Source of the DNA: Parasitella parasitica NRRL 2501
Lineage: Eukaryota; Fungi; Mucoromycota
Length of the DNA: 64,000 nucleotides
NCBI GenBank assembly: GCA_025201805.1
Contig: MU619329.1
Location: forward strand, 42,154-106,153
Direction of reading: 5' to 3'
Position 1 is the first letter of the stretch. Every line of letters begins with the position of its first letter. The position numbers and the translations under genes are program-made. The notes below the pieces were generated by a model that was not told the origin of the DNA, did no database searches, and saw only the letters and a program-made list of their open reading frames with translations. This document shows, piece after piece, positions 1 through 64,000 of the stretch.

Positions 1-425
1 AACAACTTTAAATGCTTCGTTGGCTTTACGAAGTTTAGCTTCTTCTTTCAACTCTTTTTTACGCTGTGCTTTCTCTGCTAATGCGGCAGCGGCGACAGCG
101 GATTTACTTTGCTTGCGTGGGACTTTGTTGAATAATTCGAATGCGAATTGTTGTGTGGCAGCATCGCTTGGGGCACCTGTATTGACTAGTTTTTGATACA
201 ATTCTTGTGGAGAAGAAGCCTTTTGTGCTATTTTCATGCAATTAGCTTTTATTCGACGGAGGCTTTCTATCCATTTTACCTGTGGCAATGATAAAGTCTA
301 CTATGGTAGTCTCGGACATACCTAAAAGCTAGAAACGTATAGCTGAGTTGTATGCTTCAATAATTCTTCTACGCATTTATTATTACCTTCATGGTATTAT
401 CAGATACCCAAGAGTGTAAGTCCAT
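1..425 (-). CDS. DHX16: 5' part of DEAH-box splicing helicase DHX16/Prp2/Cdc28 (runs off the window)
   Basis: Manual splicing gives MDLHSWVSDNTMK/LLGMSETTIVDFIIAT/AQKASSPQELYQKL...QQFAFELFNKVPRK, resembling the DHX16 N-terminus. Not in the ORF track. Confidence 0.75.
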
Positions 426-793
426 TTTCTTTGACTGATCCTTAAAAGTTAAAAAGTAAAGACATTGCTAACTTGAAGTTATCACAAGAAAACCTTTCTC
501 TTGCTTACAGTGACTGGCTTAAAGGCATCTGTAACTGCGGTCGTAAGCTGTCAAAGCATGGAAATGGCATTATGAACATCACTTTATATGAACATGCAAA
601 TTCCATTGATAAAAATTAACTTCTGCATGTAAGAGAAAGAACTTAGACTGTCCAAAAGTATTGAAATCGACGCTTATCAGGTAAGAAGATCTTCGTCATA
701 CACTAATATCAGATGCGAAATGTTTATATAAAGAATGAAGCTCCTATCCTGCTTCTGCAAAATTTATTCCTGAATATGTACATGTTGTCAAAC

Positions 794-1776
794 TTACGCT
801 CTGATCTTTTTATTTGACTCTTGCCCTTCTTCAGCATTGCTCTTGCGTTTCATCATCATACTGCCCATTTTCATCCCACTTGAGGCTGTTGTTGTGGTTA
901 AGGGAGATGCAGAAGCTGATTTTTTGGCGAGTGCTGAAAGACCAGTTCTTTTCTTCATGCCTCCCATCATCATCTGGGATCCTTTGAATTTAGGCGCTTC
1001 CGCCGCGATAGTTACTGGCTTCATGCTCAGGCTTAATTTTATAGGTTGTTCTCCATCTCTTTTCAAATCTGTTGCTTCCGGCTCTACAATGCCACGCTCT
1101 TCAGCTGATTTTGTGGCTTTCTCGATCTGTTCTTTTAGTAATTCCAACTCTCTTTCTTCGTCATCCTTCTTGGCTCTGTCCATCTTTTGAATAGCAGCCT
1201 ATACATGTGTATGGTAAGCAATCAATTTGGTATTTCTCTTTATCAATTCCTTAATGCTACCTGCTTGGCAAGTGCTTTTGGGCTATTGTCGACCCAAGTA
1301 ATATATAGTCCTCTTTCCGCTTCATCGACTCGCAGAATGCCTTCTCTGCCCATTTGTTTGCAGAATTCGCTTAATGAATTCCATTTCGTAGCGTTCATAT
1401 GAATATGCTCCTTGAAAGCTATATACTCTTGATACACCTTGTTTGCCAAAACTCTCTTGGTACCATGACGGCGAGATAGAATACCCAAAAATTCCTTTTT
1501 AAAATCTGAAGAATAGTTGTGGATGAATCTACCAGGATTCGCAGCTACAAGCAGCATTTGTCGCTGATGAGATTCGGACATGGTATGGCATTTGAAGCCG
1601 TTTTCGTCACGGCATTGTTTTTCACAAGCCTGGCAGTAAAAACGCAGCTTTTGAAGACCTTTAGCCTGTAGGAATGTGAGTTGATAATCGCAGGTACTTG
1701 TGCTCAATTTGACTCATTATATTACCTTCATACGGTTACCAAGATCCTTGGGCGACATGAACTCTGCTTTAGCCAT
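794..1776 (-). CDS. KIN17: KIN17/Rts2 DNA/RNA-binding zinc-finger protein
   Basis: MAKAEFMSPKDLGNRMK/AKGLQKLRFYCQACEKQCRDENGFKCHTMSESHQRQM and HIHMNATKW signatures; 3 exons. Confidence 0.93.
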
Positions 1777-1973
1777 TTTGTATTGATTATTTCTTGATAG
1801 TGAAAACAGTAAAAGAAAAAAGGAGATGAACTCGATAATTGCATTTTCTTGATAGAATGATTGGTGCAATAGCTATGTTGCTGCGTGACTCCAGTCTGAA
1901 TACTGTACACATTCGTATTTGGTATGAGAATAATTCGCTTTAACTCTTTGTTTTTAAATAAAAAAAGTCTATA

Positions 1974-3335
1974 ATGCCCTGTCCTGCATGTAATAGTGAC
2001 AACATAGACTCTGATGAAGGTGTAACTGTATGCGCATCCTGTGGAACTGTGATTGATGACTCTGTTTTTCAAGATAATGATTTCAGCTATACTCAAACAA
2101 ATTCAGAATATCTCCAACCGAAAACCAAAACTCGGACTGGAAAGGTAAATGTAGTTAGACAATATGTTGTCCATGAGTTTTACGCTAACCACTATTGACC
2201 GGTACAGCATAAAAGCGCTCTAGCGAATGTTGAAAAAATAGCTACATATTTCAGAATACCTGAAGACTCGATTGCTCAAGCTAAACATTTAATCCTGAAG
2301 CACAGTGAAGATCTCTCAAATCGAAATCCTTTGGAGACAGCATTGTTCGTCACTTATTTAACTGCTAGAGACCGGATATCACCTTGGTCTATTGAAGATT
2401 TTATAGAAAACTTTCCTATTCCAGTCAATAAATCAATAGTCCGGCATATCAATTTCACTTTTGCCAAAAAATCCAGCTTGTACAAGTCTATCCAGTTTGA
2501 ATCCTCTCAGAACGAACCAGATATATTTTTGGAAACTATCATGCCTGGCATCAAAAAGCAGTATGGTGGATCACATAAAATGCCCAAGTCAACGACAATA
2601 CAGCTAAAGCAACGAACAAAAGCGTTGATCAACTTGGGCGACTTGTATGGATTAAATACTGGCCGAAAAGCTAGGCCAACAATCATCGCCACAGCTATGA
2701 TCGCCTATGCTTCACTTCAAATACAAAGCAAATCTAGTAACTCCAATACAAAATCATCCAAAAAACTTAGTCTATACCAAAATCGTCGACTTGATTGCTT
2801 TAAAAAGTATTGCACTTTTAGCAATAAGATTATACAAAGTAGAATGTATGACTATATGGATTTCCTTCATGCTTGTGCTATTAATATTTCATGGATACCT
2901 AATCCTGATAAAAAGTTTATACATTACTTTTTGCAGGATATTCTCGATATGTATAGCCAGCAGAATGGCGCAGCTCCACATTTGAAGCTGACAGACGAGC
3001 AATACACTATCACCGTAATAAAGAAAAATGCTGCCTTGTCCAGCCAATTCGAAATCTTGATTAATTCTGCCCAACGACACATTGACAATAACAGTGCACC
3101 CAGCGACTACCGATCACTAGAATATAGCATTTTTTACTTGATGACATTTGGATTGACAAGAAGCGATATAATGCAGTGGTCAGAACGATCAATACGAGGC
3201 ATGGCTGATTCTCTGCAATTCAGATCAAAGTATGGAACAAACGCAAGCCTTGAATTAGACCTGGATAGAGAAGAATTGGACGACAAAGACATGTTGGATC
3301 AAGAAGTGGATGTTTATATACAGTCAATAGAGTAG
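1974..3335 (+). CDS. TFIIB-related factor, BRF2-like, 432 aa (intron 2145-2207)
   Basis: N-terminal Zn ribbon CPAC...CASCG; cyclin-fold segment RTKALINLGDLYGLNTGRKARPTIIATAMIAYASLQ; acidic C-terminal [11 protein letters not shown]. Confidence 0.75.
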
Positions 3336-3391
3336 TGTGTAAATATGGATTCTATTCTTTTTACTTTACTGGCATCGAACTTGGATAGATA

Positions 3392-3700
3392 CTGATCTAT
3401 CAGAATGAGAAATTATTCAAATAAAACGGTCGTGAATTAATCAGGTAAAGATCTCGTTTATTACATGAAAAAATGATGGTTTATATACTAGTGAAGCTAA
3501 GTGGACTGATGGGAGGATAAGATACAAGTGTGAGACATGGTGTGATTTAGAGAGTGGAACGGTACATTGTATCTATCGTCCATGTACATGTCATGTTGAG
3601 TTATAAATAAGGAACATGATCCATTGGGATATGTTCCTGAATTGTGTTCAGGATTGAATCTACTTGAGTTTGACTTCCGGTTGGGAAATTGACACATCAG
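3392..3700. repeat. Dispersed repeat family A, copy 1
   Basis: Aligns by eye, same orientation, with 39107-39402; shared core ggaacatgatccattgggatatgttcc. Confidence 0.85.
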
Positions 3701-3999
3701 ATACCACCCAAATTGATCATTACAGAAAAGCTTTAAGTTGATGTGATCAAATGCTATGTACTCGACATAACTTGAATTTGTCTCTAAAGTTTAAATCGGC
3801 TTTTATATTAGACAGCATGCTGAGATTTATAATTTTTTTTGTGCCAGGTATGCTACTGCGGCAAACGATTTGGTTGATACAGCTTACTTTCAACTTTGAA
3901 GGTATGTTTATTGTAAAATTAAGACAGTTAACTATAGAATCATGATAATTAATGATCACGGATCAATAAACGTAGTATAATAATAGTATAAATCCCAAT

Positions 4000-4423
4000 T
4001 GTTATACGTCTTTACTGCGCACATTACAGTACATGTAGTCTATATGATCTGCCATAATTATAGACAGGAGATCATGGCAATGTACTTCAATTGAAGATTG
4101 AAGATTGTCCAATGATGTGATGTGATACGCTTGTGTAAATTGGCGAATAAAGTCTCTGTTTCAAATCAAGAAGGTTATTCCTGTAAGTAACACAGATCTG
4201 AGCACCAGGATAAAGGTTAAGGCTCTGTCAGATCAAAGACATGTAGCCCTTGCTGTATAACCTCATATCGTACCCTGTCAAGTAGATTGTCACTGTGAAT
4301 TAATCTTGTCAATTAGTAATCTAAATAAGTCACCATAAATTTATGTAGTTGTAAAAAGTATAAATAGCAGATGCAATTTCGATCTTAAATAAAGTATCTT
4401 TAAGTTTTCGTATCTCGTTAACA
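4000..4423 (+). mobile_element. Possible degenerate or solo LTR
   Basis: Begins TGTTA, ends TAACA, has internal TATAAATAG then AATAAAG, and is followed by tt-TGG (PBS-like). No target-site duplication. Confidence 0.3.
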
Positions 4424-4800
4424 TTTGGCTTTTGTTATCTTTTTTAACCCAACACTAGTATACCAATTTAAAATAATTGGCTGAATCAAAAGTGGACAAC
4501 AAATCATTGAAATAGGAAATTTATTTCACAATAACCAATGAATACTTCAATTTTTAAGCTCATTTTTATCAGAAAATCATTGAGACTTTACAAAATAATT
4601 TAAACAATACTCCTCCGCACGCTTCATACCAACAAGACAAACTTGATCCAAGAAAAACATTACACAGGAGACCATACAGCTTAAATCTGAGTTTCAAATA
4701 TTACAACTCCGAATTTCGAAAAATTCGCGCGACCGATTCATGGGAAATTTGACAATATCTACCATAACATACCATCTAAGAGACATCCAAAGCTGCAAAA

Positions 4801-5165
4801 GAGTCAACGCTTAGCTTTTCAGGTTAGGTCATGGTTCTACGGTCATTTTAGCAAAAGTGGTGTGTAAATATTTGATATTGATGATAAATATTGAAAAATA
4901 AAACTGTTTTTGTGGATAACTTTTGATAGAGACATTTCCCAGTGGAAATCAAGTTATGCTCAGATAGCGATGATCATGCCTGTTTTTATGAAGCATAAAA
5001 CAGGGGTTATATTGCTCTTTATCGTAGCGTATCAGTGTTAATATGCGATTTTCGTATGGTTTCCGCAGATAACTTACTAGATTTAAAAAAATCATACAAA
5101 TGTTTTCGCCAAATAATAGCTCCAATTCAACGCTGAGTTTTCCAAGTTAGATCACGGTTCTACGG
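4801..5165. repeat. Dispersed repeat family B, copy 1 plus partial tandem copy at about 5125-5165
   Basis: Shares ggtcattttagca, gaaaaataaaactgtttttg and atgctcagatagcgat with 38805-39040 and 38385-38460. Confidence 0.85.
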
Positions 5166-6248
5166 TTTGTGTAGTAGAACGAGCAGCTATTGGAATTTTA
5201 TAGCAATTGGTCTTTGATGAGAGTTATCATATGCATGCAATTGTCGAAACACATATAATATGTCCAACACAAACATTTAAGTTCTTTACATCAAATAATT
5301 ATTAGCTCTATATCTGACTCAAAGTAGCAATTATTTAAAATGATTAAAGGAAACAGCATAGGTAGTGAAATATAGCTCATTAATAATACGGTACATTCTC
5401 TTCTGATTTAATTATAATAATCTGCTAATAAGTCAGCATTGATTCTCGGATCAATGCTCCACTCAAAAAAAGCTGATACACAACAAACCCAACTTTTATA
5501 AAAGGAAGATGCCTTCACTTGATGTAATATCCAACAAACACTTTAATAAATATGAAGAAGCCACAACTTTTTTGCAGACGTATACATTTTACATTTATTC
5601 TGATTATTTTGTGGAAAGGGAATGTATCCTTACCCTTCACAGAAAAACAGATTGTGAGGCAATGGTAGTAGAGTACCTTATTGAAACTGCAATTAGATAT
5701 ATTACACTAATGTTTCTTTTTATTCCATCACAGACAGAATCAATATTTTTTTTGAATACATCTTTTTACAGATGCGTCATTTTTTATGGGGAACAAAGGC
5801 ACTTATCATGGTACATAATTCATGAAATCTTTTAGAGATTGATGAGATGAATATAGAAAATATGACCAAGTAGTAGTGTATGAAGAAGTGCGCTGAAAAG
5901 TTTACGAAAATGGGAACAATGGTGAATAAAATAAGCGTATAACTAACTTGACTTCACTCATGTCAGATACTAGCGTTCTTTACGTGAATAAATTCGCTCG
6001 CTTCGTAAGTCAGTCATTAAGTCCTATAATGCAAACAGCATTTCATACGCTCATTTTGCCGGCATGCTCTTTATTTGTATACGAAGAATTATAAAAGACC
6101 ATCATGATTCAGGCTATTTTTCTTGTCGCATTTCGAAGTGTTCAATGTTGAGAGCGTTAGTATTCCGGTTAAGTCACAATAACGAACATCTGTTCATTTT
6201 TTCTTTTCGTTTTTACCTCTATAATACTTTTAAAAAGTTTACAAGCAA

Positions 6249-6869
6249 ATGAGACTTGGTTCACTTAGTGCAGAGTTAGATGCCATCACAAGAGAGTTCG
6301 ACTACGGTATTGTGCCAGGGTCAGCAACTGTATTTGTGAAAGATGAAGTAAATGGAATCGGCCGTCTTGACCTCACTTTATTGGAAGGTGTTATGATTGT
6401 GTTGGAAGTTACTGACGAAGGCTACAAGGTAATAGAGCATAGAATTAAAGCAAAGCAAGCAAGATGAACAAGCAGTTTGTAGGTCACATCCTGCTCTCCT
6501 CTTTGCAATGTAGATCCTGCGCTATCCACTGCACATACTGTACAAGCTCACCTTGAAAAACCATTTGAAAGCATGGAGAATTTATTAATGACCATATCGC
6601 CCATGTTTCGAGATAGATTCCAACAAGAACTTTACAGTAAACTCCAAAGTGTTCAGCAACAACAGCAACAACAACCTTTGCATCCTACTTCGTTACATAT
6701 AAATCAATCATTAGCATCATCACAACCTGAGTTAACCAATCAACCTAATAATATTTATACACCAATGAACACAACCACAGGGGCAATCACATCAACATCA
6801 TCAGCACCTAATACAGACACTCATTCTGATTTAAATGCGTTTGATAATTTAAACAAATGGATAAATTAA
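6249..6869 (+). CDS. GSKIP/DUF727 domain protein
   Basis: LDLTLLEGVMIVLEVTDEGYKV and FESMENLLMTISPMFRDRFQQELYSKL; one intron. Confidence 0.8.
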
Positions 6870-6920
6870 ATCAAGACATTCTTTATTTGTAAAAACGAAT
6901 CAATTTTTGCTTTTTCATTT

Positions 6921-9025
6921 TTAGATGAGACTTCTAACAGTACCCATTATGCCCAAAGAAGCTGCAATAAACAACAAGAAGTAGCTTAATGCAATTTCTT
7001 TCGCAGACATGGTATTCTTGAATAGTTTTAAATGGCACATCAATGGGAATATACCGGAAATAATAAATGAGAAGAGTGCCCCTAACAATGACATGATTTG
7101 ATCGAAGTTGGGTAATAGAATGGCTAGCATGACGATGAATGCAGATGTCAAAATAACGCCTCCAGTTTTTATAACAGGCTTTCTCCAACTTGACCTGCTA
7201 AGCCAATCGTCAATAGCAGGATAGCTTGTCAATCCAATTTGCCAGCTCAAAACCACAGGATTTAAGGTTAACCCGTATTTTGCGATAGGGTTTAGAGCTA
7301 TAAGCCAGACAGCCAATCTATTCAGCATTTGATTATACTCTGGAATTGTAACCAGATTTTGTGTAATCTATTTTAAATTATTTAAATCATAAATTTGTAC
7401 TCGGTAAATATATCTCACGATTATTTTATTACCTCCTGCATGGTATCTGATCCAAACATTGCATATCCACTTGCTGCTACTGTCATGTACACAAAAGCTG
7501 TGACAATATAAGTGTAATTCACCATCTTCTTATATTCTTTCGGTGATTCCATATCTCTGTAGATTGTCGGGAAGACAGCATGGCCAGCAAAGCCCGCCAT
7601 AATCAATCCAAAACTCATTGGAACGGCCATCCAATCCTCGGGAAGTACAGAAGCATCCTAAGAAAATATACAGAAGGTGTGTGAACAAACAGAAAGTCTA
7701 TTACCAAATAAGGTTTTCAAATGAAGAAGATACGTTACTGCTGCAAATTCGTGTAGACTTCCAGGAGCATCTGGTTTGGATAAACCATCGTATAAGATCA
7801 CAGCGAGCAGACTAAATACGCTCAAAATACCAAGCAGGCTTGTGTAAGATAAATGGCGTACGGGTATAAACAGTGTAGGTGTCAATATCAAAAAGGAAAT
7901 ACAACGAATCAAAAGAGGATCGTGCCCTGGAAATAAACTTTCGATGCCATCGCTCAATAAAACAACCAGTGCAATGCTAATATTTTGCTTTGTAAATCAG
8001 TTGTTAAGTGGAATATATAAGCAATTATTTACCTGCAAGTGATTAATTCTGTAAGAAATAAAAATGAGATAAATATTCTGCCCCTGACACCATAAGCATT
8101 AGCTCCCATATCACCGTATGTACGAGAATCGGGATCAGTGTCCAAACATTTCGCCAACAATTTAGCAGTGTAATTGGTAAGGCCAAAACAAAAAATAAAT
8201 ACAATTAGCCCGATAGCCCATCCAGCGTTCTACCCTAAACTGTCACTTGATTGCAATGTTATTTTTTCTATAAAAAAGATTTACCTTAAATCCTAATGGC
8301 AATGCTAAAATCCCTACACCAATCAAGATGTTGATAGAGTTGAAAATGCTCTGCAAAAAAGAAGACTTTTTTGGGATCACATGTTGTTGCGGGTAGCTGT
8401 CAGCCACTGTCATGACACTTGCACAAGTATCCACCTTCTGTAGCGATGGAAACAAGAGCGGTGTTCTCTCATGAAGAGTTCCTTCTGAGTTACGCCTTGA
8501 TGAAGACTGATTTTGATATCTGAAGAGTAACAACACAAAATAGAGTTTGAGAATCCGCTTTTTTTTTTTTTTTCTAGTTTCTTTTAGGGAAGATTCTATG
8601 TTGTACAATCTGTACTAATGGGAGGGGGAAGGGAAGGGATGACAAGAAAAAAAGCAGGAGTGAAGGGTATCTAGTGTGTAGACATACCTTGGTAAATAAC
8701 TAGAATGAGCAGAACAAGCATCATAGTCATCGTCATCATTCGTCTATTTGTAATTTGTTTAAATTTTTTGATCCACGAAAGTACAATGAAAGAAACTTAC
8801 CATGCCTCCTTCAGAAACCAATACGTTTTCAGCCATGTGCATCATTGAAGTTCTAGAGTACGAGCCAACAAATGTTTCTATACGATCTTTAAAAGATTGG
8901 CTCAGTTGAGCATCTGGATCTTGAAGGTAGCCATTGTTTTGACTAGGAGACCCATCTTCTGGTAGCATTCCTCGATGCTCAGGATGTAGATTTGGTATAT
9001 GTAAGCTACTGTTTTTATCTGTCAT
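6921..9025 (-). CDS. AVT1-like vacuolar amino acid transporter (Aa_trans family)
   Basis: SSFLQSIFNSINILIGVGILALPLGF, FAGHAVFPTIYRDM and IALNPIAKYGLTLNPV; multi-exon. Confidence 0.9.
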
Positions 9026-9056
9026 TTCAAAATAAATTTGTAAGTATAAATAATAT

Positions 9057-9060
<4 letters not shown>

Positions 9061-9120
<60 letters not shown>
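9061..9120. repeat. 60-nt poly(A) tract
   Basis: Directly visible. Confidence 0.95.
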
Positions 9121-9123
<3 letters not shown>

Positions 9124-9194
9124 GGCATGAGCTTATAAATCTACCTGATTACTTTATTTGGTAAAAAACGAAAAACTGGCTTGTAAAAAAAAAT

Positions 9195-9900
9195 CTAGCC
9201 TTCTATTATAGATTGACTTTGCTCATCCGCTATTGCTCGTAGCGATTGATTTATCTGCTGCTTTACCATTTCTACGGCATAACAATATTAATTTCATGGT
9301 AGACAGCAATTTCCACGATGACATACCCATTTCTTTCACTGCTTCTTCGTATTCCTCGCTTGCAATTCGATTTTCTTCTTCAAGTGATTTCAATAGATTG
9401 ATCTATGTTAATTGCATTGCATAAATAATTCCATTTGCATGCATCAAACTCAAGCTTTCTTCACCTGCTCTTCTTCAGTTTGCTGAATGCCCGGTAAAAC
9501 TTCTATAAGTGAGTCGATTTCTTTGGCTTTTTTTACTAAATCTGTTGCTAGTTCTCGCATATTTTCTATTTACGATTGAACATCAGGATCTTTTTTTTTG
9601 CATCTAGATGGTTTAGTACCTTGAAACACTTCAGGCTCATCTGCTTGTACTAGAAACCGAGTAGAGCTGATTAAATTAATGTTATTCGGCTTTTTTTTTC
9701 TATGTATATACTTTTAGGTTGGGCCACTGGTATATTTTGGTTGAGCTCTGCCATGCCAGACTTTTCGTGAACGTAATATATACTATTTGTAAACATTCTT
9801 GCCATCTATTTAATTGCTCAATCATAATGTGCGCGAAGGTAGCTATTGGCTTTACACTTACGGCGTCGATGGCATCTTGTAATTGTGTTAATCTGTCCAT
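9195..9900 (-). CDS. MED21: Mediator subunit 21 (Srb7)
   Basis: Starts MDRLTQLQDAID, contains LVKKAKEIDSLIEVLPGI, ends QINQSLRAIADEQSQSIIEG*; several small exons. Confidence 0.92.
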
Positions 9901-11904
9901 GATTTATATATTTAAAAAAGTGGAGAATACACAAACAAAATTTTCCTTGTAGTTTGTTGTTCAAATTCTTAAATCCCAGCAACCTTGTCAGGCATTTGGG
10001 TTGCTCAAAGTTGCATCTTACTGTACCGCATAGAGAAGGAGACGTTAATTGTCGGATGGTTCTATCAGGCATATTCAAAGGTGCCCAAAGCTACATCTTT
10101 TTGAATTTTTAATAGATAGATTATATTGAACTGTTAAATTATGTTGTACTTAACAGATACTTTTTTGTTTTCATCGTACCCTCAAATATTGGCTCTCCAT
10201 AATACACAGTAAATAGTTTATTTTTATCAATAGAGTTGCCTTGACAACCTAAATATGTCACCAGAACTACAGGATCAAGCCATTGAAATCATCAGAAATA
10301 TAATCGTAGCAAAAGTTCATATCTACCCAATCCTTAAAAAAGACATTTGCTAATTATTAAATCACGCGATGAAGATTGGTTCATGAAACACAAGCCCACA
10401 TAGCTAATGTCTTCATCAACTAATCCTTTATGGAGATGCAAGAGCCTGTCAAACATTTTAAACACTCCATGCATTATATTTTGAATCAAATCTTTTCTTT
10501 CCTGGATTGTTAATAGTCTTCAATCCTTATTGCGTACATGAGTATCTTTAAGTTCTCTTTTTATTCCTCTGAGTTTCTGGACATCAGATAGCAGAAATCA
10601 GAATGAAAGGCAATTCTTCTCATGAACAAAAAGTATGCATGATTACAGAGATTAATCGAATATACCCTTAGGTCCATCAAGTTTGTTGGATGACCAAAAT
10701 CAGGGTTTGTTTCATTGGTTAGTTTGCTTGTTTTCTTGTATTTTCAGCTATTTTGAAAACAAAAATCTACCCATCTAACTGTTCTATTGACAAATACAAT
10801 TACGGTTGCTTAAAACTGCAAAAAAAAAAAGGAGGGTGTGGAACAATGCTAATTCTAATCTTGAGTATACACATTAAGCTATACAAAGTACAACAGTTCG
10901 CATGAGATCTATGCCGTACAGCCCATAAATAATCATACTTCCGACATGTCTTTGTGCAATCCTCCCATGCTGGGGGCATGCATTCTGTTTTACTATGTGT
11001 GGATATATATTTGGTTTTCCTAAAGGATGTCTTCCCTACCGCTTGAGGCGCCCTTTTGAGCGGCATTGTCACATTTACTCTAGTGAGGAAAATGAATCTT
11101 GGTCATTTCATTAGAAAAATATCAATCAGGAAGCAGGAGACATTTGGGGCCATGTCAATTGTCATTAGCCAAGGAGGATTCAGGATAGCTTTCTTGATTT
11201 ATGTCTGTCCTCTTCCTTGGGAAGTGCCTAACGTTATCATGTCACTTTGTGATGCTGTAAGCTTCAAAACTTAATGTTCGGTGGCTTTCTGGTTTCTGTT
11301 AAACCAGGCATAGAAGTATGGGTTGAGTCGCAATTAGCAACGTTAACCGACGCCATTTTGCCGCCTGAAGCACATAGGTTGCATTGGTAAGATAAAGGGA
11401 AATATCTTGAGAAGCTCTGCGTAGTAAAATAATTAACTCCATTGCTGATAACAGTACTGAATAATTATAGTAATAGGTCAGCGAGGTGATGAACATATTC
11501 TCATTCACTGAATACAGCACCTAATTCCTCGGATGTAAACTTTGCTAAACAAGTACTGTATTTTTGTTGTTTAAAAAGTAAGCATGATTTGAAGAACGCA
11601 ACTTGGAATTTCTGGCTTTGCATATATTGCGCTATCCCTCATTTCTAGCATTAAAATGTCTTATGGGATGTTTAAAGTGGAGGAAGTACCCTTTTGTCTT
11701 GTAGAAACACATCATTAATCAGTCTTTCATTAGAATTATACACATAGAGAGCTTGGTACATGTTCCCCCTCCGGATAGGAAGTTATTGACGAAAAGGATA
11801 AAAGTTAACCCCAAACCTTTTATGAGGAGGTTAAAGTGCAGCAGCACGCGCCAGTATTTATACAAAGGTATTATACTTTTTCCACAGTTACATAAATCTC
11901 ACCT

Positions 11905-13943
11905 ATGGTGGTAATAAGCTACAATACGTTTTAAATCATCTATGACTAATTTCAACGCACCCGATAGTTCAATCCAATTCCAGTTAAAGAAGGTTTTCTT
12001 TGTGTACAATGCACATTAGCCAAGTAAATAGCTAATTCTTTAGTTGTATAGCTCAAGATTTTATTGAATTTGTCAACAAGTCTCCTTCTCCTTTTCATGC
12101 TACTTTTGAGGCCTCAGAAATTCTCAAGGCTGCTGGTTTTAAAGAGATCAAGGAGCGTGATAGTTGGAATGATGGCCTTATTCAGCGTAATGGTAAATAT
12201 TTCTTTACTCGAAATGGCTCTGCCCTTGTAGCTTTTGAAGTTGGTGGCAAGTACAATCCTGGCAATGGTTTCTCCATTATTGGAGCCCATACTGATTCTC
12301 CTTGTCTCAAGGTGAGCTATTTCACTTAAATTTTGGTTGTCGCTCATGTTAGTGTTATCACTCGGTAGATCAAACCTATTTCCAAAAAAGATAAATCAGG
12401 ATATCTTGAGGTTGGTGTACAACTTTATGGCGGTGGTATCTGGTAAGACGAGAGAAAAGGACAGTAGACGAGTGATATTCATACACACATCTGCTTATTA
12501 GGCACACTTGGTTTGACCGAGATTTGAGTGTAGCTGGTCGTGTTCTTGTTGAACAAGAAGATGGTACCTTTAAGCATACTTTGGTCAAAGTTGACAGGTA
12601 ATATCTTCGAAGTGTAACCATCAAAGTAGCAACAAAAAAAAAACTAAATCATGCCGTGATAGACCTATTTTGCGCATTCCTACCCTAGCAATTCACTTAG
12701 ACCGTACTGTTAATGAAAAGCTCACATTCAACAAGGAAACTCAATTAGCTCCCATCCTTGCCACCGCAGCAAAAGCGTAAGTAGTCAAAGCGTATCATGA
12801 AAAAGTACGATAATGAACCCTTATTGTAGTCAATTATCTGGTATCGAAGCTACCGAGGATGCTGAAGCTACAGCAAATCACCATCCCCTGTTAATTCAGA
12901 TTTTGGCTGATGAAATGAACGTTAAGCGTGAGTCTTTCTCTAGTAACTGCTCCATTTGATGACTCATATTTCTTTAAAACAGCTCATCAAATCCGCGATT
13001 TTGAATTAGCCGTCTATGACACCCAAAAATCTGTAATTGGTGGTGCCTGCAATGAATTCATTTTTTCTCCTCGTCTCGATAACCTGGAGATGTCCTACTG
13101 TTCAATCATTGCATTGACTCAAGCCAAGGATATTGACAACGACAGCAACATCCGTATTGCCGCTCTCTTTGACAACGAAGAAGTTGGATCCTTGACCGCC
13201 CATGGCGCTGATTCCAACCTTTTACCTGTTACTCTACAGCGCTTAGCCAATACACATGTCATTGATGCTGTCAAGAATGTATCGTTGACAGCTTTTGAGG
13301 AAGCCATCCACAAGAGTATTCTAGTTAGCGCTGACATGGCACACGCCATTAACCCCAACTACCCTGATAAACATGAAGAAAACCATCGCCCTGAGATGCA
13401 CAAGGGCACTGTCATTAAGGTGAATGCTAACCAGCGTTATGCTACCACCGCCGTAACAAGCCTGGTATTAAAGGAATTAGCAAAAAAGCATCAAATCCCA
13501 ATCCAGGTACCGATCACAAGAACAAAGAAATGAGCATGCTTACTAAAATTTCAAGTGTAGGAATTCGTTGTGCGTAATGATTCTAGCTGTGGCTCCACTA
13601 TCGGTCCAATGTTGAGTGCTAAGCTTGGTCTCCGTACAGTTGGTAAAGTATATTTATACATATATATTAAAATCGAGGGAGAGCAATACAAGGGGAAAAA
13701 TTCTTGAGATTTTTTTTTTTTCTTTGCTGATACGTGTTTGTAGATATTGGTAATCCTCAATTGAGCATGCATTCGATCCGTGAAACTGGTGGTACAGAAG
13801 ATGTCAAGCATGGTATTGATTTGCTCAGAGTAAGTTTGATCTACATATGCTCTCTAGAGTAACATACTGACGCAGACATTGCATTTAATCAGGTATTTTA
13901 CGAGGAATTTGCTGTATTGGAAGAAAAGTTCATAGTCGATTAA
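11905..13943 (+). CDS. APE4: Aspartyl aminopeptidase (M18 family, Ape4/DNPEP)
   Basis: [55 protein letters not shown]. Predicted 6-nt and 25-nt first coding exons. Confidence 0.93.
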
Positions 13944-14159
13944 TTTACAAGGAGGTGTTTCTCCATATGTCGTATAACATGGTAACATCGCATAACGCAC
14001 TGAGTTCCAATGCACAATGAATAATAAACACACTATTATCTGGATCATGATGAGGCTTTGACTGATTTTTCTGGCTATTTTATCTCTTTTACTTTTTCTT
14101 TCCTTGGACCCTTTCTTCCTGATAACGGTTTTTCTTTTCTGCTCAACGTATACATTTAT

Positions 14160-15663
14160 ATGGAATCTACTGATACGAGCAACAATCTATATGAAACGCT
14201 TGGCATAACCAAATCAGCTACTGCTGATGAGATTAAAAAAGTAAATCAAAAAATTTTGATACACATGCCAGTATTGACTGACATGCTCGAACAATGTTAG
14301 GCCTACCGAAAATTAGCATTGCGTTACCATCCGGACAAAAATCCCAATAGCACAGACAAAGTGAGTATAGTGCCATAGTGTCTGTCTAAGACTTGCCATA
14401 CTGACGTCTCTTTCTAGTTTAAAGAGATCAGCCACGCGTATGAAGTGCTTGGAGATGAACACAAGAGAAGAGTGTATGATAAGTATGGAGAGCTCGGTCT
14501 GCAGATGATGGACACTGTGGTCAGCCCTTTATTTGATCCTCAAGTCGAGTCTATGCTGTGTACTATATTGATGTCAGCGTCTTTACTATTCTCGCTGGTC
14601 ATCATCTTCCTTGCGTTCCTGACGGTTCGCATTGACAATCTTGTTTTGTGGTCATGGTCGGTTGTGTGGATCCCGGCGTGGATCTTGAATGTATTCGTAT
14701 TCTACTGTCTTGTTCAATACATATTGAAGCGCACAGAGAAGCAGGAAAATCAAGAGCAAGAGAACGGAGAAACAGAAGAGCATGCCAGTCGACTCAAACA
14801 ACATGAACAACATTTGAAAATAGCCAAGAATACTATTCTCATGGTGAATTTTGTGCTGGCCCTTTTATTCCAGATCTTTATTGTGCTACGACTAGATGGC
14901 AAAGTGATGTGGGCAGCATGCCAGGTGTTCATCCCTTATTTTGTATATGAAGGGATTCGATTTTGTGTCGATTGTATCAAAGCATTGGTGGGCTGTTTAG
15001 CACTTGTGTCATTGAAGGAATTAAGCCGAATGCCGTCATTCTTGTTCAAGCAATTCTGGTTCAGCGCCTTGAGATTCTGCTTGTTTTTGCTTATTCCTTT
15101 GCGTATTGATCAAATCATACAGTGCTCTTGGGGTGTTGTGTTTATTCCACTTTATCTGGTCGGTATGAAATGGGCCCTGGAACTAGTGTATCGTTATCGA
15201 GTGTATTCAAAGATGACTCAGCCCGAGGTTGCACATCAAGGCAAAGTGACAGTACTGGCAGGAGCAGTTTTGTTTTGTATCGTGAGTGCCTTGTTTTATG
15301 CTCTGGTTGGGTTGATTGCGACAAGATTGGATGGATATCTATTTATAAAAATGGGCAACGTGTTTGTGCCATTATTTATTGTTTTCGTAAGTGTTTCGAG
15401 TAGAGTATTATACAAATACACAAATACACTAAGTCTGCGCACATGTATAGTCTTTCTTTTTATGTTGCTCCGGGTGCTGCCTTCCGTGTCTTTTGCAAGT
15501 ATCAGCTATCTCTGACTTGGAAGCCCATGAAACACAAACCTTGGTAGATGCAAATAGACGTATTACTGCATCTGGTGAATCCTATGCTATTAATGAATCC
15601 AGTACTGCTACGGCTTTTACGGCAACAAGCCCACCCACAGTAAGCAGTAGCCTGGCTAAATAA
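14160..15663 (+). CDS. DnaJ domain + TMEM185-like multi-pass membrane protein with Cys string
   Basis: J domain (YRKLALRYHPDKN); four R[IL]D-x(n)-V[WF][IV]P transmembrane repeats; C-terminal LCCSGCCLPC. Confidence 0.82.
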
Positions 15664-16884
15664 TAAGAGCAGTTTTCAATCCTTTTGTATTTTTAATAAT
15701 TTCTTAATATATACACTCTCATACCATACATCTGTTAAAAAAAATCTTTTCATTTTAAATCACATCATATATATCATGCATACTCTTAGTAGTATTATGA
15801 AATTGTCATTATATGCTAGATATACGATGTTGTCGTCGTGCGTTAAATATTCCAACAGCACCATGTTCATACTGTTCGTTTGGTTCATTTTGAAAAATAA
15901 TGTGCATATTCGAAGGTGTGTACTTGACAAGCCGACACCAAACGTCAACTAGTCAAATTTGCGGTTCCAAAGCTATCCATTTCAAATCGATCTCTTGATT
16001 GAGTTTTTTGTAAGTGATTGGACCCCCTAAATTATTCCGCCCTGATAATGGCATTGTATTGAACAGCGCGTATATCAAGAATTTTTCGACCCCTTTTTCC
16101 ACCTCTTGAAATACAAGTAGACATGTACTTGCGGGATTGAGAGAAGTATAAAAGCCGTCGCATTTACTTTTCTTTGTGAGCTCTGTTGATGTTGAAACAT
16201 AGTGGTCATCTGCCGTTTCCTGATACCAGAGTTCTCATTGTCATGTTGATTTTTTAGCTGTTCATAGCATTTTACTAAACAAACTAGTGCCTGGTCTATG
16301 GTCCTATGGAAGAACATAATCAGTGTTGTCTGAATATTTTTACCAAAGGAATGATAAAGAGCAATGGATTGGTGTCACCAATTACAATAACATCATTATC
16401 CGAGAAGGGTTATCTTCTACATGCTTAATCTTTGACGACAATTTATTTCTGCTAAACGGAGATCACAGGCGGATAGAACAGCATATAATAGATATGCATA
16501 GTGGTGATCAAGAAGTAAATAGTAGTGATCCGTTACAAATTTTTATTGTGAAAACCTAATTATTAATCAAGTGTAATACTAATGGTCAATTTTCGCACTG
16601 AAGCCTTATGGCTATAGCATTATGTAATATGAATCACTGCGTACAACAAGATAGCGCTTAAAATAATAGTTGTTTCTGACCTCAGGTTAACTGACAGAGA
16701 AATTCATTCAATACGTTCAAACGCCATACCTAGCAATGCATTCCACAGGTCATGTAATCCCTAATTTTATGTGTGCAATCTGAATTTCTGTATGCGTGCA
16801 AAGTTTTCCTCCGTCTGTGCAATAATTTATTAATGGTAATAGTTTAGACTGTTCGCTATATGTACAAATGCCCAAGTTTTGGTC

Positions 16885-17873
16885 TTAATTACTTGCGCCA
16901 GCAGCCATTTCTTGTGCTTCTTCGTCGCTTTCATTGATAAATGATGCAGTTGGCATTGCCGCTGTTGATAATTGTTGGAATCTTTGTCTCAGAGACGCAA
17001 TTGAATAGGCCTCTGGCATATTACCTGGCAAAACACCAAGACGATTTACAATTTCGCTTTCAATTTGGGGGTAAATTTCGTCACTTGTTTTGCCTCTAAC
17101 ATTCACAACGATATGCTGATAATGATCTAATAAAGGGGATGCCATAGCGTGATGCTGGTCTAGACGTACTTTGAATACTTCGGGTGTGTCATCTGGTCTC
17201 TTGGACAAAGGCTCGCCTGTGATATCGTCTAAACCTGGTACGCGGGGTGGATTGTAAGATAGATTGTAGACTCTACCAGAGGGAATGTGGACCCAGCGAT
17301 CCATGATCCTCTGCAAAATGACGTCTTCAGGCACTTGTAAATTGATGACTAAGTTTAATGGTTGCATTAATTTATTCAACGTAGCATCCAAGGCCTCTGC
17401 TTGGCCAATTGTTCTAGGAAAGCCATCCAATAGCCAGTTCTAAGCGACGTCGTTTAGAATATGTTGATGATGAGCATCAAAAAAATACTTACTGTGTTGC
17501 CAACATTCAACAGCTCAGAGTCAATCAAAGAAGTGAGCAGGGCGTCTGGCACTAATTTTCCATCTGAAACGTACTGTTGAGCCTTTTTTCCCAAGGAGGT
17601 TTGGTCTGTAATGTTTTTTCGAAGCAGATCGCCACTGGATAAATGAGCAACACCAAAGTTCCTTTCTAATTTACTCGACTGGGTTCCTTTACCAGATCCC
17701 TACATATTCACAGTTACTACATAGGCAACATTTTCCCACAGAGATTGTGCAGAACTTACGGGACAACCTATCAACAGCAGCCGTAAAGGCTGGATGGCGT
17801 TTGTTGGGCAATCATAAAAAGCACGGATTTGCTTGTTGGAGAATTTGATAGATCGACTTATATTGCGCAACAT
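16885..17873 (-). CDS. Mitochondrial GTP:AMP phosphotransferase (AK3/Adk2-type adenylate kinase)
   Basis: Basic presequence, GCPGSGKGTQ, HLSSGDLLR, WLLDGFPRT and LID RWVHIPSGRVYNLSYNPP. Confidence 0.9.
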
Positions 17874-20800
17874 ATGAAAGAGAGATTTGATGAAGAAGTA
17901 AAAACCAGCAGAAAAAAGGGCAACGGAATATAATTTATCTTTTCGATATGACTTTATTTGGGCACAAAGATAAGATCAAAAAGGCGTTTTTTTTTTCACC
18001 TAATGATCCTTATGTAACCCACTAAAAAGAATTTGTACTTGGTTTTCGGATCTTACCATTTAAATTCCAGACGCTTGATAATACAGCGGTTCCATTCTGA
18101 AAGTCCTTTTTGGAATCTTACATTGTGTCTCGCAGCTCAAAGCTCGCTTTTTTATTGACAAACAGCTAAAATTCATGTGAAAAAAAAACAAAAAAAACAA
18201 AAAGCAAAACAAACTTTGGGAGTGGAGTGGAGTCGCTGTAAAAACTGTCGCTAATCCACATTTACTATAAGATTGGTGTGTCTGAACACCCGATGAGTCT
18301 TACATATACCGTTTGTACTCTTTTTGAGTCTTGATGGATTCTATTTACAAAGCCATCCGGAGCTGTTCAATCTGCTACAAAAGAATATATAATATATCAC
18401 GTTTCAAAATCAATTGAAATAAGATCATCTAGCTTTTTCAGTGAGTCCCAGAAAATGTAATGAGTTGCAGTTACTGTACTAGTACGGTATTAGAATGTAT
18501 TCTCTTAGCTTGGGATCCAAACAGTTTTTTTTTTTTTTTTTCAGTGAAAGCACCTACATTCTCTGTAAATTAAACTCATAGTGTGAACCAAACAATCTAT
18601 CACATCAATACCTACAAGTCGATATGCTGATCACATCCGTAGCTCTGCTGTTTCTGATGATGATTGAAATCTCGTGGCGACTGGAATGGATCCCTACCGT
18701 TTGTTTCCTATGGTTGTAGGGGTGGAATAAATCATCAACTTAAATCTGAAGCGTTTTAATTGAATAAAAGTAGAAAATATAGGTTTTTTAATGAAAACAT
18801 GATTATACATTTCGAAAAGAAAAACATCATGTTTATCATCGTTGATGTAGTGCATTTCATTTTTCTTCTGCCAGAATATGCACTATAACCACCGCGGTAG
18901 AAAAAAAAAGGTAGACACGGTATACGGGTAAAAAGGCAAAACCTATTTTTTCCTTGGGAAATGATTGATTTATCAGAAAAACTTGATAGGAATTGTGGAA
19001 TCAGTATAATATGTTTTATAGGTTTACTGAAAAAAATCAAATATAAAATCAATAAATTACAACTTGATAAAGGCATAGGTTTTATTATCAAATCGACAGG
19101 TGTTGCAAGATCTCGTTCATCTACTGGCAAGGTTGATGAACCTTTACATACTTTAGCTAAGGTTAAATCTTCTACTCTCGTAATTTAACATGTACGACAG
19201 TTCTGATTAATTAGCACCTTAACTTTGTGCTAACTGACATATCAGCAGACTAAAGATAACTTCAGTCTATCTAGGTGAATAAATGGACTTTACCCTAAGT
19301 ACCCTGAGCAATCTTCTATACGAAGATTATTAATTGGTATTCATCTCAGCATATATCGGTATATGTAGCATGTCTATAGCATTGTACATCTTATTAACTG
19401 TGCACATTTGTAGTCTATATCAATTTGAGGTAACTGGATGAATCTAAAAGTAAAATGCAGATTATCATAGTGAATGTATTTCACATCAGCTATCGATTCA
19501 TATCAAGACATACCCAAGTTACTTCGTAGATTCATGCTTTGCTCTTCAATTGAAAATAAGTAGGTACCCTTATTTACAGCGAATAAAGAGGCTGTTGATT
19601 GAATCTCAGCACTGTGTTTCCATTTGGCCCAGCTTTTTTCGCATAGTTCATTGCTGGATATCTCATAAACGCAATAGGTATACCGGATATGCGTACCAAG
19701 TGTTTTATAACAAAAATTAAATTCTGCATCCAATCATATAAATTACAAGGGTATAAAAATATCTTTTCTTATTGACAATTTTCAAATATTCAAAAAACGC
19801 CTTTTTTGATAGTTTTTAAGTAAAATCAAGCATATTTTGAGCACACTCAGCTCTATAAAGTTGACCAAACAAACCATAATCTCAATGCCTACGCATCAAT
19901 ATTTTTTACGCAGCTGTAGCTCTATTATGTCTGCCAAAAATCAAAATCTTGTGGCGATCAAAATGAATCTACGATTTTCCGGCCCTATACTTAGAGGGCC
20001 AAAATGAACCCATTCAAAAGGGTAAAAATCAATTCCGTTTTTCGAGATTTTCTCGCTCAAAAATTGGTATTTTTTGATCAAACAAAAACTATTCCGTAGC
20101 TGTGTTGTAGCTCTATGTTTATATTGCTATATCATGTATCTTTAAATACTATTTATTGCTCTGAAAGTTGTGAAAATATATGAAGCCTCTGCTAAAAACC
20201 AATACGTCTAGTAGAAAATTAAGTTTCAAAAAGATTTTAATAATCACTCAAACCAAAGTGTCATAGTAGCTTTTTGAGAAACAGGTGGACAAAGTTTGAC
20301 GTAAAAAGACAAAATTGGCCCAAGCTTGTCGAATTCGAGATCACGTACGACATGTTTTATACCAGTACGTGTACCAAAATGTGCTTTATTATTTTACTTA
20401 GGAACTTGAAATTGGTTTAGTTGCAAAATATGGTACTTGTTATAGGAACATATGCTGTAAAATTTGGAAAATCTGCAAAATTTGGTTTTGGGAATATCTC
20501 GACAGCAAAGATAGATAGCGAGAATCGGAAGACGTAGTGAGGTACAGCTATCATACTAGAATTAACCTTTGTTCTTAGTTTGGACCTCAAATTCGTACCT
20601 AAAAATGACCCTGAAGGTTGACCCAAAGTTGAAAACTGAAAATCGAATATGAGGTTTGGGGTCCAAACATAGCAAGATCTAAAAAATGGCCAGAGGTTCA
20701 TAGAACTCGGACATGTTGTAAAATGCTGCAAAAAAAGAAGAATTTAGCTGAAGGTTGTGTTTCTATCGCATAATAGTTTGTAAAGATATCAGAGATTGTA

Positions 20801-21648
20801 GATTATGCTTTTAAGCGGGGGAAAAGGTGATGGTTTAGATTGTATTGCTATTATTTTGGCCATAAATAAAAGTATAAAAAAAAAACTTAATGCTATATTT
20901 TGTGGCATATCAATTATTTATATATACCAAGGTAGCTTTATGTTGCTTTTTGAATCAATGCCTTAATCCTATATTGGAAGAAAATGCAATAATGCAACGA
21001 TGACTGTATACACAGTAACTCGAAACTCAGCGGGACGTTTGCGTTCGATTTTACATCAAACCCTAGGATATACATACAAAATGAGCATGCTGCAAACTCA
21101 AACTTTGTCGGGAAAAAGGTTTTATAATCTAACAATTGCACTGAAATTAGATCACCAAAACTATTCGGAACCTACAGTCATTTGTGCTTTAATATGTCCT
21201 TCATCAAAATTTGTATGCGTTTTCATAGGATCAATTGTGTGATTGACTTTGAGGATACACAAAAAGCCAAATTAAAACATCCTTTACTAATAAAATAAAA
21301 ATCCTTACAAAAATATTAGGAAAACATACAGAAATCGTGAGCATAAAAGATCTTGTATTATTTTTTGTTTAATGAAATCCTATACAAAATCAATCCTTTG
21401 ACAGAAAGAGCTTAATACACACGTCCCATTGAGATGATACTTGAAGGCTGAAAATACTTATACGTATCAGATGAGAAAGAAAAGAGTTATTCATGTTGTA
21501 TAATAGGTAATTCATAAAAAAGAGAGACGTGTTTATTGCTTAATTATATCATAGATGAGTTTGGTACATTCCGCTACATGATAGTTCTAAAATGACTAGT
21601 TAAGCATTCTATTATATCAGTTTCAAAATTACTCTCCATCAACAATTT

Positions 21649-23071
21649 TCAACTAATAGGGAATGGCTTTATATTTAAATTACCATTCTTCTGTATGAGA
21701 TCAATCACAAAGGAAAATACAGCTTGCATATTCTTCTCGTCGTTTTGTTTTATTGCCTGTTGGATTGCAGATTTAATCAACTCAATAACTGGGTTGAACT
21801 GGGGTGTGTCGCCTTGTAAGCTTTGAATTACTTTGAGGATGATGCCCAAGATATAAATAGCATCAGGCGCTGATGCCGCAGGTGTTGATGTTTGTGTAGG
21901 CAAAGATAAAGAAGGAAACCTTGCAGATGTTGTGATTGTTACTGTAGATATTACTGACTGACTAGAAGTTACTGTTGCTGTAATTGTTTCTGGTCTTGTC
22001 ATCTCGTTGGTGATTATAACGGTTTTTGTGATGGTATCTTTACCCGTATTATTGCTGCAGAGTTTACTGGAAATAGAGCCAGGAACGGCAGTTTCAGTTT
22101 GGAAGAAATTATCCCAAAGACATCCCAATGTCTTTGTGATTGTCGCAGTTGTCGTTGACGTTGATGGGGTGGCGGTTACAGTTACATATTCTTTGCTAGG
22201 TATTGATGTTACAGTAACGTATTCTCTACTGGGAGTAGATGTTACAGTAACGTATTCTTTACTGGGAGTAGATGTTACAGTTACATATTCTTTACTGGGT
22301 GTAGATGTTACAGTTACATATTCTTTACTTGGCGTAGATGTCACAGTAATATATTCCTTGCGAGGTGTAGACACAACAGTAACGTACTCTTTACTTGGTG
22401 TAGCTACGACAGTAATATATTCTAGATTTTTTTGAGTCGTTGTGGAATTATTGAATACAGTTGTAGTGTTGAAAACAGTAGTTGTTTTCCTTTGTCCAAA
22501 AAAGTCGAATCCATCTGTTGTAATTGTCTTTGTGGATGTGGCAGTAGTCGTAGTAGTCGTAAGAGGAATTGTTTCAGTTTTAGTAGTCGTGATAGTATAT
22601 ATGCCGAATGGGCCCGGCGTTGGCATTACAGTTGTTGTATACACAGATGCTAAGGCGCTACATATTTCTGGCATTACCACTTGTCAATGTAAACACAAAT
22701 GGTTGAGGTGAGTATTATGTTTTGGCAAAAACACAATCGTTTGGGCATTTACATCTTACTGGGGTTTGTGCACTGGTCGCTGGAATTGTTGCATCACTCA
22801 ATAGCAAAGATGGCGAGCTTGGGTTCCAGGGACCACCAGATAAGTTATCAGGGTTTAGGGATTGCAATACTTTTGCTGAAACGCTACTAAAAAATTGATC
22901 ACCCGAGCTTGAAAACTAATGAATGAATTTAATATGAGATTAATCCATAAAAATTACTGTTCCAATTCATATTACACTCTGAGTATAAACATTTCTCAAT
23001 GGTACCCTAGCAGCAGCAAATACAGAGCATTTGATCTGTAATAGAAAATGCAATAAAAGTAGCATCTTCAT
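21649..23071 (-). CDS. Secreted Thr/Ser-rich mucin/adhesin-like protein
   Basis: Signal-peptide-like MKMLLLLHFLLQIKCSVFA in exon 1; Thr-rich main exon with 8 repeats of 11 aa. Confidence 0.7.
22162..22425 (-). repeat. Coding minisatellite, 8 x 33 bp (KEYVTVTSTPS)
   Basis: Visible in DNA and translation. Confidence 0.92.
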
Positions 23072-23761
23072 GCTTGTAGACAACTTCAACACAACAAAAA
23101 GGTTACGAAAAGAGTAGCATCCACATACAACGTATTAGAACTTTAAATAAAAGCCAGAATGTTTGGATCTTGACCTACATTCTTTGGTATTGTTTCCATA
23201 CATATCTCATTCTAATATATTTTATATATTTACATATGACAGAGATATCTTCTTGAACATACGTATAATTCCGCCTTTCAGATTTAAAGACATTCTAGTA
23301 TCAATGCTATTGGTTCAACTCCGTTTTATCACAATAAGTAATTTCAGTTACTTGCATTGATTGCTAGTAAATTCAACATTTTTTCGTCGTTTGTTCATTT
23401 CGTGCTTTTGTTGTTATCAGCGACTTTTAAGAGTCCATACTGCTATTATTTTTGAAGATTTAATGAGGATATCGCAGGTCAAGCAGGGTTTGCACTTGAA
23501 CATTTAATGATAAAGGATTGACATAAGAAATTTTCTTTCTGTGAATTTTTTGTTCTAATATCATCTAAGTTGTATTTTATTCATTTTTGTAAATAAACTT
23601 TTGTTGTTGTATAAAAAAAAAAAGTATAAATACGAGAGTTTCGATTTAATTAATTTACGTAGAGCTAAAGAAAAGGAAAAGCTTTTGAGAATATGTGAAA
23701 TGGAATAGAGGAAAATGTGAAAGAAGAAATTATATATATATAAAAAAGAAATCGAAGATAT

Positions 23762-25643
23762 TTACAACTTGACATTCTTTCTGAGTGTTTCCTTGTATTC
23801 AGCAATGGAACCAGAGAAAGGTTCAACTTTTCCGTTTTCACAACGCCAAATTTGCTTTGCAACTTGAGAAATCAAACGGAAATCGTGAGAAACAAGCACT
23901 ACACCACCGCTGAAAGCGTTGATGGCATCGGCGAGGGAGTCAATGGACTCCATATCCAAATGATTAGTAGGTTCATCCAACAAGATGATGTGAGGACGGA
24001 GAACAGATAATTCTGCAAATACAAGACGAGACTTGAGACCATCAGAAAGAGTACTGATGAGAGATGTTTGATGAGAACCACTCAAACCAAAACGACCGAG
24101 TTGAGAACGCCAGTGCGCAATATCAGTGGAAACACTGGGGAACTTATCACGCATGTAATCGATAGGTGATTTGGTTTGATCGAGTTGGTCATTAGAGTGC
24201 TGAGAGTATTTACCAAGCTTCAAAGCAGTATGAGGTTGAACGCGACCATCCGTAGGGTGGAGCTCCTTGTTCATCAGCTTAAGCAAAGTAGACTTACCAG
24301 CACCATTAGGTCCGACTAACGCGACACGGGAATCCATATCAAAACCCAATTCGAGATGTCTGTAAAGACAGTTAGCCATATTACCATCATAAGAGAAAGA
24401 AACATCCTGGAAGGCGAGAACAGGGGGAGGAAGTTTTTCGACATTAGTGAAGGTAAACTTGAAAGGCAACGGATTCTCGACTTTTTCAATGAGACCGGCA
24501 GCTTCCATCTTATCGATGATCTTCTGCTTGGACTTGGCTTGTCTAACCAAGTTGGCATAAGTACCGGCAGAAGCAATGAATTTCTTAATATGAGCAATTT
24601 CTTCTTGTTGCTTAGCATAAGCTTTAGCTTGGTTGACTTCATTTTCTTCCTTGGTCTTGATAAACATATCATAATTACCACCGTAGTAGTTAAGCTTACG
24701 CTTATGGGTCAAGTGCATCATGTTGGAACAAACACCGTTCAAGAAATCTTGAGAGTGAGAAACGATAACAAGAATACGATCATAAGTTTTCAAGTATTCT
24801 TCAAGCCAGACAGTGGCTTCCAAATCCAAATGGTTAGTAGGCTCATCCAAAAGCAACAAGGTAGGCTTAATGAAAAGAGCACGGGCAAGGGCAACACGCA
24901 TTCTCCAACCACCAGACATGTCCTTGGTCATTTTCTTCATCTGTTTGGTATCGAAACCCAAACCAGCCAAAAGAGTACAGGCTCTAGTCTCAAAAGTAGC
25001 GGGATCCATTTGTTCAATACGCTCATAGATGTCATCCAACAATGGGTTGTCTCCTGCATCTTCCTCACCGAGAAGATCCTCGACTTGCTTTTCAAGACGA
25101 GCAACTTCCTTTTGAGCAGAGGCAATTACAGCTTCGATTGCGTTTTGATCAGACGGCTCAGCTTCTTGGTTCAAAAGATAGATCTACAATTAAATGCATG
25201 AGTAAAGGCATTTAACTGATGTTGTCTCCCCATCTTTCTCTCTTTGGTATACACTTAATACTTACATCGATATGTTCAGGAATTTCCATATCACGACCGG
25301 CAAGGGATGCCAAGAAGGTAGATTTACCAGAACCATTAGCACCAATGAGACCATAACGTCTACCAAAATTGAGTTCGATAGAGGCATTGTCAATCAATAC
25401 ACGACCGTGGAAATTAAGAGAGAATGAATCAATTTTGATATCTCTACTTCTCTCCTGAGAGGAGTAAACACCGGTGGCAGTACGATCAGTGCTAATCTTG
25501 AGGTTATCAAGCTTCAAATCTTCAGTAGAGTTGTTTTCTGAAGCCATCATGGGTGTATTCTTGCCAGAAGACAGAGGAGTACCCTTCTTGGCTGCTCTAG
25601 CTGCGAGACGCTTGGCCTTGGATGCAGAGATATTTGCACTCAT
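23762..25643 (-). CDS. ARB1: ABC-F ATPase ABCF2/Arb1
   Basis: Two ABC domains (GANGSGKST, MSGGWRMR, LDEPTNHLD; GPNGAGKST, LSDGLKSR), no transmembrane segments, one intron. Confidence 0.93.
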
Positions 25644-25899
25644 CGTTTGTATATTCCTTTAGTGTAGTAAAAGAAAAATAAAGAAGGCAAGAGCAAGGTA
25701 CTTATTTAAAGAAAACTTTTTCTTTACTCTAAAACCGATGTGACTCCTCTGCTTAAAAGCTTTCATTGGCTTGCAAATCGACACTATTATAGCGCTATCA
25801 CTGTTACAGCCACAATGTTTGCATCTGCAAAACGCTCAAATTCGCTTTACATTACCCAAAAGTCCGTCTTTATTATCTTTGAAATTCTCTTTAAAACTT

Positions 25900-26330
25900 A
25901 TTGACGACCTAAATTGCTTAATGGCTTCCCATCAGGGTGGTTCTTTGTCAAAGCAGTTTTGAAAATTTTCAATATAATGTTGAGGCGATGTTACAAAATC
26001 TTTCGTACAGTAGCCTCACTGACTCTGGTTTTCAATTCCCGGGCTCAGTATGGACTATAAGCTTCGCAATATTGTCTGAGATATGGATGCATGCAATGTC
26101 CATAGCAACATTGATGTTTCTCAGTTTGGGTAACTAACTCACTTCACCTGACGTTTTCGAAATGAACTTGATGTAAAAAAAAAAATTCCATCACAGCCCC
26201 AAGTTTCTTTGCAAATTCTCCATTGCAGCCCTGCAATTTGATCTTCATTGTTTTTGCAATGATTCGGATATTTAGCTCGAGTTTCAGGTCGAATTTCAAG
26301 CATTTGACCAACTAAATCTTGGCTAACATT
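25900..26330 (-). mobile_element. Degenerate Tc1/IS630-like transposase remnant (HTH region)
   Basis: Broken frames read NIRIIAKTMKI / WRICKETWG and ARELKTRVSEATVRKIL*HRLNIILK. Confidence 0.4.
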
Positions 26331-26701
26331 TTATAGCTAGTGATTACTCAGAGCATTCATTAATGTACTCATGTGTTAACATGTGGTGTTGTTATGTCTA
26401 TTTGATGCGTCAAATTCAATTGATAAAATTATCAAAGATTAAATGTGTGTTTCATTTGGTGTCGAGCATCCTGAAATACTGCATTTGCCATGGCGACGTA
26501 AAATCAATGATGAATGTAGTGGTTACACAATATTAATACCAATAGTGGCTTTTTAGCAACATGTTCAGGTAGGAATACTCTATATAATAATGGTTTAATA
26601 TTTGAAAACCTCATGTAAAATATAATATATAGTCCCAATGCTACGAGTGTTAGCATCGAGACCTTTTGTGAAAAAGCCTACTACCGCATAAAATACTACC
26701 A

Positions 26702-27749
26702 CTAAGTTAAATTGATAGTCGACAAAGACGAATTTGAGGAATAGTCGTACATTTCCTCGTTTTGGTCTTCAATTGCTGACTGATTTGCTTTGCTTGCATT
26801 TTTCAATTTGAGGCTTTGAATCAAATCTCCCCATAACAGCTTGATATCGCAATTTGGACATCTTCCCATCACAGGAAGCAGCTCCAAAGGTGTAGTCCAT
26901 TTCGCTGCCAAACACAATGCATGGCTCTTCATTGTATAACAACCATAGCATTCTACATAGTCAATGGTAGCTTCCTACAAGAAAAGGTTAATGTTGGGCT
27001 GAAATCCAAGATAATGCTGCCCATTTACATCCAATAAAGTTGTATCACACAGAAAGCAAGTCTGATTCACAGCGCCTGAACGCCTTGTTAGCCCGAATCT
27101 TGTCAAGATATTGCTATCTACATAGTTATAGACTTCACTGTCAAATACGAGAAGACATAGCATATTTTGAACACCAACAACAAACCATTCTCCTTTATAT
27201 CTCTGAGCAAATCCTCAACTGAACCAAGAGAAGAAGTAATTTGTGGTGGTAATGATGCGTTTTCTAGAAACAGCAACTGCATATTTGGTTCAAGAAAGCG
27301 GATTTTGAGAGGTAGCAGTGAAAAAGGCTTTGTTTTAAAAAGTATCTGCGCTGCCCACATCTTTGTAAGCATCAAATTAGATCCTTTAATGTTCTCCTGC
27401 AATCGAGATTTCAGTTCATTTGCAAGGGCTTTTGTGTGTCGGCTAACAAGAGGCTTTTGCCATGCACACTCAAATTGAAGCGCATGTATCTTGGAAGGAA
27501 AGCCATAAACAATCATGACATATTCCCTGATTAGATTGTTTTGAGTACAGGCAATTACAGCTGACTGATCAATAAATACTACCATGGTCTATGTTTTCTT
27601 GTGCGATAGGCACCTTGCGTAAGCTCTCCATTGTGCTGTCTCAAACGTCGAATTGGATTCGGCGTTGATCCCACATACACTTTGTTCTTTTGGCCTTCTT
27701 TTAGAGAGCGAATCAAATAGCAGCTATAGAACGAGCAGTATGCTGACAT
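26702..27749 (-). CDS. SLX1: Structure-specific endonuclease Slx1 (GIY-YIG + RING/PHD-like)
   Basis: [42 protein letters not shown]; C-terminal HALCLA...GRCPNC...WGDLI. Confidence 0.93.
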
Positions 27750-27923
27750 GCTGTGCAAAACCAAAAAAGACATGCGCAATGAAGCTCTTCGAAGCTTTTT
27801 TTCCCTATAGAAATGCGGACCCCTAAACACGCCTGACCAGCAACTCCATTTGATGATCACATACATCTCTCTCTTTTTTGTTTCTCTTTCTCTTTCTTTC
27901 TATTTTCCATTTGAAACTTAAAA

Positions 27924-29479
<1,556 letters not shown>

Positions 29480-29660
29480 GTTGGGTTTTTTTTCCCCTCT
29501 CATTTGAATGTATAAATAAACCCCTCTAATCATAAAATTCGATGCCACAAAAACCCATGAAAAGACAGTACTTGCGGGGTAGAACAAGAGCATTACCTCA
29601 AATCCCTGTCATCATTTTTCTCGCACTTGACTCTTTTGTCTAAACATTTGTTATCACTAA

Positions 29661-30244
29661 ATGTCATTTCTTACAAGACTCTCTGGTTCTATTAGACCTA
29701 TTTCATTAACTGCTCCAAGATACTACACTAGCGGCGCAGTGTCTGCAGGTAAATCTACACCGCATGCAGTAGATTTTCTCGACTAATTTGACCAGAGTCT
29801 CTTATTACTCGACTCAAAAATGATCGCAAAACCTTCATGAAGGAAAAAAAACAACCCGACTTGAACGTTGTCAAGGGACTCTTGAGCGATTTCACCTATT
29901 ATACTAAAAGCGCTGACTTTGTGGAAGGCTCTTCGGAAGAGGATGCTTGCATGTCAGTGTTACAAAAAGCTATCAAACGTCGCCAAGACTCGGTAAGTCA
30001 GTATGAAGCTGGTGGAAGACCTGAATTGGCTGAAAAGGAGCGCGTGGAACTCAAGATGCTTCAAAGTTACCTGCCAGAACAAATGTCTCCAGAACTCATT
30101 GAGAAAGAGCTTAAAGACATCATTAAGGAAGTTGGTGCCACCACATCCAGAGATATGGGCAAAGTCATGAAGGCTTGGAAACATGATTCCACTATTGCTG
30201 ATCGCAAGCTTGTTAGTGAGATTGTAAAGAAACTGTTAAATTAA
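29661..30244 (+). CDS. Mitochondrial YqeY/Aim41-like protein
   Basis: Presequence exon, then KRRQDSVSQYEAGGRPELAEKE...YLPEQMS...DMGKVM. Confidence 0.88.
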
Positions 30245-31078
30245 ATTTTGTATTGGTAGATAAAAAGACACTGCTTATGCATAGTTTTTAATTACATTAA
30301 AGCACATTGCGTGAAAATCGTTTATTATATTGCTCTGTGTTTTCTCGTCTCTACTGCTACTAAGGACTGTAGATAATATTCAACAGCTTTGAAAGAATTA
30401 CACAATTGCTTCAGTGATCCCAAGCGTATTTTAGCTTAGTAGTTGCATTGAAACCTTGGTGCAGTTTTTGCATTATGATTCTTGGCGTAGTAGGGAAACT
30501 CGGAAAGTGTCCTACTTCAGCTGATAAATGCTTCTTTGGATGGAAACACAGAGTCATACAAGCAAAGTCTTGTTTTTATTGTGGGGAAAGCATATCTTTC
30601 TGCCAGGATATATGTTTGGGCGTTCAAATGCTATATAAAAAGAGAGGCCAATTTGTTGCATATGATGAGAAATGCATGTACTATGGTTTATATAAAGCTT
30701 TTTGACGTTCTGCTTGCGCTGAGAACTCCGGAAATTCGCACATGAGATTCGCTAAAAGGGTTCAAGCTGACCAGATGTTTATAGTTGATTCGCCAAGGAG
30801 AGTAAGTTGGTAAGATAGCTATATACGCAGCAGGCACATCTTAACAAGCATGTATTATACCAAGACATGTATACGGCTACCCATCCAATTTTTTGTGTTT
30901 GCTCAATCAATTCTGCATTGACAAGCCTTCGTAGCCAGTTGCTTTTTGAAGGCCAAGATATTGCATGTGTGCCATTGGTTCCTTTCTCAGCATTGACCTG
31001 CCAAGGATTTATTTATTTAAGCATTAAAATCACTTGGCTGCTTTTTGCTTCTTCTTTTTTTTCTTTAACTTACACAAG

Positions 31079-33777
31079 ATGGGTGGAGGAACCTTCTATA
31101 ACCATGATGCTATCAACTCTCTGAATAACCATATACCATCGCCGCAAGCACAGCGACAACAAATACTAGACAGGCAGGAACATACAAGACAACAGTATAT
31201 TAACAGAGTAAGTTGCTCCCAACACAATTGAACGAAGGCCTATATAAATGAAACTGAGATGCACACATGTAGCCAACCTACAATCCGTCTCTCAATCATC
31301 TACCAAGCTCTGTAGCTTCTGTTTATCCAAGCTATGATCCCTCTGACTTCCATCTGGACCCAGTGCCACTGATTGCGCCTGAATTACCACCCAGGCCAGC
31401 TGCTTATAGGCAAACGACATTTTCTGAACCGTCAACAACACGACACACCTCAGAGCACAACCAGACACCAAGTGTACAGCCTTTCACACCAAGTGTACAA
31501 CCTTTCACACCAAGCAATAGCAATAAGGTTCGACTGATATATACGAAATCTGGGTTTTATCTTAAATCAACCAACCCAATGGAAGATCATCGCATTCATG
31601 GATTTCTGACGATACTCTCGAAATCAATAGAGAATGTGGATATTTTAATTGCATGGATCCCAGAGTATTTGATTGAGCCACACGATATTGCAAATTTCAT
31701 TGATTTGGACGGTGTCTTGGCCTCTGACCAAGGATTTCCGAGCATTGATTTGAACTTTGGACAAGCAGAAACCATGACTATTTCACTGAAAAGCGTTTAC
31801 TCGTTTTATGTATGCCCACCTTCGCCAGCAACTCAAGGATCCATCGTCATTACCTCTATTGTAGGAGATGTATTGAAGCCTTTATGGTATTATGCTTCGG
31901 AACAAGCTGGCCCTAGCTATCAACTGGAGTCAGCCACATGGCCTGGTTATGATATCATCGATATATTGAGCGCCTTTCACCCTTTAAAGAGGTATAAATA
32001 TATATATATATATACAGTTCAAAATCGCTTATACAATATGTACATCTCGATTAACTGAGTTTTTGTAGCTCAAGGGATATGCAGCATGTTCACTTGGTTG
32101 AAAGCGACACAACCCCATTTACCTCGCCAGCTTTGACAGCTTCATCAGCTGCGACAACAAATGCTCTCCCTGAAAACGGTTTTTCAGCACCAGCTTTTCA
32201 GCAGCAAAATGAGCCGTCTTCGTCCTCATCAGATCCTATTGTGAAAACTCTGCGTGATGCTCGTTGGACACTACTTGAGAGACTATCAAGGATCACACAG
32301 TACTCAAAAGATACAGCCGTACAGGTGCTTGAACATCCAATGGCACGGCCCATCTTGCCATTACTTCCACCTTCGGTACAAGCACTCGGTAGAAACCGTG
32401 CAGTACAAAACACACTTCGTGAATACCAGATGGCATCACAATACCTCGTTAATTGGGGAACAGACAGCACAGATTATCACTATCTCGCTGACGACGTGGA
32501 CGGACTTTTACACGGGATGCCTGAACTGTGCGGCCCAACGCCAATCCACACGCGAAGAGAGCCAGTTTCGCCTGAAGAATGGGTCCTGTTCTTTGACAAC
32601 GAAGGAAAACTGTGTGTTCCTGTGGAGCACATTCGACAGCTTGTGTTTAGAGGGGGTTTAGACGCTGATATCCGCATTGAAGCTTGGAAATTCCTTTTGG
32701 GCATTTACCCTTGGGACTCGACATTCAACGACCGTGAGGCAATGCGTCGCAGCCGTGCAGAAGCGTATTACCGCATCAAAGCAAATTGGTTTGATCATCC
32801 AGAGATTCGCAACACAAAGCACTTTCAAGACGAAAAGCATCGTATTGATAAAGATGTTCACCGTACAGATCGATCTCAAGAAGCCTTTGTCGGTGAGGAT
32901 TTGCCAAATCCTGATCCTCTCATGGCTGTTGGAACAAACACTAATTTGGAAATCATGAAGGATATTCTAGTTACTTACAATTTCCATAACTCTGAATTGG
33001 GCTATGTTCAAGGTATGTCTGATTTGCTGGCTCCTCTGTTTGTGGCTATGGGCGATGAAGCTTTGGCGTTTTGGGCCTTTACGGCCTTTATGGATCGTGT
33101 GCAGTCGAATTTCTTTATGGATCAGTCAGGAATGCATGGACAACTCAAGACGCTGGACTCGCTTATTCATTTTATGGATCCTGGATTGCACAAGCGTTTG
33201 GAGGAAACAGAGACATCCAACCTCTTCTTTTGCTTCAGGTGGCTGTTGGTATGGTTCAAGAGAGAGTTCGAATGGGAACAAGTGATTCACTTATGGGAGG
33301 TTTTGTGGACAGATCATTTGTCTGACAAGATGATTTTGTTTATCGCGCTTGCCGTAATTGATTCCCATAGAAAGACCATTCTGGAAGATTTGAACCAGTT
33401 TGATGAGATATTAAAGGTACTTGAATGCGCGAAAAAAAAAAGGCAGTTTTCACTGACATCCTGTATGCATTTCTTTTTAATAGTATATTAACGACTTGAC
33501 GGGTAACATTCCACTGGAGCCTACTTTAGAAAGAGCAGAAGTGCTGTTTTATCAATTTGAACGTAAAGTAAGGGCTATGCAACACAAGAAATCAATGCTG
33601 CGAGAGCAACTAGAGATCCGATCAGTGTGGAATAGTAATGAAAGACCTAAAATACAAGAACGCATAGAAAAACTTGAAATACCCGCGAACCTATTGACTT
33701 TACTGCCACCTCTTACTTCTGAATCCCCTCCAAGGACCCCTACACCAAGTTACACTTCGGACAAGAAGAGTAGATAG
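31079..33777 (+). CDS. GYP7: Rab GTPase-activating protein Gyp7/TBC1D15
   Basis: TBC motifs IDKDVHRTDR, GYVQGMSDLLAP and FCFRWLLVWFKREF; N-terminal VRLIYTKSG. Confidence 0.92.
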
Positions 33778-34111
33778 TGTTGGCCGCATATAAATAAAGT
33801 ACCATATAGTTTTTAATCTTTCAAGGCTTTCTTGCCTGCTTGTTATCGCACATTGCAGATGCGTGATATGGAGAAGGAGGTACCGGTACCTACGAGCTTT
33901 AAAGGTGGCAGTGCAATGGAGCACATGTGGCGAGATTGCAAACGAATAAATCCAATGATGAGGGCTTATTGGCTTACCAAAACCATCGCATACATGTATC
34001 ACAATCAAAACATTTACATCTATTTGTATGCATATGATTAGAATAAACATTTATATATTTTATTTGATGGGGAGAAGTTTAATGTATACTTCTTTTTTTC
34101 TTTTTCTTTTT

Positions 34112-35756
34112 TTAAAAATTAGTTGGGATTTGAACAGGAGGATGCGACGCCCAGGAAGCCCAAAATGCTTCACGACAGTACAAGATGCCAAGCAGAGGAG
34201 GGCCAATTAACATACACAACCAAAAGAAAGAGTTGCCCAGCCAAAAACGGTTTCTAAATAAGGGCATTCTTCCGATGACAATCATGGGCAGCTGCAGCAT
34301 TTGAATGATAAACATATACAGTCTAATTTTATGGGTCACAATGATCAAAACCAGTTCGTGGAAAATGGATGACAACAAAAATGTAACAAAAGTAGCATTA
34401 GTCTTTGAAAGCCTGTAGGATTCGATAGATTGAGCATAGACGTGTCTTAGTAGCCAATGATGCACTGGCTTATTCCATTTCCTGGCAAACTCGTCATATG
34501 TGATACTGTTCCACCAGTCATCATAAAAGTTACGATCGGCAAATCTATACATGAAACGATTGAAAATTTTAACAAACAAACACTTTTTTTTTGTGTGTGT
34601 GTTTTACCTGCTTAATTCTGCAAATGCATTCAAAATACATTCAAAAATAATGTAGAAAATGAACAGGTAGTTGATCATGAATGGAAACAGCAGTTCAAGG
34701 ATAACACGAGGCTCTGACATGTTGGGATCGTAGAGCTTAGGCAAGATCCAGCGTTCCGTTGTAACATACAACATCAAGAATGAGCCAAGTGTCGCAGTTG
34801 TCTTTTCAAACACATACCAAATGCGAATCCTAATATGGATGGCCACACCACACACACACACACACACACACGCACGCACATTAAAATAACTGTTTTGCAA
34901 TAATGATTCATCCTTACTTTTCTGTTCTGGGGTATTCCATCCAGTACACCAGACTAGGCACCAGCAAATAATCCAGAAAGTTTGCTACGGTGACATTATC
35001 GGGATATCGAGTGTTTCCGTGCACCAATTCCCCTTCAAGAAATGCAATTTCTGACTCCATGTGCTCGATCGTCTCTGATTTTTGTCCATCGGCATTCGAA
35101 GCAATCATCTTGGGTAAATCTGCCTTGAGCTGCTTCAAACGTCTTAGTTTGAGAGAGAGATCGCCGTTTAATGCGGTATATGAGTGCGTTTTCATCATCA
35201 TGACAATAGTGTGCATAGTGAAGAATCCAGACTGTACCCAAGGCCAGTTTCTCCAAAATGTCCAGTAAATGTTGACAAACAAGAACAATGCTTGGCAAGA
35301 ATGCTGGACGATCACTCCAAACGTGTCATAAGGTAAAAAACCCCAGATCAGCAGTTTGGAAAACAAGACGCTGAATAAAGTCATCGACACCATGGTCAAA
35401 TCCGATATCAATAGCGCCAGGCCGTCTTCAGAAATCAGCCGAAAAAAGCCCAAACTCAACAAAATACCCTCCTGCTCGTAGCATCTCACCACAGACTGAA
35501 CCACGTACAAACCCATAGCAATCCAAAACAGAGTGTAAAAGCCACGAAAGGCGCCGTTTGAGCTGTCCGTGTTTGATAGATCAAATTGAGTCAACCTTGC
35601 TTTGAAGTGGAGTGGCCGTTGCTTGGCCAGCTTGAACTGAAGATGCGATATGTTTGTGTTGACAACAGGCGGCGACGATGATTTGCTGCTTTTCGGGTCA
35701 TCTGTTATCAGAACTGGCGCTGTTGCTGTTCTGGTTATGGGAGGCTGTTGTGTCAT
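34112..35756 (-). CDS. Sterol O-acyltransferase (ACAT, Are1/Are2-like MBOAT)
   Basis: MKTHSY, PSLVYWMEYPRT, FADRNFYDDWWNS, WNKPVHHWL and SSIFHE. Confidence 0.92.
34845..34879. repeat. (CA)n microsatellite in ACAT intron
   Basis: Directly visible. Confidence 0.9.
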
Positions 35757-36376
35757 TTTGGTGATAGAAAAAAGAGAGAGAGAGAAAAAAAAAAAAAAAA
35801 AAAAACGGAAAACAGGAGAAGAAGAAAATGTTTGGATCTTTAAAATGACACACAAAAGGAGTTGAAGCTAAAATATACGTAGCATCTCACAATCATTTGG
35901 CATAGTCAATTCATGCAAAAGCTTGACCGAGTGGGAGATATTTTGAAATGGTGCTTGCACCACGGATGTCTATTTGGCAGGTTTCTATACCATAGGTGGC
36001 TCACGCATGTGAGGATTTTCTTTTCGCATTGGCATGCTGTTTTCATCGTAACTGAGTCGTTTCTAGTGGAAATGGCCATTGTGCATAAGGCATCTCAGAC
36101 AATGCGGTAGTATACCATTCATTGTGAAGGGATTAAAAGCGTGAAAAGAGCGTTTATTACAGCGAATAAAGCCTCCCCTGTCAAGTTTATACAAACGTCT
36201 AACGTACAATGAGCCGATCAGCATTACGATGCTAAAAAGAATGAGCCACTACATTGACATCACTAGTACTAAAGATATCCATTAGCACTGCATAAAGAAG
36301 ACAAAGAATCGTACATATGTGTATAAAAGCATGTCATTTTTTTTTTCGTATAAATCATTTAAAATCAATAAAATCA

Positions 36377-36829
36377 ATGCCTGAATCGAATCAATGCCTG
36401 AATCAAGTCAATGGAACAAAGCTCCCTACAGAAGTGCTACTGAATATATTTAATCTAATCCAAGATATTACCTTGGATCGGACGGAGGTAATGCACAGCC
36501 TTTGTCAAAGCCAGATTGTATGCAAGCGTTGGTATATAGCAGCGCAAAGTGTACTTTACAAGAATGTATACTTGACATCAAGAAATGTCGCTCATTTCAC
36601 GTCTTGTATCGAAGCCATGGCAAAGTATAATAGTCCTACGCTTGTTCTCATCAAAAATGTAGATTTCTATCCAGAAATTGATACTCTTGGTCCTACGTGG
36701 GTGAATATTATGTTCCCACCCAAAGAAGTAAAAAAAAACCGATGTGTCGTATCAAAGTATTGTCCAAACAGCAATGTCAGAAGAGTCTATGATGAAATAA
36801 CAGATGAAATCATAATTAATGGTACGTAG
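36377..36829 (+). CDS. Short F-box-like protein, possibly truncated
   Basis: KLPTEVLLNIF...LCQSQIVCKRWYIAAQSVLYKNV. Confidence 0.7.
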   Translation: MPESNQCLNQVNGTKLPTEVLLNIFNLIQDITLDRTEVMHSLCQSQIVCKRWYIAAQSVLYKNVYLTSRNVAHFTSCIEAMAKYNSPTLVLIKNVDFYPEIDTLGPTWVNIMFPPKEVKKNRCVVSKYCPNSNVRRVYDEITDEIIINGT

Positions 36830-36999
36830 CCAAGTACTATTTCAAAATTAATCCAAAATCAAGACAATACGTCAAATGTCAGTGTTACAGTTGGATTTTT
36901 ATTTTGGTTTTATATATATATTTATATAATAGTACATTGTTTATGATGTGATGCCTTAATTTTTGGATTGAACATGGATGGCAGAGTTTGTTTTTGAAG

Positions 37000-37368
37000 T
37001 TACATGCCAGTGTTTCTCAAATCTTCAAGTCTCTTGACAATAAACATGCTAGTGTCAAGGAAACGATCGACGCAGTTTGCTAAACAGGCTTCTTCGCTAC
37101 GATCCAACTTGTTGTTGACCTTGGATATACACTTGTCCTGATAAAATTTCCCATTTATCAATACAAGATTGGTTCAAAATACCCTTTTGCTACTCACCCA
37201 ACAGTTATCGGTTAGTGAATGAACAGTTTGTTGAACGCGAGCCTTGGCTTGTTCAGCTTCAAGGAACTTGATAGTACAAAGTCAACAATGTGTATCTTGT
37301 GCTTTCAAATCACAACTTACTTGACCGAGTTCACGCTGGTCGTTTTCTGAGAATTGAGGTTGAGACAT
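37000..37368 (-). CDS. TIM8: Mitochondrial small Tim chaperone Tim8
   Basis: Three exons: MSQPQFSENDQRELGQ/FLEAEQAKARVQQTVHSLTDNCW/DKCISKVNNKLDRSEEACLANCVDRFLDT (twin CX3C). Not in the ORF track. Confidence 0.92.
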
Positions 37369-37558
37369 TTGTATAAAAGGAATCAAAGAAGAGGTAGAAG
37401 AAAGGAAAAACCCGATAACCTTTTGTGTAGGGTCCCCCTCACTCCCACCACTCTTTTTTACTCGGCGAAATAAGACTTATAGAATCAACAGTGGCTTATG
37501 TATTGAGCTCAAACTGTTGCATTGGGAAATACTAATAGCGTTCTTTTTTCATTGCAAA

Positions 37559-37977
37559 ATGTCGCCTCACCCTACACCTCAAACCCATCCTATTCCAACA
37601 GAAGAAGCTCAGGAACGTCTTAAACGTCGCTTGCAGACACCTAAAGCCATGGCTCCTGCTCCAAGGCAGCGACAAATCCAAGTTTTATCATGGGCTGCAT
37701 CTATCGGTAACAAAAAAAAATAAACATGCTCACCCAAATATATATAACCCTCAACCTCAATTAGGCTTGAGTGCTTATGTTGTGTTGTTTGCAGACTTTG
37801 GCACTGAAAAAAATTGCTACACTCCAGTAATGTTTAGGGAAATGCCAATGCAAATGTTGGTTGTTTATTCATCTGGTTTTTATTTAGATCCGTGAATGGT
37901 TTCAAGAGAAAAGAAAGGAATTTTGGTCTTTAAGCGAGCAGGAAAAGCAGGACTTGAAAGATCAAGGAAAACTCTAG
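37559..37977 (+). CDS. Small single-transmembrane protein of unknown function, about 99 aa
   Basis: Three exons with in-frame GT-AG introns: ...QIQVLSWAASIGLSAYVVLFADFGTEKNCYTPIREWF...KL*. Confidence 0.75.
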
Positions 37978-38384
37978 ATATATAATTAGTAACTGTATAT
38001 TTATGAATAAATGTGATTGTATAGCCTTTCCATCTTCAATTGGCATTTTTGTTGAACTGATTTTATCATTTCTTTCAAATTCAAGTAATCGAAATTTTAT
38101 TTGAAGCTGGCTGTAATGATAGAATCAAATGGCATAAGTTGGTCCAGCCTTTTGTTTCTGCAGTTGACAGAATGCCGAATGAAATTAAGAGAGCAACTTC
38201 TGCTGTTAAAGTCAAAGTTGAAGCGCCCCCACTTGATAACAATAACCATAGTTGCTTTATATAGGACTAATTACTGGTAAGTAAAGAAGGTGTACGGGAG
38301 TGTAGATTCGCTTGGTAATCCATAAGAGTCAATCACCTCAGAAACGTGAATGAGAGTGTTATTCATGACTACATGAAACTTTTG

Positions 38385-39040
38385 AATAGAACTTTTTGAT
38401 AGAAACATCGCCAGTAGAATCAAGCTATGCTCAGATAGCGATGATCATGCCTGTTTTGATGGTGAGAGTTATTTCGATATGAATAACGATTAATAATTGC
38501 TTAATCTTATGCCTTTCTGGTACAAAATTAATTGAAAAAGGAAGCCAGCAGGATTCTGGCCCTGGTTTCTAAAAGTCTTGATACAATTCCATTTGAATGT
38601 CAGTGTCAATGTTGAAATTGAGACGATATTCAACCTGCAATTAATAGGCAAAAATTGACAGATGAAGCGCAAAACAGGTCTTTACCGCAGCCTACTATCA
38701 ACGATTATATATGCAATTTTGATATGTAAATTTGTGATATCATTTCATAGCTTTATAGAAATCGATGAAAGCATGGATACCAATGTTGCTGTCAGATATA
38801 GTGCCAAGTCAATGCTAAGTTTTCCAAGTTAGATCTCGGTTCCATGGTCATTTTAGCACAAGTTATGAGCAAATATATAATATTTATGATAAATGTTGAA
38901 AAATAAAACTGTTTTTGCAGATAACTTTTGATAATGACATTGCCCAGTGGTAACCGAGTTATGCTCAGATAGCGATGGTCATGCCGCATAAAATAGGCTT
39001 GATTTCTTTGGTTCTTTTTCATAGTAGCCTATCAGCGCTT
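38385..39040. repeat. Dispersed repeat family B, copies at about 38385-38460 and 38805-39040
   Basis: Matches 4801-5050 by eye. Confidence 0.82.
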
Positions 39041-39106
39041 ATATTCAATTTTAAGCATTTCTCACTACATATTTCATCATATCTTATCGTATTTTGATCC
39101 TAATAA

Positions 39107-39402
39107 TTGATTTATCGAGATGAGAAATCATTCAAATAAAATAATTGTGAATAAATCAGGTAAAAATCTCATTTATCACATGGAAAATATGATGGTTTAT
39201 ATCATAAGTGAAGTTAACTGATGAGGAGATGCGATGTAGTTAGTGTGAAAAATGGTGTGATTTAGAGAAGATGACGACAATGATTGTATACCTATTATTC
39301 ATGAACATGTCCTGTTGACATAAACATGGAACATGATCCATTGGGATATGTTCCTGGATTGTGTTCAGGATTGAGTTATTTGAGTTTGGTAAATTGACAT
39401 CA
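39107..39402. repeat. Dispersed repeat family A, copy 2
   Basis: Matches 3392-3700. Confidence 0.85.
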
Positions 39403-40449
39403 AAAAAATTTTTACAAGGGCAAGCTCAAGTCGACCATTGCATCAAAGTGCCATCTTAACACTTTTGTAAAACAAATACCATTTATCTGTACTCAAGATG
39501 TTCCGCTTATAAAGATGCCAATCATATAAGTTGGAGACATGCTGCGTTTATGAATACGACTAGGCGAGAGAAATATTCTTTCTGTTGGATTTCAGAATCG
39601 TTGTAAATACACCCGACATAGCAAAACAAAAAGAACATGTGTCCTCCTTTTATCTACGATTAATGTAAGGTAACGGACAAGACAACTAATGTTTTACATT
39701 ATTTAACAATACATTCTATTCGTAGGATATGTTGAATGATCTTCGTAGAGTTTATTATGGTAACAATTCCAGTGATAAAAAGGGTGTTGAAAATATCTTG
39801 GCTCAAGTCGCTCAAATCGATGAGACCGATGAAGAAGACAAAGATGATGAGTAGTTCTTTCATTTACTTATATGTAAACACTGACAAATGCATAAAAAGA
39901 CGCATACATATACAGACAAAAAAAGATCTTTATTCTAACACATAAATGCAATAAACAGTAATTTAAATGATAATCGTACAAGACTTTGTAATGTGCAATG
40001 ATGTACTGATCAAGGCTTTTTTAGTATCCATCAGTAAAACACAATACCAAACTAAAAAAGTTATACATGTGGAAAATGTTGTTTTGTGCAATGCTTTTTA
40101 AAAAAGTATATGGGAGCTTATCAAAGGATAGTTATTGCACAAAATTCCTTGATTTTAACGGGATTTCATTAGGGTATACAAAAAATAACGAAGAGAAAAC
40201 ACAATTGTTCAACTTGGATCTCAAATGCAGTAGCAAAAAGTCAAAACAATGCATATTTTGAAGGCATTGCACTCGAGTTCTCAACTGCCCTGTCCCAGAT
40301 ACCGACTACTATTACAACTGTAACCGCATCATTCAAGCCCCACTGTGACTAGTAGGACGAGTATCAGAACCGGGGTAAAATAAGGGCCTGGATTTTCTCT
40401 CTTGACACATCTGCTTTGCGCTCTCTTTCATTTCTTTTTCACTGCAAAA

Positions 40450-42149
40450 ATGTTCGTTTTCAAAACAGCAGCAAACAAGATTGCTCTTCCTGCTACTCGT
40501 GTAGCTTCTCGCAGATGTATTTCTTCCTCTGCTAGCAAATCTGGTAAGATGTTGATGTTCCATTCATGTAATGCAGCATAATTGACACTCTCTACTACTG
40601 AATAGCCCTCATGTCTACTCGCATGGCTCTTCAAGCCGGTAACAAGTTTGTAAGTGGTTTATGTACAGTATCAGGGTATTGGTGGCTGACATGAAGCGTG
40701 AAATAATAGACCTCCAACCTTCTTAAGGAAGCCTATGTCTCCTCTGCTCCTTCTCGTTTGATGTTCTTTGGTAAGTGGAAAAAAAAAAAAAAAAAAAAAA
40801 AAACCTTAATTGTCCTGTACGACAACTTTGTATTGACATGAAATATCAAAGGTCGTCGTGGTATGGCCACTGAAGCTGGCGGTAAGTTCAGTCGTGCCAA
40901 GCCTCATGTCAACATTGGTACCATTGGCCATGTTGATCACGGTAAGACTACATTGACTGCTGCCATTACCAAGACTTTGGCCATTGATGGTGGTGCTCAA
41001 TTCATGGATTACAACCAAATTGACAAGGCTCCTGAGGAAAAGGCTCGTGGTATCACTATTTCCACTGCCCATGTTGAATATGAAACTGGCAACCGTCATT
41101 ATGCACACGTCGACTGTCCTGGTCACGCTGATTACATCAAGAATATGATTACTGGTGCTGCCCAGGTAATTATTCATAATACACGTTCGTTAAAATAAAA
41201 AAAAAATGAGGCTCTCTAACAGCTTGTCTGTCGATAGATGGATGGTGCTATCATTGTCGTCTCTGCCACTGATGGTCAAATGCCTCAAACCCGTGAGCAT
41301 TTGCTGTTGGCCCGTCAAGTCGGCGTGCAGAACTTGGTCGTGTTCGTCAACAAGGTTGATCAAGTTGACGATCCTGAAATGCTCGAGCTTGTCGAAATGG
41401 AAATGCGTGATCTCTTGGCTGAGTACGGTTTCGATGGAGAGGCAACTCCCATCATCAAGGGCTCTGCTCTTGCTGCTCTCGAAGGTCGTGATCCCGAGAT
41501 TGGTGAGAAGGCCATCCATGAGCTAATGGCTGCCGTCGATGCCCACATTCCTACCCCCACTCGTGACCTGGATAAACCCTTCTTAATGCCTATTGAAGAT
41601 GTCTTTTCCATCTCTGGTCGTGGTACCGTTGCCACTGGTCGTGTCGAACGTGGTGTTGTCAACAAGGGCCAAGAAGTTGAGATTGTTGGAATGGGCCCCA
41701 CCCTCAAGACTACTTTGACAGGTATTGAGATGTTCCGCAAGGAATTGGATCGTGGCGAAGCTGGTGATAACATGGGCGCTCTTTTGCGAGGCGTTAAGCG
41801 TGAACAAATCCGTCGTGGACAAGTTATGTGTGCCCCTGGCTCTGTCAAATCTCACAAAAAGTTTATGGGAACCTGCTACATCTTGACCAAAGAAGAAGGT
41901 GGTCGTCATACTCCTTTCGCCAACAACTATCGCCCTCAGATGTTTGTTCGTACTACTGATGTTACCGTCTCCCTCACATTCCCTGAAGGTACTGAAGATG
42001 CCGATGATAAGTTTGTCATGCCCGGTGATAATGTAGAGATGCAATGTGAGCTCGTCCACGATATTGCGCTTGAAGAAGGCCAACGTTTCACTATCCGTGA
42101 AGGCGGCAAGACTGTCGGTACTGGTGTTGTTACCAAGATTATCGAGTAA
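40450..42149 (+). CDS. TUF1: Mitochondrial elongation factor Tu
   Basis: [45 protein letters not shown]-terminal [11 protein letters not shown]; presequence encoded on small 5' exons. Confidence 0.97.
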
Positions 42150-42912
42150 ACATTGTCAATGATCATTATTACTTTTTGTATAGCTTTCTTTTCTTTTTTA
42201 ATAACGATATTTTAGATATAAAAAAAAAAAAAAAAACAGCCAATTTTTCTTAAGTTAGCGTTGTGTGTGAAAGCTGAATGCAGGTACAGGGTTTGAGTCA
42301 TACGAGTCAGATTTGCGATCAATGGATGAAAGATTGAAATTATTGTTTATTAGTGAGATCAAACTGTATCTCTGTTTACGTCTTAAATGAATTCGGAAAA
42401 ATGCACAGATCAATCCTTTTCTTCTAAAAATATTGCTTGCTTTTCAGCTTTATGTATGTTTCCAGCACACAGCATATATTCCTCTGTGTATATTGCGGTT
42501 TTTTGTTAAATTGCGAGGATAGTAATGCTTGATAAACATCTCACAAGCAGATGCATGTCGAGCTTCCTCTCCTGTTTTTGTTTTTTTTTATTATGCTTGA
42601 ATCGAAATGGCGATACACATTCTCATACACTTAAAAATATGGCATTTTATTCACGTAATTGATCACAATGGTTTATATGTTTATAGGAAGATTGATCTTG
42701 TAACAATAAACAGAGCCACGAGCACACGTCGATGATATAGCAACTGCTGATCGCCAGCCGCTTCGATTAACTGGATTTCAATGTATGTGTTCCCATCAAG
42801 TAAATATGGTTGCGTAAGGTTATAAAATGCTCTTTTTTTTTGGTTTCTTTTTTTCGTTCCTTTTCTTTTCCTTGTGATTCATTTTTGCTGATACACTAGT
42901 TGGAAGCTATAC

Positions 42913-45900
42913 ATGATGGCAGGTATGAATAAACTTAGAGGACAAAGATAGGAATGAGGGGATTGGGGAATGGTNNNNNNNNNNNNNNNNNNNNNNNNNN
43001 NNNNNNNNNNNNNNNNNNNNNNNNGAGAAATTAAACGGTTGTTATGCGTGCTAGCCGATCTGAAAAATATTAATCTGAAACTTGGCATGTAGATCTCGGT
43101 GTATATACAACCCAAGAAAACCAAGGCAGCACAACTGAGGGGCCTATTTCCTCTACTATTGTTGACGATACTGTAGCTACAATACCAGTAATTGTCATAC
43201 ATGAGCAAGAAGACAACGATGTGGCTGTGTTGAAAGATAATCATGATGGCAATGACCAGGATATTGTCAACGTTTTTACGGCAAGTGATGGTGAGCAGCC
43301 ACCTCCGTACACAGAACAAGATAACTACTTCAACGCATCAGAGCTACTAGTAGATAAGGAGAAAAATGAAAATTTGGGTAATTATGCGTGATTTGAGAGA
43401 GGAACACAACATAAAACCAACAATAGGCTGACTGAATATTTTACACAACAGTAGAACTAGATGAGCAAGTAGAGAAGCAAAGAGAGAAAGACGAAGAGTA
43501 TGATTTGCTATTAGACTTGCAGCAATCGTCTGAAGAACAGATTCAACAGCAACAGGCAGCAGAAGAGGAGAGTTTGCTGACAACCTTACCCTTACCCCCT
43601 TTAGAAAAATTGATCAAATTCAGTAGCAGTACACTTGTTTTACAAAGGTATGCGGGAAAAAAGTTACCATATCCACAAGTGCGACTAAACGTCTTGAGCA
43701 GATTGGTAGTAACCCGAAATATATCAGCCATTATCTACGAGATCAGTGCGCAAGAAGCCGTTGATACGGTATTGCCAATCGTGATACAATTGAGCAAGGA
43801 TACAGAAGATGCTGTAAAGGAGGCGCTGGCAAGCGAATTAGATAAAATTATGTATTATTATTACGAGGTATGCACACTACCACCGCATGATTCACACTGC
43901 AATATGTGGCCTTAACATGCCTATTCATCATAGAATGCGCCGCCTGTGTTGGATTCAGTAACATATCCTGATGCTGTTTGCTCTCACATACCAAAAAACG
44001 CCTTTGCTGAGACCATCATCGAATTTCTATTAGACCAAAATACAACGCTCGCATCTATTACACAACAATCTGTAGTAACAATAGCAGCTGAATTAGCAGA
44101 AACCGCCGAGGGGTCAGAAAAATACGCTTTACACCAGATGCTGCTGAACGCCGAAATATTCCAGGGTATCGTCTTGGGCTTAATAAACATATTTAGCGGG
44201 AGACAACAGCAGCAAAACGTCAATGAATCAGATGATGAACAACAGCCGCAGGACGCCAAACCAATAGAAATATCAGACGCAAACGATAAAGAGAATATAA
44301 TAAATACACCTGTGCCGGATGCCCCAGCGTCGACCACTGTAAATAACACTACAACCGCTGTTGTAGAAAAGAAACCGCCGGAAAATATAGCCAATAATGT
44401 TGCTTTAGCCGCTACAAGTGCATTAACCAAGAATTACGATCATGGAGGAGTCAATTTGGCTAAAATGGTTTGCTTGATGGTAAAAACCATGTGTTACTGA
44501 GATTTGTAATTTGACCCGAAAAGCTAATATACATCAACTAGCTGATGTCTGCCCTGGCACCTGTGTTTGGACCTGAGGGTTGCACGGAAAAGATACTGCC
44601 AATTGTCGAGAGTTTGGTATCTGACCCCATGTTTTACGTGCGAAAAGAAACAGCGGCGGCAGTAGGCAGTCTGTCAACGATTGTCCCCGCAGCAGTTACT
44701 CTAGAAAAATTGGTAAATAGGAGTTGTTATACCCTCAAAATTGAATCCACATCATATTGACATGTACAGAACCAATAGCTTCCCATTTACTTGAAACTGT
44801 CCGTCGATACGATCTGGCATGTGCGCCGATCATGTGTATTTGCGCTTCCCCTCTTATGTGAGGCTCTTCCCCACGATATGAAATCCACAATTGCGGTTGA
44901 AGGCGTTGAACTGTTCAAGAATGATGTCTCCCGCAACGTACGCAACTCGCTAGCGGATGTCACAGGCGAGGTGATTTCCAAATTTTTGCCCGAGGACTGG
45001 AAAGAAACGGGTAATCCCGGCCAAGTTCCTGAAGAACTGCTCGGCTTCTTCTTGTCGTTAGGTAATGCCACCACTTCGAGCGCCAACCAAATGTACAAGG
45101 TGGACACAGAACGCATCCATAACTGCGCATACAACTTTCCGGCCGTGGTGTTGACAGCCGGTGTAGGGTACTGGGACTCGCATCTCAAAGACACCTATTT
45201 GAACCTGACCAAGGATTACCAGCTCAAAGTGCGACGTACATTCGCCTACTCACTGCACGACATTGCCCGCATTATAGGACCTGAGCGCACAGAACGAGAC
45301 CTTGTGCAGATATTTGCTCTTTACCTAATGGATTTGGATGATGTGAAACAGGGCGTTTTAGAGCATTTGTCAGAGTTCTTGAGCGTGTTGGCTGTCAGCT
45401 CGAGGAACGAGTATATTCCCATTTTGGCCGAAGTATGGGATGGTGTGATGAACAACTGGCATTTGCGCGACATTCTCACAAACCAACTGAGAGACATTTC
45501 GAGATTGTTTGATGCGTCTAGGGTTGTTGAACATATCCTGCCACTGGCTATCAAAGCATGTCATGATGAATTTGCATCTGTAAGAGAAACAGGCGTTGAA
45601 ATAGTAAGCTGTTTTTTTTTTGAGGATGGGAATGGATGTTGGTAAATACTAAAATTGCCTACACAGTTTCCAGTCATTTTGGATATCGTAAAGAGAACAG
45701 TAGATGAAGATGGCGAGAACCTATCCCATGTTGGAGGTGAAGGTGATGTGGACGAGACCGATACTTTGTTTGAACGTCAACAAAAGTATGCTCTGGCTTT
45801 GTTGAATCACGTCATGGAAAAACTGGATGATTTGGTCAGATCAGAAGCTTACCACACTCGACTTGTGTAATTATCACCTAAATGTAAAAATATTCACAAA

Positions 45901-46829
45901 GTGGGGGTGTATGCTAACCTCCATATTAGCTTTACACAGATATGTCGATCTTTGCTGGATGCCGGTATCAATCCAGCAGATTTCGCCTCCTTTTTTTTAC
46001 CAAGACTAGCATTGCTAGTTAAAGACCCTGTTGTCAACGTCCGCATTGCTGCTTCGAGAACCATACATACACTGTGCTTAATTGGTAAGTCGTGTTATAA
46101 AGCTGAAGAAAAACAGGAGTTTACCTACTATTCCTCTGACCAGATGCGTACAAAGAAGATATTGAAAACGTTATTTATGCGGACGAGATTGCCATGGAAG
46201 GCGAATCAAGCCCAAAACAAATCCTCAGTGATATCTTTTACCACTTGGCGACTGACAAAGATAAAGATGTGCGTTTCTATATATTAGATTTGATTTCGCT
46301 TGAAGAGCTGGAGCTCTATCAGAAGAAAAAAGCTGTAGAGGATTTGCAAGTGGCTGAAGAACCAGTTGCTAAAACACAATCTTCTCCTCCACCTCCACCT
46401 CCGTCAGCACATGTGATTATGCAACCATCTGTCATAGAATATCCAGGAATCCCCACTGTTCATCAGGTACTAGCAGACCGGGAAGAACAAAGAGACCAAC
46501 AAAGGTTGCAAGAGCATGCTGATGAAGTGAATCAAGACCCCTCGGCTGATTCGCCCATGGAGATTATTGAAGATTATCAATATTGTCCCGGAGATAGTGA
46601 TGAGGTAATGACAGATATTGATGATATCTTGGAGCCAGAGGTTCATCATCAGTTGGAAGCAGATGAAAAGCACGATGACATTCCAAAAGGAAAAGCTCAG
46701 CATATAAGCTTATCGAAAACTCCAATTCGTGCCTTGAATGATGCAAACATGGCGCCACACACATCTTCTGCTTTATCAGCTACTGCTGTTACATCTACTG
46801 CGGCGGCATCAGCAGCGACTTTTGACTAA
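42913..46829 (+). CDS. PPP4R1: Protein phosphatase 4 regulatory subunit 1 (HEAT repeats)
   Basis: (M)MA/DL start, LPPLEKLIKF, DPMFYVRKE, DTIWHVRRSC, NCAYNFPAVVLT, KVRRTFAYSLH and DPVVNVR. Confidence 0.85.
42975..43024. other. Assembly gap in first PP4R1 intron
   Basis: N run. Confidence 1.
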
Positions 46830-47061
46830 TTGAATAGCTATCTCTTCGCTTTTTTTTTTTGCTATTTTTCACTATATATATATATATCCTCTTTATCATA
46901 CATATATTATTTTATTAATTAATACTTTAATTTACGTTTAATATTTATTATTAAAATGGGCTATTTCCCTTCCTTATTGTAGCTCAAGTATTTGCCACAT
47001 GCTATTAGCAAGCCTTGTATGCAGCTCAAATGATAGGCACATGCTGATTTCAGCGTGAAAT

Positions 47062-47577
47062 TTAAGAAGAGAAGTCAAAATTTTCAAAGGGAAACCAAGT
47101 ACCATCAGCCTGAAATGTTCCAAAATAGATGACACCGTCTTGTTCGGTAATCTCTATCGAACCACCTGCTGGAAAATTAATACCGTAATGATTATCTGCA
47201 ATGACAATCTAAATGGTGCACATGCGTTTAGCTTTATGTTTTGTATAACGAGCAGCACATTATATATGTACTTACATGCATCAATAGTGTTTGGTTTGGG
47301 TCTCTGGACTTGTTACATGATTTATTTGAGTAATGACAACATTCCCTGCCATTCGCCCCTATCGTTTTTTTAAAATAGCTAATGAAGCAAATGAGCATAT
47401 GTTTTTCAAGTCATCGAAGAATACCCACTCGTAAGACGTTGATGCAGTGTTTTCTGCTCTCTGTTCTACATATACCTGAGTGTTGGACATGTAATTATAA
47501 ACGCAAAACGCCCTAATATGCTGGGCCAACAGCAGTATCTGTATTAAACCGAGTAAAATAGTGCTTTTAAAATTCAT
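47062..47577 (-). CDS. Small secreted cysteine-rich protein
   Basis: Signal peptide MNFKSTILLGLIQILLLAQHIRA then FCVYN; spliced continuation ECCHYSNKSC.../IVIADNHYGINFPAGGSIEI...FDFSS*. Confidence 0.72.
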
Positions 47578-48987
47578 TTTGAATGTGCTGACTAGAATGC
47601 TGGCAAATAGCAGATGTATTTATATTCAAAATTATCGCAATGCCAATTGTTATACAGAAAGTTGCAACAATGAAAGCCTTTGGCACAAATGACCATGAAT
47701 CCCTGTTTTAATGTATGGTTATATCATAAAGAACACTTGTAATGTATTGTCTTTTCTAACCTCACTTGTAATCTCACCACACAAGGAATAAGCACAGCAG
47801 GTATTTTTTTTTTTTTTTTTTTTTTTTTGCATGTCTTGTAAATCAGTTCAGTTACACATTACCCAAAGGGTCCTACATTTTCATTCTTATTGGGCAATCA
47901 CAGCTCGTTTAACTGACAAGAACAAAGATGACCAAAAGCATGATTTTTTTTACTGCTGTCAAAACCTAAACAGTATGAAGGTTGAGCTCGTGACATAACA
48001 GTGATTGTAGTAAATTATCAATATGCCACGTTAAACCTCGACCTGTAGAAAATTCAGAAATCCAAAAATTCGTATAGGGTCATTGAAAGAATGGGAATAT
48101 GGCACGTTTCTATGACAAAGAGTTTTACGAAAGAAATTAATAACAATCATCAGTTTGCCTTGGAAATATTGAGACTGACTAGAGCCAATGGAACTTTGGC
48201 TGGTGACTTTAGCATTTCAAGTCTTTAGCCCAGTATTCTATTTCATACAATATATACATTTTTAGAGACGAATTGGCGTACGTGGGGCATATATTATTCA
48301 CAATTAATCACATACAATATTTATAGATAGCAATCTGGGTACTTGATAAACGATTTATTAATCATAGCAATTGATCAGATTATTCCAAGGAACAAACGAG
48401 AGAAGAATGGCATCAATGGACCAATGCTCTGGTAGAGTATATTCGGGCCTGTCCACATATATCTTTATATCGGCCGTAAGACTAATGTAGATATATCATA
48501 CAAAATCAATCGCAAACAACCATTTCCTGATAGCAAAGGTATGGCCATCTGGACACTTTATGGGTGATCACAGCAGTTCACAAATTACATCTCACTTGGG
48601 CTGGAGAAAGTTCCACATTTTGATCTGTTGGATTGTGAATCTGTGTGAGAATGATTACTGTCTTTGCAATATCTATTAATAATGTACTCTATGTCAATAA
48701 GGCATCCTATATTATTGTGGAGTGCCTTGAGGTACGGAAAGCACCCAAGTCAAAATTATTACACATAATTATCTCGAACATTATAGAGTCTAGCAATTCA
48801 GGAAAAAATTGGGATTTGCCATTAGAACTGGCTATTGAAAAAAAAGTTCTTGTTGATTAACTTGGTCAACATGAAAAGCTATTGTATAAAGTTTGTCTAT
48901 TAGTATTATAGCAAACGCGGCGGATAAAAAAAAGCGCAACATCATGTCGCGGCTCTTTTGCTCTTTTCATTTGTGATCAACACAAAA

Positions 48988-49227
48988 NNNNNNNNNNNNN
49001 NNNNNNNNNNNNNNNNNNNNNNNNNNNNNNNNNNNNNNNNNNNNNNNNNNNNNNNNNNNNNNNNNNNNNNNNNNNNNNNNNNNNNNNNNNNNNNNNNNNN
49101 NNNNNNNNNNNNNNNNNNNNNNNNNNNNNNNNNNNNNNNNNNNNNNNNNNNNNNNNNNNNNNNNNNNNNNNNNNNNNNNNNNNNNNNNNNNNNNNNNNNN
49201 NNNNNNNNNNNNNNNNNNNNNNNNNNN
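48988..49227. other. Assembly gap, likely hiding the INTS7 5' exons
   Basis: N run. Confidence 1.
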
Positions 49228-49328
49228 AAAAAAAAAAAAAAAAATAAGCAACTACTGCCAAAGAAACAACTAGCTCATTTGCTTTATTTTTATTTAGTAA
49301 TAACAGTGTCAAATATTATGTGTACAAG

Positions 49329-52300
49329 GTGTTCAAAGATGCATCAGACATTCACTTGACAAAAGTCATCAATATCGAGGAAACGGTAAGGCGTATTCTA
49401 CCAATTTTAGGCTCGAACGATCCAATCGCTAGATCTATCGCACTTCGGTAATGCATTGTTCTGATCTACTCTCATAAAAAGTTACTAAATACATACGTGT
49501 GTGAATTTCAGCGTGTTGGGTTGCATGTCCATGATTATTGCCGAGAAACTAGATGTTCAGTTTGCGTATGTTGACACATCCACAGGTTATGCGTGTAGGT
49601 TACTAATACGACAGCGTAGTATTATACAGCGATTGGAGCTAGCCACAGATCGAATTGAACTGGAGGCAGCAATATGGGCGGGTGATCAGATTTGTGCGAG
49701 ATCAAATAGGTTTCCATCTGTCATTTTCTCAAAAGTAGTGGATAAGCTTCAAGGTAAAAGGGCATTGCTGTAGTCTGTCCAAAGTATATTGACTTGAACC
49801 AGATACGCAGACGCCATTCGATATCAAGCTGAGATTAGTCAAAATATTTCGACACATGCACCAAGATATCGGCATGGCAAGACAAGCCAAGCTGACATGT
49901 TTAGTGCTGCTGCAGGACCCAAGCACGGACAGCACGTTAGTAATTGTGACGCTAAGGACATTAACCTTGCTGCTCAGTCAAGCTGTCATTGATCGCAAAG
50001 AACAAGTTAAGTGTCTCTGAACATTTTGAAACTGGTCCGCTCATCCAGGCCATAAAAAAAAATTGTTTAGATCAATCGGCTGCTAGACTATGCTTTGAAC
50101 GACCAACGAGAGGATATATGCTATAATGTACTTTATGACCTTGTTTTGCTCGGAAGGAACGACATTATGTTTGACGAAACGCATATCGTCCGACTACTGC
50201 AAATGATTGTTACTGCAAAGCCCAGACGTATTCGGCAAAAGGCCTTGCAGTGCGCACAAACACTAATCGAAACGCATAAAAAACTCATTGTCCAGATAAT
50301 GCATAGATCAGCATTGACTGTATTCATGAATTACATGCAGGATTGCGAGCAGATGATGAACGAATCTATCAGAGACCAGCACTATGCCAGCATGATAACT
50401 AGCGCACGATTTTTATACAGTGTTTTAAGGATTGCACTGACGCCAGAGCAAATAGACGAAAATACAATGGATATAGACATGCCAGTTTTACCAAAACTGA
50501 AAGCATTGGGCTACAGGGTAGCAGAGAAAATTACACAAGTTGATTTAAAGCTGATTGAGCAGAAAAAGCATATCCACCAACCGATTAGACATAGAGTAAA
50601 GTTGAATAGACATCACGATTGCCATCGTCCTGCCACTAAACACATTAAGGTAGTTGCGAGAGCTGCTGAAAATCAAGTCTAGCTTCTGTCTGCTACTGGA
50701 GGGCTGGGATTGCGACACCACATTCAGAGATGCATGTAATCTACTGACTGACGCAGACGGTGAGTCCTTTTTGATATGGATTGCTGCCATGACTAATTGT
50801 CTCCAGACGATATGGCTGCGGTTTTACTGCCTTATTTATCGACAATATCAAAGAAATGCAAGCAGATTTCCGGTTGGTTTCCTGCTGAAGCGATCGAGGA
50901 GCTGCGCAAGAGGATAAATCGTCCTTCCGTCTATGTCAATTTGATGCGATTGCTATTGAGAACCACAGAAAGCAGCCCTGAAATCACAGTAAAGCTAATG
51001 CAGCTTCTGCATGACTTTGGGAGCTGGGATCAGGCCACTGAGACCTACTCGAGAAATGGATGGAACCTGTATTTGATTGGCATGGAGGCAGGTTCATGTC
51101 GATGGTATGAGCTGATGCACCTGATCATGAATGATTTGCGTAAGCGAGCGGAGACAGAAGCCAGCTATTGCTGGTTGAATGCGCTTTCCTCGCTGGCCCT
51201 TGCAGAGCATAGCTTGTCCAACAAAGACTTGTCACCTAATCTCTATATCAAAGCCATATTTGAGCTCAAGGTATTTGTTTAGAAAAAAGAAAAGAAAAAA
51301 AAGAGAAAGAGAAAGAAGGGGATGGGATGGGATGGGATGGGGAGGTATAGTTCAGAATGCTGATAAAGCCTCCAATACTTTAGGCTCTGCGATCATTTGA
51401 CCAGCCCCGGTTTAATCAGATATGGTTTGTTCAACTGAGAATGGAGTTTATGCAAGCAGTGCTACACACCAAAACGATTCTTTCCATCAAGTCTAAGAAG
51501 CAGGCACGGCAAATACAATCCTGCGCTGCCGCGTTTCGCAAGATTGCCTTCCAGTACGATTTCATCGCACAGGCTCAGTTTGGCATTGACAAGGAGACGC
51601 TGCAAGTGATAGAGTCCTACAAAGTGTGTGCTCTGGTGTGCGAGCATGCCGCTCGTACTTTGATGGGTTCAGAACAAGCCTTCTTTTGCGTAGATCCTTC
51701 TTTGATACCTTTAATCGCTGAGCAAGAAACAGACACACCACATCGGCTTACAGATATAACCGGATACATGATGCATCAGTCAAGGGGATTTCTGAGAAAA
51801 GTAACAGCATGGGAAGAGTTGGCTCATCTAGACAGTGATGATCGTAGACAGGTGACACTATAAAAGAGGCGGGGGAAGATCACGGAAAGGGCCTTGGCAT
51901 CTAATATGAATTTGCAACTAGGTCTGTGAGCAGGATATAAACCGAATTTTTGATGCCATATTGGCTGAACCTTTAGTGTTGCCTAGATCTTTCTTTGAAA
52001 GTCGAAAGAAAGTGGATATCCAGCTGACAACAGAGCCAATGCTGAGTGAACAGAAGCCCATCACACTGCAGTCGAACGAGGATCTAGTCATCAAATTCGA
52101 AGGGCTTGTCCAGGTCGATCCACACGTTAAGCGTAAGTCTAACCACGTTGGTTTTAATAGAGATCTAATGTATAGGTCTGCATAGACGTGGAGAAAAAGA
52201 TCAAAAAGGCGGTAATTGTATGCTTTGTTACCAAAGAGAAAATACTACATTTGGATGATCGCATTGGCGTCAACATGATTTTTTCAGAACCGGCCCAAAT

Positions 52301-52597
52301 GCTTCAAACAGAGGACAATCAGGTACATTAGCTATCAAGGATGTCTCCAACATGAATACAATGACTCATATGCTGTCCTAGTCAATATTGTTACAGCCGC
52401 CCATCGTATACATTGCGAATGTTCGAAATTCGTACTTTACTTATACAGGATTATTATCCTTACCCAAATCCAAACCCCATGAAACGTTACCAAAAACGAA
52501 AAGAGAAGCCTGGGTGAATGTGTTTGTCAAGATATTGGATGATAATTCTGGTATCTGGTCAACAGGTCCATTGCAATGGGGTAAAGTGATTTGGTAG
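49329..52597 (+). CDS. INTS7: Integrator complex subunit 7 (5' end in gap)
   Basis: INIEETVRRILPILGSNDPIARSIALRVLGCMSMII...ELEAAIWAGDQI, KLRLVKIFRHMH, NGWNLYLIG, PRSFF and C-terminal WSTGP resemble INTS7. Confidence 0.85.
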
Positions 52598-52708
52598 AGT
52601 AATAAAACAAGGGAGAGGGAGGAGTTTATTATGTGCAAGGAGTACCACTGCAGTATTATCAAATCCTTCTATTATTTATATGTCATTGATAATAGTCCAA
52701 GAGACTCA

Positions 52709-53188
52709 TTAGCAAACGATGCATTTCCCATTCTTGTCTTTTAGTGATAAAAGCTTTGCTAATTGTATCTGCTCACTGTCTGTAATATTGCCTTGCTTTG
52801 CCTTGGCCTGTAACCGTGCAATGTCTTGATTTCTTTGATTGGATGCATTTGCCCTTTCTCGTCTTTGTCTCTCCATCTCTGCCCTCGAAGCTTGTGCTTG
52901 CTTATTAGATGAACTGCTGCTGAAGGGAGTTTTCTTTATCATTGAAGTTGGTTTTGCAGGCTTTCCTTGACACTGATGATCCACTTCTAATCGATGCTTG
53001 ACACAAAACGAAAGCCCACATTCAGTGCACAGCATTGGCACCAGCATTTTTGTAGGGCATCCCTTTTTACGACATTTGTTATCATTTTTGGGTTCCAAAT
53101 CTGAACAGTTGCTCTGCAAATGCTGATTCATCTGTGCGCATTGTTTGAGTATATGGTAACTATATGCCGAAACCTTCCCTCCCCCCTC

Positions 53189-53232
<44 letters not shown>

Positions 53233-53647
53233 GACTTTACATACTCTGATATTTGGATCGTCACCTCGTTTGATCGGCACTGGTTTGTCACAAATAGGGC
53301 AGACAGGTACACTGTAAGATATAAGTTTTCTGTTCATGTCAAAGGATTTATGATTCCTATAATTTACCGGATGTCCATGCTTGGATCTTTCAAACTAGGA
53401 CAATTGTGATCTTCTAGCTTAAAGTGGTCTTGACTATCATTGGTGGGTTAATTGTTGATTCGACTCTTCTGCTACGACAGTAAAATGCTTACCAATGAAT
53501 TTGTTTACAATAAACGCAAGTGTAGGGTAGGAAATCTATGGAATTGTCAGTGTTTCTTGACCAAAAAATCGAGTAATTCTGCTATAAATTACCATGCAAA
53601 TTGCAGCCTTCAACTGTACAGCGTTTTCCTACTTCAAGTAATGCCAT
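52709..53647 (-). CDS. AN1-type zinc finger protein (ZFAND2/AIRAP-like) with C-terminal CaaX
   Basis: VGKRCTVEGCNLHDFLPYTC, VPVCPIC, CTECGLSFCVKHRLEVDHQC; ends KCIVC*. Confidence 0.88.
53191..53229. repeat. (CA)n microsatellite in intron
   Basis: Directly visible. Confidence 0.9.
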
Positions 53648-54243
53648 TTTTATTATATTACGTATATTTATTAGAATGAATTGGAAAAAGAAAAAAAAAA
53701 AAAAAAAAAGGAAAAACTAAATACAGGAACCTGCTATTTATTCCTTTTTCGACGCTGAATTCCAATTACTGGTATTTCGTAGTAAGAACTCATGTCGAGT
53801 GCATAAGCAAAAAGAATACGCAAGCACTCGTGTGGAATCTGATGGAAAAATGCCGCTTTACAAACTTTGTAGGATGTTCTACATGCCATGAGAAATCAAT
53901 TACCATCAGAGTTTCTTTGTTCTTGATAGATCCATAAACACATTGCCAAGATTGTTAGTGCAACAAGCTACTAATAACAATACATGATGTGATTTCTATA
54001 CATATTGTCATCTATTATTGTTGTATTTATAATCAAAGAATGACTGCATTGTCATTTAGAAAAAGTTCTGTTTTGGATCATTAAAGGCAGCCATGCATAC
54101 TTTTCTGCATTCATTGTTGCTTGGTAATTTGGCTGTCCCGCAAAGATGGTGAAAGTGCTGAATCCAAATAAACACGTGTAGTGGTGTCGGATCCAACTGC
54201 CTTGTTGTTTTTTTCTTTTGGCCAACACAACATACTACAGATC

Positions 54244-54717
54244 ATGGCTTCTCTATCTGATGATGCTATCCGCAAGGTAAGTCTCAGTTACTGATACAAG
54301 AGCAACGCGCTAGACAATGCACTAGGTCTTTGTGGAACTGCAAAGCAAATTCATCCATAGTCAACAACAAGCAAATACAGTCAAGGCTCAAATCGCAGGC
54401 AAGCAACGCGAGCGCAAACTAGCAGAACTAACCAGACGTGAATTGGATGGTTTGGATAACGATACCAAAACTTATAAACCCATTGGAAAAATGTAAGAAA
54501 GGCAAAACCACATCTATTTACGAGAGGCAACATCTTATAAGGAATGTCTAGGTTCATTCAAAGCCCATTAAGTGATATGAAGAAACACTATGTGGATTCG
54601 ATTGCTGAAGCAGATGCAGACATCAAAAATTTAGAAAAAACGCAGAAATACTGGGAGAGATCAGCTTCTGATGCTGAGGGCAACCTCAAAGACATTCTGC
54701 AAGGTCCTAGAACTTGA
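54244..54717 (+). CDS. PFDN1: Prefoldin subunit 1
   Basis: MASLSDDAIRK/VFVELQSK...RERKLAELTRREL...TKTYKPIGKM/FIQ...LEKTQKYWERS...NLKDIL. Not in the ORF track. Confidence 0.88.
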
Positions 54718-54944
54718 GCATGCTTCAACAAATAAAAGTTTTTCTTTTCTTTTTACGGTAGATTGATGGATGTAAATTACGATATTGTATATGATATGTA
54801 TATGTATGACAACTGGTATAACGACAAGGAACGGGATGAGCTATTGAAAGAAAAAGGTGGAGAAATTAGGGGGGTTGTTGGGGATGGAGGGGGGGGTAGT
54901 AGGTCGAGAGAAAACGGTGATATAATAAGAAAATAAATATATAG

Positions 54945-54983
<39 letters not shown>

Positions 54984-54992
54984 TATTGAAAT

Positions 54993-56874
54993 TTATATGT
55001 CAAAGGTTCCTCGTAAAATTTGAGATGTTTTGGTATGTAAAAAGTTCCTGACGCCAATGGCAGCGGCAGGGCTTCCACTATCACCCCTGGCGCTGCTTTC
55101 GCCACTCATAATACTGCTATTGCTGCTGTGTACTGCATTGTTGCTACGGCTTGCCTTTTCCATCTCTTTGGTGGTCTTGGCGCCTTCTCCTCTCAGGTAC
55201 TCGGCAATGGCCTTTAATCCTCCTCGTTTGGCTAGGTCTAGCGGGGTTGGTACCTGCTTCAATATGTAAGGGTTTGGATAAACACCAAATTCTCCAACGA
55301 GCTTCTGTATGGCTTTTAGTTTTTGGTTGCGAACAGCATAGTGTAATGGGGTCTCTCCTTTCTTGTCTCTTGGATCTGGTTGCGCTTGATAGTCCCTCAC
55401 GAACAGCGTGATAATACGTGTTTTGCCAACGATACATGCATAGTGAAGAGGTGAAGCTCCTAAATACATGTACAAAAATACGTTATGGAATGTTCTTTTG
55501 CGTTGCGATGCAATATACGTACCATTATCGTCTCTCATGCCGAGCAGTGCATTTCCTGATGCTCTCAGTATGTAGCCCACCATCTCATCAGACCCACTCT
55601 GGACAGCAGCATGAAGCACATTCTCCCCGTAGGGTCCTCGGCTCTCATGTAAATTGGCACTTCCACGTTCTAACAACAACCGGACACCGTTCATATAGCC
55701 CGTTTTAGCTGCCAACGCTAAAGGGGATATCTTGTCCTCCTTCTTTGCTGTTATCGGGTACACATTTGTATTGGCGCCGAGGTCAATCACCATCTTTATC
55801 GCCTCTTTGTTCTGGATCGCAATCAGGGCATGAAGCAGACTGTAACCCTCTTTAACGTTCTCGACAGTTTCTGAATTCTTGGCGAGGTTTGGGTTTCCAC
55901 CGCGGCGAACAAAGTTTCTGCCGAGAGAAAATAATGAGGTTTTTGGTTCATGACGGGGAGGGGGAGGGAAAAAATATGCAGCGTCCCACCTACCTAATGA
56001 GTTTCTCGACTTCTGGCTTGTCCGATTTTCCTCTGGCAATGGTGCCCCAGAAACCATCGCCGGCTCCAAACTTCAAGGCGTCTTCTGGTGGCGGTGTTTC
56101 CGATTGAGCGACTGCCGCTATTGCTTTTAGTGGTAGTGGCGAATTGCTGCTAATGCTTTTGTTGCTGTCATTTGGAGATTTTAACGACTGGGGAGAGGGC
56201 AAAGGGGCCATGTGAGGGGAGATGGGCAAAGTGCAAGAATCCTGATCAGACAGAGCCGAGTTGAGGTCAAACTCGCTATTGTCATTGATCTCCATATCAT
56301 CCTCGTTATCGCTGTCCTCGAGCAGCAGCTGGCTATCAAACAGGATGGGATCTATAAGCTCATCCGCCATGGAAAACGACTGGCGAAAGTAAGAGCCGCA
56401 AGACGACGAGGATGTCCTTGAGGACGTCGACACGAAGCTTTTAGATGAGATGCAACTTGCATTGCTCGACAGAATCGAGGCTCTCCTATTGTTGTAATTG
56501 TAGTTTATTCGCTGCTGTTGCTGCAATTGCTCGAACCTCGCCTTGTACATCTGGATTTCCTTCATTGACCTTTCATAATTTTGCGTCTGCAGTGCAAGAC
56601 GGTGCTCTGTCTTCCGCCTCGCCTTTTCCGACTGATCCAATGCATCAATCAGCGAATCGTGCTTGTCTCTCCAGCATATGATGATATGGTCCAAGCCAAT
56701 TGTCAATCTTCTTTGTAGATCCTTGCAATCTGCTTGGCTGATCAATTCTCTCAGCTGCTTTTCCGGCTCTGCTTCCTTGTAGTTTTGATTGAAAGGCTCT
56801 GATTTTGCTGCTTTCAGCGGCGGTGGTATCGGTGGCAGTGACAGTTTGTGGTAGTATTCTTCATTGTTGGCCAT
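54993..56874 (-). CDS. Coiled-coil + ankyrin-repeat protein
   Basis: Ankyrin repeats SPLALAA, NVLHAAV, SPLHYAC and GETPLHYAV; N-terminal coiled coil and Ser-rich linker. Confidence 0.85.
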
Positions 56875-57239
56875 TTTCTGGACTTCAAAGAAAGAAAGAA
56901 AAAAAAGAGAGAAAGAGAGAAGGAAGGTAGGGGAAGCATGATTTCACAGACGCAGCTTTATATCTAAAACGAGCCCCCCCCCCCCACCCCCACCCCTATT
57001 CTATTATCAAATAAAGTGATAATCCGAAAATTTCAATAGGGCCAATAGAGTCTGCTGATGCTCCCCTAAATCAAGCAAAGTTTATGCTTTTTAGTTGTTT
57101 AGCGTACCTCTTTGTCTACACAGCAGGTACCACAAAGAGATATTAAGGTATGCATGTTTATTTTCATGTTGCTTTGTACGCGGCACTATCTATTATATTG
57201 CTAATATATATTCATGGTGTGTTATAAATATACATTCGT

Positions 57240-59385
57240 CTATTCTGGCTCGACCATCTCCATGCCGTGGTAGCCTTGTCTGCTCGCCATTCCCTTGAAT
57301 CGCCTAGTGATGCCTATTTTAAAATAAATTGCATAAAAAGCATCATGTCAGAAAAACAGAATACGTCTCCCTATAGGCAAAAACAATGTGGTCTTACTAT
57401 CCCATCCTCTAGTAATGGCGGATCTGAACTTGACATGAACTAGCCAGACTGGAATAGCCAATAACACAATACCTAGCGCAATTGCACTTTCAATAGGGGC
57501 TTCTATGAACGGAGTAGTACATAAGAACAGTGCAACCAAACAAAACAAGACGGGTGTAGATAGCCACACTCGATAAGGCCTCTTCAAATCTGGCTCAGTG
57601 TATCTAAAGACTAGTAGGGAGAGCACCGCCAAAAAGTAAAATCTATCAGACAGCGTCAGTTGTCTGCGCAATGTATACTATCAACACTTTTTTTTTTTTT
57701 CCCTACATCCAGGCTGACAGCGAGTAAAAGTTGACGAGGACCCTGAATGAACCAATCATGATCATAACTGTCGTGAGGCAACCTTGCAAAAGCAATGCCA
57801 ATACAGGCGTGTGTCGTGATTGACTCAGTTTACCAAAAAAGCTAGGGATATGTCCCTGCTTTGCAGATACATATATGATACGTGCTCCTGTGAACACACT
57901 TGCATTGGCAGACTGTGATATAGGAGAAGCAGGTTAATCTCTCTCTTTTTCTGCACAGACCAGAATAATGAATTTTAAAAATATAACAATTACCCCAAAA
58001 CAACTAAGCGCAACACAGACTGCAAATACGATGCCACCCGCTGGTCCGAATATCTTTTTGCCAAAATCCATGGCAACTGTGTTTGTGTGCATGACAACTT
58101 GCGGACGCAGAGCAGCCAGATACGCTACGTTGGACAGCAGGTAACAAAAGATGACTAACGGGATACCAAAGATAATCACTCGAGGCAAATCGCGGTGGGG
58201 GTCCTTCATCTCGCCTGAAACGTAGTTGAGGTTATTCCAGCCTTCATACGCCCACAGACCTAGCATACACACAAGGAGTTGGTACATGTGCTCTTATCCA
58301 AGAAACGCGTATATATATATTATATATATATATATTTATAACGTAAATACCAGAGTAGAATGCAACCGCAAATTGTCCAAAGCTGATGGACCCAAATCCT
58401 TCAAACGGATCTCCCTGCAAGCTGTTTCCTACGACCAAGCCCTTGTTCGACAGGACGACCACGCCAACCACTGAAATGACAATGGCTGTCAGCACCTTGA
58501 CTACCGTAAGTATGTCTTGCACACAGATACCCGCACGCACGGAAAGTGCATTGATCAGTGTCAATACGCACAAACAAACAACAGCCAGCAATTTCGGCAG
58601 AAATGTAGGTATTACAGAGTCGGCCAATTCCACAGAAGCGTCTGAATCATGCGGCACATTGAAGAAATACGTGTGGTATGCAATTCTCGAGACGTAATCA
58701 CCAAATACAATGCAAATAATAGCTAAACTGCCAGGCTTCTGTATCACAATGGTGACAAACTCAAACATAAAGGAGACCAGGCTTCCAAATGCTCTGCCCA
58801 AATAAACCGCCTCGCCGCCATTCATTGGCAGCATCGTGCCTAGCTCTGCGTAACACAAGGCACCACATAATGCCAGTAAACCAGAGATGAGCCACACAAT
58901 CAGCGCAGTGCCGTACGCTCCAGAGGATGCCAACACAGGACCTGTATATGTATATATGTTTATATATATTGCTGTTGGAATGACTGCCTCTCTGCCTCTC
59001 TCTCTATTGTAAGCTTACCTGGAGAACTGAACAGCCCACTGCCAATCATCATTCCAACGACTAGCCCCAGTCCGTTTCCAAACGACACTTTCTTTTGCAA
59101 TTCAGGCCCTCGTGCTTGGCTTTGCGCTAATGGAATCATGGGTATAGTTTCAAACGAAAAGACGCTGCTGGAGGAGCTGTTGTCGTGGTGGGTGAGGGGC
59201 AGCAGTGTTTGGTGGTCGTCGTGTCTGTCATCGTCATAGTCGTCATCATCGTTTTGCTCGTCGTCTGCAACAAGCTGATGCGAACCAGTGCTGAAAAGCG
59301 AGTCTGCGTCTGACTCGTGTATTCTGAATGTTGTGTCGAGTGCCGACTCTTGATATATGCGATCGTGGTTGTTGTTCAAAGCCAT
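57240..59385 (-). CDS. APC-superfamily L-type amino acid transporter (LAT/Mup1-like)
   Basis: GMMIGSGLFSSPG, ALCYAELGTM, LWAYEGWNNLN and LKRPYRV. Confidence 0.92.
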
Positions 59386-59592
59386 TGTTGCGTCTCTTTT
59401 TTGTTCATGCTTTTGTGTTGTAGAAAAAAGGGGTATTGGAAAAACCAGAACTTTTTTTTTTTTTTCCAGCAACTATACAAGATAAATCAAATGCTGTGAG
59501 GTGATTGAAACCAATCAGTTATAAAAGGCAAAGTTTTTTCATGTTGAATATTTTAGTCGTTTTGTTTGTTATTCTCACAAAAAGATAAATAA

Positions 59593-60569
59593 ATGAGTCT
59601 GGAGGAAACAGCAGCAGCAGCAGCAGCAGATAAGCCAACGACTGTCGAGGCCTTGAGGCTGGCCTTGGAGCAGATGGGGCTCAACACAAAAGGTTACAAG
59701 CCAGAACTTAAGCAAAGGTACAAGAAAGCGCTGAAGAAGCAAAAGGAAGCAAATGCTGAAGCAGAAGCAGAAGCAGTAGCAGCGAACGTAACCATGACAA
59801 TACCACCGCTATCCCCTTCACCATCCATTGATCAATCGGCACCAGGAGTGTAAGTATTCTCATTTTGACATGTATGAAAGCAAAAATGCCAACATACTAG
59901 CACAGTAGAAAACAGCCGTTTGATTACTATCTGTTTTTCGACGTCGAAGCAACGTGCGAAGCAGACGGCGGATTCACATTTCCAAACGAGATTATTGAAT
60001 TTCCAGTAGTTCTAGTCGACGGCGAAACTTTTGACATTGTCGATGAGTTCAGATCCTACGTCAAGCCAACCCTCAACCCCACACTATCCAAGTTTTGCTT
60101 GGAACTAACAGGCATATCCCAAGAGACAGTCGACGAAAGCCCTGTCTTTATCGACGTCTTGAACCAGTTTCAAGAATTCCTGGCCAAACACGAGCTTTTC
60201 CAATCCAAATCTGCGACATTTGTCACTGATGGGCCGTTTGATATCCGCGACTTTATCACAAAGCAGCTCAAACACAGCAAAATTAAGCCTAGACCCGCCT
60301 ACTTTGACCTGCATTGGGTCAATATCCGCAAGTTGTTTCGAGAGTTTTACAAACAGCATGAAAACAAAAATATCGGCATGATGCTGCAGCATTTGGGAAT
60401 GCAGTTTGAGGGACGACAACATTCAGGCTTGGATGACGCGAGAAACCTAGCAATGATTGGCAAGAGGATGCATGAGGAGGGCTGTGTGTTTAAAACAAAC
60501 AACTGGTATGATCCTAAAAGACACAGACTCTACGATGCAAAAAAATCAATCGGTAGAAAACGAAGATAA
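59593..60569 (+). CDS. ERI1: ERI1-type DEDDh 3'-5' exoribonuclease with SAP domain
   Basis: SAP-like LRLALEQMGLNTKGYKPELKQR; FDVEATC, EIIEFP, VTDGPFDI and GRQHSGLDDARN. Confidence 0.9.
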
Positions 60570-61001
60570 CGAGCGACTGTACACGACAAGAGGACCGTAC
60601 ATGTTGTATATGTATATGTATATATAAAAATATGAAATATAAAGATTGTATCTACAAATGTGACAGAAGAGCTGGGCCACGTTACATGCTCTGGGCAATG
60701 TTATTTTGCACTGACGGCCAATACAAGTAGTCTAATGACCATAGATCATGCATTTGAAATAACAAACTGATTTGCCCTGACGCATGCGTCCCAACTAATC
60801 GTATCATTATAGAATGATGATGCATGAAGCTAATTTTTAGCTATCAAGTGCTTTCAACAAAACTTTTCATTTTTCATGAATAGCAAGGCGTATAGGCTGT
60901 TGGTTCCGGTATTGTTAAATAATGATTATACCGTAGGCCTCCAATTCAATTTGAAGTGGCATATAAAGAGTATCAGTGACTTTCTGACAGCCGATGTTCA
61001 A

Positions 61002-61011
61002 NNNNNNNNNN
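61002..61011. other. Assembly gap
   Basis: N run. Confidence 1.
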
Positions 61012-61070
61012 AAAAAAAAAAAAAGAGCAAAGGCTATTCATTTATCTTGTTTGTTTAATTTCAAATTTTA

Positions 61071-62320
61071 ATGATTTGGACGTCCTCGATAGGATCCGCA
61101 ATAGCAGGATATATGTCAATTCTGTTTTGGTTGGTTGTATTCATACCGTAAGTGTGGTCTTATCACCCTGCTACTTGTCAATGCTTTATGGTTGCACTAA
61201 AATCACATTATCTGTGTCAACACTCAGCCAACTACAAGAGAATTACCGACGCAAAAATGGGGATGGGCTTTCATTGACGTTCCTCTTGATATGGCTTGCT
61301 GGAGACGTGTTTAATTTAGCCGGAATCATTATGGAAAAGCTCATGCTCACGATGGTAACCCGTCAAAACATGTTTTTCAAGGCCAAATGTTTGTACTAAA
61401 AAAAATTTGCCCGTGGGAAACCACTATCAGTTTTTATTGGCTCTTTGGTACACTGTCGCAGACATTGGCCTCATTTGGCAGGTTGTTTATTATCAGCAAT
61501 GTGTTACAGTCGAGATTAATTGCGACAAAGAAGAAGCCATTATAGTCTTGAGCCCTAGAAAGCCATTAACACAACGACGAGTCAGTTTAGAAAAGTCAGT
61601 GTCGAGCAATGTGCTGGAACGACAAGCAAGTGTCCATGATGCGCTTTTGTATGACGATGAAAACCATGCAGATGTGGTCAATGACGATGGCGCAGCATGT
61701 GATAATGATGCTGCTGCCAGCAGCGACAGAGATATATTCACAGTTCCACCAAAGATCAAACCAATTTGGATTAATCTACTCGGAGCGAGCGTGCTGATCA
61801 TGCTGACTGTGACATCATGCTATGGCTATAGAATGACAACGACCAGGCTGCCAGCGATACATAGCAAAGAGGACGAAGAGATACAATGGATGCCTCAGAT
61901 ATTGGGTTGGATGAGTGCTGTGCTTTATGTTGGCAGTAGAATACCGCAGCTGATTAAGAATTGGCATCAACAAAGCACAGATGGTCTCAGTCCTGGTATG
62001 TTTGTGTACGCTGTCTGCGGCAACATCTGTTTTTCTTTGGTAAAGTAGATTAATTTCTATGATGTGTCTATACTCCCTGACAATTTTGCATACATAATCT
62101 AGTCAATCTTTTTAAAATCTGTAGAAAGAAGATATATTATAATTAATTTGCCTTGGATTGTTGGCAGCTTAGGAACTGTTATATTTGATATTATGGTAAA
62201 TAGCAGCAATTATGCAAATGTTTCATATGATTAACCAACTAGTGTGTCTTTATCATGTATCAGATATTTCTGCAGTTTTGCGTGTTTAGAAGACGTAGAC
62301 ATAAACATAGAGCTGACTAA
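61071..62320 (+). CDS. PQ-loop vacuolar cationic amino acid transporter (Ypq/PQLC2-like)
   Basis: WLVVFIP/QLQENYRRKNGDGLS and LYVGSRIPQLIKNW...STDGLS; NLPWIVGSLGT. Confidence 0.9.
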
Positions 62321-62574
62321 TCTTGAGAAATGAAGGAAGCTTGCTCATCCCCCTCCTCTCCTCCCTAATAACGAGACGTTGTAGTAGCAAAAATCAAGGA
62401 GCATTCGTAGGAAAGACTCCTTTTGAAACGAATTTACACTACTTTTTTCAAGTGCTTTTATTTCGCTTCTTTTACTAAATAACCTCGGCCAATTTCATAC
62501 ACGTTTATATAAAACTCCAGTCTTTTGGACACTATACAAAATCTATTCTATTTAATTTTCTATCGATAATAAAA

Positions 62575-63806
62575 ATGAAAATATCAGCACTGATTTTATG
62601 CTCTACTGTTGTAGTTTCGCTATGTAGTGGCAATGTCGTCAAATCAAGGTCGATATCACCTCGCAGTTCAAGATTTACGTCCATCTTTGCGTTTGGCGAT
62701 TCATACACAGATAATGGTTCACTGCAGAATTTTTATAACAGCAAAACTGACAAAATTGATAGAGCCAGGTATAATGTCATGGTAGAGACTCAAAATCAGT
62801 GCATCTAATTACCTATTTGAAAAATTCTATGCAGCCTGAGAACAGCAACTTCACCAACGGTAAGGTATTCTTGAATCTATATGCTATATAAATATCAACT
62901 TTTGTATGCATACTATAGATCAAACGGGAGGCTGATGGTCCGTTATGGGTAGAGTACCTTGCTGGGTTAATGGAGGATGCTAACCTGTATGATTTTGCTA
63001 GATCCGGTGCCACTGCAAACAATGTAAGCAGAACAAAGTCATTACAAACGCTGCATGTTGCTAATACATTTGCTTATTTATAGAAATTAATTTTAAGATA
63101 TACAGAGGATTTGAACGCCCAAGTAAACAGATACTTGCGGTCAGAAGCTTCCGCAGAACCGAAAAACGACTCGCTTTTCACCATATGGATAGGCGTCAAT
63201 GATATGACAGTTTTATTCAAAAAGCATCCTGTGGACACAGTAAAAAGGCAGAGTATCATTAATGGCGTCGTGAATACTGTTCGTTATGACATGGTAAATA
63301 GCTTGCTTGTCATACATATATCTCAATTTGATTGCGTTTTGTATAGGAGAAGCTGCGTGCTATAGGAGCAACCAATATTTTACTTTTAGGGCTGATCCCG
63401 CTGGAGAATTTGCCCTTATATCGTGATTTACCGTTAGAGGAAAAACACCAACTGGAAAAACTTGTGTCTGAATACAACATGAAGCTCGTTGAAATCATGG
63501 ATCATTTCAAGACAGATAATCCACACGTGAACGCATCTTTTTTCGACACAAATCAGCTGTTTAGGCAGCTTTTCAATCATACGCAAGTTGAAAGAAATGC
63601 TCGTTTGGATTGTAGAAAGAAGCCACATTGTGGAGAGTGAGTATACACACGCATTTTTAAAACATGGACCAAAATATTTAATTGAATTCTCTTTTGGGAT
63701 GTACATATATAGCCATATTTGGTGGGATTTCCTACATCCTTCTTCAAAAACCCATGCTGAAATTGCAGAGGCAATCTATCGCTACGTTAGCGCATTAAAC
63801 TGGTAG
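62575..63806 (+). CDS. Secreted GDSL/SGNH esterase (CE16-like)
   Basis: Signal peptide; AFGDSYTDNG, DGPLWVEYL, FARSGAT, IWIGVND and WWDFLHP. Confidence 0.9.
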
Positions 63807-64000
63807 CAACTTTCTGCTTTTTACCACAACATGCTGAACTACTGCCTCAAATTTCATTGCATGCATTTAATAAAAGAAGACTTTGTTTAGATGAAAGTTT
63901 TTGTTTAAAATCATAAAGAATTAGACGAATATTGTTGAGATCTGCAAGATCGAAATAAGAAAAGTATAATATAAAACGTTGAATTAACGAGATACGAAAA

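Follow-up and report, generated by a model that had tools for sequence, protein, structure and literature searches.

In plants, a USE combined with a TATA box serves both polymerases, the choice between them being made by spacing, and SRP RNA genes also use upstream promoters. In vertebrates, a TATA box switches a PSE promoter to Pol III (PMC6004067). The TFIIB-family factor BRF2 (TFIIIB50) has been called vertebrate-only (Gouge 2015), and a later study recovered both BRF2 and SNAPc from vertebrates and from plants, describing them as "mostly absent in fungi," with a fungal sample of seven ascomycetes (Girbig 2020). Fungal U6 promoters have been described by their TATA, A, and B blocks (PMC5855946). 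In our literature search, whose reach excluded most subscription papers, nothing on BRF2 or SNAPc in Mucorales turned up; automatic Pfam tags already mark some Mucor orthologs as BRF2-like.

We analyzed a stretch of 64,000 nt (the window) from the Mucorales fungus Parasitella parasitica NRRL 2501 (contig MU619329.1, positions 42,154 to 106,153; GCA_025201805.1). It contains a gene (window positions 1974 to 3335, plus strand, as are all features of this gene given below) that we are confident is a Mucorales ortholog of BRF2, kept beside BRF1. The initial annotation described a two-exon gene coding for 432 aa with a TFIIB zinc ribbon, and this gene model is correct. Exon 1 (1974 to 2144; 57 codons, aa 1 to 57) covers the zinc ribbon and the B-reader/linker region and is identical to the N terminus of the NCBI protein P0001 (BD408DRAFT_446155, a hypothetical protein of P. 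parasitica); exon 2 (2208 to 3335; 375 codons plus the stop, aa 58 to 432) completes an exact match to that protein. The exons were searched separately, and P0001 served for the full-length comparisons. The two are separated by a 63-nt GT-AG intron (2145 to 2207; GTAAAT...GCTAAC branch site...CAG). That the gene is transcribed and spliced was confirmed by one contig of the RNA-like run X1 (library type not on record), which omits precisely this intron. Mucor circinelloides and Benjaminiella each have an intron at the corresponding position.

A divergent intergenic region of 197 bp (1777 to 1973) separates the BRF2 gene from KIN17/Rts2, which starts with an ATG at 1776 on the minus strand and runs toward the start of the window. 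Four CT..AC introns of KIN17 (227 to 280, 328 to 387, 1197 to 1260, and 1664 to 1725) are spliced in run X1, in the same contig as the BRF2 intron. This head-to-head order is kept in M. circinelloides and absent in Benjaminiella and Umbelopsis; a partial 18S rRNA fragment (L099:14681-15032) lies near the ortholog on the M. circinelloides contig. Right after the BRF2 stop codon comes a dispersed repeat (3393 to 3700) with a 79% copy at window positions 39108 to 39388 and a 94% copy in locus L092; in run X1 it appears in numerous variant contigs and loose ends. The window also holds a AAAAGTATAAATAGC-like 15-mer (4346 to 4360), of which several hundred occur genome-wide (386 at one mismatch versus 45 for the control). 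These often lie in clusters close to contig ends and probably belong to a repeated element.

The TFIIB-type zinc ribbon (C3/C6/C20/C23; 1980 to 2042) is recognized by PF08271 at an E value of 4.3e-8. An N-terminal cyclin repeat (about aa 59 to 145; 2211 to 2471) was placed by the AlphaFold model and by structural alignment to BRF2/TFIIB. The C-terminal repeat (about aa 147 to 282; 2475 to 2882) is matched by the BRF2-like model PF21886 at an E value of 0.0028 (18.2 bits, below the cut-off of 27), and the relatives P0030 and P0052 reach 27.0 and 27.3 bits; the Rrn7 cyclin domain PF20644 has no match in this protein, the sole Rrn7/TAF1B-type match being that of the short zinc-finger model to exon 1. 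In the C-terminal repeat, LNTGRKARP occupies the place of the BRF1 motif GRRP(A/S)G. The reported lack of a Brf1-type GRRPSG motif and of a long C terminus holds: GRKARP stands instead of the motif, the PF07741 region that forms the BRF1 tail is absent, and the C terminus is short and of BRF2 type. The blocks that the initial annotation had compared with human BRF2 were found at aa 193 to 228, 268, 284 to 303, and 418 to 428, and they align to the human blocks given there.

In human BRF2, the W282 helix packs on wing 1 of SNAPC4 and is followed by the arch (PMC11696126, PMC4671959). Alignments place the equivalent of this helix and arch at aa 283 to 306 (2883 to 2954), with W286 aligned to human W282, and few parts of the family are conserved as well as the SNAPC4-contact Trp and the arch. 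The block that follows the second cyclin repeat, W-I/L ... L-x-D-I-L (LQDIL), is common to the fungal and BRF2-like rows and absent from both BRF1 rows and from the TFIIB rows. Near the C terminus, an acidic TBP anchor (aa 407 to 427; 3255 to 3317) aligns D421/E423/Y427 to human D386/E388/Y392, of which D386 and E388 bind TBP (PMC6004067); E423 is invariant in 28 homologs, and the anchor segment alone scores weakly. The position of the molecular pin reads YTIT (3003 to 3014), with neither LPPC nor a Cys: the redox LPPC pin with C361 is absent from Parasitella BRF2, and no Cys occurs after aa 280. Several other Mucorales and Umbelopsis have PP[A/S/T][F/Y] at this position. Because an echinoderm BRF2, which has a PP motif, also lacks the pin Cys, the redox Cys pin looks like a vertebrate sub-feature. 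Between the pin and the anchor lies a helical module (aa 326 to 399; 3012 to 3233) modeled with a block pLDDT of >90 and conserved in family alignments.

A large representative search was used to collect relatives because a word search got no further than Mucor-level relatives and the Pfam match fell below its cut-off. Together, the word and HMMER searches recovered orthologs from Mucor, Cokeromyces, Benjaminiella, Choanephora, Mycotypha, Pilobolus, Backusella, Radiomyces, Apophysomyces, Zychaea, Phascolomyces, Phycomyces, Halteromyces, Absidia, and Umbelopsis. Lower in the ranking came BRF2-like proteins, one of them an Amphiura protein that bears the name TFIIIB 50 kDa; BRF2-like proteins were met in Acrasis and an echinoderm. 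The family diverges fast, with 23 to 33% identity within Mucorales. Single-sequence PDB searches gave no BRF2 match and a 7-sequence profile reached BRF2 only at an E value of 0.32, so that a 28-sequence family profile was needed. That profile matched human BRF2 at 77.6 bits (E value of 9.3e-21), compared with 47 bits (2e-11) for yeast Brf1 and 18 bits for TFIIB. By hhalign, the family scored 206 against BRF2-like proteins and 75 against BRF1, the former value being biased upward because the BRF2-like set was itself collected with the fungal profile.

The fold points the same way. In the structure search proposed in the initial annotation, all eight Foldseek matches with E<0.001 to the AlphaFold model (pLDDT of 84.7) were BRF2. 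The top seven rows of VIA were also BRF2, with Z scores of 15.4 to 17.1 versus 14.5 for Brf1, and the BRF2 match extended furthest, to model residue 360. The top clusters in the ESM Atlas were BRF2 (0.92 to 0.93). A Basidiomycota cluster of 589 aa there (69 members, 25% with PF00382) scored 0.90 and may represent a divergent Dikarya BRF2 or Rrn7.

The phylogeny proposed in the initial annotation gave a less firm answer. In the cyclin-core tree, Mucorales and BRF2-like rows grouped together, apart from BRF1, with support of 84/87, and the full-length tree left the backbone unresolved. AU tests on a small tree with two BRF1 rows and long branches rejected neither a Mucorales+BRF1 grouping (P = 0.068) nor a Mucorales+TFIIB grouping (P = 0.21). 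The tree favors the BRF2 grouping without proving it. The two unrejected groupings would suit a Mucoromycota-specific, fast-evolving paralog of BRF1 or TFIIB that resembles BRF2 by chance or convergence, as would the BRF1-like PP(A/S)F motif of some relatives and the failure of single-sequence PDB searches to return BRF2. We consider such a paralog very improbable, given the 30-bit profile margin for BRF2, its first rank by structure, the arch block in common with BRF2 and absent from BRF1 and TFIIB, and the short, BRF2-type C terminus. In addition, some relatives reach the PF21886 cut-off, and the PP motif also occurs in echinoderm BRF2.

The suggestion that this fungus may retain a separate BRF2-TFIIIB pathway is supported by the other genes of the genome. 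The protein is not its only Brf: a canonical BRF1 with GRRPAG and a long tail is encoded by a separate gene on contig C12 (G000:C12). There are also two TFIIB paralogs (G000:C12:109286 and C205:22607), an Rrn7 on C8 that is the only genome match to PF20644, and a BDP1-type SANT domain. A search with the RPC5 C-terminal domain (RPC5_C) gave no match and was uninformative.

SNAPc subunits are encoded as well; SNAPC3 is present, and SNAPC1 and SNAPC4 probably are, to judge from their sequences. SNAPC3 is intact on C42 (157.8 bits; match to human SNAPC3 at an E value of 4.7e-28). A second SNAPC3 copy (G000:C189:6283-6857; L002, L003) is broken by a frame change and a stop and sits in a duplicated segment with the same upstream neighbor. 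The SNAPC1 candidate on C120 comprises three collinear exons with GT-AG introns that cover positions 12 to 133 of PF09808; it scores 31.6 bits in frame against a cut-off of 23.8 and was missed at the default threshold because the introns split it. The SNAPC4 candidate on C169 is a four-repeat Myb gene whose best match is human SNAPC4 (135.9 bits versus 120 for c-Myb, a margin of 16 bits), the match taking in the stretch EHPTINKKPWS. Its third and fourth repeats are c-Myb-like, and its upstream exon gave no SNAPC4 match in a PDB search, only spurious ones. In pairwise alignments, the residues that read bases in the human proteins are not kept: in SNAPC4, Y389 is replaced by H and R445 by N, and W350 of SNAPC3 has no W aligned to it. 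A Myb protein with about ten tandem repeats is also encoded, in one 695-aa frame (G000:C170:17632-19287; L055, L062).

If this set of factors operates as in humans, the U6 gene would be expected to have an upstream PSE and TATA box rather than A and B boxes, the arrangement anticipated in the initial annotation. The U6 gene (G000:C31:28222-28341; L010), numbered from a predicted start (+1) at the G that opens the 5' hairpin, is preceded by CCACAACTTGCGAAG at -62 and, 17 nt downstream of it, by the TATA box TATATAAG at about -30. No A or B box was found in the gene or in the 300 nt downstream. In its extended 3' region, U6 has an additional hairpin-like stretch ahead of the T10 terminator; the same is seen in a basidiomycete-like U6 in L083. 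U6 and both SRP RNA genes of this one genome have in common a PSE-like 15-mer, CCACAACTTG(C/T)NAAG, at -62, followed 17 nt downstream by a TATA box. Like the human U6 PSE (PMC9652321), the fungal element has CC at -62/-61 and G at -53, with AC versus human GT at -60/-59.

The SRP RNA genes came to light through the promoter. The first search pattern was composed of the U6 site and the human PSE, and it had three exact matches in the genome: one at U6, one 63 nt ahead of an Rfam SRP RNA match (SRP-1), and one (L014) without an RNA match. At one mismatch, the 15-mer matched 36 times versus 43 for the control; alone, it is therefore not enriched genome-wide, and its placement is what counts. With the element and TATA box at fixed spacing and three mismatches, 5 matches were obtained versus 0 for the reversed control, one of them being SRP-2 at the same distance. 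Thus, SRP-1 was found blind from a motif guessed on U6, and SRP-2 blind from the motif plus TATA. The upstream flanks of the two SRP genes have diverged except around the element and the TATA box. Among 200,000 random pairs, 29 gave a match of 14/15 at an identical offset. At its start, SRP-1 has an A-box-like match, which we discounted because it has no counterpart in SRP-2. Two relaxed element+TATA matches, L092 and L093, were discarded with no Rfam match. At L093 (G000:C62:116953-116991, minus strand), the element and TATA box are followed by 153 nt and a T5 run, probably by chance and possibly marking an unknown Pol III RNA. The SRP RNA genes, on G000:C150 and C166 (L016, L094), are roughly 295 nt long, and the model that fits them best is the metazoan SRP model (123.5 and 127.1 bits). 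When a metagenome was scanned for U6 of the fungal type, a single GC-rich, basidiomycete-like locus came up, with neither the element nor a TATA box, and the three Mucorales/Umbelopsis loci checked contained no U6 or SRP genes.

We consider it likely that a BRF2-SNAPc pathway drives U6 and SRP RNA through the -62 element and the TATA box. By analogy with human biochemistry, a three-subunit SNAPc (SNAPC1/3/4) would bind CCACAACTTG(C/T)NAAG at -62, and TBP would occupy the TATA box 17 nt downstream. The BRF2 cyclin repeats would clamp the TBP-DNA complex while the acidic C-terminal anchor holds TBP, and the W286 helix and arch would touch SNAPC4, thereby bridging SNAPc and TBP. BRF2 and BDP1 would then recruit Pol III through the zinc ribbon, with transcription starting at the G 62 nt after the element. 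The same analogy would put BRF2 rather than BRF1 on the U6 and SRP promoters, BRF1 serving the genes with internal A/B-box promoters.

One alternative accepts a true BRF2 ortholog that has been uncoupled in Mucorales from SNAPc or from the U6 and SRP genes. The element would then be read by another factor, such as a Myb protein, or SNAPc would work with BRF1-TFIIIB as in Drosophila and nematodes, flies and worms running SNAPc without BRF2. Such uncoupling would fit the fast divergence of the family, the altered PSE-reading residues of SNAPC4 and SNAPC3, and the c-Myb-like third and fourth repeats of the SNAPC4 candidate. It is harder to reconcile with the conservation of the SNAPC4-contact Trp and arch and with an element that sits at the human position and agrees with the human U6 PSE in CC at -62/-61 and G at -53. 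We judge it unlikely.

The coupled BRF2-SNAPc pathway also has to be set against the other small RNA genes. Of the type-3 targets named in the initial annotation, U6 carries the element and tRNA-Sec was not found in the genome. The target set differs from that of vertebrates in that SRP RNA carries the element and U6atac, RNase P, and MRP do not. Scores of an element matrix built from three sites were at background at U6atac, RNase P, and MRP, and likewise at U1 and U2 (P = 0.40 to 0.95). U6atac (G000:C22:165495-165632; L044; 64.5 bits) ends in T12 and lacks a PSE-like element, a TATA box at -30, and any A or B box; its presence indicates that the minor spliceosome is retained. The RNase MRP RNA gene (G000:C11:226439-226756; L046) has an internal T8 run, which makes transcription by Pol II likely and argues against Pol III. 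U6atac and RNase P are type-3 genes in humans, and their lack of the element counts against the BRF2-SNAPc pathway.

The seven Pol II snRNA genes (two each for U1, U2, and U5, and one for U4) have a strong TATA box, AAAAGTATAAA(A/T)(A/G)GG, at about -46 to -31. No element match was seen upstream of the U1 and U2 genes, which were read directly; U4 and U5 were assessed by motif coordinates. Because these genes carry a TATA box without a PSE-like element, SNAPc may serve Pol III only. The element+TATA combination would then drive U6 and SRP RNA alone, with U1, U2, U4, and U5 on SNAPc-independent TATA promoters; we put this forward tentatively, finding it slightly easier to doubt than to believe. 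A reading that disputes only this restriction, and otherwise overlaps the main explanation, can point to U1b and U2b, which share TCACAAAC at -61 and -65 (chance of about 0.07), and to the three sites from which the matrix was built. Set against matrix scores that do not rise above background at U1 and U2 or at U6atac, MRP, and RNase P, and against the strong TATA box of all seven Pol II snRNA genes, which in vertebrates would turn a PSE promoter over to Pol III, it appears rather unlikely. Six further exact copies of the snRNA-type TATA 15-mer are without an assigned gene (G000:C91:31161, C48:85320, C128:77892, C157:37589, C186:26296, and C358:931) and are candidates for other Pol II small RNAs (U3, U11, U12, and U4atac).

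The label "animal-style" given to the system in the initial annotation is too narrow. Since plants have BRF2 and SNAPc and BRF2-like proteins occur in Acrasis and an echinoderm, what is retained would be an ancestral system and not a specifically animal one; because BRF2 and SNAPc are ancient, that an early-branching fungus should have kept them is, in retrospect, plausible. The data suggest that yeasts lost an old upstream-promoter route for U6 and SRP RNAs that early-branching fungi still use. New here are BRF2 and SNAPc in a fungal lineage, the U6/SRP promoter element, a BRF2 with no redox pin, and a different promoter rule. If the pathway is as proposed, BRF2, three probable SNAPc subunits, and a -62/-30 promoter would place the loss later, within fungi. 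Mucorales would show BRF2 without a redox pin or tRNA-Sec, and a compact gene-external Pol III promoter would be defined for a fungal order. The choice of polymerase at SNAPc promoters would become testable by genetics in a microbe (Mucor). A Pol III-only SNAPc, if confirmed, would amount to a promoter rule without a described counterpart in vertebrates, flies, or plants and would represent an extant intermediate stage toward the loss of SNAPc and BRF2 in yeasts.

Among known systems, human BRF2 with SNAPc (PDB 4ROC, 5N9G, 8ITY, and 9FSR) has the same order of zinc ribbon, two cyclin repeats, arch, and TBP anchor. It is of similar size (419 aa versus 432 in Parasitella), has the SNAPC4-contact Trp and the TBP-binding D/E residues, and coexists with BRF1, and the Parasitella U6 gene resembles the human one in its PSE-like element at -62 and TATA box at about -30. 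The two BRF2 proteins differ in that they are about 15% identical and that the Parasitella protein has an extra conserved helical module before the anchor and no LPPC/C361 redox pin. The human type 3 set also differs, as U6atac, RNase P, and MRP are without the element in Parasitella and no tRNA-Sec was found. Where vertebrate Pol II snRNA genes have a PSE without TATA, those of Parasitella have TATA and no PSE-like element. Yeast Brf1-TFIIIB/TFIIIC at SNR6 is similar in its TFIIB-family fold and in the TATA box at U6, and the Parasitella TBP anchor resembles Brf1 homology region II. However, A and B blocks are required at yeast U6, and BRF2 and SNAPc are missing from yeast (PMC5855946), whereas neither box is detectable in Parasitella U6. 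Drosophila and Caenorhabditis elegans have the SNAPc core of SNAPC1/3/4 but no BRF2, unlike Parasitella. Plant BRF2 (Arabidopsis O81787) is likewise a non-animal BRF2 accompanied by SNAPC1/3/4 (bioRxiv 10.1101/2020.06.29.177642, Supplementary Table 1); in contrast to the plant USE and TATA, the Parasitella element is seen only at Pol III genes.
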